A stretch of DNA of 64,000 bases from Eledone cirrhosa. Taxonomy: Eukaryota. The DNA lies in NCBI GenBank assembly GCA_964016885.1, contig OZ024751.1:39866001-39930000 (forward strand), written 5' to 3'. Numbering within the stretch: the first letter of the stretch is position 1; the number at the start of each line of letters is the position of its first letter. Below are positions 1-64,000 of this stretch, piece after piece. A program made the position numbers and the translations under genes. The notes under the pieces were generated by a model. It did no database searches, had not been told where the DNA came from, and saw nothing but the letters and a program-made list of their open reading frames with translations.

Positions 1-271
1 GGTATGTTATTCTTTTATGAAATCGTAGGTAATTATAGGCCGATAACTCCTGCAGCCTTCGGTGACATATAACGTATGATGACCATTTGAAACCTGGTGG
101 AGCCCAACCCTAACTAAGGCTGGTCACAACCGGTTTCTTCCAGAGAATGAGAGAGGGGGGAATAGAGAGAGAGGGGGGAGGAAGATATACATTGATAGAT
201 AGATTTCTTAGGGTAGGGAAATGATTTGATTTAAATTTGTCCTAATTTCTGTTCAGGAACGTCATAAACCA

Positions 272-338
<67 letters not shown>

Positions 339-460
339 TCTCTCTCTCTCCCTTTCTGCTCCCTTCTCTCTCTTAATGTAACAAGATGTTTCACATTTTT
401 TTCTCTCTATTTCGACATATTTTTTTAATTTGAATATATATATATATATATAAATATATA

Positions 461-675
461 GGAACGAGTAGGACCCCGACGGCTGAGCTCAAGCCGTTTC
501 GACGGCTAATTCTGGACTAAATTTAGTCTTGATTTAGTCCAGAATTAGCCGTCGAAACGGCTTGAGCTCAGCCGTCGGGGTCCTACTCGTTCCTATTACC
601 CACTCTACTACCCTAAGTATTGAGTACTTTGGTGCGTTATGGTCCATCTGGTTCCTTACCACATTTCCTTCGTTA
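461..675 (+). mobile_element. Family A hairpin-plus-tail element (~65-bp arms + ~80-bp tail) in (TA)n; about 18 full or partial copies in the window
   Basis: ggaacgagtaggaccccgacggctgagctcaagccgtttcgacgg... inverted, then tail tattacccactctactaccctaag...ccttcgtta. Confidence 0.9.
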
Positions 676-2663
676 TATAAATATATATATATATTCCAAA
701 TCTTGCTGTTTATTTATATTTTTATTTTTTACAATGTTCCACTTGGAGATGGAAATATAGTATTTCTTTGTTCTAAATATTCAAATTATCCAAAATTACA
801 GACATTTTTCTTTTTTATGTTTTGTTTACAGAACAATTTTCACGTGAATCTATCTGCACAAAAAATAACAGTTAATATAATATTAATATGTTTAATACAG
901 TTGATGTTTTAAAAGTTTCATCTTTTTATATCGACTATTACATCTGACAGAACAATAGATGTGTGTAACACTTATAATTATAGGAGTTTCGTGGTATTCT
1001 TTCATCATTGTTTCGCAGACTTCATTAAGCAAGAAGCTACGACTAAGAATCCCGAACGAATCTTCTTAGTTCTCCTTGTGTTTTAAGACCAGGTGAGAGC
1101 GTAGGATTCAATGGTTGCAATATTCATATGCAAAGTTGAAACCCCAGATATTATTTTTGAAAAAATATATTTCTTACTGACATTGGCACAAACTAAGTAG
1201 TAGTTTGTGGCAAGAGGAAAATCGATTATATCGGCCCCAGTTATTGACTGATATTTTATTTTATCGACCTCGAAAGGATGAAATATAAAATTATCCTCGG
1301 TGGAATTTGAACTCAAGATGTAAAAAACTAACCCAAGTAAAGCTAAAAGTTTGTCCGACATTCTAACGCCTCTACCAATCCACCGCCTTATATTGATTAA
1401 AAGAAACGTATTAGAAATAATTGCGAGATGAGAGAAAGAAAGTATTAGACCAAATTAATTAAAATTGTTTTAATTATTCTAACAAGGGAAGTTGTTTAGT
1501 TAATATCTAATTTTTTTAAATCCTGACATATTTTCTGTAACAAAATACAAATTTCGCTGTATATCATATGTAACCCCCGAAACTTATAAATTATTTAAAG
1601 GTTTCGTGAAATATATACTAAAATCACATCTGTGTGACTGATCTTAAAGATAGCCAAGAAAATGTGTTAATGGGTTATATGACGTCACCAGTGCTGCACT
1701 AAATACGTGATCAGGACACTCACCTCCTCAGGGACATGTTCTAATAGGTTTAAAGATTCTTGGAGTTGTTGGTATTGTTGTTGTTGTTGTTGAGTTCGCA
1801 AGTCAACCCGATGAAACAGTCGCAAATATTATCCACCCGCGACTATGTTTCCAGACATAGTGAATCTAGAACTCTTCTAACCAATACGTCTTCCCCTATT
1901 TTTTTTCCAGACATAGTGAATCTAGAACTCTTCTAACCAATACGTCTTCCCCTATTTTTTAAAACACGATGGATTGTAAATTGAGGTTGAATTTGGAGAT
2001 ATTTACTAATATAACTAACTTTCTCATTATTAAGCTGGAGGTCGGATCAAAATTTAACGAAGGTTATTATATAGAATTATGATGGAAGGGTTTTAGATAA
2101 ATATAAACAGTTTTTTTTATTGAAGAACCAGGGGCGATTTCAGGCAGTTTGGGATCAGAAGGATTAAATGTGGTAAACGGTGCCTTAGATAACGTATATA
2201 TGGCCTTGAATGAAAGAAGGATTAATCCCACTCGGAAAATATTTGATCAAATACCACCACCACCACCACCACCACCACCAGTAGAAGCAGTAGCAGTAAT
2301 AAGAGTAACACTCCACCACATGAAGATGGTAGATTTACTTGTGACCTAACAACGCAATAAATCACGGGTGGTTGATTTTCATTACAAGCAGAAATTTCTA
2401 TAATTAAGAACTGTTCTCCTCCTGAAATAATTTATATCGATGTGACTGGTTTCTTGGCAAAGTTTAACAAATGAAGGCATGTTACGCCATCTTATATGTT
2501 CGTTCCAAAGGAATAGAGTTTCCAATTCGTGGACATTTTACAAGGACATAAATATGTAGAACATGATCATTAACTGGTTTAATTTCTTCCAGCCAAACAC
2601 GCAACTTTCATACAATTTATTTCTACTGGTAAATTAACTACTATTTATATGCTTGACTTTCAG

Positions 2664-3008
2664 GTCGATAATGAATCATTAACGAAAAGTCAATTCAACC
2701 AGTATTTCAACGGTAGTGAAACAATAGTAGCTGGAAAGTTGTCAGATAATCACGTTAAACCATCTTCGTGGAATCTAATTGCTACTACAGGTTCTGGAAT
2801 GATAAACCGCTCCGAGAAATTTAGAACGGTCCGTTTGAACAAGGTTAAAAAGGATTTCGGTTTCCTGAACGATAAAGAAGTGAAGAGTATACCAGAAAAA
2901 CTATGGGCGTACCTAAATATTAAACAAAATTTAGATGAACACACGCTAACTGTTGACGAAGACAAGAAGAAAGAATTAGAAAAACGTATATTGGAACTCT
3001 CCCTAAAG
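2664..3008 (+). CDS. ITIH-like gene, internal exon following the vWA domain (VDNESLTKSQFNQYFNGSETIVAGKL...PEKLWAYLNIKQ...ILELSLK)
   Basis: tttcag acceptor, aag|gtaagt donor, 345 nt, phase 0-0; motifs F.GSE.IVAGKL and E.LWAYL.I.Q are characteristic of ITIH heavy chains. Upstream exons were not found in the window. Confidence 0.93.
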
Positions 3009-3590
3009 GTAAGTTTAATTAAACATCTTCGCAGATAACTTAATTATTTTAATTAGTGAAACCTAACCAGGGGTCTATTTTGAGTGAGAAAGAAGGGTTC
3101 ATACCAGAAATACGTTAATACGTTTAAATATGACCGAAACGTTTTCAAAAAAGTTGTGTAATTAAGAAGGATCAAGTGATTTAGTTCAGATATATTGCTT
3201 TCATCTAATTAGATGAGGTTGGTACAATTCTATTATGAAAGATGAATAGATGCAAGTAGGGTGGAAGGAAAGTTACCGTTGTATGATTGGGTAGTCAAAC
3301 GATGAGGATAATACAATTAGCGCTATAAGGTGTATGGAAATATATAGTTGAATTTGAGAAGGTGTCAGGCAATTTTCTAAATTAGAAATAAGATGAGTTC
3401 ATTATTTGTTTTTGTTTGTTGTTCTTTTCAATTTGGGTGTGTATGGTACACATGGACTATCGAGAAATTAGAGGACCATGAAGACAAGAAGTGAATTCAG
3501 CTCAAATGTGTATTTTCGTAGGATAAGGTTAATTTTATGATAGAAATACGTGAGATCATATATATATATATATAGATATATGTGTGTTTA

Positions 3591-3622
<32 letters not shown>

Positions 3623-3664
3623 TTTAGTAAGTAAGTCAATTTTCATAACTTTCTTATTTACGTC

Positions 3665-3711
<47 letters not shown>

Positions 3712-3780
3712 GATAGAAATGCGTAATAGAAATACGTGAAATTATATATATTTAAACATATGTGTGTTTAGGTATGTATG

Positions 3781-3890
<110 letters not shown>

Positions 3891-4389
3891 TACAGAGAGA
3901 GAGAAAGAAAGAGAGAGAAAGAGAGTGAGAGAGAGGGGGGAGAGAGAGATAGTTAGATATATGAGTGGGTATGTGCTCGTATGTATATAGCAAAACTGGC
4001 AACAGATATAAAATTTCCACGGTCATCGGCCATCGATATGGATTTACACAATTTCGACCTAACCGACTGTGTTGCTTATATCTGGAGTCACGATGTCTGA
4101 CGACATAGTCAAACAACGACTTGGAGTATTTTATAAAGCGTAAACATTGCAAAACTTACGTGAAATAACATGTCCAGGACAAATACGAACAGGATTAAAT
4201 GTACGACATATACGTACATTAGTGTGGTGTATTCTTTAAATACAAGGAACATTTCATGTAGACGTAGAGACAGTTTAGAAAATATAAATATATACAAGAG
4301 AAATAGAAACAAAAATGGCTGCCACTTCTAAGATCAATGTTGTTTGCTGTACACTACTTAATGATAACGTTTATTGTTATGTGATATCT

Positions 4390-4422
<33 letters not shown>

Positions 4423-4536
4423 ATGTATATGTATATATGTATATATATATGAATATATAAGTATGTATATGTATATATGTATATATGTATATATATATAT
4501 ATATGGATGTATATGTATATATGTATATATGTATAT

Positions 4537-4587
<51 letters not shown>

Positions 4588-4593
4588 TATATG

Positions 4594-4625
<32 letters not shown>

Positions 4626-4741
4626 TATATAAATATATATATGATACATACATATATATTATAGAGAGAGAGGGGGGAGAAAACACACATCTATGTGTGT
4701 GTGAGTGTCCGTGTATGTGCGCGTGTGTATGTATGTGTATG

Positions 4742-4783
<42 letters not shown>

Positions 4784-4821
4784 TGTGCGTGTCTGATTGT
4801 GTATATATATATATAAATGTA

Positions 4822-4854
<33 letters not shown>

Positions 4855-5075
4855 ATTGCAACATGTGTGTTGCAATATACATACACACATACATACACAC
4901 AAACACACTTATAAGCATGCTCTGTTTCTCAAACTGAAGCATAAACACACACACACCCACACACTCACGCTTCCTCTCTTTCTCCTCTTCAACATCTCTC
5001 TAGCCCTCTCTCTCTCCCTCTCTCAATCCCTCCCTCTTTCGGCTACTCTCTATCTGTCTCTCCCTTTCTCTCCCA

Positions 5076-5575
5076 CTTTCTCTCTCGTGGCTATCTAGTT
5101 GCTAGCCAGTCACTTTACGTCTCTCTCTCATTCACACTCTCTCTCTCTCAGTCTCTCTCTCTTCTCTCTCGTGGCTATCTAGTTGCTAGCCAGTCACTTA
5201 CGTCTCTCTCTCATTCACACACTCTCTCTCTCAGTCTCTCTCTCTTTCTCTCTCGTGGCTATCTAGTTGCTAGCCAGTCACTTTACGTCTCTCTCTCATT
5301 CACACTCTTTCTCTCTCAGTCTCTCTCTCTTTCTCTCTCGTGGCTATCTAGTTGCTAGCCAGTCACTTTACGTCTCTTTCTCATTCACACTCTCTCTCTC
5401 TCCCTTTCTCTCCCTCTTTCTCTCTCGTGGCTATCTAGTTGCTAGCCAGTCACTTTACGTCTCTCTCTCATTCACACTCTCTCTCTCCCTTCTCTCCCAC
5501 TTTCTCTCTCGTGGCTATCTAGTTGCTAGCCAGTCACTTTACGTCCTCTCTCTCATTCACACTCTCTCTCTCTCA
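5076..5575. repeat. Minisatellite, 6 units of ~84 bp (cgtggctatctagttgctagccagtcactttacg + CT tract)
   Basis: Read directly. Confidence 0.9.
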
Positions 5576-5855
5576 GTCTCTCTCTCTTTCTCCCCCCCCC
5601 CCCTCTCTCGCTCTCTCTCTCTCTCTTCTATCCCCCCCCTCTCTCTCGCTCTCTCTCTCTCTCTTTCTCTCTTCCCTTTCATTATATAAAGACATTATAT
5701 AAATATCTAATGTAAATATGCAATCAATCTACTGCAATGTTGATGATATACACACACACATATATACACATATATATACACACACACACATGTGCACACA
5801 TGCATACATACGCACTTAAATTATATGTGACACATATATCATTCCAATCTTGAAC

Positions 5856-5904
<49 letters not shown>

Positions 5905-6083
5905 ATTCTATCTCTCTATCTACCTAACTATATATATTTCTGAATGACGGCTATTTGAGTCCAGAAATAGCTCTGCCGTCGGGTCAAACATTTTCCTATA
6001 TATATATATATATATACACCTGACTATGTATTTCTCTCTACCATTCTATCTAACCTTCCCCCTCTCTCTCTCTCTCTCTCTCA

Positions 6084-6139
<56 letters not shown>

Positions 6140-6209
6140 ATATATATATATACACCTGACTATGTATCTGTCTATATACCATTCTATCTAACCTGCCCAT
6201 CTCTCTCCC

Positions 6210-6289
<80 letters not shown>

Positions 6290-6473
6290 TTGTACATATA
6301 TATAAATGTTATCTGAGGTTTTTCGAATATTAATAATAACATTCAATTCGTTTGCAATTATGCAAACAAGCCTCAATATTTCCATCTACCTATTTATCTA
6401 ACTACCTACCTTTCTATACATCTATATATCTACCTACCTACCTAACTACCTACCTACCTATCTATCTATCTAC

Positions 6474-6529
<56 letters not shown>

Positions 6530-6671
6530 ACTTAAGACATTCAAGATTTAACATCTGACTATCTCATTAAAATGTCATATCTTATCTAAAATCCCGCAAC
6601 TTTGTATTACACACGCAACGACCACAAGTCTGTGTAAATATATAAGTATATACACATACACACACACACAT

Positions 6672-6702
<31 letters not shown>

Positions 6703-7084
6703 CATAAACATATATACATAAATATTTACATACATATATAAATATATATATACACATAATTTAATATTATTTTTATGCAAATATATATTACAAACGGATA
6801 TTTAATGTCTAAAGTCATACAACACTATTATTAGCTGCCATTTTTTATTTCTATTTCTTCAGTTTTATGTGTTTATTATGACTTCAACCAACACCTAGAT
6901 TCAAGGCTCAAATTTAGATGGAGATTTTATGGATGATTAAATTAACGCCAGTGTTTCACTGGTACTTGTTTTATCGACCTTTCACATGATAAATTGCTAA
7001 GTCGACCTCTGTGCAATTTGTTCGGAAGATTGGAATTATTAACAAATATCTTGTTGTATTATATATATATATATATCTACGTTG

Positions 7085-7144
<60 letters not shown>

Positions 7145-7265
7145 GGCAAAGTCAATCCTGCCGAGGTTGACTTTGACTTTCATCCTTACGGGGTCGATTA
7201 AAATAAAGTACCAGTGATGCACTCTGGGTAATTGCTGGCCTTGTGCCTAAAGTAGAAACAATTAT

Positions 7266-7301
<36 letters not shown>

Positions 7302-7351
7302 TCTATATATATTATTTATATATATATATATTTATATATATATATATATAT

Positions 7352-7601
7352 CCTATAGAAGTGGTTACACAACAGTTAGTTCACCATACCGAGAACAATT
7401 GTTTCACCTTAGCGGATCCTCAGCTCGTAATGGACATGATTATTCCGTATAACCATGTCATTACGAGCTGAGGATCCGCTCAGGTGAAACGATTGTTCTC
7501 GGTATGGTGAACTAACTGTTGTGTAACCACTTCTACCTAACTCGTCCCATGGACTGAGTGCTCTGCCACTACGGATATTACCCTCCAATGTTCTACCACT
7601 A
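7352..7601 (+). mobile_element. Fold-back hammerhead element: ~90-bp inverted arms (7356-7535) plus ~65-bp unique tail, in (TA)n
   Basis: tagaagtggttacacaac...gttgtgtaaccacttcta palindrome read directly. Confidence 0.8.
7464..7501 (+). ncRNA. Minimal type I hammerhead ribozyme (mirror copy on the minus strand at 7390-7427)
   Basis: cgag CTGAGGA tccgctcaggt GAAA CGATTG TT|ctcg; the mirror copy has the perfect palindrome CAATTG; stem II is short. Confidence 0.75.
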
Positions 7602-7773
7602 TATATCCTATATATATATATATATATATATCCTATATAAATCATCGTCGTGTTAGACAGTTTTGAAATTCTTTCAAAAGGTAAGAGCTCCAAATGCGGA
7701 AGATAACAGTAACTACAGTAGATTGCTATAAATAATAGCTTATATATATATGTGAATGTGTGTAAATATATAT

Positions 7774-7841
<68 letters not shown>

Positions 7842-8076
7842 ATATGTAAATACATGTATATATGTGTATGTGTCTACACCTATGTATAGTGATAATAGAG
7901 AGAAATAGAAACAGACGAAAGTAAGAAAGTCGGAATGAGAGAGAGGAAAGAGAAAGAGAGAGAGGGAGAGAGAGAGAGAGGGAGAGAGAGAGAGAAATTG
8001 AGAGGGGGAGAGAAATGTGGCGTATGTTTGCTGTCGTTAAAAGTTAATGTCTTCTAGTTCTTCATCTTAAGAAACC

Positions 8077-8185
<109 letters not shown>

Positions 8186-8759
8186 GGGTGTAAGAGATAA
8201 GTGTATATATTGTGTTAATGGATGGTCTTATTTATATACTCGTAGAGGTTTTCCTCCATTCAACTTTAATCCTTGAAAGGAAGAAGAGTCATCTAACTAT
8301 GGTTAAAATGAATTCATAAGATACAAAGAAAACGTACCTCAATTGAAATATAGCATAATAGAAAACGTACCTCAATTGAAATATAGCACAATAGAAAACT
8401 TTCTCTTTGAAATATCGCTGCGATGTTGTCATTGATTTATCTTAATTAACTTCATCTTATGACACTATATGTAACCAAGTATTTTATACTTCATTTCAAT
8501 AGCAAAGTAATAAGAAATGAATGTGTGTGTATGTGTGTATGTCTTTCTCTTAGTGTTTCTGTGTGTGTGTCTGTGTCTTTTTCTCTGTCTTTCTGTGTGT
8601 TTCTGTGTGTGTTTTGGTTAGCATATATGTATCTATGTGTGTATGTTTCTTTCTGTGTGTGTGTTTTGGTAAGCATATATGTATCTATGTGTGTATGTCT
8701 CTTTCTGTGTGTGTGTGTGTGTGTTTTGGTAAGCATATATATATCTATGTGTGTATGTC

Positions 8760-8793
<34 letters not shown>

Positions 8794-9698
8794 GTTCTCT
8801 GTTTGTGTATGCATATATGTATATATGTGTATGTGTTTGCCTGTCTGTATGTATGCGTATATGTAAGCATATATGTATGTATGTATGCGCGTATGTATGT
8901 ATGTATGTATGTATGTATGTATGTATGTATATATGTATATAGTATGTATGTATTTATATATATATGTATGTATATATGTATGTCTGTAAGTATATATGTA
9001 TGTATTTATATATATATGTATGTATATATGTATGTATGTATGTATGTATATATATATAGGTATGTATGTATCTATGTATATATGTATGTATATATGCATG
9101 CATATATGTATGTATGTATTTATATATGTATGTATATCTGTATGTATGTATATATGTATCTATGTATATATGTATGTATATATGTATGTATATATGTATG
9201 TTATATTATGTATGTATATTGTATATATGTATGTATGTATATATGTATGTATTTATATATGTATGTACTGTATATATATGTAATATGTATTTATATATGC
9301 ATGTATATTATATGTATATATGTATTTATATATGCATGTATAGTATATGTATATATGTATATATGTATGTATATATGTATATATGTATATATATATATGT
9401 ATGTATATATGTATGTATGTATATATATATATATGTATGTATATATGTATGTATGTGCCTCAGTGTATCTGATGGGTTGTAAGTGAAACAAGCAACAGAA
9501 GATTCTATAACTAGTCAGGCCTATTAAGCAGGATAAATATCGCGAAGATGGAAACTAACGACATATTTTGATTGAGTTCTTGTCAGGTTTTATTTGTGTG
9601 GTTGGCAAACATGACGACTGGAGAATAAATACTTAAAACATGGAAGTAAATATAAGGATATACACAAACACACACATTTATATACATACATATATGTG

Positions 9699-9785
<87 letters not shown>

Positions 9786-9791
9786 ACATAC

Positions 9792-9885
<94 letters not shown>

Positions 9886-10015
9886 CATATATACATATAT
9901 ACAAGAGAGAGAGAAGTACACAGATAGATAGATAGATAGTAGACAGATATATAGATAGATAAACCCAGACATATATTTATATGCTTCTATATGTGTGTAT
10001 ATGAATGCTTCTCTG

Positions 10016-10085
<70 letters not shown>

Positions 10086-10088
<3 letters not shown>

Positions 10089-10775
10089 TTAAGGATACTA
10101 TTTATGGTTATGTATATACTAAAACGTTTTTATAGTTATATATATTTTAAACCTAAACAGTGAAAGACAGTAATTTATTACTACCTTATTACCAGTAAGA
10201 TAAATAGCTCAATGTAATAACATCAGTTGTTCTACCGAGCAGTTATATAGAATTTACAGAATCAAAGCTATGTTCAAAGCATTTATTAGCTTACAATTGT
10301 TTCATCCAAACGAAGGCTTGGAGTCTTTGGAGCATTTTTCAATGTTTGTATACATACATGACCTCCTTTCCAACGCAAGAGACATACAGATACATATGTA
10401 TATATTGATGTACAGTGGGGTGACATATATTATATTATTTCTGAATGGCAATTTAATTCAAAAATTTAAATCACATTAAAACAGAATCAAAGCAAAATTA
10501 AAATTAAATATAAAATTTTAATTTTAATTTTGCTTTGATTCTGTTTTAATGTGATTTAAATTTTTGAATTTAAATTGCCATTCAGAAATAATATAATATA
10601 TGTCACCCCACTGTACATCAATATATACATATGTATCTGTATGTCTCTTGCGTTGGAAAGGAGGTCATGTATGTATACAAACATTGAAAATGTTCCAAAG
10701 ACGCCAAGCCTTCGTTTGGATGAAACAATTGTAAGCTAATAAATGCTTTGAACATAGCTTTGATTCCTGTAAATT
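10086..10775 (-). mobile_element. Fold-back element: ~260-bp arms (10251-10508 / ~10517-10775) plus tail 10086-10250; degenerate hammerhead in each arm
   Basis: Palindrome read directly; gct CCAAAGA c-tccaa...ttgga-t GAAA CAATTG TA|agc has two core substitutions relative to CTGAAGA. Confidence 0.75.
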
Positions 10776-10850
10776 ATATATATATCAATGATACTAAATA
10801 TCCCTTTTGCTTATATATATATATATATATAAATATAATTAATATATATA

Positions 10851-12450
<1,600 letters not shown>

Positions 12451-12630
12451 TATATATATATATGGCAAGGGTAAAAATATAACTCTATGTGTATGTAGAG
12501 AGCTATATAGGAGAGCTGTATAATTGCCAAATAGTTTCATACAAAGCTCAATGTAGTTTATGTAGTTGTAGGTGGAATATATAAGAAATATCTTTAAGGA
12601 AAAAGATAGAGAAAGTTAGACGTAAACACA

Positions 12631-12783
<153 letters not shown>

Positions 12784-12792
12784 CGTGCGTGT

Positions 12793-12830
<38 letters not shown>

Positions 12831-12878
12831 CCACAACAGTTAGTTCTCCATGCCGAGAACAAATGTTTCACCTTATTC

Positions 12879-12976
<98 letters not shown>

Positions 12977-13041
12977 TAGAGAAACAGAGTGATGGAGTGA
13001 CATAGATAGATAAATATATATATACGTATATATATATATAT

Positions 13042-13255
<214 letters not shown>

Positions 13256-13851
13256 CAAACATTTCCTGCTAAGCAATAACAAAAGACTTTTTTTTTTTGC
13301 ATTGAGTTGCTGTTGAACAAGTGTTTTCGAGAAGAAGGGAAAAAAATGTATTAGAGTTGTTAACTACAACGAGATATCTGTGGTAAGAATGGTAATAAGT
13401 TAAACAATTGTTCAGTGAACGCTAACATTTGAATTCCCGACCTCGTTCAAGTGAAGCTGTCAATCTTGAACTTGTATTGTAAAGTCAAATTGTTTGCTTC
13501 CCTCCCAGAACGAACTAAACCACGTTGAAAAGCCAGGAATACCACTAGAAAATGCTTTAACAACAGACTTTAGTAAGAGATGCCAGGAAATGTCAGATTT
13601 TATTTTTCTTTCGTGATATGATGTTAGAAACTGGCAGCTTTTATTGATATCTTTATGGGTATCAGTGTTGAGTGAGAAATATTTTTAGATAATTCAGATG
13701 AGGAGTAGGATGGCCAGGGGAGGAGCAGTGGAGAAGAGCAGAGGGGGGGGGGGGGGGGGTTAGAGGAAGTTTATGTTGTTTCTAACACGGATAACTTTGA
13801 AATGCTATACTTTATGCCATATGTATATATGCATATATATACATACATATA

Positions 13852-13885
<34 letters not shown>

Positions 13886-13888
<3 letters not shown>

Positions 13889-14046
13889 CGAAGGAAAGGT
13901 GGTAAGGAACCAGATGGACCATAACGCACCAGAGTACTTAATACTTAGGGTAGTAGAGTGAGTAATAGGAAAATGTTTAACCCCGACGGCAGAGCTCAAG
14001 CCGTTTCGAAACGGCTTGAGCTCTGCTGTCGAGGTTAAATATTTTC

Positions 14047-14047
<1 letters not shown>
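13886..14047 (-). mobile_element. Family A copy (fold-back at TTTCGAAA, short arms)
   Basis: Sequence match to 461-675; flanked by TA tracts. Confidence 0.85.
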
Positions 14048-14092
<45 letters not shown>

Positions 14093-14093
14093 T

Positions 14094-14181
<88 letters not shown>

Positions 14182-14434
14182 TATATATGTGTGTGTGTGT
14201 GTGTATACGTTGGTGCAGTCTCGGTCACACACTCTGTATTTATACAGATATAACTTACCATACACTTCTGCTGCTACTGCACTTCTTACCATATATATAT
14301 AGACATAGACATAGACATATGTGTGTGTCCGTGTGATTGGAGGCGGATGTGTAATTTAATTATCATCGCAAACATTTTGAATTCCGCATCTCTGAATTAC
14401 AATATGTTGGCGTGTGTGTTTGTGAGGTGTGTGC

Positions 14435-14785
14435 GAGCTTGAGCACGTGTGTGTGTATGTATGTATTAGTATCTGTGTGTGAGAGAGTGAGCACGTGTGT
14501 GTATGTGTAAATAAGTGTGTATACGTCTGTTTGTGTGTCTGTGGCACTCTGTTTATGTATGTGTTAGTATCTGAGTGTGAGAGAGTGAGCACGTGTGTGT
14601 ATGTGTAAATAAGTGTGTATACGTCTGTTTGTGTGTCTGTGGGACTCTGTTTATGTATGTGTTAGTATCTGAGTGTGAGAGAGTGAGCACGTGTGTGTAT
14701 GTGTAAATAAGTGTGTATACGTCTGTTTGTGTGTCTGTGGGACTCTGTTTATGTATGTGTTAGTGTCTGTGTATGAGAGAGTGCG
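14435..14785. repeat. Minisatellite, 98-bp unit, ~3.5 copies
   Basis: gagcacgtg recurs at 14489, 14587 and 14685. Confidence 0.9.
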
Positions 14786-15155
14786 TGCCGTGGAGATTAA
14801 AAATATGTGATATAGCACCAGACGAATCAGTCGGAGAAACGGTTTTTCAGCCAAATACCTCATCTCTGAACGAAATACGATTAATTACGTAGCTCTCTTA
14901 TGCCTACGAGGACATCATAAATTACATACGATCTAATTTCGCTCTTTCCTATCAATTGAAATTCTTCGCACTTACTTCGGAAAATCAATTGTCATTAAGA
15001 TTTTATAAACTTCTACTTAAAACTTCCAAAACATGCAACTTACTATGTTACTTAACTTTTATATAACAGCACCATTGCTTTCAGAGAAAATTCTCGAAAT
15101 TTTACATTTGTGTATCGTCCTTTCGTACACACATACACACACACACACAAACACA

Positions 15156-15201
<46 letters not shown>

Positions 15202-15280
15202 TACATACATACATACATACATACATACATACATACATACATACATACATACATACATACATACATAATATATATATAAA

Positions 15281-15431
15281 TAACGAAGGAAGTGTGGTTA
15301 GGAACCAAGTGGACCATAACGCACCAGAGTATTCAATACTTTGGGTAGTAGAGTGGGTAATAGGGAAAGAGTCAAAACCCCTACGGCAGAGCTGAAGCGG
15401 TTTCGACAGCTATTTCTGGACTATCCAGAAA
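15281..15431 (-). mobile_element. Family A copy, inverted arm nearly absent
   Basis: Tail and one arm match. Confidence 0.8.
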
Positions 15432-15849
15432 TATGTATATATATATATATATATATCAGAATAACAAAGAACTCAGAAATCAAAGAATAACAAAGATATT
15501 CAGTTGAGCATTTTGTCCAACGTTCTATGGATTCTGTCATTGCCCCGCTCTCTAGTAAAAACCTAATAATATTCTTAGTCTCCTGACTCCAATTGTTCAT
15601 GACGTCACCGTTGACGTCGGCATTATCCTTATACTTGACTGAACCTAAAACTCTGAAAATGGCGCCCAGCAGTCTTTCGTGTATTCAACGTTTAATTCTC
15701 TAGCTAACGTTATCGGTCTTTATACAATCATTGGTTTTTCTGACTGATTATCTTCGAGGTCTGATGCCTTTGAACTGATCTTTTATCAAATTATCTCTTT
15801 AGAACTGTTTAACAAAATCATTTAACAAATCATTTTCCTTGGAATCGTC

Positions 15850-16260
15850 TAAAATAAAATTGTAAATACAAGACATAGAAGTGAGCATTTTTCACTTTCA
15901 TGGATATTATCTGGAGATTTTTACCAACGATAGACCAAACTGTTTGTTCTTTTGTGGATCCAGAAAAAGAAAGAATATATTTCCTAGGGAATTAACAAAT
16001 TGTTGTCGATTAGTCACTGTTGGATATATAAGTTTGTCTATTGTGTTCTTTTAATTATCTCTGTGTATCCGGAATGTTTGAAACGATTGTTGTATTGTTA
16101 TTTTGAAGAGGTTTCTATATTATATAGCAATTTATTGAGAAATGGCAGCGTGTTAGCTTTGTGTATATACAGTATAAACTGTTTCTACATTATTGTCGGT
16201 GTAAAATAGTTCAGTGTCGTCTGGTTGTTTAAATTTTAGCTGTTGTTATTGGTTTTGTTT
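15850..16260 (-). pseudogene. Possible heavily decayed Penelope-like RT thumb/linker remnant
   Basis: Fragments across frames (DNNVET..YTK.T, TIVSN...LKE...YPT.LIDN, IVGKNLQII) resemble Penelope ORF motifs; many stops and frameshifts. Confidence 0.3.
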
Positions 16261-17130
16261 ATTTGCTATTCTGTTGCTAGATCTGTTATTGTCATTTAAA
16301 TAAACATGTCATATAGACGTTGTTGGTGCCCAAGCATGGCCGTAGATAAAAATAAGTTAAAGAATAGAATAAAATGGTAGCTGCTGACGGCAGTTGCTCA
16401 TTGTTTTTTGTCAGTTGCAGACAATTGTAGATGGCTTAGCTTTGGAAAGTATCTCAATGTATTTATAGTTTCTCTGAAAGTTATCTAAATCTCGGGTTTC
16501 TCACATTGTTTAGCCATTTAAACTGTTATGGCTTGTTAAATACACGTTGTGTAAAGAAAGTGGCATTCTATAAATTTAAATTGCCGGCTGCTCACTACGA
16601 TTATAGATGTATCAAGTATCCTAGCATTGTTTTACAGTTTCAAGATAAAGATTGCATAAATCTGTACTCTAAAAGTAGTTTACTGTTTATTCTGAAAAGC
16701 CCAATAGCTTTTCAATTTATTGCCGAATTTTTTTTTCTGACAGCGGAGACCCATCACTGTAACCCGCCATCTGAAGGCCACGTCTCCCAACATATTTTCC
16801 TCAAAGTTGTCTTCGGCGGGATTTAAAGTCAAAGCTCAGAGAAATGGAATGAATACCGCAAAGAATTCGGTCCCACGCTCTAACGAGTCTGCTAATTCGC
16901 CGCCTGATTTCTTTAAATCTATTGATTGAAGTTGGCCATGAGTTTACAGTCATTAAAACATCAGATATACTGTATTGTTGTATTGGTTACCACTCTACGA
17001 TCTAATTTCAAATCCAGTGAGATTAACTTTGCCTTTCATCCTTTCAATAGCGATAAAAAAAAATGTACTATTCTAGTACAGGGGTCTAATTTTTTCTATA
17101 ACTCTTTCTTACTTCCTACCTATCTCTCTC

Positions 17131-17206
<76 letters not shown>

Positions 17207-17296
17207 ACTCTTTCTCTTTCTCTCTCTCACTCTTTCTCTCTCTCTGTCGATCTCCCCCCGCTCCTCTCTCTCTCTTTCTGTCTGTCGATCTTCCCG

Positions 17297-17335
<39 letters not shown>

Positions 17336-17912
17336 TTTCTATCCACCACCACCCCACTCTCTCTCCTTCTCTGGAAGAAATCGGCCCTGTTCAGACCTAG
17401 AAGGGGGATGTATTTTGCCAGGTTTAAAATGTCCAAGACACACCATCTGTCACTGCAATACTGCTACGACTCTACCCTGAATTACTGGTGCATACATTCA
17501 TTATTTGACGGTTGACTTTGCCTTTCATCCTTACGGGGTCGATAAAATAAAGTACCAGTAATGCACTGGGTAATTGCTGGCCTTGTGCCTAAAATAGAAA
17601 AAATTATTTGACATAAAATATTTATATTCTTCTCTCAAGTGTTCTTCTATTTCCGAACACCGTTTTTCAAAATACTTCATTTTGTTTCTTTCTCTCCCCC
17701 CTCACCCACTCTCTCTTTCTCTCTCTATCTATCTATATATATATACATATATATTCATATATGTATACATATATATATATACATGTATAAACATATATAT
17801 ATATATATACATATACATATACATATATATATACATATATATATATATATACATATATACATACATATATATATTCATATATATATGTATACATATATAC
17901 ATATATATATAA

Positions 17913-17954
<42 letters not shown>

Positions 17955-18364
17955 ATATGCATATATATCTTAACTATAATATATATATATATATATTGTT
18001 TCCTCATGACTGCCAGTCTATTCTCTCCCCATTAGTCAGACAGATATGGTACAAGATTTACGACTCGTTCATGCTGTTTCCCTTTCTATGTTTATGCAAT
18101 AAATATACTATATTCTCAAAACAGAGTTCGGTGCGGGTTAATTTTTAATAAATGTTACAATTTTATATTGGATTGTCTGTGTATTAGGTGGATACCAAAT
18201 AATTATTTATCTTATACAAGATGGCGGCGAGGGTTGGGTTTCCCTGATTTATATTTCCGGTCAAATAATTTCATGACTTCATTGCAGACGTCGAATATAT
18301 ATCTGAGAAAAACAAGATACTAGTCTGAAAACTGCACCAAATTTTGGTAGTCTGTTTCAATAAA

Positions 18365-18446
18365 TACATGATGTCCCTAAAAAATGTATACATACTTCAA
18401 CAGCATTCTAATAAATATGTGTATACATTTTTTTTAAGGGGGAAAC

Positions 18447-18454
<8 letters not shown>
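18365..18454. mobile_element. Tiny Tc1/mariner-type MITE remnant
   Basis: TA-cat-gatgtccctaaaaaatgtatacata ... gtgtatacatttttttaagggggaaacact-TA imperfect TIRs. Confidence 0.5.
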
Positions 18455-18488
<34 letters not shown>

Positions 18489-18616
18489 ATTATATTTTGT
18501 TGTTTATTATATAATTATATATTATAAATATATATATATGTGTGTGTATGTATATATATATATATATGTATATATATGTGTATGTATGTATATATATATG
18601 TATATATTTATATGTA

Positions 18617-18694
<78 letters not shown>

Positions 18695-18695
18695 G

Positions 18696-18774
<79 letters not shown>

Positions 18775-18775
<1 letters not shown>

Positions 18776-19300
18776 GATATTAATAAATGGAAACTATATT
18801 TATAAAACCATATTTATTTCATTATACATATTTCAGGGATACCACATTAAATTATGGTATGCCTTCATCAGACAAAATACAATATATAACAGTTTTACAA
18901 ATAGCTTTGACGTACCCTTTTAAAATGCAACCATTACTTTTGGAGGCTGTCTGGATAGTGATTTGTTTATATTATTTTAATAAGGGGCGGTGGAGTGGCA
19001 GTATCGGTAGAGGGTCGGACGCCATGCTTTCCAGCATAGTTACGTCCCTTTACGATCTGAGTTCAAATCCCGCCGAGGTTGACTTTGCCTTTCATCCTTA
19101 CGGGGTCGATAAAATAAAGTACCAGTAATGCACTGGGTAATTGCTGGCCTTGTGCCTAAAGTAGAAACAATTATTTTAATAAATCATAGTGTTAAGCACA
19201 ATTAGAAAAAGAAGGAGAGAAAGAAAAACTTGTCGAGTGCTTTATATCAGTTATAAAAATATTTACATGTTGTATCCCAACAACTTTAAATAGAACTTTT

Positions 19301-19303
<3 letters not shown>
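18775..19303 (-). mobile_element. Family C element with intact-core hammerhead (18815-18879, minus strand), interrupted by a SINE
   Basis: Matches the copies at 46401 and 24891; oppositely oriented tail at ~19231-19303. Confidence 0.75.
18984..19175 (+). mobile_element. tRNA-derived SINE, full length, young
   Basis: Box A tggcagtatcgg, box B gttcaaatcc, central gcctttcatccttacggggtcgataaaat; TSD attattttaataa. Confidence 0.9.
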
Positions 19304-19398
<95 letters not shown>

Positions 19399-19592
19399 GC
19401 ATATATATATATTATTTATAAGCGATTGATGATTGAATTAAGTAACCGTGAAACGAAAGTTTCTCTTATCATAAATAACTCGACACTCGTTGCTGAATAT
19501 TCTTCGTTCTATCATCAGATATATTCAATGCGCTGATGTTTAGATCTATGGTGGATTGCTATGTCTTGCTTTGAATATATAGATATATACGT

Positions 19593-19708
<116 letters not shown>

Positions 19709-19753
19709 GCGTGTGTGTGTATGTGTCTGTGTGAATGTATGTGTGTATTTATG

Positions 19754-19792
<39 letters not shown>

Positions 19793-19943
19793 TTAGATAT
19801 ACATCCGTATATATATATATTGTTGTACTTGGGGAGGGTGATATTGTTATAATATTGCCAGAAAAAATAACAGAACACACTCACTCTTTGGTTGGTTTTC
19901 GCTTCCGTATCTTTTATATCTCCACAGTTAATTTATATTTATC

Positions 19944-20013
<70 letters not shown>

Positions 20014-20033
20014 GAGAGAGAGAGAGAGAGAGG

Positions 20034-20068
<35 letters not shown>

Positions 20069-20752
20069 ACATACATATATATAACGGGCTTTGTAACGGT
20101 ATTTATTACATAATGACAGCTAGGACGATAGATACAAAGATTTGTTTTAGTCTGAAGTACACTATCTTTTAAATGTTTATATTAATTTCTCTTTTCTCTC
20201 CTGGTTTACATCTAGTAAACAAATCACTACTGATGTAAAGTCTTGCCAACCTTAGTCGGAACGGCTCTAATTTCCTTGTATATAAACCCTCTGTTTATTA
20301 TTTATAAACTTTCAATAAAAAACAATCAACTGTCTATTACTTTATCTATAAATCTTCCCTAACAAACAGTGTTTGTTTCAGGAACCAACAATAGTTTCTA
20401 ATTTAAGCATAAGGCCAGGAATTTTGAAAGGAGGGGAAAGTTGATTATATTGACCCCTGTCCAGTTCTTGACCTCTACTTTGTTTTATCGACACCAGCAG
20501 GATAACCTCGGTGCGATTTGAACGCAGTGCGCAGACTACCGGAACCAATATTGTAAAGTATTCTATCCAACGCTCTAATGATTCTGCCAGAAGTCACGAA
20601 TGGAAGTCACCTCAATGCTAGAAACAGCAGTTCAATTTGCTATCCCTCTTAAAAGAGAGGATGTATTTGCTTGGAGATTCTATACATAAATATGAAACTC
20701 AAAATAGTCTCTTACAATAAAATAGCTCTAGGAAAGAGATTTTTCCGAGCCG

Positions 20753-21011
20753 TATATTATAATTGAATATAAAAGAAAAACAAACACAGCTATATACATA
20801 TATGTGTTCAAATCGTAAGGGACCAGATTCGCTAAGGTGAAAAGAATATTAACTATAGACAATAGGGTTTGCCAGGCTTAATTTAAGAATAAATCAAGAA
20901 AATAAATACAAACCGGAATTGTGGTAACTACCAATCACGTGAGCGAATCTGGTCCCTTACGATTTGAACACATATGTCTATATATCTGTGTTTATTTTTC
21001 TTTTATATTCA

Positions 21012-21020
<9 letters not shown>
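20753..21020. repeat. Fold-back element, ~85-bp arms with ~95-bp spacer, ending in (TA)n
   Basis: tattataattgaatataaaagaaaaa...gggaccagattcgct versus agcgaatctggtccc...ttttatattcaattataata; no ribozyme core found. Confidence 0.75.
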
Positions 21021-21064
<44 letters not shown>

Positions 21065-21295
21065 AAAATATTGAAGTTTGCTTGAAGCATTGTGGAATAA
21101 TAAGGTAAATTTCTTTAAGTCGTTTGGAATCCTCGTCAATGCAGATGGGTAAATCTCCGGGTAACAAGATCCGGTGGTGGAGAGAGAGATGTAAGTGGGT
21201 GTACATATATATATAAGGAGAAAAGATGAAATGGAAAATGCAACTGGAGTCTTTTTTTGTTTAAATATATATTTATTTGGTTATATATATATATA

Positions 21296-21461
21296 TAACG
21301 AAGGAAGTGTGGTAAGGAACTAGGTGGACTATAACGCACCAGAGTACTCGATACTTTGGGTAGTAGAATGGGTAATATGAGTGGGTAATCAGGACGGCCA
21401 TTTCTGGAGCAGAATTAGCCGTCGAAACGGCTTGAACTCTGCCGTCGGGGTCCTGAACCTT
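21296..21461 (-). mobile_element. Family A copy, rearranged
   Basis: Tail plus outer arm match. Confidence 0.75.
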
Positions 21462-21589
21462 TTATATATATATATATATATATATGATAAGGAGTTGACG
21501 GACCCAGCATATTTATCAATGCATATATATACATATATGCATATAAATATATGTGTGTGTTTATCCCAAGTTCTAGTCCCGTAAAAGCC

Positions 21590-21628
<39 letters not shown>

Positions 21629-21630
21629 CA

Positions 21631-21676
<46 letters not shown>

Positions 21677-22114
21677 GGCGATGTTTTTATGTCCAAGTGT
21701 TGAACGAACGATTGATCAAGAGATTGTTTGAATTTAAATATGAATGGGAATATCAGAATTTGTGGCAAACACAAAACGGATGTTCCTAATTGTAATTCAC
21801 AGAGTGCAGTTCTATAACTGAATGGTTTTATCACAGCTAAGACTATTTAAAATTCTATAAAATTCAATAAATGTATGTATTTTATTAGTGGAAGGTAGTG
21901 TAGCTCTATTGTATAGAGAAACCTTAACTTACTAGAAAATTGCTTTCATGGCAGAAAAAACGAATAAATCTGTTGTAAGCTTGTGTGATACTGCTAGCAT
22001 CAGATATTGGTCTACCATTGTCTTCTTGAGTTGATTTTCTTTACACAAAACACACATGATATGCATACATATGGCTTCATATACCCACACACATAAACAT
22101 GCACACATCTCTCC

Positions 22115-22380
<266 letters not shown>

Positions 22381-22480
22381 GTATATATATATATATAAGC
22401 ATCTGAAGACATGTATGTATGCATATACATACATATATATATAAATACATACATACCTACATACCTACATACATACATGC

Positions 22481-22511
<31 letters not shown>

Positions 22512-22696
22512 CATACATACATACATACATACATACATACACACACATGTCCGCAGTCTAATGAGAGAAACCAGTAAAAGAATATATGTATGTGTGTATG
22601 TATATATGTATGTAAAAGGTACACAGAAATAACAAAACAAACGGCAGAGTACGTGGAAGAAATATATTAGTTTAACGCTTGAAATACCAGGAAGAG

Positions 22697-22734
22697 AGTC
22701 GTAACGTTTCGGACACATATCGTTCATCAGAAAA
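22697..22734 (-). ncRNA. Degenerate hammerhead-like motif
   Basis: Minus strand CTGATGA acgatatgtgtcc GAAA CG TT; core present but stems I and II pair poorly. Confidence 0.4.
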
Positions 22735-22844
22735 TGGAGATAGAAACAGAAGATAAATAGAAAGTGTGTGTTTCTGTATGTATGTCTGTACCTATGTGTA
22801 CATCTGTGCGTATGTGTGTGTATATTATATTATATAGAGCATAC

Positions 22845-22921
<77 letters not shown>

Positions 22922-23206
22922 GTCTTGCTCAAGTACATAACGCATCGCCTGGTCCGGGAATCGAACTCACAATCTCACGATTGCGAATTAAATTCTCTAA
23001 CCACTCACCCACACACCTTGAGCAAGACCATTTATTTCACGTTGCTCCTTCTACCTGGAGTTTCGACCGGTAGATAGTATTAGCAACTGGGAAGACCAAT
23101 GGAAACATTGTTTCCTCGGTCCGATTTGATGAAAGTCGATCGTTCCTGAAATATATATATATGTACATAGCTATAAATATACATATATATATGTACATAA
23201 CTATAA

Positions 23207-23251
<45 letters not shown>

Positions 23252-23540
23252 AAAGTATGTCCATAGAATCATTTGATAAAATATATACACCATTTCCTCT
23301 CCCAATGAACATAATCAACCACGCAAATAAACAATTAAACAAGGCTATAAGATTAAAAGACCCCTGTGAAGAAATTAGATAAATAAACGACAGCTATCTA
23401 TCCGTGATCAACAGCTATAGAATATTTACCCAGCATTTCTAATACCACGTGGAAATCGATTAAATATATCGTCAACCATACACAATTAAGTATAAAATCA
23501 AAGTTAGAAGAAAAAATGTATGTATATATATATATATATA

Positions 23541-23712
23541 TAACGAAGGAGGTGTGGTAAGGAACCAGATGGACCATAACGCACCAGAGTACTCAATACT
23601 TAGGGTAGTAGAGTGGGTAATAGGAAAATATTTAACGCCGACGGCAGAGCTCAAGCCGTCGAAATAGCCGTCGAAACGGCTTGAGCACTGCCGTCGGGGT
23701 TAAACATTTTCC
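23541..23712 (-). mobile_element. Family A copy
   Basis: Sequence match; TA-flanked. Confidence 0.85.
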
Positions 23713-24093
23713 TATATATATATATATACATATACTATATATATATTATATATATATATGTGTGTGTGTGTAGTAGTAGTAGGGAGGGTGCTAATATTTA
23801 AATATCGTTATATTGTAACTTGCAATCAATAAGCCTCTGAGGAATACAGACATTTTGAAAAAAAAAGACCTTTCCCACCCAGCCCTATATGTCCAACTCT
23901 ATCACGGCTTTGTCTCTAATGTCCGTTCTGTCTTAGAATTTATTGATATTCCAATGATTCTTTACCAACTTATATCGGATTGCTATTAATCTTTTTACCA
24001 AGTTTTGATTATCCAAAAAAAAACTTTTTTTTTCATTCATTTTTTTTTCAGTGAAACTGTAAAATGGATAGGTACACACACACACACACACAT

Positions 24094-24235
<142 letters not shown>

Positions 24236-24584
24236 TTTTATATATGTGTGTGTTTGTGTGTGTGTGTGTGCATAAATATATGTATATATGCATATATATT
24301 CATATACCTATATATATTTTACACACAAATATCAATTTATGTATGAGTGTATATATATGTGCATGTGTATGTGTTTGTGCGTGTGAATGTGCGTGGTTTA
24401 TTGCTAAAGCCAAGTCGTTAGTTCAATTACTAACGAAGTGTTGTGTATTTGAACAAGATATTTTATTTCACGTTTCTCCTCTCAAATATCAAAGATGGGT
24501 TATATCTTCAATACAAAGGGTCGGCCTAGTCACTCACTGTGTCAAGCTGAATGTCAGCCTTTGGGGTCCTGAATTGTTTCATAT

Positions 24585-24626
<42 letters not shown>

Positions 24627-24629
<3 letters not shown>

Positions 24630-24817
24630 CGGAGGAAATGTGGTAAGGAACCAGGTGGACGATAACGCACCAAAGTACTCAATACTTAGGGTAGTAGAGT
24701 GGGTAATAGGAACGAGTAGGACCCCGACGGCTGAGCTCAAGCCGTTTCGACGGCTAATTCTGGACTTAGAATTAGCCGTCGAAACGGCTTGAGCTCAGCC
24801 GTCGGGGTCCTACTCGT

Positions 24818-24820
<3 letters not shown>
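24627..24820 (-). mobile_element. Family A copy
   Basis: Sequence match; TA-flanked. Confidence 0.88.
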
Positions 24821-25391
<571 letters not shown>

Positions 25392-25478
25392 GTCAGGACC
25401 CGGCCTTTTCGACAGATAGATCCGAAGCGTTATGGTCCACCTCATGTCTTATCACACTTTCTTTGTTATATATATATA

Positions 25479-25531
<53 letters not shown>

Positions 25532-25599
25532 TATATTATAAGAACAGATTAAAGTTTACTCTCTTAACGGGATCTTCTGAAACACATTATTTTTACTAC

Positions 25600-25636
<37 letters not shown>

Positions 25637-26049
25637 AGCATAAGAGTACATGTATATATGCGTATATTTGGGCATTTAAACTATAAAATCATGAGCACGA
25701 CATTCGTTGAACTAACAATTGGAACACTGATCACCTAAACTGACGGAGGTTCATTCCTTTCTTGCTTTCAATCTCTGGCCATAAATTAATTTTAAAGAAT
25801 GTTCAAGCTGATCGTGGAAATTAAGATGAGGAGGAATCAAAAGATGATCTTGGACGTGCACCAGAGAACATGTAAGCTCCGAATATTTACCAAAATTACA
25901 TTCGGGCTTTCTGGTTCCTAGCCAAGAAAGAGAGAAGCTCTACCAAATTTTCCGGCTTGTTCTTGCATGCTAATTCTGAAGCATTATCTCTGCAAACAAA
26001 ACTTTGTTATTTAATCCCTGCTGCGCGTACATTTCCATTGTTCACACAC

Positions 26050-26098
<49 letters not shown>

Positions 26099-26128
26099 CA
26101 TACATATATATATACATATATATATATG

Positions 26129-26176
<48 letters not shown>

Positions 26177-26179
26177 CAC

Positions 26180-26256
<77 letters not shown>

Positions 26257-26470
26257 TACACAGGTTCACACTCACATACAAGCAATGCCTTTCTGAACAC
26301 ATCTTTCCAAGTCCACCTCCCTTCCATGTTTTTCAAGCATCCTCAAATCATGTTTAAACAACGCAGATCAAGTAAAGCGTACAACACTCCACCATCACAG
26401 CTCATTAACACCATATTGCTACAACACTTAAACGTGCTTCCAATAATTTCACTCAAAATATATTATGACA

Positions 26471-26610
<140 letters not shown>

Positions 26611-26670
26611 ACATGACAGGCAGACGCAAACACATTTACATACACATGCACATACATTCTCTCTCTCTCT

Positions 26671-26828
26671 CAGCTCTGGTCGTCTCACAGTGTCAACCTA
26701 ACCGGAGAAGTTGAATCAATCCAACGAAGCTACACCAATAGGATTTGCCAGGTTGAAGGAGATGAGCTAATGGGAGAGGCTGAAAGAAATAAAGAACTAC
26801 TCCTTGGAACGAAGACGAGAGAGATACG
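26671..26828 (+). mobile_element. CR1-group LINE ORF2 C-terminal remnant
   Basis: QLWSSH...VESIQRSYTNRI / MS*WERLKEIKNYSLERRRERY, with a frameshift and a stop. Confidence 0.7.
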
Positions 26829-26879
26829 CACACACACACAAACAAACACACACAAACAAACACACACACACACACACAC

Positions 26880-26928
<49 letters not shown>

Positions 26929-27020
26929 ATATATATATATATCACTTTTAATCATAGAAATTGCTTCATTCCAAACTGTTCATTCCAAATAAATTAGTAA
27001 AGCCCTCGATTGAACCCGTG

Positions 27021-27129
<109 letters not shown>

Positions 27130-27370
27130 GAGAGAGTCACGGAGAGAGAGATGGAGAGAAAGAAAGAGAGAGAGAGGGAGAGAGGGGGAGAGAGAGGGAG
27201 AGAGGGAGAGATAGTATGCATGTGTGATCAGTTTCTGAACGTATACTGTCTAGAAGGTTCTATATTGATGTTTGATAGAATGTGAGAGAAAGGACATTTA
27301 TAGGCCAAGCTGAGAATTCAAGATGGCTACTAAAAAATTCTTTCCTGTTCTTTCCTCCATTGTTTATTAG

Positions 27371-27490
27371 TATAACGTCGTTACACCATTGACATCGATG
27401 TCGGTCGTTAAACCACCAGAAGATATCAGGAAAGAGAAAGCGCAAAACCTACAAACTGCTCCAGACCCTGCCAGACCAGAAAACTTAAAT
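27371..27490 (+). CDS. ITIH-like exon YNVVTPLTSMSVVKPPEDIRKEKAQNLQTAPDPARPENLN (absent from the ORF track)
   Basis: Polypyrimidine tract + ttag acceptor, gtaagt donor, 120 nt, phase 0-0; continues LELSLK into the ITIH motif Y.FVTPLTSMVV.KP. Confidence 0.9.
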
Positions 27491-27537
27491 GTAAGTTTTT
27501 TCTGACTCTTTGAGATCGTTTTATTGATTTATATCAT

Positions 27538-27612
<75 letters not shown>

Positions 27613-27614
<2 letters not shown>

Positions 27615-27689
27615 TAAGTATGTACTTATATTTAAGTAGCAGCCGTACTAAGAGTGAGAAATGAAATTTCGTTTCATTTTTTTCCATTT

Positions 27690-27779
<90 letters not shown>

Positions 27780-28277
27780 TATGTACACGTACATACATAT
27801 ATGTATACAGACGTACAGTAGTATGTATATATATATACATACATGCACACATATATATATGTACGTGTAGATTCAGCGAACATTTATTATAATGCTCGGT
27901 GTGTTTGTAACAAACATCCCGTATTAAGCTGTAGTGTCCAGCAACCATCGTTGGCAGGAAGGTATACGTTGCTGACGATAGCTAATAAGCTTGAAACTAG
28001 TACAGCGTTCCTTTGTCAGTGTTGAACAAACGAGCAACGATGGTTGCTAGACACTGTACGGCTTAATACGGGATGTTTGTTTACAAACACACCGAGCATT
28101 ATAACAAATGTTCGGTGAATCCATACGTACATATATATATGTGTGTGCATGTATGTATATATATATATATACATACTACTGTACGTCTGTATACATATAT
28201 GTATGTACGTGTACATACTTATATTTAAGTAACAGCCGTACTAAGAGTGGGAAATGAAATTTCGTTTCATTTTTTCC

Positions 28278-28281
<4 letters not shown>
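27613..28281 (+). mobile_element. Fold-back hammerhead element: inverted arms ~27773-27950 / ~28034-28224, ribozyme in the loop, tail duplicated at ~27623-27690 and ~28216-28281
   Basis: Inverted and direct repeats read directly; flanked by (TA)n. Confidence 0.8.
27967..28007 (+). ncRNA. Minimal type I hammerhead ribozyme
   Basis: cgttg CTGACGA t-agct-aata-agct-t GAAA CTAG TA|cagcg; complete core, palindromic stem III, GUA triplet. Confidence 0.88.
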
Positions 28282-28364
<83 letters not shown>

Positions 28365-28446
28365 GAAAGTGAACAACACAAAATATAACTACTCCATTAC
28401 CAAAGGTTTCTGGATCCCAGACAATGATAATATACGGAATTACCTA

Positions 28447-28509
<63 letters not shown>

Positions 28510-28788
28510 TAAACAGAAATAACAACGCAATCGGTACAGTATATGGAAGGAATATATTAGGTTAATGTATATATATACATAGAAGGTGTGGTAAGATACC
28601 AGAGTTCGGATCTAGCTGTCGAAACGGTTGGAGCTCAGCCGTCGGGGTCTTGACATTTTTCCTATATTTATATATATATATGTGTGTGTGTGTGTGTATG
28701 TGTGTGTGCGTATATGTGCGTGTGTATGTGTGAGTGTATGTATATAGAGATTTATATACATGTATGTAGGCATAAATATATCAATCTC

Positions 28789-28827
<39 letters not shown>

Positions 28828-29553
28828 ATGTATCTATGCATGTTAGTATAGGTATATAAAATATACATATGCGTATGTATATATACACACCTACACATAC
28901 ACATATACACTAAAAATATATATATATACATTCTTGAAATTCTTTAAAACACCAGAGACTACTCTACAACATCCTTAATAGGGAGCAGCCAACAATGGAA
29001 CACTACTTGCTAGAAATAACAGCTAGGTCTTTCTCAATGACTGTTCACAAATCAAATCCTACAAAACTTCTTGAAAACATTATTGAAATCTATTTTTGCT
29101 TTCGTCTCCATTTCATTCGCCTAATTTCAAAACGTAACATTATTTTTGTCACACGTATAAAAAGACATAAAATAAAATACTAAGACAATGTCGAGAATTT
29201 GTTGCACATCAGAATTATATCGTGACATCTTGGCAAGGCATCAGTTTCAACTCAGTGACCGCAACATTTTTTATTATTTCAGCCTGACTCTAAATGTAAA
29301 TAACAGACATATACAGAGCTAATCTAAGCCTTTCTCTTCCTCAACATCGTATTTATTATAATAGAAACTCTTTGTACAATTTCTTCCATCTCAACACTCA
29401 AATCAATTCACATTTCTCTCTGCCTTCAAACCAACGAATTCTGACAATGACTGTTTTTTAGTTAACTTTCTCTATCTCTTTCTCTCTCTCTATATATATA
29501 TATATATGTGTGTGTGTGCATATATATGTATGTATATATATATATATATATAT

Positions 29554-29615
<62 letters not shown>

Positions 29616-29648
29616 TTATGCACATATATGTATGTATATATGTTTATA

Positions 29649-29723
<75 letters not shown>

Positions 29724-31036
29724 TCATATCTCGCTTGTTCTCTCTCTCTCAACCTTATTGCACTACGTACAAAAGAAATCAGTTTGCATTTTTTTTTGGA
29801 AAAGCTAACTATAGAAATAGTTTTACGTGTTGCGATTTAAAGATAACATCTAGCCGTGGGAAACTGTAGATGTTTCATTGAAAACCACTTGCAGTAACGT
29901 TTGTGTGTGAGAAGAAAACAAGTTTTAGTGTGAATGGAAGACAAACTGCGAAGAGTTAACAGAAGCGTGAGAGCGTTGGACAAAATATCTGGTGGCACGA
30001 TAGGTTTTTATCAACCAACTCCAAGCCATACATTAAAAGCCACCAAAATGCAAGTGCAAGAGGTTACTGAGAATGCGAAAGGACATGACGGAAATAGAGA
30101 GAACATAATTCTAGGAGAGAGAAGATAAACCTGGGTGTTCCTTTTCAATGTTTACAAATTGCAGTGGCTAAGTAATCAGATGTTGGACGATAATTCCAAA
30201 GTCGAATGTATCAGAAAAAAGTTTGTGATTGAATTTAGGAACTTCAACTGTTAATGGATGAAACCTAGCCACAAATCTGGTTCTCTGGTTAAACTTATGA
30301 AGACAAGGCAACAAAGAAGAAAACTCAACAGAACAATTTTCTTGAAAATATTTACAGAAAAGGCAGAGAAATACAACATTTGATGGTGTGATATTGATTG
30401 AAACCGATATGATAAGTGGGAACAAATAATGTTGGCGATTCTTTTTTTCTCTGGATGTTATCCAGATTCTCAAAGTGCACAGATTTGGCCAGAATTCTTG
30501 TAACGGGAGTCGTTTTTCTTACATGCACCTAAGTAATAGTTGATGTTGTTAAACCAAACAATGTATTAATTCTATATTTATGTCACTTTCTTCTTCCATT
30601 AGTCCCATCTGGCTATAAATTTAAACTACTCTATATAAATATTTTTCAGTTGATTCCATTTCAAAACTTACATTATATTATTCAATTATTCAGCATCAGA
30701 GAATTTCTTGAGGAAATAGTTTCTTGTGGTTATTTTTGTTTAATTATTTACTTTCCCAATTATATCTAAAAGCATATATCAGGAAAGAAATACTTGTAGA
30801 AGGGAAAAAAGTGTTGCATTGCACAAGAAACATTTATGAATACAAGGTGCCAAATTATATATGTAAAACTAAATTTGTTGCCAAAACATTTATGTTAAAT
30901 GGCCAAATTCTTCAACATTATAATATATTAAAAAAATGAAAAATACATCGTCTAATGCTCTAACCATTCCGCTACTCTACTATCCAGGATACATATTTTA
31001 TTTTATCCACTTGAGTTGAAAGGTAGATTTAATGCA

Positions 31037-31320
31037 AGGGTTGGTCTAGGCGGTATTTGTACACAGTTAAATGAGCCTGGACTGGCCTCAGCGGTATTTG
31101 TACACAGTTCTATGAGCCTGGGTTGGTCTCGGCGGTATTTGAACACAGTTCAATGAGCCTGGGTTGGTCTCGGTGGTATTTGGATACAGCTCAATGAGCC
31201 TGGATTGGTCTCGGTGGTATTTGAACTTAGTTCAATAGGCCTGGGTTGCTCTCGGTGGTATTTCAACACAGCTCAATGAACCTGGTTGGTCTTGGTGGTA
31301 TTTGGACACAGTTCAGGGAG
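31037..31320. repeat. Minisatellite, ~41-42-bp unit, 7 copies, within a SINE-like remnant
   Basis: ctcgg(c/t)ggtatttgaacacagttcaatgagcctgggttggt repeated. Confidence 0.85.
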
Positions 31321-31992
31321 CCAGAACTAATATACTAAGACAGTTTGTCATACACTCTCGTGACTTATACACCAACCGGAACATTCACCGACGAGGTTCC
31401 ATTTTAAATGAAAACAAAACTATGCTTAATTTTATCAGAAATGTTAAAAGAAAGATGAAAAGTCCATCAACTCTGGTGGGAGTTGAGCTCTGAACGTAAA
31501 AACCGTAACCAATTACCGCAAGCTATTTTATCAGACGTTCTGTTTTACGAAACCATCCCTTGTGAAAAATATTATGGCAAATAAATTATAGCTGAAGTAA
31601 ATTGAAAGAAAAAAAAAACTGTAGCAAGAAAAATGTTTGCTTTGTAAGTTGAAATTTTGTTTCCATTTTTTATTCTCGTTTGATTGAAAATAAAATCGAA
31701 GATATGTTAATGAAGCAATAACTGATTAAGTTATTGGTTTCATTTCTGCAATATTAGATTATTATCAAACGAAGCTTTATATATCGTCTGCAGAATGAAT
31801 GAATACTAAGCAGCCGATACGACCATATCACAACAGCTTTGATGTAAGTGTTTGTTCGTTCATTCGTATTCGGTTATTTTACAGTAACATATCAGTTTCC
31901 AGACACAACTTAGTTGTGGTTTTGTTACTATAGTGTAAAGTCTGTGGTTTATCTGGAGTCTTACATATTAGTTGTTTTTATTTCTGTTCCAG

Positions 31993-32037
31993 CCAAATCA
32001 CCTCACAGTCGGCCATCGCAAATAATTCCTTTGGCGG
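31993..32037 (+). CDS. Probable 45-nt linker exon of the ITIH-like gene (phase 1-1: xKSPHSRPSQIIPLA)
   Basis: Strong acceptor tttctgttccag and donor g|gtgagt; open in phase 1 and joins the next exon in frame, but has no motif support and does not join the upstream phase-0 exon directly. Confidence 0.5.
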
Positions 32038-32093
32038 GTGAGTAAATATCTCTAGAAATGTTGTTAAAAACTTTGTATTATTTTTTATATTAT

Positions 32094-32286
32094 GGCGGTG
32101 GATTGGCAGTATCGGTAGAGGTTCGGACGCCATGCTTTGACGCATAGAGTTACGGCCCTTGCCATTCTGAGTTCAAATCCCGCCGAGGTTAACTTTGCCT
32201 TTCATCCTTACGGGGTCGATAAAATAAAGTACCAGTAATGTACTGGGTAATTTTCTGGCCTTGTGCCAATAGTAGAAACAATTATT
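32094..32286 (+). mobile_element. Same SINE family, full length
   Basis: Similar to the 18984 copy; TSD attattttttatattat. Confidence 0.9.
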
Positions 32287-33299
32287 TTTTATATTATTAT
32301 TATTTAAATCCTTGTGTCAAAAGCAGAAAGAAGCCATTGTCCACAACGTGGGTAAGAATTGGACATGGGGTGGTGCTGTGATAGGACATACAAAATATCG
32401 ATTGGAACTAATTGAAATTTCAGGCAGGTGATTAATCAAACTTCGTGATGTGTGTGGGTGTGTGTGTGTGTATGAAATAGAGAAACAGAATAGAATATGG
32501 ATGCAGTCGAATGTGCAGGCAAAGAAGGCTGACACTGAAGTATAGAACATTTAAGAAGAGAGAATAGAGGACGACCGACCGAGTGATGTGATATTTATTA
32601 TAAGAGAATTTCACAATAGATTGCAAGAGGTGCACAGGACAAATTGCCTAGGGTTACAAACGTTATCAGAATAAATCACACAGCCTATGGCCTTCTATGT
32701 AACTGTATGTAAAATTCCAGCTACTTAGTTATAAAACTATGGAGTACAAATTGGAAAATATTCCTTATCTCGTTCTTGTTTTCCTTCTTGATGTTGTTGT
32801 TGATGTTGTTGTTCAAACTTATGTAAGTTTAGGTGACCACATATGATGTTGAATCGAATGGGATTTTCTGGTGGGTTTTAATGATAGAAGCCCCACAACA
32901 CACACACACACACACACACACACACATCACACATACACACACTCCCACACATCCCATCACACATCAGTTCTATCGGGTTTGTCCTGTATGACCTTCTCGG
33001 TGACTTCATTGTTAGTGTGTCTGTAGGGTCTCTCTATGTGATACGCCACCCTTGAACAAGAACAGGCTATTTATTTTAAACAAAAACAACCTCGGCATCA
33101 GAATACTGTCAGTTCACTGTAAACTCCGAATATTCCCCCACCCCGAACCCCCCCCCCCCCCCCTCCCTAGCCCCCCACACACTTATTTCAACCAATCAGG
33201 GGCGGCAGGTGCCCCTTATCCATTTACCAACTTTACAACCTCACCCAAAACGTATCCGGTCCGTTTCGCTTAAAAGCATACAGAATGTTTACGTGTACA

Positions 33300-33457
<158 letters not shown>

Positions 33458-33919
33458 TATGCAAGTGTATATATATATGTACATACATCTCTCTCTCTCT
33501 CTCTTCTCTGCACGTGTGCGCGAGTGTGTGTAATCTCCCACACATAAAAACCGTTCGAATTTCAGTGCAAAGGAATCATCAATTTTTATACTCCATTCCC
33601 TTCGGTTATTTCCTCTCATCGCTATGTTAAACATTGTTATTTCAAGTTGGCCTAAATATCTTCATATCTTGTCTTGCTTCCATCACGCCATTTATTGTTA
33701 ATACAAAGCGACATCGCAAGAATTTTGGCAGTAGTTGTCATTAGAATAGCATCCCAAGATAACCAAGAATTGCTGGAACTAAAGATAAAGGATTACCTCA
33801 AGAATTCATGATTACTTTCAAAGAAATAATCACCATAATATTTACAGGCGCCTTTCTACAGTTTATGAATGAATAAAGTCTATCTTCTTTTATGTTTTTA
33901 TTATTTTATTCTTTTATAG

Positions 33920-34172
33920 ATCCCGCCGAGGTTGACTTTGCCTTTCATCCTTACAGGGTCGATAAAATAAAGTACCAGTAATGCACTGGGTAATTGCTGG
34001 CCTTGTACCAAAAATAGAAACAATTATTTTATTCTTTTACGTCCCTTTACGATCTGAGTTCAAATCCCGCCGAGGTGACTTTACCTTTCATCCTTACTGG
34101 GTCGATAAAATAAAGTAACAGTAATGCACTGGGTAACTGTTGGCCTTGTGCCTAAAGTAGAAACAATTATTT
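33920..34172 (+). mobile_element. Two tandem 5'-truncated SINE copies (other truncated copies at ~7156-7268 and ~17510-17608; older copies at ~1160-1390, ~39745-39880, ~48352-48508)
   Basis: 3' half of the SINE repeated twice, each followed by attatttttattctttta. Confidence 0.85.
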
Positions 34173-34627
34173 TATTCTTTTACTGGTTTCGGTGATTATT
34201 CCGCAGCCATACTGGGGCCATGCTGGGGCCATGATGGGGTCATGCTGGGGTACCATCTTCGGGGGATTTAGTCGATGACAGTGATCTTAGTATTTGTGTT
34301 GTTTTATGACCCCAAAAGGAAGGTTTGTTTTGCAGTCATAGCTAAGATGAAGATCTGTGATCACCATGGGAGATACTCGGAGAAGGAGAGAGCTGGTAGT
34401 TGTTGTTGTGATGGTGAGGGCTAATAGATCTATATGTGATGGTGTGGGTTATCATATGTTGTGATAGTGATGTCCTAGCATTTGATGTTATCGTGGTGGT
34501 GAGTTCTAACATTTGGTGTTACGGGGGTGAAGGCTGGCATTTATTTTGGTGAGGGTGGAGGCCTATCTATCTATATATCTATCTGTCTTTTTCTTTATAT
34601 GTATATATAATATCTTTATTTATTCAG

Positions 34628-34744
34628 CTTCATTTGGCGATCCTCATTTCCTTGTCCGTATCAAAGATCTCAAGCTTCCCATATGTTTTGACATGCCAGG
34701 CAAGGATGGAGAATTTCAAAATTTGCTGTATGATCCTACTAAAG
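34628..34744 (+). CDS. ITIH-like exon with the Asp-Pro cleavage motif (SFGDPHFLVRIKDLKLPICFDMPGKDGEFQNLLYDPTK)
   Basis: tattcag acceptor, g|gtacgt donor, 117 nt, phase 1-1; GDPHF...CF...G....L..DP is the start of the ITIH C-terminal domain. Confidence 0.92.
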
Positions 34745-34987
34745 GTACGTTTTACTCTTCTTATTTGTGCAGATTTAGTCACTATTTTTACTAATGTCAG
34801 TGACCAGGTAGAGGTTGTTTTATTGGAAACTTTCGTTCATTTTAGTACATAAACATAGAGTTATTCTCCCTTGTCACAACAAATTATGAACTTCATTTTT
34901 CATGTGTGATGTAGCAATTGTCTCATTTATCTAATTTATCATATTTTATTGAATGGAATATGTCTTAGGATTCATATGTATGAGTAT

Positions 34988-35026
<39 letters not shown>

Positions 35027-35033
35027 ATATGTA

Positions 35034-35239
35034 TAACGAAGGAAATGTGGTAAGGAACCAGGTGGACCATAACGCACCAAAGTACTCAATACTTAGGGTA
35101 GTAGAGTGGGTAATAGGAACGAGTAGGACCCCGACGGCTGAGCTCAAGCCGTTTCGGCGGCTAATTCTGGACCCAGAATTAGCCGTCCAGAATTAACCGT
35201 CGAAACGGCTTGAGCTCAGCCGTCGGTGTCCTACTCGTT

Positions 35240-35241
<2 letters not shown>
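35034..35241 (-). mobile_element. Family A copy with a short duplication near the loop (arm fragment also at ~35624-35672)
   Basis: Sequence match; TA-flanked. Confidence 0.88.
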
Positions 35242-35283
<42 letters not shown>

Positions 35284-35720
35284 CATTATTAATATATGTG
35301 TGCATATATGTGCATTATTAAATATATATATACATACAGAGAGAGAGACACACACACACAGATTTATGTATATATGTATATATATATATATATTGAGAGA
35401 GAGAGAGAGAGAGAGGGAGGCGAGAGAAAGCTGGAGTTCTTATATTGTATATTTAAAATGTTAAATCCCTGACATAGATGTGAGACTGTGTCTCAGCATG
35501 TTCACAGTCGAAAGACGAAAACCAGAATATAATAGTATCCTTTACATGTGACTTAATCTTATCTTATGCAAACACTGTATACATTATACATACACACAAC
35601 AGACACATACACACATATATATATTAGCCGTCGAAACGGCTTGAGCTCAGCTGTCGGGGTCTTACTGGTTCCTATATATATATACATATATATATATATA
35701 CATACATTTATATATATATG

Positions 35721-35786
<66 letters not shown>

Positions 35787-36292
35787 TGTACATACTTACA
35801 TATACACCCACGTGTATTTATAGGCGGTTCGCCGGTTAAAGCACTCAATGCTGTGTTGTTTACATTTCTGCAGCCTTGACTTCGTTTCTGCTTGCTTGTA
35901 TGTGTGTGTGTGTGTGTAGGTGTATGTGTGTGTGTGTCTGTGTGTGTAGGTGTGTGTGTCTGTGTCTGTGTATGTGTGTGTAGTTATGTGTGTCTGTGTA
36001 TGTCTGTGTAGGTGTGTGTATCTGTGTGTCTGTGTATGTGTATGTCTGTGTATGTGTGTATAGGTATGTGTGTGTTTGTGTCTGAATATGTCTGTGTAGG
36101 TGTGTGTATCTGTGTGTCTGTGTATGTGCCTGTGTCTGTGTAGGTGTGTGTAGTTATGTGTGTCTGTGTATGTGTATGTCTGTGTAAGTGTGTGTGTGTC
36201 ATTTGATTTTATCAATAAAATCTGGAATATATCATTTGAAATAAATATATTTTCCTGTATTCTAACTTTCCATTTTCACTTTGTTTTTGTAG

Positions 36293-36652
36293 GAATTAAC
36301 ATCACAGCCAAAATAGTTGAGGGCAAGGGTCGTTATAAACCAAACAGACCTCTCCGGACATACATTGGTGAAATCTACATTGCCTCCCGTCACATGACAG
36401 TGTCCGTCACACCCCATAAAATATCGTTTAATCACCATGATTTCACGTGGGATAATGAAACGGGAATCTCGTCCGCCAGCTCAACATTGGGGATAAACGG
36501 TAGAGGCAAATATATGGAGTTTGGAATTTCTAAAGGTCAAAAATTGCTCTTAAAAAGAAATCTGGTGTCTAAGATGGCACCAAAAGATGGGTATTTGGAT
36601 TTCTTTGTTATTTCTGGCAAAGGATTTTCAAAGAAAGCATCAGGCATTATAG
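36293..36652 (+). CDS. ITIH-like C-terminal domain exon (GINITAKIVEGK...TYIGEIYI...YLDFFVISGKGFSKKASGII)
   Basis: ttttgtag acceptor, g|gtaggt donor, 360 nt, phase 1-1; TY.G and YL.F......FS....G.IG match the ITI heavy-chain C-terminal pattern. Confidence 0.9.
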
Positions 36653-36714
36653 GTAGGTTCTCTTCTCTCTATTTTCTTTTTTGTTGGGGGTAGGAGATTA
36701 TTAGAAAGAGAAGC

Positions 36715-36930
36715 CGATCGACTTTCGTCAAATCGGACCGAGGAAACAATGTTTCCGTTGGTCTTTCTAATTGCTAATACTATCTATCGGTCGCAACTCC
36801 AGGTAGAAGGAGCAACGTGAAATAAAATGTCTTGCTCAAGGATACAACGCATCGCCCCGGTCCAGGAATCGAACTCGCAACCTCACGATTGCAAATCCAG
36901 TTCTCTAACCAATCAGCCACACGCCTTCAC
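36715..36930 (-). mobile_element. Second tRNA-derived SINE family (CORE-like ccttgagcaagac segment); relatives at ~22918-23145 and ~58628-58720
   Basis: Minus strand: tggctgattggttaga (box A), gttcgattcc (box B), then tccttgagcaagacatt. Confidence 0.75.
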
Positions 36931-37147
36931 ATTAGAAATACTAGAATAAATATTTGACTAAATAAACGCAGGCGTGGGTGTGTGGTTAAGAAAATGACTT
37001 AATAAAGACGCGGTTCTAACATGGTTCAATCCCACTGTGTCACCTTGAGCAAGTTTCTTCTTTCTATTACAGCTTCATATTGTCCAATGTCTTATGAGAA
37101 AAATTTGTTAGAGGAAAACTACAGACCCCTATCGTATATATATATAT

Positions 37148-37191
<44 letters not shown>

Positions 37192-37192
<1 letters not shown>

Positions 37193-37660
37193 AAGACCTG
37201 AAAATCCGCCTCTTCATTGCTGTAGTGGAGTCTATGCTGCTGTACGGGTCTGAGACTTGGACACTGACCAAGAAACTCACTCAGATGGTGGATGGGTGCT
37301 ACACGAGAATGCTGAGGATGGCTCTAAACATTAATCAGTATACACTGAGGATGAAAAAACTCAGAGCTGTATGGGAGCCTCCAAAAGTCCGCTCAAAAAT
37401 GACACAGAGGAGACTGAGGTTAGCTGGACATGCTCACCGACATCCAGAGTTGACATTGCACTCAGTGCTCCTGTGGGAGCCCCTACATGGACACACTGGA
37501 AGAGGAAGACCAAGGGTTAACGTATGTTGATGCCCTAAGGACAGACACTGGTCTGAGACACTGGTCTGTTGGAGACGCAGGATATGGCAGCGATAATGAG
37601 GGACAGAGACCGCTGGAGAGAACTCGTCCATGGATCTCGGGAATTTTACCCGCCCTAAAT
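37192..37660 (+). mobile_element. RTE-clade LINE 3' fragment
   Basis: KIRLFIAVVESMLLYGSETWTLTKK...YTRMLRMALNI...RRLRLAGHAHRH...GRGRPR; short 3' UTR and a tagata microsatellite tail. Confidence 0.85.
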
Positions 37661-37688
37661 AGATATAGATATATATAGATATATGTGA

Positions 37689-37722
<34 letters not shown>

Positions 37723-37871
37723 GTCTAGGGCGGGTAAAATTCCCAAGATCCATAGACGAGTTCTCTCCAGTGGTCTCTGTCCCTCATTATCGCTGCCATG
37801 TCCTGCGTCTCCAACAGCAGTGTCAACTCTGGATGTCGGTGAGCATGTCCAGCTAACCTCAGTCGCCTCTG
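37723..37871 (-). mobile_element. Second copy of the same RTE 3' end, inverted and internally deleted
   Basis: Reverse complement of ~37565-37657 joined to ~37405-37457. Confidence 0.8.
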
Positions 37872-37879
37872 GGCTACTC

Positions 37880-37953
<74 letters not shown>

Positions 37954-40393
37954 GACGTGGACAAAACTAATCGGGGAGGACCTGAAAGATATAAAGAGTG
38001 TCAGCCGAAAAGGTCATAGGCTAACCAAGATACTCTCATGAACAAATGAGGTTTATTTTTCAACATAGTACCTTATTAATAAAAAGATTTGAAGTTACAA
38101 GATTTCACAGCCCTAACATCACTCCTTCATAGTCAACCTATGAACTTTTTAATCGACCTTTTTAGTTTCTTCATTGACTGATATACGAGCGTATAATATA
38201 TTGGAATGTGTCACCAACATTTATGGTCATCTATTAACGAGTTGGTACGTTGAGTGGGTGGTAAAAGGCTAAAATAATTGACCAGAACTAACAGAGAATT
38301 GAAAATATCTTCCGCTTCGCTTTATACCCTGAAAATAAAATTACGCATAAATTCTATCTTTCGCCATTATTGGCGCCATTATATTACAGAGTTAAATATT
38401 TATACTTATATAATGGGTTCCGAATGATTGAAATATTCTATAGCACTTTACTAAAAGTAGAATAGGGAGCCACGTTTCACTGTAAATGTGATAAACTATA
38501 CCGCATTGTAATCAATTCAACAGCTCTACAAATTGAATAAGTGAATCAACCTCCGTCGATTTTGACGATGAGTGCTCCAGCTGATCCATTAGCGGAAAAC
38601 TGCCAGCTCGTGAATGAGTGAAATTAACGTGTAACTAGTTAGGTATTTCTACAGGCACGTGTACCCTTAACGTTATTTTTAGGATGATTCAGAATGACAC
38701 AGTAAGAGACTAGGCTGGCCCTTTGAATTACAGGTAAGTCCACCCGACGGGCTTCCAAGCAGTTTCCGTCTACCAAATTACACTCACATAGCCCAACCCG
38801 AGTCTATGAAAAAATATTGTTGTCTCGAGATTGTCAAATAGGTGCGATTTGAGGAAGATTTGGTCACTATATCTAGCAGGCCTCTTAATTCCATAGAGGC
38901 TCACTTGTTAACTCAGATAGTCAGATGGGTGCGATTTGAGGAAGACTTGATCACTATATCTAGCAGGCCTATTGATTGCATAGAGGCTCACTTGTTGACT
39001 CGAGATGGTCAGGTGTCGTAAGTGTGACAAGTACGAAGCAATGATTATGTAATATACAAGAGAGAATATATATAATTTACATAGAACAAACTAGAATATG
39101 AATAAATTACATGGAACAATAGAGAATCTATTAAGAAATTTCCCTCTTAATTTATTGTAGAATTACAACCAATTAGTAACTTCCTGATAACGAGAATATA
39201 AGAGAGTAATTTGAAGTGGATCGAAAGTTAGATTTACCTGAAATAATGTCGTCTGAAGTGTCATAATAGAAAGCTTTTGATATGTGTATTGCAACGAAGC
39301 CGGTGATTGGGTCTGTATCTCGCAGGTAAAAAGTAAATGGATTGTCCGTCGGTTGCAACGATGAGTATATAAGTTGTTCAGTCTTCTACAGTCTATACTA
39401 CACTACATAATTTCATTCACGAAGTTTGGGTCGAATTTATGCTTTTCGCAGAAAGCAAATTGCACGAGGTTTCTAATTCTTTAATCAATGGAAATACCTA
39501 CAAAGATTATGGGGGCAGCCGTTTCCTCAAGATTGATCTTATGTAAAAAGAAAAAAATGACTAAGTATTCCGCGAACCCATGTATTGTGCGAGACTAGAC
39601 TGGTTCTTTGAATTGCATATAAAGTCCATTAGTATTTCTGTTTCGGTTTTTATTTCAGTTTTCGGAGGGTTATTAAAACAAGACAAAACCGAAACATTAA
39701 TCTAGAAGATTGTTTATCACAATATTCATTAGAAAACTAAAGAAGTGGATTTGCAGAGTCGTTAGAAGGTTGGATTAAATTTTTTTTTAATGATTCGGTC
39801 TTTGTTCCGGCTCATTGCGTTCCGTGTTGAAATCCCGCTAACGTCAGTTTTGCCTTTCATCCTTTCGACATCGATAAATAATTTACCTGCCCAGCGCTCA
39901 GGTCAATTCTTCCTCTATCTTTTCTTTATCTTTCTCTCTCTTTCTTTCTCCATCACTTTCTTTTCTGTTCAGGAAGAAATCGGCTGTGTTCAAACATGAA
40001 GCGGGATGAACTCCACCAGGTTTTAAATTTTCAAGATACACCTCGTGTTAGTACGAAGCTCCTACGACTCCATTAGGCGTTAAAAGGCCTCTTAATCTTA
40101 CCTCAAAATTGTTTACTTCTCCACCGTTATTTATCAAAATACGAAGATTACTTAACGCAATATACACATATGCTCAATATACTCTCATTTTCATTATTTC
40201 CCTCTCTTATTCTTTCTCAGTTTTCCAGACAGGGTGATGTGATAAACACCTCATCTTTCCATTCAGCTTCACGTTATATCTGATGTCAATCAGTCGTTAT
40301 CTACTTGTCATTTGACACTGTTGAATTACCCACACTATCTCAGTAACATGACAGCGAACAAAACCACTAAGCCTATTATATATATATGTGTGC

Positions 40394-40428
<35 letters not shown>

Positions 40429-40442
40429 AAGAGAGTTGTATA

Positions 40443-40739
<297 letters not shown>

Positions 40740-41013
40740 TGTCATCTACCGGGATCATTTCAGATATATATATATATACACTCTTGATATCTAAAACTCA
40801 GTCATTTTTCTAACGTTTCAAACCATTTTAATTATCGTCTGATAGATTTATAGTGTTTTCATTGTATTTCTTTGTTATATATATCATACATAACCAGTCT
40901 TTATTTCTTTTCATTTCCTGATTACTTTTCTCCTGCTTTTTTTGTGTTTAATGATATTTTATTTCTGATTCTTGCTCATGTATTTTTATATCATTCTTCA
41001 ATTTATCTTTCAG

Positions 41014-41246
41014 GTCGTTGTCTGAGTATGAAAGGGAAACTCTTGCAAACGAAACGAAATACACTTGGTAGAACTAAAGCTATTTTAACTCTAACGCTAC
41101 CAGATCAGAACTTAACGAAAGTGGTGAATGCTACGTTGAAATATCGTCAAGGCTGGATGTATACTACAGTTCCATGCTGGATGGTGGATACACAGCAACT
41201 AAGCTTTAAACTAAATAACCTGTTTGAAACTATCTCTCTCTCATAG
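41014..41246 (+). CDS. ITIH-like terminal coding exon (GRCLSMKGK...VPCWMVD...ETISLS*)
   Basis: tttcag acceptor in phase 1, stop TAG at 41244-41246; V.CW.V motif near the ITIH C-terminus. Confidence 0.85.
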
Positions 41247-41403
41247 AGATTTATTATATATATATATATATATAATCGCTAAAGTAATATTAAAAAACAT
41301 CATGACGATGTTTACACCAACACACACCAACACACAGACCGGGAATTGTCACAGATATAACTCTATGGCATTCATACTAATAATTTGATTTGGGGCTTAA
41401 ATT

Positions 41404-41445
<42 letters not shown>

Positions 41446-41556
41446 TTATATATGTGTGTTTGTGTGTATATATACATGATTATATAAATGTGTGTGTATA
41501 CAAGTATAAATACATATAGTAATATACACACATATATATATATACATATATATATA

Positions 41557-41595
<39 letters not shown>

Positions 41596-41731
41596 GCGTG
41601 TGTATATGTATACTACATATGTGCGTGAGTATATCTAACCCACACTTTTTATCTCGTCTTCAAATGACTGTTGTATGATGTCTACAGCTTATATTCGATA
41701 TTGATCTATATAAATGTATATGTATACATAC

Positions 41732-41766
<35 letters not shown>

Positions 41767-41805
41767 AATTACGCATATGTATATATATATATGTATACAT
41801 ATATA

Positions 41806-41862
<57 letters not shown>

Positions 41863-41869
41863 TATATAT

Positions 41870-42150
<281 letters not shown>

Positions 42151-42207
42151 ATACACATACATATATAGTGTAAGTTTTTGTATATAGAAAATGAAAGATC
42201 TCTATTT

Positions 42208-42383
42208 AATAAATGTTAATACGTTTTGCTTGAAAATGAAAATTGACCAACAATTATCGATTATCTATATATCAATATTGATTACCTACAATTATTAAAA
42301 CTGTAATGGTCTTCATTTACATGCTTCAAATTAAATAAATTATCGTTTTCCATTTTGTAAAATGGTTGATCGTTTGTAATAAA
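42208..42383 (+). promoter_or_regulatory. Candidate polyadenylation signals for the ITIH-like gene (AATAAA at 42208, 42334, 42378)
   Basis: Cluster of AATAAA about 1 kb after the stop followed by T/GT-rich sequence; weak evidence in AT-rich DNA. Confidence 0.3.
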
Positions 42384-43120
42384 AGTGATATAATTTTACG
42401 TTTTGTCGCTGTAGAAATTAACATATCGGCTTATTGACAGATATATGTATATATATAGCATGGATAAACTAATATATAACTCAATTTATATGTGGAGAAT
42501 TATACATGTTAATATGTTTATATATGTATGTATATATATATATATATATATATATACATACATACATATTCTTAACTCTGAAGCGGAGATTCATTCGGTT
42601 TCCTAGTTAGAATTTAGTCTACGACTTCAACTATACCATTTACGTGGTTTTGTCTTTGCGTGCCATTGTTCTCCACGTTCCACATATGACATATTATCTT
42701 CGTTTTTTCCGTTCATTGCCAGAGAGCGTCTCTATGAACCACCTAAGAGAACATTAGTCTACGACTTCTTTTATACCATAAACGTGGTTCTGTCTTTGCG
42801 CGTAATTGTTTTTCACCGCTCCTATTAATGACGTATTATATTCGTTTTTTCCCGTTCTTTGCCAGGGAACATTTCCACGAACCAAAGTATCGTCTTCCTG
42901 TCTTCCTCCAGTTGCAACGTTTTTTGAAATATCCACTTCTGCGTTTACAGATTGACTTTGTTAGTTTCAGAAGATCCCGTTAAGGGTGAAAGCAGCGATT
43001 CTTTGCTTAAACTTTAATCTGTTATTTTAATAAATATTTGCTCTACGGTTCTTATATATTTGATATATATTTATCCTTATCGAGCCCTTTTTGGATTTTA
43101 GTCTTCAAATTTATTATTAT

Positions 43121-43167
<47 letters not shown>

Positions 43168-43238
43168 AAAATGGAGAGGCAGTACGAACAAAGGTTTATT
43201 AGTTTCACGCTCTATATATATATACACGAATACATATA

Positions 43239-43313
<75 letters not shown>

Positions 43314-43320
43314 GAATACA

Positions 43321-43915
43321 TATATATATCATAAAATATGTCTTTAGAATCACTAGATATAATATATACCATTTCTCCCAATTAGCATAATTAACCATAT
43401 AAAAAATCAATTAGACCAAGCTATAAGAATAAAGATATTTTTGGCGCGATCACTTTGGAAAATTAAATGTCTAATTTTGAGTTCGCTCCTGATGATTCCG
43501 AAGCTCTAGACATCCTCTGTTATCGGATGCCTTAAAATACGGATGAAACCATGGTATAGGTAATTAGGTATGTACGCAATTCTTCTAAGTTCAATTTTAC
43601 ACCTAATTGTGTTTGGTTGACTGTATATCTGGTCGATTTTTACATGTTGTCGAAATGTTAGATAAATAATCTACCGTAGCCACCGCGAAGGGGCTGCTTT
43701 CGGTTATTTGTCGGAGATTTCTTCATAGGAGCCTTTATTCTTATAGCTTGGTCTAATTGATTTTATATGCTAAATTATGCTAATTGGGAGAAGAAATGGT
43801 ATATATTATATTATATCTAGTGATTCTAAAGACATATTTTATGATATATAGCTCTGATTATTTAATTTATTAATTTTTCATTGAGCCACAACGTGACCCG
43901 TTGCAAAACACATAT
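43321..43915 (+). mobile_element. Fold-back element: arms ~43321-43435 / ~43733-43850, hammerhead-like motif at 43486-43559 in the loop
   Basis: ctc CTGATGA t-tccg...cgga-t GAAA CCATGG TA|tag (first stem I pair broken); a diverged relative lies at ~23250-23512. Confidence 0.72.
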
Positions 43916-43945
43916 ATATCTATGACTTTATATATATATGTAAAC

Positions 43946-44003
<58 letters not shown>

Positions 44004-44037
44004 ATGTATATGTATATGTATATGTATATATATATAT

Positions 44038-44090
<53 letters not shown>

Positions 44091-44114
44091 AGAGAAACAG
44101 AGAGATGACGGGTC

Positions 44115-44191
<77 letters not shown>

Positions 44192-44462
44192 CAGCGCCCA
44201 TAATATTCGTTCTTTTACCCATATACCTTCAAAGGTCCGATAAGGTTAATTTCAATCGAAAGGTCTTTGGTACTTATGATGTGCTAAGTTTAAACATATA
44301 TTCAATAAACCAGACGACATATATTTTCCAGAAAATCCGATTGAAAGACAAGTATTTCATGAAAGGGGTTCTGAATATATTACATTTACAACTTGAATTC
44401 TTGAGATATTGAATAGGAAATATAATTATATGTATTTATGTCTGTGCGTATGTGTGTTAGTT

Positions 44463-44503
<41 letters not shown>

Positions 44504-44512
44504 AGACATAAA

Positions 44513-44594
<82 letters not shown>

Positions 44595-44602
44595 TATAAA
44601 GA

Positions 44603-44810
44603 TAACGAAGGAAATGTGGTAAGGAACCAGATGGACCATAACGCACCAAAGTACTCAATACTTAGGGTAGTAGAGTGAGTAATAGGAACGAGTAGGACCA
44701 CGACCGCTGAGCTCAAGCCGTTTCGGCGACTAATTCTGGACTAAAATATTTTAGTCTAGAATTAGCCGTCGAAACGGCTTGAGCTCAGCCGTCGGGGTGC
44801 TACTCGTTCC
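44603..44810 (-). mobile_element. Family A copy (partial copy also at ~45779-45901)
   Basis: Sequence match; TA-flanked. Confidence 0.88.
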
Positions 44811-45161
44811 TATATATAAAGATATATATTTATACAGTATATTTATGTCTATATTTATGTCTATATACACATTTACATATATTTCATATATACATGAAAG
44901 TAAAACTTCCTGTTGTGGTCTGTAATTATTCAAAGACTTTCTCTTCGCTATTTCTGCTTTCATCTTTCCAGTCTATAATTATTTAACTCACCTCTACAAA
45001 GGTTTACTTTCTATCCCTGGTTAATCCACCTTTTTCTCTCACCCTAATTCCTCGGACTCTTTCCATTCTTTTCCAACATTTAACTAACTTTATACAAATA
45101 TTTGTACCTCAATTCAGTCATTTTTTTAACAGATTTATTTATTATTATTTTTTATTATTTT

Positions 45162-45350
45162 GGGGGTGGATTGGCAGTATCGGTAGAGGGTCGGACGCCA
45201 TGCTTTCCAGCATAGTTACGTCCCTTTACGATCTGAGTTCAAATCCCGCCGAGGTTGACTTTGCCTTTCATCCTTACGGGGTCGATAAAATAAAGTACCA
45301 GTAATGCACTGGGTAATTGCTGGCCTTGTGCCTAAAGTAGAAACAATTAT
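45162..45350 (+). mobile_element. Same SINE family, full length
   Basis: Near-identical to the 18984 copy; TSD attattttttattattttg. Confidence 0.9.
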
Positions 45351-45973
45351 TTTTTATTATTTTGAAATCCGTAGAAAGACGTGATGGTCAAGAGCATACA
45401 ACCACCATCACCTCCATCACCATCATCACCACCATCACCACCAACTCCACCACCAACTCCACCACCACAGCACAGCCATCACAATCAACATCACCAACTC
45501 GGCTATCACCATCAGCACCAATCACAACAGCAACAACAACAACCTCAATAAAAAAAAAACAACACCACCATCTTCACCAACACCACCATTCACCAAGCCA
45601 CAACCATAACCACGCCACAACCATCACCACCCATAACCATGCCACCAACACCATCACGCTAACACCATCACCACGCCACAACCATCACCAGGACACAATC
45701 ACCAGGCCCCTTTGCATGCATACATATATACATAAATATATGTGTGTGTGCGTGTAGATATAGATATATATATATATATAACGAAGGAGTTGTGGTAAGA
45801 AACCAGATGGACCATAACGCACCAGTACTCAATACTTAGGGTAGTAGAGTGGGTAATAGAAAAATGTATGAATGACCCTGACGGCAGAGCTCAGGCCGTT
45901 TTATATATGTTACATTCCTAAAATGGAAGCACAATCAGCCCTAGGCGGCCAACTTTGTTTTTATTTTTCTCAT

Positions 45974-46025
45974 GACAGGCTAAATGAGTTGGGGCCTAGA
46001 ACCCAACGAAACTTGAGTACCTGTC
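45974..46025 (+). ncRNA. Hammerhead-like motif with altered core in a short (TA)n-flanked insert (~45905-46048)
   Basis: gacagg CTAAATGA gttggg-gcctagaa-cccaac GAAA CTTGAG TA|cctgtc; perfect 6-bp stems I and II, core deviates from CTGATGA. Confidence 0.65.
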
Positions 46026-46046
46026 TATGTCACTGTTGTAATAATT

Positions 46047-46620
<574 letters not shown>

Positions 46621-46984
46621 AGAAGTAAAAAGTCGGAGAGAGAGAGAAACGTGGAGAAAAGAAAGAGAGAGATAAATAAAGAAAAAGAAGAAATATATAT
46701 ATATAGTAAGAATATTTTCAAAACAGCGAGCGGGTTTGAAATTATTATAAAAGTAAGCTATCGCCGTATTTTGACTAAATGGGAAAAGATGAGTATTGAT
46801 GTACATCAATACTCATCTTTTCCCATTTCTCCGAGGGTCCTTAACCCCACTATCAGGCTAAATAATTTCTTTAATTTCTTTAGTCAAAATACGGTGATAG
46901 CTTACTTTTATATATATATATATATAAATACATGAGTATGTGTGTGTGTACGTATGTGTGAGTGCATATATATATATATATATG

Positions 46985-47053
<69 letters not shown>

Positions 47054-47172
47054 ATATATACAATCATAAATGCATGCATACATAGATATATGTACACATG
47101 CATTTATACATACATCCATACACAATACATACGTACATACATACACACATACAAACATAGCAACATGCATGC

Positions 47173-47203
<31 letters not shown>

Positions 47204-47601
47204 CATACATACATACATACATACATACATACATACATACATACATACATACATACATACATACATACATACATACATACATGTGTTTGAAATTTACGTA
47301 TCGTTGTTAGGATATTATTTGAGAAAATTTGACACCCAAGATATCTAAAGCTCTCGGATCACGCAGCTACTCTGATGTAATTGTTCTCATGCAACGACAG
47401 TTTTTATTGTATTTCAAATTATTTTATTTTATTATTTGTGTCTCTAAGTGTGTATGGTAGGGTGTACCATATCATAAATCCTTTCATATACCGAATTCAC
47501 GTTTATTACCTACCGATATTTGAAATTGGAAAAAATGGTATGGAATATGAACTTTTGATATTTGCTATGTAAGTGTATGTGTTTGTGTGTGTGAGTGTGT
47601 G

Positions 47602-47663
<62 letters not shown>

Positions 47664-48924
47664 ATTTGCTATGTAAGAGTATGTGTTTGTGTGGAATAAA
47701 TAATATAATAATATAATAGGAATAAATACAAGAATGTTATTACAAGTTTCAGAATACCAATTCCCCTGGAAGGCTTATCTAATTGTAAAAGAGAGTGGAC
47801 GTAATTTATATACGAATGTGCTGGTAAGTTAAAATGTCTGCAGATGGATTCTATCATGAACAATTATATTAGCGGTGTCTCCACGCCATCTTGTAGCTTG
47901 CTGTAATAATATTTTTTTTCATATAAGCATAAGTTCGGCAATTTGTTGGGTCGAGGAATTCGATTACATAGACCTCAGTATTTGAATGGTATTTATTTTA
48001 TCGATCCCGGAAGAATAAAAGGTAAAGGTGACCTCAGCAAGATTTGAATTCAGTTCTTAGGTCAAACCCAACCAGTGTCAACTTCATGTTTCTTCATTCA
48101 AGCAAATACGAAGCAATCACTTATCTTTACTCCTAGACGCAGGCATAGTCGAGTAGTTTAACATTTCACTTTGCATTCATGAAGATCTGGGCTCGATTCC
48201 ACTTCGTGACTTGTAGTGCAGCTTTTTGGGGGTTTTTTGTTAGCATAACCAGGGATCGCTAGTAAAATTTGGTAGGCTAGACAGATCTATGTTGAAGCTC
48301 ATCAGATATAAAACTTTGTGGAAAACTGTGACCTTTTAAGATTGTAGATAAGGCGGTGAAGTGGCAGAGTCGTTAGAATGTCAGATAGAGTCCTTTACGG
48401 TATTTGTTCCGACTCTCTGACCTCTGAGTTCAAATCCTGCTACGGTCAACTTTGTTTTTCGTCCTTTCTAGATCGATAAAAAAAAGTACTATTCTAAGAC
48501 TGGGGTAGATTGTTCCTCTGTATCTCTGTCTTACTTCCACTCTCTCACTCTCTATCCTTCTCTGGAAGAAATCTGCTGTACTCGAGCCTGGAGAGGAGAT
48601 ATTGGCTTCACCAGATTTTAAAATTCCCTAGAAACACTGTATGTCAATATTACACCCCTACGACTCCCACGGGAGTTACAGAGCCACGCTTATAAGGTGT
48701 GTGCGTCCTAGATGATTACCTAGTTGGCTTCAATGGTAGCTCCGACCCTCAACTAGAAGCATACAATATAACATACAATATATAACCGTAAAAATAAATG
48801 AAAACTCTGACGCATTTCATGTTTTTTCTGATCTTACCTTGGTGAACGTGGGAGACATGAAACTATATTTTCCAAATATGATTTGATAAGGACATAAATA
48901 ACACAATAATTACTTCTTTTTGTG

Positions 48925-49016
<92 letters not shown>

Positions 49017-49179
49017 CGCGGCTGTGTGTATGAGTTTGTGTATTTATGAGCGCAAGAAGTGGACTCTAAATATATGAAAATGTAGAATACACACGCATAT
49101 ATATACAAATATATTTACAAACATGCACACAGTTGTATAATATACATATATATACATGAGGGGGGGGGGTCTGTGTCTG

Positions 49180-49281
<102 letters not shown>

Positions 49282-49341
49282 CAGAGGAAGAGAAAGAGAG
49301 AAAGAGTGGTGAATGTTTCTCTTTAACTTACTCTCTCTCTC

Positions 49342-49412
<71 letters not shown>

Positions 49413-49418
49413 TCTCTG

Positions 49419-49451
<33 letters not shown>

Positions 49452-49626
49452 ACACTAATATATAATAATACATGAATGATATAAAGACAACAGTTATATT
49501 CACATGGCCTGATTCGACGCCATACACGAAACATAAAACGCCAGTCGAAACAGAGTAATATTTCATCCTTTGATATAATAACGTTTTTGGTTGTTAAATC
49601 TTCTAGTAACATAGTCATAGTTCACT

Positions 49627-50322
49627 GAAACTTTCAACTAAAATACTAACATGACAACATCACAGAGAATTCGATCTGCTAGAAGTAGCAGTCAAATATC
49701 GCTCAAAATTAAAGTGTGAAAACTTTCAACTAAAATACTAACATGACAACATCACAGAGAATTCGATCTGCTAGAAGTAACAGTCAAATATCGCTCAAAA
49801 TTAAAGTGTGAAAACTTTCAACTAAAATACTAACATGACAACATCACAGAGAATTCGATCTGCTAGAAGTAACAGTCAAATATCGCTCAAAATTAAAGTG
49901 TGAAAATTTCCAACTAAAATATTAACTTGACATGACAGAGCATTTGATCTGCTAGAAATGATAGTTAAACGTCACTCAAAATAACAGCCTAGCGTCTTTA
50001 AATGTGAAAACTTTCAACTAAAATACTAGTATGACAACATCAGAGAGAATTCGATCTGCCTGAAGTGATAGTCAAATATCGCTCAAAATAACAAGCTAGC
50101 GTCTTAAAATGTGAAAACTTTCAACTAAAATACTAACATGACATGAGAGAGCATTTGATCTGCTAGAAGTAATAGTCAAATATCGCTCAAAATATCAGCC
50201 TAGCGTCTTGAAATGGGAATACTTTCATCTAAAATACTAACATGACACGAGAGAGAATTTGATCTGCTAGAAACGATAGTAAAACATCTACTCAAAATAA
50301 GAACCTAGCGTCTTAAAATGTG
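49627..50322. repeat. Minisatellite, 7 units of ~92-107 bp
   Basis: aaactttcaactaaaatactaacatgac...gatctgctagaag repeated. Confidence 0.9.
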
Positions 50323-51070
50323 ATACAGTGACTAATAATGTAGGCGAAGATAAAATCTAGGCGAAAACAAAAAGAAACTAAATATATCTTTTGATCCCAT
50401 ATCTACTGGATGAGGGCTGAGGGCTCACCTAAGACTATACAACAATAACAGAAACGATAAGTACAATTCTAACAACAACAAAAAATGTCGAAGCCCATAT
50501 AGCCTGCTAGAAAGAGTAGTTAGGTTTTCCTCAAATAACAAGCTACCGCCTTTGAAAATTGACATAAGTGGAAATTTTAATTCCTCAGCCCAGGGAGCCG
50601 GGAACAATTGCTAGTCATTTAATAAGACGTTGTACCGTCCCAGGTCACTCTTCGCTCATTTATCTCGACTAAATATATAAGGCTATAAAATATATTGATT
50701 ATAAAGATATCTGTTTGCAAATATGTTCTAAATAAAATGTACATAATGACAGATGGCTGTTTAACAAGCGTTCCAGAATTACTCTTTGACTTTTCGGTTG
50801 CCATGGTGATATTTATGGAATAACTTCAGCATTAGATAGAAAAATATAATCTCCGCCTCTCCAGAAGAACTCAGGAAATAATGAAGTGGTAAATATTTCT
50901 TTGACATTCGGAAATGTGGAAATTAATTGCAATAAATAATGCAACTGTAAGTACGCCATTACTGCCATCCACTGCTGCACGGTATTATCTTGGCGAAGAG
51001 ACACATATTGAGAAAAACATACATCTCTGCCACACAAACGCACACACACACACACACACAGACACACACA

Positions 51071-51194
<124 letters not shown>

Positions 51195-51486
51195 AAATTA
51201 AGATAAATCAAAATGAATTTAATCTAAATCAAAATTATGGGTGTCATGCCAGAAAGACATGCGCCATATCACCCGCAAAATAAGCTCTATGATTCTAACG
51301 AATAGGTCCGAGCATTTTATAATAACTAGAAATTGATTAACATATAAATAAACATGAATAATCACAGGAGATAATTTTTACAAGTGTGTAAGCACACATA
51401 GGTAGGTAGGTAACTAAATAAAGTTAACCAGAACTTCAAAAATAGATACCTTATAATATGATTAATCTATATATATATATATATAT

Positions 51487-51931
51487 GCAGAGGTTATATT
51501 TAATTTGTTGGGATTCAACAAGCTTAAACATTTTTATAACTGATATAAAGCACTCAACAGATTAGTGGAATAAATATACAATATATTAATAAATGGAAAC
51601 TATATTTATAAAACCATAATTATTTTATTATATATATTTCAAGGGCAACCAAGGTAGATTATGGTGCGCTTTCATCAGATAAAATACAGATTTGTTTTAT
51701 AAATATTATTTATATTATTTATAAAACAAATCTGTATTTTATCTGATGAAAGCGCACCATAATCTACCTTGGTTGCCCTTGAAATATATATAATAAAATA
51801 ATTATGGTTTTATAAATATAGTTTCCATTTATTAATATATTGTATATTTACTCCACTATTTTGTTGAGTGCTTTATATCAGTTATAAAAATGTTTAAGCT
51901 TGTTGAATTCCAACAAATTAAATATAACCTC

Positions 51932-51934
<3 letters not shown>
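51487..51934. mobile_element. Family C fold-back element, near-perfect ~450-bp palindrome in (TA)n
   Basis: gcagaggttatatttaatttgttg...caacaaattaaatataacctctgc; centre near 51710. Confidence 0.85.
51735..51800 (+). ncRNA. Type I hammerhead ribozyme, family C (mirror copy on the minus strand at 51621-51686)
   Basis: tattttat CTGATGA aag-c-gca-cca...tgg-t-tgc-c-ctt GAAA TATATA TA|ataaaata; 8-bp stem I, AUA triplet. Confidence 0.78.
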
Positions 51935-52003
<69 letters not shown>

Positions 52004-52389
52004 CATACATATATATATATACGTATGTATATATAGCCCTGGTTTCTGTTGAGCTCTGCTGATGAATGAAATTCCAACCGTGACCATCTCGACTGAAAGT
52101 TTTCATGAAATAGTCTTTTAAGACTATACAGAGCATTTGATGTTATTCCAAATTGAAGGATAAGTGTTTCAAACTTTATTTTATCATGAGTTAAAGGTCT
52201 ATAGATTTTTCCCTGGATTTTACTAAATTCTGTGGATGAATTTATATCCTGATTCTCTTTTGAGATGAGTTTGAGTTATTTTTCCTAAATCTTTCGTTAA
52301 CTACTTTTCCCATCTTGACGTTATAGTCGCATATATGTTATGTTATAGAATGCCGTTAGCTTCTTGCTAAAACAATCTCTATACCTCTC

Positions 52390-52495
<106 letters not shown>

Positions 52496-52693
52496 ATATA
52501 TATATATGTGTGTGTGTGTGCGTGTGTGTGTGTGTGTGTGCGTTTGTGTGCAGAGATGTATGCTTCTCTCAATATATATATATATATATACAGCTCCAGC
52601 CGTTTCGACAGCTAGATCCTAAGTATCGAATACTCTGGTCCACCTGGTATCTTACCACACCCTCTTTGTTATATATATATATATATATATATA

Positions 52694-52896
52694 GGAACAA
52701 GTAAGACCCCGACGGCTGAGCTCAAGCCGTTTCGACGGCTAATTCTGTACAGAATTGGTACAGAATTAGCCGTCGAAACGGCTTGAGCTCAGCCGTCGGG
52801 GTCTTACTTGTTCCTATTACCCACTCTACTACCCTAAGTATTGAGTACTTTGGTGCGTTATGGTCCACCTGGTTCCTTACCACTTTTCCTTCGTTA
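52694..52896 (+). mobile_element. Family A copy (deleted variant adjacent at ~52591-52671)
   Basis: Sequence match; both arms share copy-specific variants. Confidence 0.88.
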
Positions 52897-53374
52897 TATA
52901 TATCGTCGTTTCTATATTTACTCTTCCATGCTGACGTGGTCGTTGGACATGCCTAATACATACATAAGAAATGCATTTGATCATAGTCCTGCCCGATCAT
53001 GAATGACCCAGGGCTAAATACTAACATTTGCTACAATTTCATAAGAATGAAGAATAACCTCACCCTTTACAGACGAGATTTGAATTCAGAACGAGATATT
53101 TTGTCCTTTGACCTGTTCCGTTTCTGGAGGAACCCACTTTGCCAGCTTAATTTTACTAATGCTTGTTAAAGGATGTTTAAACGATTTATAAACAAGATGT
53201 CTATAAAATATATACATTTATTCTTACTCCATTTTTTATTGTTTATCATTTTTATCTGTTATTGTAACATTAAGATTTCCATAGTGTGGGAAATATAAAT
53301 ATATTTGACAGTTTCGTCATATTACACAAGAAACTTTTATGTAATAATCGACGTTCTGAATAAAGGATTCGAAA

Positions 53375-53860
53375 GTTTGTTATATACAAGCATCGGGGTT
53401 AATCGGTATAAAGTCACTCGCTGACATTCTCCAGACTCTGGTCCCACAGCTGTGTTATCACCTCCTTTCTGTCTCTTCTAACGTAACTCCAATTGTTTCT
53501 GTATCTTGCAGCTTGTTAAGAACTATGCCACCTCCACACAGACACTCCTGATTCTTACCCTTCATCTACGTTGTGTTCAACCTCTTCTACGCCCCATATT
53601 AATTAGTACGCCCACTCGTTCCTGCCCTAGACTTCGGCTTCGGCGCTCTAAAACTCCCTCCCTCAACCCACGTCTCTCTCTTCCTCTAATTACTCAAGTT
53701 GTATTCAATCTTCTCTTCCCTATGCCCTAAACTAAACACTACACCCAATCCTTCCTGCCCAGAACACCGGCCCTCTGGAACACCCCCCCTGCTGACGTTT
53801 TTTCGGAAGGAGTTGGCTTTTAAACAGAACATTAACGACATTGATCTCCAGTGCCTGTGA
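53375..53860 (+). mobile_element. Degenerate CR1/L2/Jockey-group LINE 3' end
   Basis: ASGLIGIKSLADILQTL... and HYTQSFLPRTPALWNTPPADVF (SF.PRT..LWN.LP motif). Confidence 0.65.
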
Positions 53861-54515
53861 AGGCTATGGACACTGTCCCTTACCTCAGACCTCAGACCTT
53901 TCAACTGAATCCAAAACAAATGTATGAAACTCATTCGGTTTCCTAAATAGAAAATTAGTCTAATGACTATATAAATAGGTTTATTTACAATAATTTATAA
54001 CTTTGCCTATTAATCCGTATGGGTGAGCAAATGGGGTCCCACGTGCTGGCCTCCGTACAGCCCCGGCGGACAGGAAGGAGAAGGCGTTTCCCCGGAGGAT
54101 GGTAAGGGAGATGCGCTGGAAGAGCCATTCCAACTCGCGAGACTCACACCTGCGTCGACATGTTTCGTTAAAGAGTCGTAAGTTTGGTGTTTTATAATTA
54201 AATTCTACTAGTGGATCCTCAGCGAGGAAAACAATTTTGAAATCGAAAAATACGTGAGAATATTATTCAAACTAGAGACATTATTTTATAGAATTCTTAA
54301 AGAGTTGCCTAAGGCTTTTCTTTTTTTTTTTTTTTTAGTTGTTTTAGTGAGCGGGGAGGTTCGTCGTCGCCATCATCATCGTTTTTGACAGTACGGTTGA
54401 TGTTTCTGTTGTTGTAGACGTTGTTGTTGTTGTTGTGATGGTGGTGGAGGCGGTGAGACAGCTTAAAGAGAGAAATACATTATTTACATCGTTTCTGTCT
54501 GTAAACAGTCAGTAT

Positions 54516-54608
<93 letters not shown>

Positions 54609-54610
<2 letters not shown>

Positions 54611-54802
54611 AACGAGTAGGACCCCGACGGCTGAGCTCAAGCCGTTTCGACGGCTAATTCAGAGTCCAGAATTAGCCGTCGAAATGGCTTGAGCTCAGCC
54701 GTCGGGGTCCTACTCGTTCCTATTACCCACTCTACTACCCTAAGTATTGAGTACTTTGGTGCGTTATGGTCCACTTGGTTCCTTACCACATTTCCTTCGT
54801 TA
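54609..54802 (+). mobile_element. Family A copy
   Basis: Sequence match; follows a long (TA)n. Confidence 0.88.
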
Positions 54803-54827
54803 AATATATATATATAGAGAGAGAGAG

Positions 54828-55664
54828 AGAATTAGTATATCTACCAATATATGTATACAGATGTATACCCATGCTAGCAAATATATATGTTATGTCTTAG
54901 TACCTTTGTGGTTCTATGCAGGGGGATGCAGAACAATTATATGAAAGACGTAAAATAAGAAAATTTTAAAAATTAAAAATTAACTTACTAAAATTTTCAC
55001 TCCAACTAATTAGTTTCTGTAAGGGAATATAGTTACGTAACGCAACTATAGAGAAGTCCTTACGTCATCAGGGAGTCTATTCTCAGCTAAGTTGCCAGGC
55101 AATGCGCGGACACTAGGAATCCATATAAAAATAATAATTCAGTGGATCGAATAAAGCTAGCGGGGACTAAATTCCAGGGCACTGAAAAAATTCACTGCCT
55201 ACTTGGTCAGTGGCAAATTCTGAGGTTAATCAGTGAGGAGTGGGGTGGTATTATGACAAGAGCCTAACTACTACCATGAACCAAAGCAGTAAATGTTGGC
55301 AAGTTTTGCTCAACAAATAATTTGGAGATAAATATAGAGAATTAGTATATCTACCAACATATGTATACAGATGTATACCCATGCTAGCAAATATATATGT
55401 TATGTCTTAGTACCTTTGTGGTTCTATGCAGGGGGATGCTGAACAATTATATGAAAGACGTAAAATAATAACTATTTTTATATGGGTTCCTAGTGTCCGC
55501 GCATTGCCTGGGAAATTAGCTGAGAATAGACTTCCTGATGACGTAAGGACTTCTCTATAGTTGCGTTACGTAACTATATTTATTCCCTTACAGAAACTAA
55601 TTAGTTGGAGTGAAAATTTTAGTAAGTTAATTTTTAATATATTAAAATTTTCTTATTTTACGTC

Positions 55665-55670
<6 letters not shown>
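54828..55670 (-). mobile_element. Penelope-like architecture: direct repeat (~54828-54958 = ~55337-55468), body, and inverted ribozyme-bearing repeat (~54940-55135 vs ~55472-55670)
   Basis: Repeats read directly; ends in (TA)n; a related terminal fragment lies at ~3622-3670. Confidence 0.8.
55530..55611 (+). ncRNA. Type I hammerhead with extended stem II (mirror copy on the minus strand at 54999-55076)
   Basis: act(t/c)c CTGATGA c-gtaagg...ccttac-a GAAA CTAATTAG TT|ggagt; inner hairpin tatagttgcg/cgtaactata in stem II. Confidence 0.8.
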
Positions 55671-55731
<61 letters not shown>

Positions 55732-56140
55732 GTGGATATATATATATATATTTGATGGATATATATATAAATATATAGTTGATGGATATATATATATATA
55801 TATATTCACCAAACTAATATATTGCATTATTGTATTGTGTTGTTTCACATATGTGTGTATATGTGAGTGTTTGTACTTGTAGATAGATAGATCGATAGAT
55901 ACGTACATAATTAAATACATATAAATATACATTCACATATGCATATACACATAGATATACACATACACATACATATATATGTACATATACATATACACAT
56001 ATACATACACATATACATATACACATATACATATATACACATACACATACATATACATATAATTACACATACATATACATGTACATATATATACACATAT
56101 ATATATATATACATATATATATATACATATATATATATAC

Positions 56141-56179
<39 letters not shown>

Positions 56180-56181
<2 letters not shown>

Positions 56182-56294
56182 ACAAAGGAATTGTGGTAAG
56201 GAACCAGATGGACCATAACGCACCAGAGTACTCAATAGTCTAGAAATAGCCGTCGAAACGGCTTGAGCTCTGCCGTCGGGGTCATACTTTTTCC
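56180..56294 (-). mobile_element. Family A copy with internal deletion
   Basis: Tail fused to outer arm; similar deleted copies at ~25386-25468 and ~28581-28662. Confidence 0.8.
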
Positions 56295-56338
<44 letters not shown>

Positions 56339-56470
56339 TATATGTGTGAATATAGACATAGAATATTCGAAAATATTCTGTATGTTTATAATAAACATTT
56401 TGAAGACCTAATCGCTATAGAATAGAATACGTCACGTATTACAATTAGATTCTCGATAAAAGCAAGGGAA

Positions 56471-56513
56471 GTAATCTACGCGTTTCATTCTTGTTAGAAA
56501 TCTTCAGGACTAC
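56471..56513 (-). ncRNA. Minimal type I hammerhead ribozyme, copy 1 of the 310-bp partial tandem
   Basis: Minus strand: gtagtc CTGAAGA t-ttct-aaca-agaa-t GAAA CGCG TA|gattac; stems I and II pair, stem III is palindromic, GUA triplet. Confidence 0.88.
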
Positions 56514-56780
56514 ATATCCAGTGCTTTTATCGAGAATGACACAGCTAGAGACTTATAGAATACTTAGCTGTGTACAGGAACTGGTTTGAAAGAGCGGTTG
56601 CCGGTCCGGCAGAAATTAGAAATTGGAATAAATGCTCTGAAATAGCGATATATATGTGAATATAGACATAGAATATTCGAAAATATTCTGTATGTTTATA
56701 ATAAACATTTTGAAGACCTAATCGCTATAGAATAGAATACGTCACGTATTACAATTAGATTCTCGATAAAAGCAAGGGAA

Positions 56781-56823
56781 GTAATCTACGCGTTTCATTC
56801 TTGTTAGAAATCTTCAGGACTAC
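56781..56823 (-). ncRNA. Minimal type I hammerhead ribozyme, copy 2 (310 bp from copy 1)
   Basis: Identical to 56471-56513. Confidence 0.88.
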
Positions 56824-56867
56824 ATATCCAGTGCTTTTATCGAGAATGACACAGCTAGAGACTTATA

Positions 56868-56925
<58 letters not shown>

Positions 56926-56930
56926 ATATA

Positions 56931-57013
<83 letters not shown>

Positions 57014-57057
57014 CGTTTCTGAATTTATTGGCAACATGACCCTCCCAAAGTATAACA

Positions 57058-57088
<31 letters not shown>

Positions 57089-57089
57089 T

Positions 57090-57138
<49 letters not shown>

Positions 57139-57522
57139 CATCTATAGATCATAGAGGTTGATAGAAAAATTATCTGTCAGCGGTGCTAACAGATAATAAA
57201 TGAAATGGAGAAAGAAACAGATGCTAAATTTAAAGTGAACGTAAGATGATCTAGCTAATATATCAACTTTACTAATGATGGTGGTTGCATATTGATTCTT
57301 GCTTCCTGGAAATTGGCAGAAAGCCACAGAAGATTCTGCACAATGTGAACTGTCGATTAAATTGGTCCCTGCCGCTTAAATCAAGTCCCTTGCTGCTTAT
57401 TTAATGGATAATTTGGTATAAATATTGGAATGAAATGAAATTAAACAGAAGAAAATTAATTTTAATTCATTAAATTAATTTCACTTTTATTACGGTTGTA
57501 TTTTCACAACATGAAGGATTAT

Positions 57523-57569
<47 letters not shown>

Positions 57570-57598
57570 GCTGCTGTTGCTGTTGTTGTTGTTGATGT

Positions 57599-57668
<70 letters not shown>

Positions 57669-57817
57669 GCTGTTGTTGTTGTTGTTGTTGTTGTTGCTAC
57701 TGTTGTTGTTGTTGTTGTTGCTGTTGTTGTTGGTGGTGCTCTTGTTGTTGTTGCTGTTGTTGCTGGTGCTGTTGCTGTTGTTGCTGTTGTTGTTGTTGTT
57801 GATGTTGCTGTTGCTGC

Positions 57818-57860
<43 letters not shown>

Positions 57861-57902
57861 GCTGGTGCTGTTGTTGTTGCTGTTGTTGCTGTTGTTGGTG
57901 CT

Positions 57903-57954
<52 letters not shown>

Positions 57955-58006
57955 TTGCTGTTGTTGTTGTTGTTGTTGCTGCTGGTGCTGTTGTTGCTGT
58001 TGTTGC

Positions 58007-58037
<31 letters not shown>

Positions 58038-58370
58038 GCTGTTGCTGTTGTTGTTGTTGCTGTTGCTGTTGTTGTTGTTGCTGCCAAGGTTGGAATAACC
58101 ATACTATTAACAATATACAGGGAAAATACTATGATGATGATGATGATGATAAAGATTATGAGAAGAAGAAGAAGAAGAAGAAGAAGAAGAAGAAGAAGAA
58201 GAAGAAGCGGCGGCGGCGGCGACAGCGACGAGGAGGAGGGGGACCAGGAGGAGCAGGAGGGGGGACCAGGAGCAGGAGGAGGAGCAGGAGCAGGAGCAGG
58301 AGCAGGAGAAGCGGGGGTGGGAATAGGAGGAGGAACAGGAGGAGGAGGAGGAGGAAGAGGAGGAGGAGAA
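57523..58370. repeat. Compound trinucleotide array (GTT/GCT, GAT, GAA, GGC, GGA)
   Basis: Read directly. Confidence 0.95.
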
Positions 58371-59447
58371 GCTATATACAATACAAATAACTTGTCCACT
58401 GTAACTGTATGTTGAGAGAGATGTGTTCAATGTTCAATGTTCAATTTGATGTGATTTTCAATAATTGTTGACGGAGATCTAGAGAATAACATTGATTATA
58501 ACCATACAAATAAGGAAATGGTGGTCACGTGGTCGCTTGACCTGCTAAAAATAGCAGCCATATCTCTTGCCTTCTTTGTCATTGAAAGAAAATTATTCAT
58601 ATTGGATTATTGGTTTATTTATCCCTAGTGGCCTAGTGGTTAGAGTGTTGGACTTACATAATGTCGTGGGTTCGATTCCTGGGTTGTGTGTTGTGTTCTT
58701 TAGCAAAACACTTCATTTAAACTATAACACATAGTAGAGTGTACTTCTAATTCTAAACTCTAGCCTTGTCATATACTATATCATGCTGAATCTCTCTGAG
58801 AAAAATTGCAACGGTGCACGTGTCAGTGGAATACTTAGCCATTTACACGTTAGTTCCCGAACTGGACGCTCATCTTCGATTTGACTTGATGCATGCTCAT
58901 CGCTGAAACAGACGGAAGATCTAACATCATATTTTCATTTGTGTTTTTGTTAAGAATGAAAAGTTTCCGAATAAAATATAACTTATTTTTTTTTTAGAAA
59001 ACATGCTTTGGAAAAATCGTATTTTATTCGGTGAAACACTTCCGTTAAAGACAAATCCCTCCACCCACCACACCCACACACCCCCACACACCCAACTCCT
59101 TAAAAGGTAGATATAACTAAGGTAGAAAATATCTCTAATATAATGTGAAATACGACCGTACGTGACAAAATCCTGGATTTATAACAAACTAGCTGTAAGA
59201 CACTAACTCAACTCACAAGCTAATGTTTGTGTATGTACGTGTGTACATGTGTGTGTATGTTTCTGTGTATTTGCTTGTGTGTTTGTACTTGTGTGTGTGT
59301 GTGTGTGTGTGTGGCGGGGTGGGGTGTAAAGTTAGCAATTCAGAGACTTTGGTGATATATCATCTCAGGCAATTTGGGATGGCGAAATAATGGTTCGTCC
59401 ATATTGATTTTAACGTAAAATGGAAAACATCTTTTTCAACAACTATA

Positions 59448-59667
<220 letters not shown>

Positions 59668-59672
59668 ATATA

Positions 59673-59998
<326 letters not shown>

Positions 59999-60405
59999 AC
60001 CAAACACGGATTGATGCGTGTTTGGCTGCATAACCTAAATAAATAATTGACTCTAGGCGGTGTGTATGTGATAGATCTAAGACTAAGATGGTTTGTTCGG
60101 TTGCTTCTAGCGGATTTCTTATCGTTGCTTGCCTACTTCAACATTCTTCATCTCTTATATCTTATATCTTATATCTTATAGTATCACAGAAATCTTCGAA
60201 ATTTCTAGAAATGTTGCAGGTCTTTTGTTTTTTTCTAAAAAGTTATTTGAAAAAATATTTGTCTCTCTGAGGTGGTGTGAATAATGTGTTCCGGCTTCCG
60301 TCAGTTTCCAACGACCAGAGTTCCCTGTGTTTGCTAAACGGAACAGATGGTTCGTGAAATTAATGGAACGTGCAAGTGCCTGGGCATTCTACTGACCTAA
60401 GGCTA

Positions 60406-60538
60406 AACAACAACAACAACAAGAACTACTACTACTACTACTACAGCTCTGCTGCTGTTGCTGCTACTACTACTACTGTTACTACTACTACTGCTGCTGC
60501 TACTTCTACTACTACTACTACTTCTACTACTACTACTT

Positions 60539-60569
<31 letters not shown>

Positions 60570-61186
60570 AGAAACCGCAAGGTAAGCAACAACAATAACA
60601 GAAACAACGACATCAACAATAAGGATAACAACAGTAAGAATAACAACAGTAACAACAATATTGTCAACGACGACATTAAGAGTAACAACACCAGTAAAAT
60701 CAACAACAACAAGAATAGCAACAGTTACAATAATAACAATAACAACAGAAACAACAACACCACCAGCAACACCACCAACACAATCATCACCACCACCACC
60801 ACCATCACCACCCGCAACACCATCATCATCACCATCACCACCACCAACACCGACACCACCATCACCACCAACACCATCATCACCACCACCATCACCAACA
60901 CCACCAACACCACCATCACCACCATCACCACCAGCAGCACCAACACCACCAACACCACCATCACCACCATCACCACCAACACCACCAACACCACCATCAC
61001 CACCAACACCACCACCACCACCACCATCACCACCAGCAACACCAACACCATCACCACCAGCAACACCACCACCACTACCACCACCAACACCACCAACACC
61101 ACCACCACCACCATCACCACCACCACCACCACCACCAGCAACAACAACAACAACAACAACACTAATATTAACAACAACAACGACAA
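60406..61186. repeat. Compound trinucleotide array (AAC, TAC, CAC/CAT)
   Basis: Read directly. Confidence 0.95.
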
Positions 61187-61389
61187 TGAAATATTTCATA
61201 GTAATATAGTTGAGATGTAATCCATCTTGTATTTTCCTGCAGTCCTTGTAATGGAGAGGCATTTCCTAAGGTTTCCTGGCCTCGGCACTTATCAGAAGAA
61301 AACATCGTCATTTGGTGTAACTCACGCCGAGACCCTGGCAGTTGCTATATATTGTTACGGTATTAGATGGCTCTAGGCTAGTGAGTCAT

Positions 61390-63755
61390 GGTGGACATGT
61401 GTGTATGTGTGTGTGTGTATGGGGGGACATGTACATATGTGTATGTGTATGTGTGTGGTAGAACATGTACATATATGTGTGTATGTGTGTATGTGTGTAT
61501 GTGTGTATGTATGTTGGGACATGTACATATATGTGTTTATGTGTGTATGTATGTGTCTGTGTATGGTAGGACATGTACATATATGTGTGTATGTGTGTAT
61601 GTGTGTATGTATGTTGGGACATGTACATATATGTGTTTATGTGCGTATGTATGTGTCTGTGTATGGTAGGACATGTACATATATGTGTGTATGTGTGTAT
61701 GTATGTGTCTGTGTATGGTAGGACATGTACATATATGTGTGTATGTGTGTATGTATGTTGGGACATGTACATATATGTGTGTATGTGTGTATGTATGTGT
61801 CTGTGTATGGTAGGACATGTACATATATGTGTGTATGTGTGTATGTATGTTGGGACATGTACATATATGTGTGTATGTGTGTATGTATGTGTCTGTGTAT
61901 GGTAGGACATGTACATATATGTGTGTATGTGTGTATCTATGTTGGGACATGTACATATATGTGTGTATGTGTGTATGTTTGTATGTATGTTGGGACATGT
62001 ACATATATGTGTTTATGTGTGTATGTATGTGTCTGTGTATGGTAGGACATGTACATATATGTGTGTATGTGTGTATGTATGTGTCTGTGTATGGTAGGAC
62101 ATGTACATATATGTGTGTATGTGTGTATGTATGTGTCTGTGTATGGTAGGACATGTACATATATGTGTGTATGTGTGTATGTATGTTGGGACATGTACAT
62201 ATATGTGTGTATGTGTGTATGTATGTGTCTGTGTATGGTAGGACATGTACATATATGTGTGTATGTGTGTATGTATGTTGGGACATGTACATATATGTGT
62301 GTATGTGTGTATGTATGTGTCTGTGTATGGTAGGACATGTACATATATGTGTGTATGTGTGTATGTATGTTGGGACATGTACATATATGTGTGTATGTGT
62401 GTATGTATGTGTCTGTGTATGGTAGGACATGTACATATATGTGTGTATGTGTGTATCTATGTTGGGACATGTACATATATGTGTGTATGTGTGTATGTTT
62501 GTATGTATGTTGGGACATGTACATATATGTGTTTATGTGTGTATGTATGTGTCTGTGTATGGTAGGACATGTACATATATGTGTGTATGTGTGTATGTAT
62601 GTGTCTGTGTATGGTAGGACATGTACATATATGTGTGTATGTGTGTATGTATGTGTCTGTGTATGGTAGGACATGTACATATATGTGTGTATGTGTGTAT
62701 GTATGTTGGGACATGTACATATATGTGTGTATGTGTGTATGTATGTGTCTGTGTATGGTAGGACATGTACATATATGTGTGTATGTGTGTATGTATGTTG
62801 GGACATGTACATATATGTGTGTATGTGTGTATGTATGTGTCTGTGTATGGTAGGACATGTACATATATGTGTGTATGTGTGTATGTATGTTGGGACATGT
62901 ACATATATGTGTGTATGTGTGTATGTATGTGTCTGTGTATGGTAGGACATGTACATATATGTGTGTATGTGTGTATGTATGTGTCTGTGTATGGTAGGAC
63001 ATGTACATATATGTGTGTATGTGTGTATGTATGTGTCTGTGTATGGTAGGACATGTACATATATGTGTGTATGTGTGTATGTATGTTGGGACATGTACAT
63101 ATATGTGTGTATGTGTGTATGTATGTGTCTGTGTATGGTAGGACATGTACATATATGTGTGTATGTGTGTATGTATGTTGGGACATGTACATATATGTGT
63201 GTATGTGTGTATGTATGTGTCTGTGTATGGTAGGACATGTACATATATGTGTGTATGTGTGTATGTATGTTGGGACATGTACATATATGTGTGTATGTGT
63301 GTATGTATGTGTCTGTGTATGGTAGGACATGTACATATATGTGTGTATGTGTGTATGTATGTGTCTGTGTATGGTAGGACATGTACATATATGTGTGTAT
63401 GTGTGTATGTATGTGTCTGTGTATGGTAGGACATGTACATATATGTGTGTATGTGTGTATGTATGTTGGGACATGTACATATATGTGTGTATGTGTGTTT
63501 GTATGTGTCTGTGTATGGTAGGACATGTACATATATGTGTGTATGTGTGTATGTATGTTGGGACATGTACATATATGTGTGTATGTGTGTATGTATGTGT
63601 CTGTGTATGGTAGGACATGTACATATATGTGCGTATGTGTGTATGTGTGTGTGTGTGTGTGTGTGTATGTGTCTGTGTATGGTAGGACATGTACATATAT
63701 GTGTGTATGTTTGTGTGTGTGTGTGCGTGTGTGTATGTGTGCGTGTATGTATGGT
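61390..63755. repeat. Satellite of mostly alternating 52-bp and 40-bp ggacatgtacatatatgtg units with higher-order repeats
   Basis: Units read directly; identical ORF translations recur at offsets of 520 and 380 bp. Confidence 0.93.
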
Positions 63756-64000
63756 GAAATATGTAGATATGTGTATACATATAACATTGCTGTATACTAG
63801 TTGCAACAGCAACAACAACCGCAAATGCAACCACAAAAACTACAACAACAACAACTACAACAACCACAACAACCACAACAACCACAACAACCACAACAAC
63901 TACAACAACAACAACAACAACATTTCCTTAACTATCAACTTCGGAAACTACAGATTGAGGTGAAATCACAGGAAAAGGAAGGAAGAAAAAGTAGATATAT

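What the first reader, a model, noticed from the sequence alone, without database searches (positions are those of the whole stretch)
56343..56872. 310-bp partial tandem with two identical intact hammerheads: retrozyme/circRNA candidate
Seen: two minus-strand ribozymes at 56471-56513 and 56781-56823, exactly 310 bp apart in essentially identical direct repeats. Each is enclosed by an additional ~16-bp stem (attctcgataaaagca / tgcttttatcgagaat) that extends stem I past an internal loop. Established: metazoan non-LTR retrozymes are tandem units of a few hundred nt whose type I hammerheads release monomers that circularise. Inference: a transcript could form the dimeric ribozyme through the CGCG palindromes and release a 310-nt RNA; ~1.7 units is what reverse transcription around a circular template would leave. 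Repeat identity suggests a recent insertion.
Basis: partly seen in the sequence, partly recalled or inferred. Interest (0 to 1): 0.88.

Follow-up and report, generated by a model that had tools for sequence, protein, structure and literature searches.

The report
Penelope-spread hammerhead retrozyme, circular template
This is one copy of a very young 310-base ribozyme-carrying repeat, present about 15,000 times in an animal genome, whose insertions carry the end-signature of Penelope retrotransposons and were likely copied lap after lap from single circular RNAs, which makes a long-proposed but unshown spreading route directly testable.

Summary
In detail: 1.70 units of a 310-bp repeat (56345-56872), two identical type I hammerheads on the minus strand, inside a (TA)n tract. 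It is not a local duplication. The genome has 15,034 exact copies of the cleavage-site 20-mer and over 1,000 separate insertions.

Most sampled insertions are two tandem arrays joined head-to-head. Their outer ends lie at two fixed internal sites 33 nt apart (A, and B = A plus a tail). All 79 complete inversions pair one A with one B. ORF-bearing Penelope-like elements (PLEs) in this genome show the same layout.

Each insertion carries one sequence haplotype in all units (45 of 50 without a mosaic site) and in both arms (30 of 31), yet 50 insertions hold 25 haplotypes. Truncations avoid the ribozyme site. New fixed variants are enriched for A>G on the RNA strand, in stems.

Best reading: a non-autonomous retrozyme, primed by a PLE enzyme from both target strands on one circular monomer. 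Not shown: any RNA, cleavage, circle, or the partner PLE.

The parts
56345..56872 (-). Whole insertion, 528 nt = 1.70 units; single-arm (non-inverted) copy, RNA sense is the minus strand
56345..56654 (-). Full 310-bp unit; its low end is a fixed 'A' end (tail-less 3' end, inferred reverse-transcription start)
   Evidence: 100 A ends all at unit position 1-7
56655..56872 (-). 5'-truncated second unit, ends at unit position 218 with a short overlap into the TA tract
56471..56513 (-). Type I hammerhead, copy 1; predicted cut between 56477 and 56476; 1-bp stem III with palindromic loop
56781..56823 (-). Type I hammerhead, copy 2; predicted cut between 56787 and 56786
56449..56537 (-). 16-bp outer stem (56449-56464 with 56522-56537) enclosing hammerhead 1; repeated at +310
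   Evidence: z = -6.1
56477..56786 (-). Predicted 310-nt monomer released by two cuts, predicted to circularise
   Evidence: folds only; no RNA data
56622..56654 (-). 33-nt 'tail' between start site B (56622, unit position 278) and start site A; ends in a short TA run that could pair with the target
   Evidence: 71 of 89 B ends at position 278, the rest at 270-284
56360..56379 (-). 8-bp hairpin next to start site A, kept with changes in a sister family; candidate protein-binding element (inferred); repeated at +310
56297..56344 (.). (TA)n target tract, left flank
56873..57010 (.). (TA)n target tract, right flank

Best explanation
This is a 5'-truncated, single-arm copy of a very young non-coding hammerhead repeat family whose insertions sit in (TA)n tracts with two fixed 3' ends, and which is likely spread by a Penelope-like retrotransposon enzyme copying around a circular 310-nt RNA. 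Steps: (1) an array is transcribed and cut by paired hammerheads into monomers that a host ligase closes (inferred from other retrozymes); (2) a PLE protein would bind the region around sites A and B and cut a (TA)n tract on both strands (target, fixed ends and some 10-16-nt duplications shown; enzyme inferred); (3) one target end would prime at A and the other at B, 33 nt further 3', on the same RNA (A+B pairing and shared haplotype shown; same molecule inferred); (4) each reverse transcriptase would run several laps (multi-unit arms shown; circle inferred); (5) the two cDNAs join head-to-head, often at short overlaps (shown). Where only one end extends, a plain partial tandem like the window copy results.
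For: Family size: 15,034 exact 20-mers; 1,051 exact B junctions and 534 of one A-junction variant. Layout: of 111 clusters in 108 loci, 86 are plus-then-minus, 1 is doubly inverted, 24 are single-strand, none is tail-to-tail. Ends: 79 of 79 complete inversions are A+B (29 chosen by identity alone, 42 by a B end, 8 by an A end); from coordinates alone on C1, 27 of 27 facing pairs are A+B. ORF-bearing PLE insertions here show the same A/B inversion in TA (4 of 4 with both ends visible: L170, L178, L206, L207), and intact RT+GIY-YIG frames of 904-938 aa exist. A purified PLE extends both target strands and starts at two internal sites that bound the tail (PMC11167929). Monomer bottleneck: 50 insertions with at least 3 full units hold 25 haplotypes, 19 seen once; 45 of 50 have no mosaic site; arms agree in 30 of 31 (shuffle mean 3.6, maximum 10 in 20,000). 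Only 2 of 187 truncations lie near the cut site, about 7 expected. Single-unit variants are not shared between loci beyond chance (6 pairs, 6.1 expected) nor between same-rank units of the two arms (1 shared, 60 not). New fixed variants: 10 of 22 events are A>G on the RNA strand against 6 of 110 single-unit variants (hand tally; p = 9e-6, by distinct site p = 0.005), all 5 sites in predicted stems.
Against: No RNA, cleavage or circle was observed. No ORF-bearing PLE sharing sequence with the unit was found in 50 GIY-YIG loci, 30 loci of a young PLE family or 1.5 Mb of fetched DNA. In vitro the anole PLE did not need its ribozyme, used uncut RNA, and no RNA-seq reads ended at the site; only 1 of 9 frog retrozyme dimers cleaved. 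The double hammerhead is not the predicted minimum-energy fold. 5 of 50 insertions have mosaic sites, and long arrays repeat variants at irregular spacing (L105, L106, L125), so DNA-level turnover occurs. L115 switches haplotype within an arm; L121 shares a variant at the same rank in both arms, as a dimer or linear template would give. An older sister family has at least one A+A and one B+B case (L298, L270). Shared haplotype could reflect two monomers from one transcript. The A>G excess could reflect tolerance of G-U pairs rather than editing.
Confidence: 0.72

Rival explanations
1. Same PLE mobilisation, but the template is an uncut linear multimer read from long, internally uniform source arrays; the hammerhead is slow or dispensable.
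For: Explains fixed internal starts, no truncation peak at the cut site and exact unit junctions; matches the anole PLE in vitro; double hammerhead not the predicted minimum fold; L121.
Against: Needs at least 25 (Chao1 about 80) separate uniform sources, each as long as its daughters, and gives no route by which a new variant becomes fixed in every unit. Source mosaics are not passed on: 6 shared pairs vs 6.1 expected, 1 shared vs 60 unshared same-rank variants. Editing of a multimer would be patchy across units, not all-or-none.
Confidence: 0.13
2. Arrays are made at the DNA level: a one-unit insertion expands by slippage or unequal exchange, or a 310-bp DNA circle is amplified and reinserted.
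For: Would homogenise an array; irregularly repeated variants in L044, L047, L105, L106, L125 show some DNA-level duplication.
Against: Does not explain strand-specific fixed ends, the A+B rule, never tail-to-tail, the same layout in ORF-bearing PLEs, or the strand-biased A>G excess. The DNA-level mosaics seen are partial, never fixed.
Confidence: 0.05
3. Linear cut monomer with repeated exact template jumps from its 5' end to its own 3' end (a pseudo-circle).
For: Also gives one haplotype per arm.
Against: Predicts run-off at the cut site and ragged junctions; 2 of 187 truncations lie there, and none of 765 units spanning the site has a unit-specific indel at the cut itself.
Confidence: 0.05
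4. The inverted arm comes from fold-back self-priming (one cDNA copied back on itself, or an antisense template as proposed in PMC3846280), not from priming at both target ends.
For: Would give shared haplotypes; a few junctions are near-palindromic (L038, L047, L065).
Against: Neither arm limits the other: A arm longer in 33 of 76, by more than a unit in 23; most junctions join unrelated unit positions.
Confidence: 0.04
5. Local tandem duplication or assembly artefact.
For: None beyond the perfect identity.
Against: Over 1,000 dispersed insertions with locus-specific haplotypes and unit-specific variants.
Confidence: 0.01

Closest known systems
Metazoan non-LTR retrozymes (coral, mussel, axolotl; Cervera and de la Pena 2020, PMC7229834)
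   Same: Non-coding, low-GC tandem unit of 150-450 bp with one type I hammerhead; stem III like axolotl HHR_Amex1 (one pair, palindromic tetraloop, works as dimer); co-exists with PLEs.
   Different: Head-to-head double arrays, two fixed 3' ends with a tail, (TA)n targeting and one haplotype per insertion are not described there ('inverted' occurs 0 times in its main text). There the circles were shown; here they are not.
Vertebrate non-LTR retrozymes as PLE derivatives (Li, Clavereau, Pollet 2026 preprint, 10.64898/2026.07.22.740005)
   Same: Non-autonomous, PLE-associated tandem hammerhead repeats of about 300 bp.
   Different: Their link rests on co-occurrence and pLTR similarity, and they discuss local amplification; here the link is the insertion signature, no pLTR homologue was found, and arrays appear to arrive multi-unit.
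EN+ Penelope-like elements: Penelope/Poseidon, Neptune, Naiad (PMC8557442, PMC3846280, PMC11167929)
   Same: Partial tandem, inverted 5'-truncated copy, 30-40-bp tail often at one end only, two internal start sites, microsatellite targets, about 10-bp duplications.
   Different: No RT or GIY-YIG frame; the whole element is 310 nt, so arms run to many units (up to about 45). Naiads lack canonical hammerheads.
Twin-primed LINE-1 5' inversions (recalled, no call)
   Same: Two target ends primed on one RNA, joined at short overlaps.
   Different: There the second site is variable and the template linear; here both sites are fixed 33 nt apart and both arms are multi-unit.

Membership tests
Non-LTR retrozyme | Tandem unit of about 150-450 bp, low GC, no LTR/PBS/PPT | tested here: met
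   310-bp unit in arrays of 1 to about 45; no LTR layout seen; PBS/PPT not searched separately
Non-LTR retrozyme | Type I hammerhead motif in every unit | tested here: met
   Core and stems read from sequence; core kept in a sister family with changed stem II pairs; Rfam models did not reach threshold
Non-LTR retrozyme | No protein coding | tested here: met
   No stop-free frame of 110 aa or more within the element; no PLE protein hit continuous with the unit
Non-LTR retrozyme | Dispersed, mobile copies with target duplications longer than 4 bp | tested here: met
   Over 1,000 insertions; 10-16-nt direct repeats in 6 loci with interrupted TA targets (L034, L048, L055, L067, L076, L116) among 39 flagged of 74; many of the 39 were mis-parsed or uninformative
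Non-LTR retrozyme | Self-cleavage of the transcript | not testable with these tools
   Folding only
Non-LTR retrozyme | Monomeric circular RNA in vivo | tested here: inconclusive
   No RNA holder listed; genomic signs only
PLE-mobilised element | Optional 30-40-bp tail defining two 3' ends | tested here: met
   A ends at unit position 1-7, B ends at 270-284
PLE-mobilised element | Partial tandem and inverted 5'-truncated copy | tested here: met
   87 of 111 clusters inverted head-to-head
PLE-mobilised element | Autonomous PLE with a homologous terminal repeat in the same genome | tested here: inconclusive
   Intact PLEs present; none of those sampled is homologous; only 150 of 10,595 GIY-YIG candidates were scored and 50 fetched
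Autonomous PLE | RT plus GIY-YIG open frame | tested here: not met
Plant-type LTR retrozyme | LTRs with type III hammerhead, 4-bp duplication | tested here: not met
   Type I motif, tandem units, longer duplications

The most novel reading that the evidence does not exclude
Each insertion is a fossil record of one circular RNA molecule: a PLE dimer primes both ends of a cut (TA)n target at two fixed, non-interchangeable sites on the same 310-nt circle, two reverse transcriptases chase each other round it, and A-to-I edits on that one molecule are written into every unit. This would be direct genomic proof of rolling-circle retrotransposition of a ribozyme circle in an animal, and a general explanation of the Penelope tail and inversion.
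Probability: 0.45. Interest if true: 0.88.

Novelty: new variant of a known kind. Interest (0 to 1): 0.72.

Why it matters
That animal retrozymes move through circular RNA and borrow PLE enzymes has been proposed since 2014-2020 on co-occurrence and sequence likeness; how PLEs make their tail and inverted copies is also open. A near-identical family with over 1,000 fresh insertions gives countable answers: a strict one-A-one-B rule, one haplotype per insertion, and a possible RNA-editing mark. It supplies a 310-nt, protein-free substrate for a PLE reverse transcriptase, and shows about 4.7 Mb of recent genome growth (15,034 x 310 bp) from a ribozyme RNA.

Tried and rejected
Rfam: no family at gathering score. 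Sequencing runs: no RNA holder listed; no evidence either way. Runs X2, X3 and X6 each hold the unit as one 340-nt contig (310 + 30, a closed cycle). I first took this as a hint of a circle and then rejected it: the same runs hold traces of a host PLE at a similar depth ratio to X1, so trace genomic tandem DNA explains it.

Multimeric-circle reading of repeated variants (L044, L045, L047): rejected as a general rule, spacing is irregular. First haplotype count had a trimming error and counted one insertion twice; redone (its arm-concordance test was not affected by the trimming). Rows dropped before haplotype counts: L046 and L050 (degraded or gapped), L113 (duplicated locus), L111 (cut short); L125 and L146 merged. 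The A+B count still includes L050 and one copy of L113.

Partner PLE search: GIY-YIG scan, 20 long-frame loci (44), young Poseidon-like family (60), two sister-family searches, profile searches: only non-coding sister retrozymes were homologous. Selection on the ribozyme core among fixed variants: none of 24 fixed variants hits the core, about 1 expected, so uninformative (my estimate). A named-structure pair count was not completed; the consensus fold was used, and it is weak (covariation term +0.82, 11 of 92 pairs with a double change, imperfect alignment, 6 sequences). Earlier scan notes: nothing returned.

Literature searches that found no report of inverted retrozyme arrays, an A+B count, per-insertion haplotypes or editing marks: (open-access library only; supplements of the cited papers not read and may bear on this).

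Full report
Observation. The window holds 528 nt (56345-56872) of a 310-bp repeat, identical over 218 nt, between two (TA)n tracts. The minus strand has two identical type I hammerhead motifs, 56471-56513 and 56781-56823, each closed by a 16-bp stem (-31.9 kcal/mol, z = -6.1). Stem III is one pair with a CGCG loop, the form described for axolotl HHR_Amex1, which cleaves poorly alone and well as a dimer (PMC7229834, part 3 of 6 read). Rfam found nothing at threshold. The genome (G000) is 3.0 Gb in 1,796 contigs; the organism is not established.

Family. A DNA search gave 206 matches from 39 of 185 candidates, mostly 99-100% identical tandem units. Exact patterns give 15,034 copies of the cut-site 20-mer, 5,569 of a longer haplotype-restricted 27-mer, 1,051 of one junction type and 534 of another; reversed controls were 0. 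I analysed 108 loci: 38 chosen by identity to the window unit, 50 by a B junction in order along C1, and 20 by an A junction with no exact B partner listed (one of them, L146, proved to be the far end of L125). The last set is therefore enriched for single arms.

Architecture. Of 111 clusters, 86 are a plus array followed by a minus array, 1 is doubly inverted, 24 are single-strand and none is tail-to-tail. In RNA terms both 3' ends face outward into (TA)n and the 5'-truncated ends meet. Outer ends fall in two classes: A at unit position 1-7 (100 ends) and B at 270-284 (89 ends, 71 at 278), so B is A plus about 33 nt. All 79 complete inversions have one A and one B; the 29 chosen without regard to ends give p = 4e-9 on their own, and 27 of 27 facing pairs from coordinate lists agree. 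Inner junctions overlap by 1 or more bases in 53 of 83, are flush in 9 and gapped in 21. Six loci with interrupted TA targets show 10-16-nt direct repeats; most targets are uninformative. The window copy is an A-end single arm.

Link to PLEs. A tail often at one end only, an inverted truncated copy and microsatellite targets are described PLE features (PMC8557442, passages; PMC3846280, passages). A purified anole PLE cut and extended both target strands and started at two internal RNA sites that bound the tail; it saw no difference in start site between strands and did not need the ribozyme (PMC11167929, parts 1-2 of 4). This genome has many GIY-YIG loci (10,595 candidates, 150 scored) and intact RT plus GIY-YIG frames (L189, 938 aa; L244, 904 aa), including a young family with many frames of about 900 aa. 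One ORF-bearing family shows the same A/B inversion in TA with a 35-40-nt tail ending in a TA run (4 of 4 loci with both ends visible). None of the PLEs sampled shares sequence with the unit. Two older non-coding sister families of about 315 bp share the tail region at 75-78% and the layout; in the second I saw one A+A and one B+B case, so the rule is not absolute in older copies. PLE mobilisation is thus strongly inferred (about 0.9); the partner is unknown.

Template. In position-ordered loci, 50 insertions with at least 3 full units (495 units) carry 25 haplotypes, 19 seen once (Chao1 about 82); 45 have no site that is mosaic across units. Where both arms have at least 2 full units, 30 of 31 share the haplotype, against a shuffle mean of 3.6. 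Unit-specific variants exist (0.12 per unit), so the assembly is not flattening arrays. For a new variant to occupy every unit of both arms it must pass through a single unit at or near insertion. A linear cut monomer would stop at the cut site, 132 or 165 nt from the starts, yet 2 of 187 truncations lie within about 5 nt of it (about 7 expected) and arms average 4.1 units. A linear multimer would pass on its source's mosaics, but variants are shared between loci no more than by chance (6 vs 6.1) and between same-rank units of two arms once against 60 unshared; this test is weak if most such variants arose after insertion. Fold-back is unlikely as either arm can be the longer (A longer in 33 of 76). 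A closed monomer fits all of this (about 0.78). Exceptions: L115 changes haplotype mid-arm, L121 fits a dimer, and long arrays (L105, L106, L125) show later DNA-level duplication.

Possible editing mark. Relative to the nearest repeatedly seen haplotype, 10 of 22 newly fixed substitutions are A>G on the RNA strand (position 113 four times, 167 three times, 181, 184, 225; hand tally), against 6 of 110 unit-specific ones (p = 9e-6; by distinct site 5 of 16, p = 0.005). All five sites are A-U pairs in stems of the predicted circle, where 21 of 93 adenosines lie. This fits A-to-I editing of the template, and all-or-none marking fits one monomer. Tolerance of G-U pairs and recombination between haplotypes are not excluded. 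I put editing at about even odds.

Ribozyme. In the window transcript each hammerhead is predicted to be locked in its local stem I (pairing probability about 0.99 for five of six pairs); the double hammerhead costs 5.7 kcal/mol but beats two single ones by 7.7. Slow, dimer-dependent cutting and a stable, inert monomer circle would follow (inference; the principle is stated in PMC4209133, passages). In frogs only 1 of 9 dimers cleaved in vitro (preprint 10.64898/2026.07.22.740005, parts 1-3 of 5).

RNA evidence. None: no RNA holder was listed, and the closed 340-nt contigs in three runs are explained by trace genomic DNA.

What is known. Circle-templated, PLE-driven spread was proposed for retrozymes (PMC7229834, parts 2-4 and passages) and for PLEs; the 2026 preprint adds co-occurrence and pLTR similarity. 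Eight searches of the open library found no account of inverted retrozyme arrays, a counted A+B rule or per-insertion haplotypes; subscription papers and supplements were not seen.

Verdict. A real, very young non-LTR retrozyme with a Penelope insertion signature. The class is known; the insertion anatomy is new as far as I could search and bears directly on two open mechanisms. Interest 0.72; new variant of a known kind.

Noticed in passing
window 56181-56296 and 57011-57059: Two other short TA-flanked insertions in the same tract; both look like tiny inverted PLE-type insertions of other families (the second resembles sequence in L191; the first recurs at 15300, 24700 and 59700 and beside L060, L087).
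   Followed up: partly
window 7350-7530 and 51590-51830: Inverted pairs of hammerhead-like motifs from two other families; single related motifs at 18825-18871 and 25167-25223.
   Followed up: no
L153:2600-2690 and L056:1840-1900: A 7-10-nt piece of start site A (L153) or B (L056) is repeated three or four times at the junction, like repeated re-priming or telomerase-style repeat addition.
   Followed up: partly
L125 with L146 (G000:C1:97461504-97476481): One insertion of about 15 kb; its B arm has about 45 units with variants recurring at irregular spacing, an incipient satellite.
   Followed up: partly
L115: B arm lacks the position-167 variant in its first four units and has it thereafter; the whole A arm has it. 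Could record editing or a template switch during copying, or later conversion.
   Followed up: partly
L209-L238 and L269-L298: Two older sister retrozyme families (about 315 bp; 1,933 and 2,794 search candidates) with different hammerhead stems but a shared tail region and the same inverted layout.
   Followed up: partly
L239-L268: Young Penelope/Poseidon-like PLE family with many frames of about 900 aa, a minimal hammerhead in its terminal repeat, a tail of about 44 nt and TA targets.
   Followed up: partly
L189, L191, L192, L195: Several Neptune-like PLE families (cysteine motif before a C-terminal GIY-YIG; clade name from recalled features), two with frames of 938 and 1,096 aa.
   Followed up: partly
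window 36154-36693, probably also 2583-3038 and 40854-41246: Exons of an inter-alpha-trypsin-inhibitor heavy-chain-like gene (PF06668 at 36154; the other two had no Pfam hit). The element lies about 15 kb beyond the last candidate exon.
   Followed up: partly
L113: The same insertion occurs twice, 2.75 kb apart, with different single-base indels: local duplication or assembly error.
   Followed up: no
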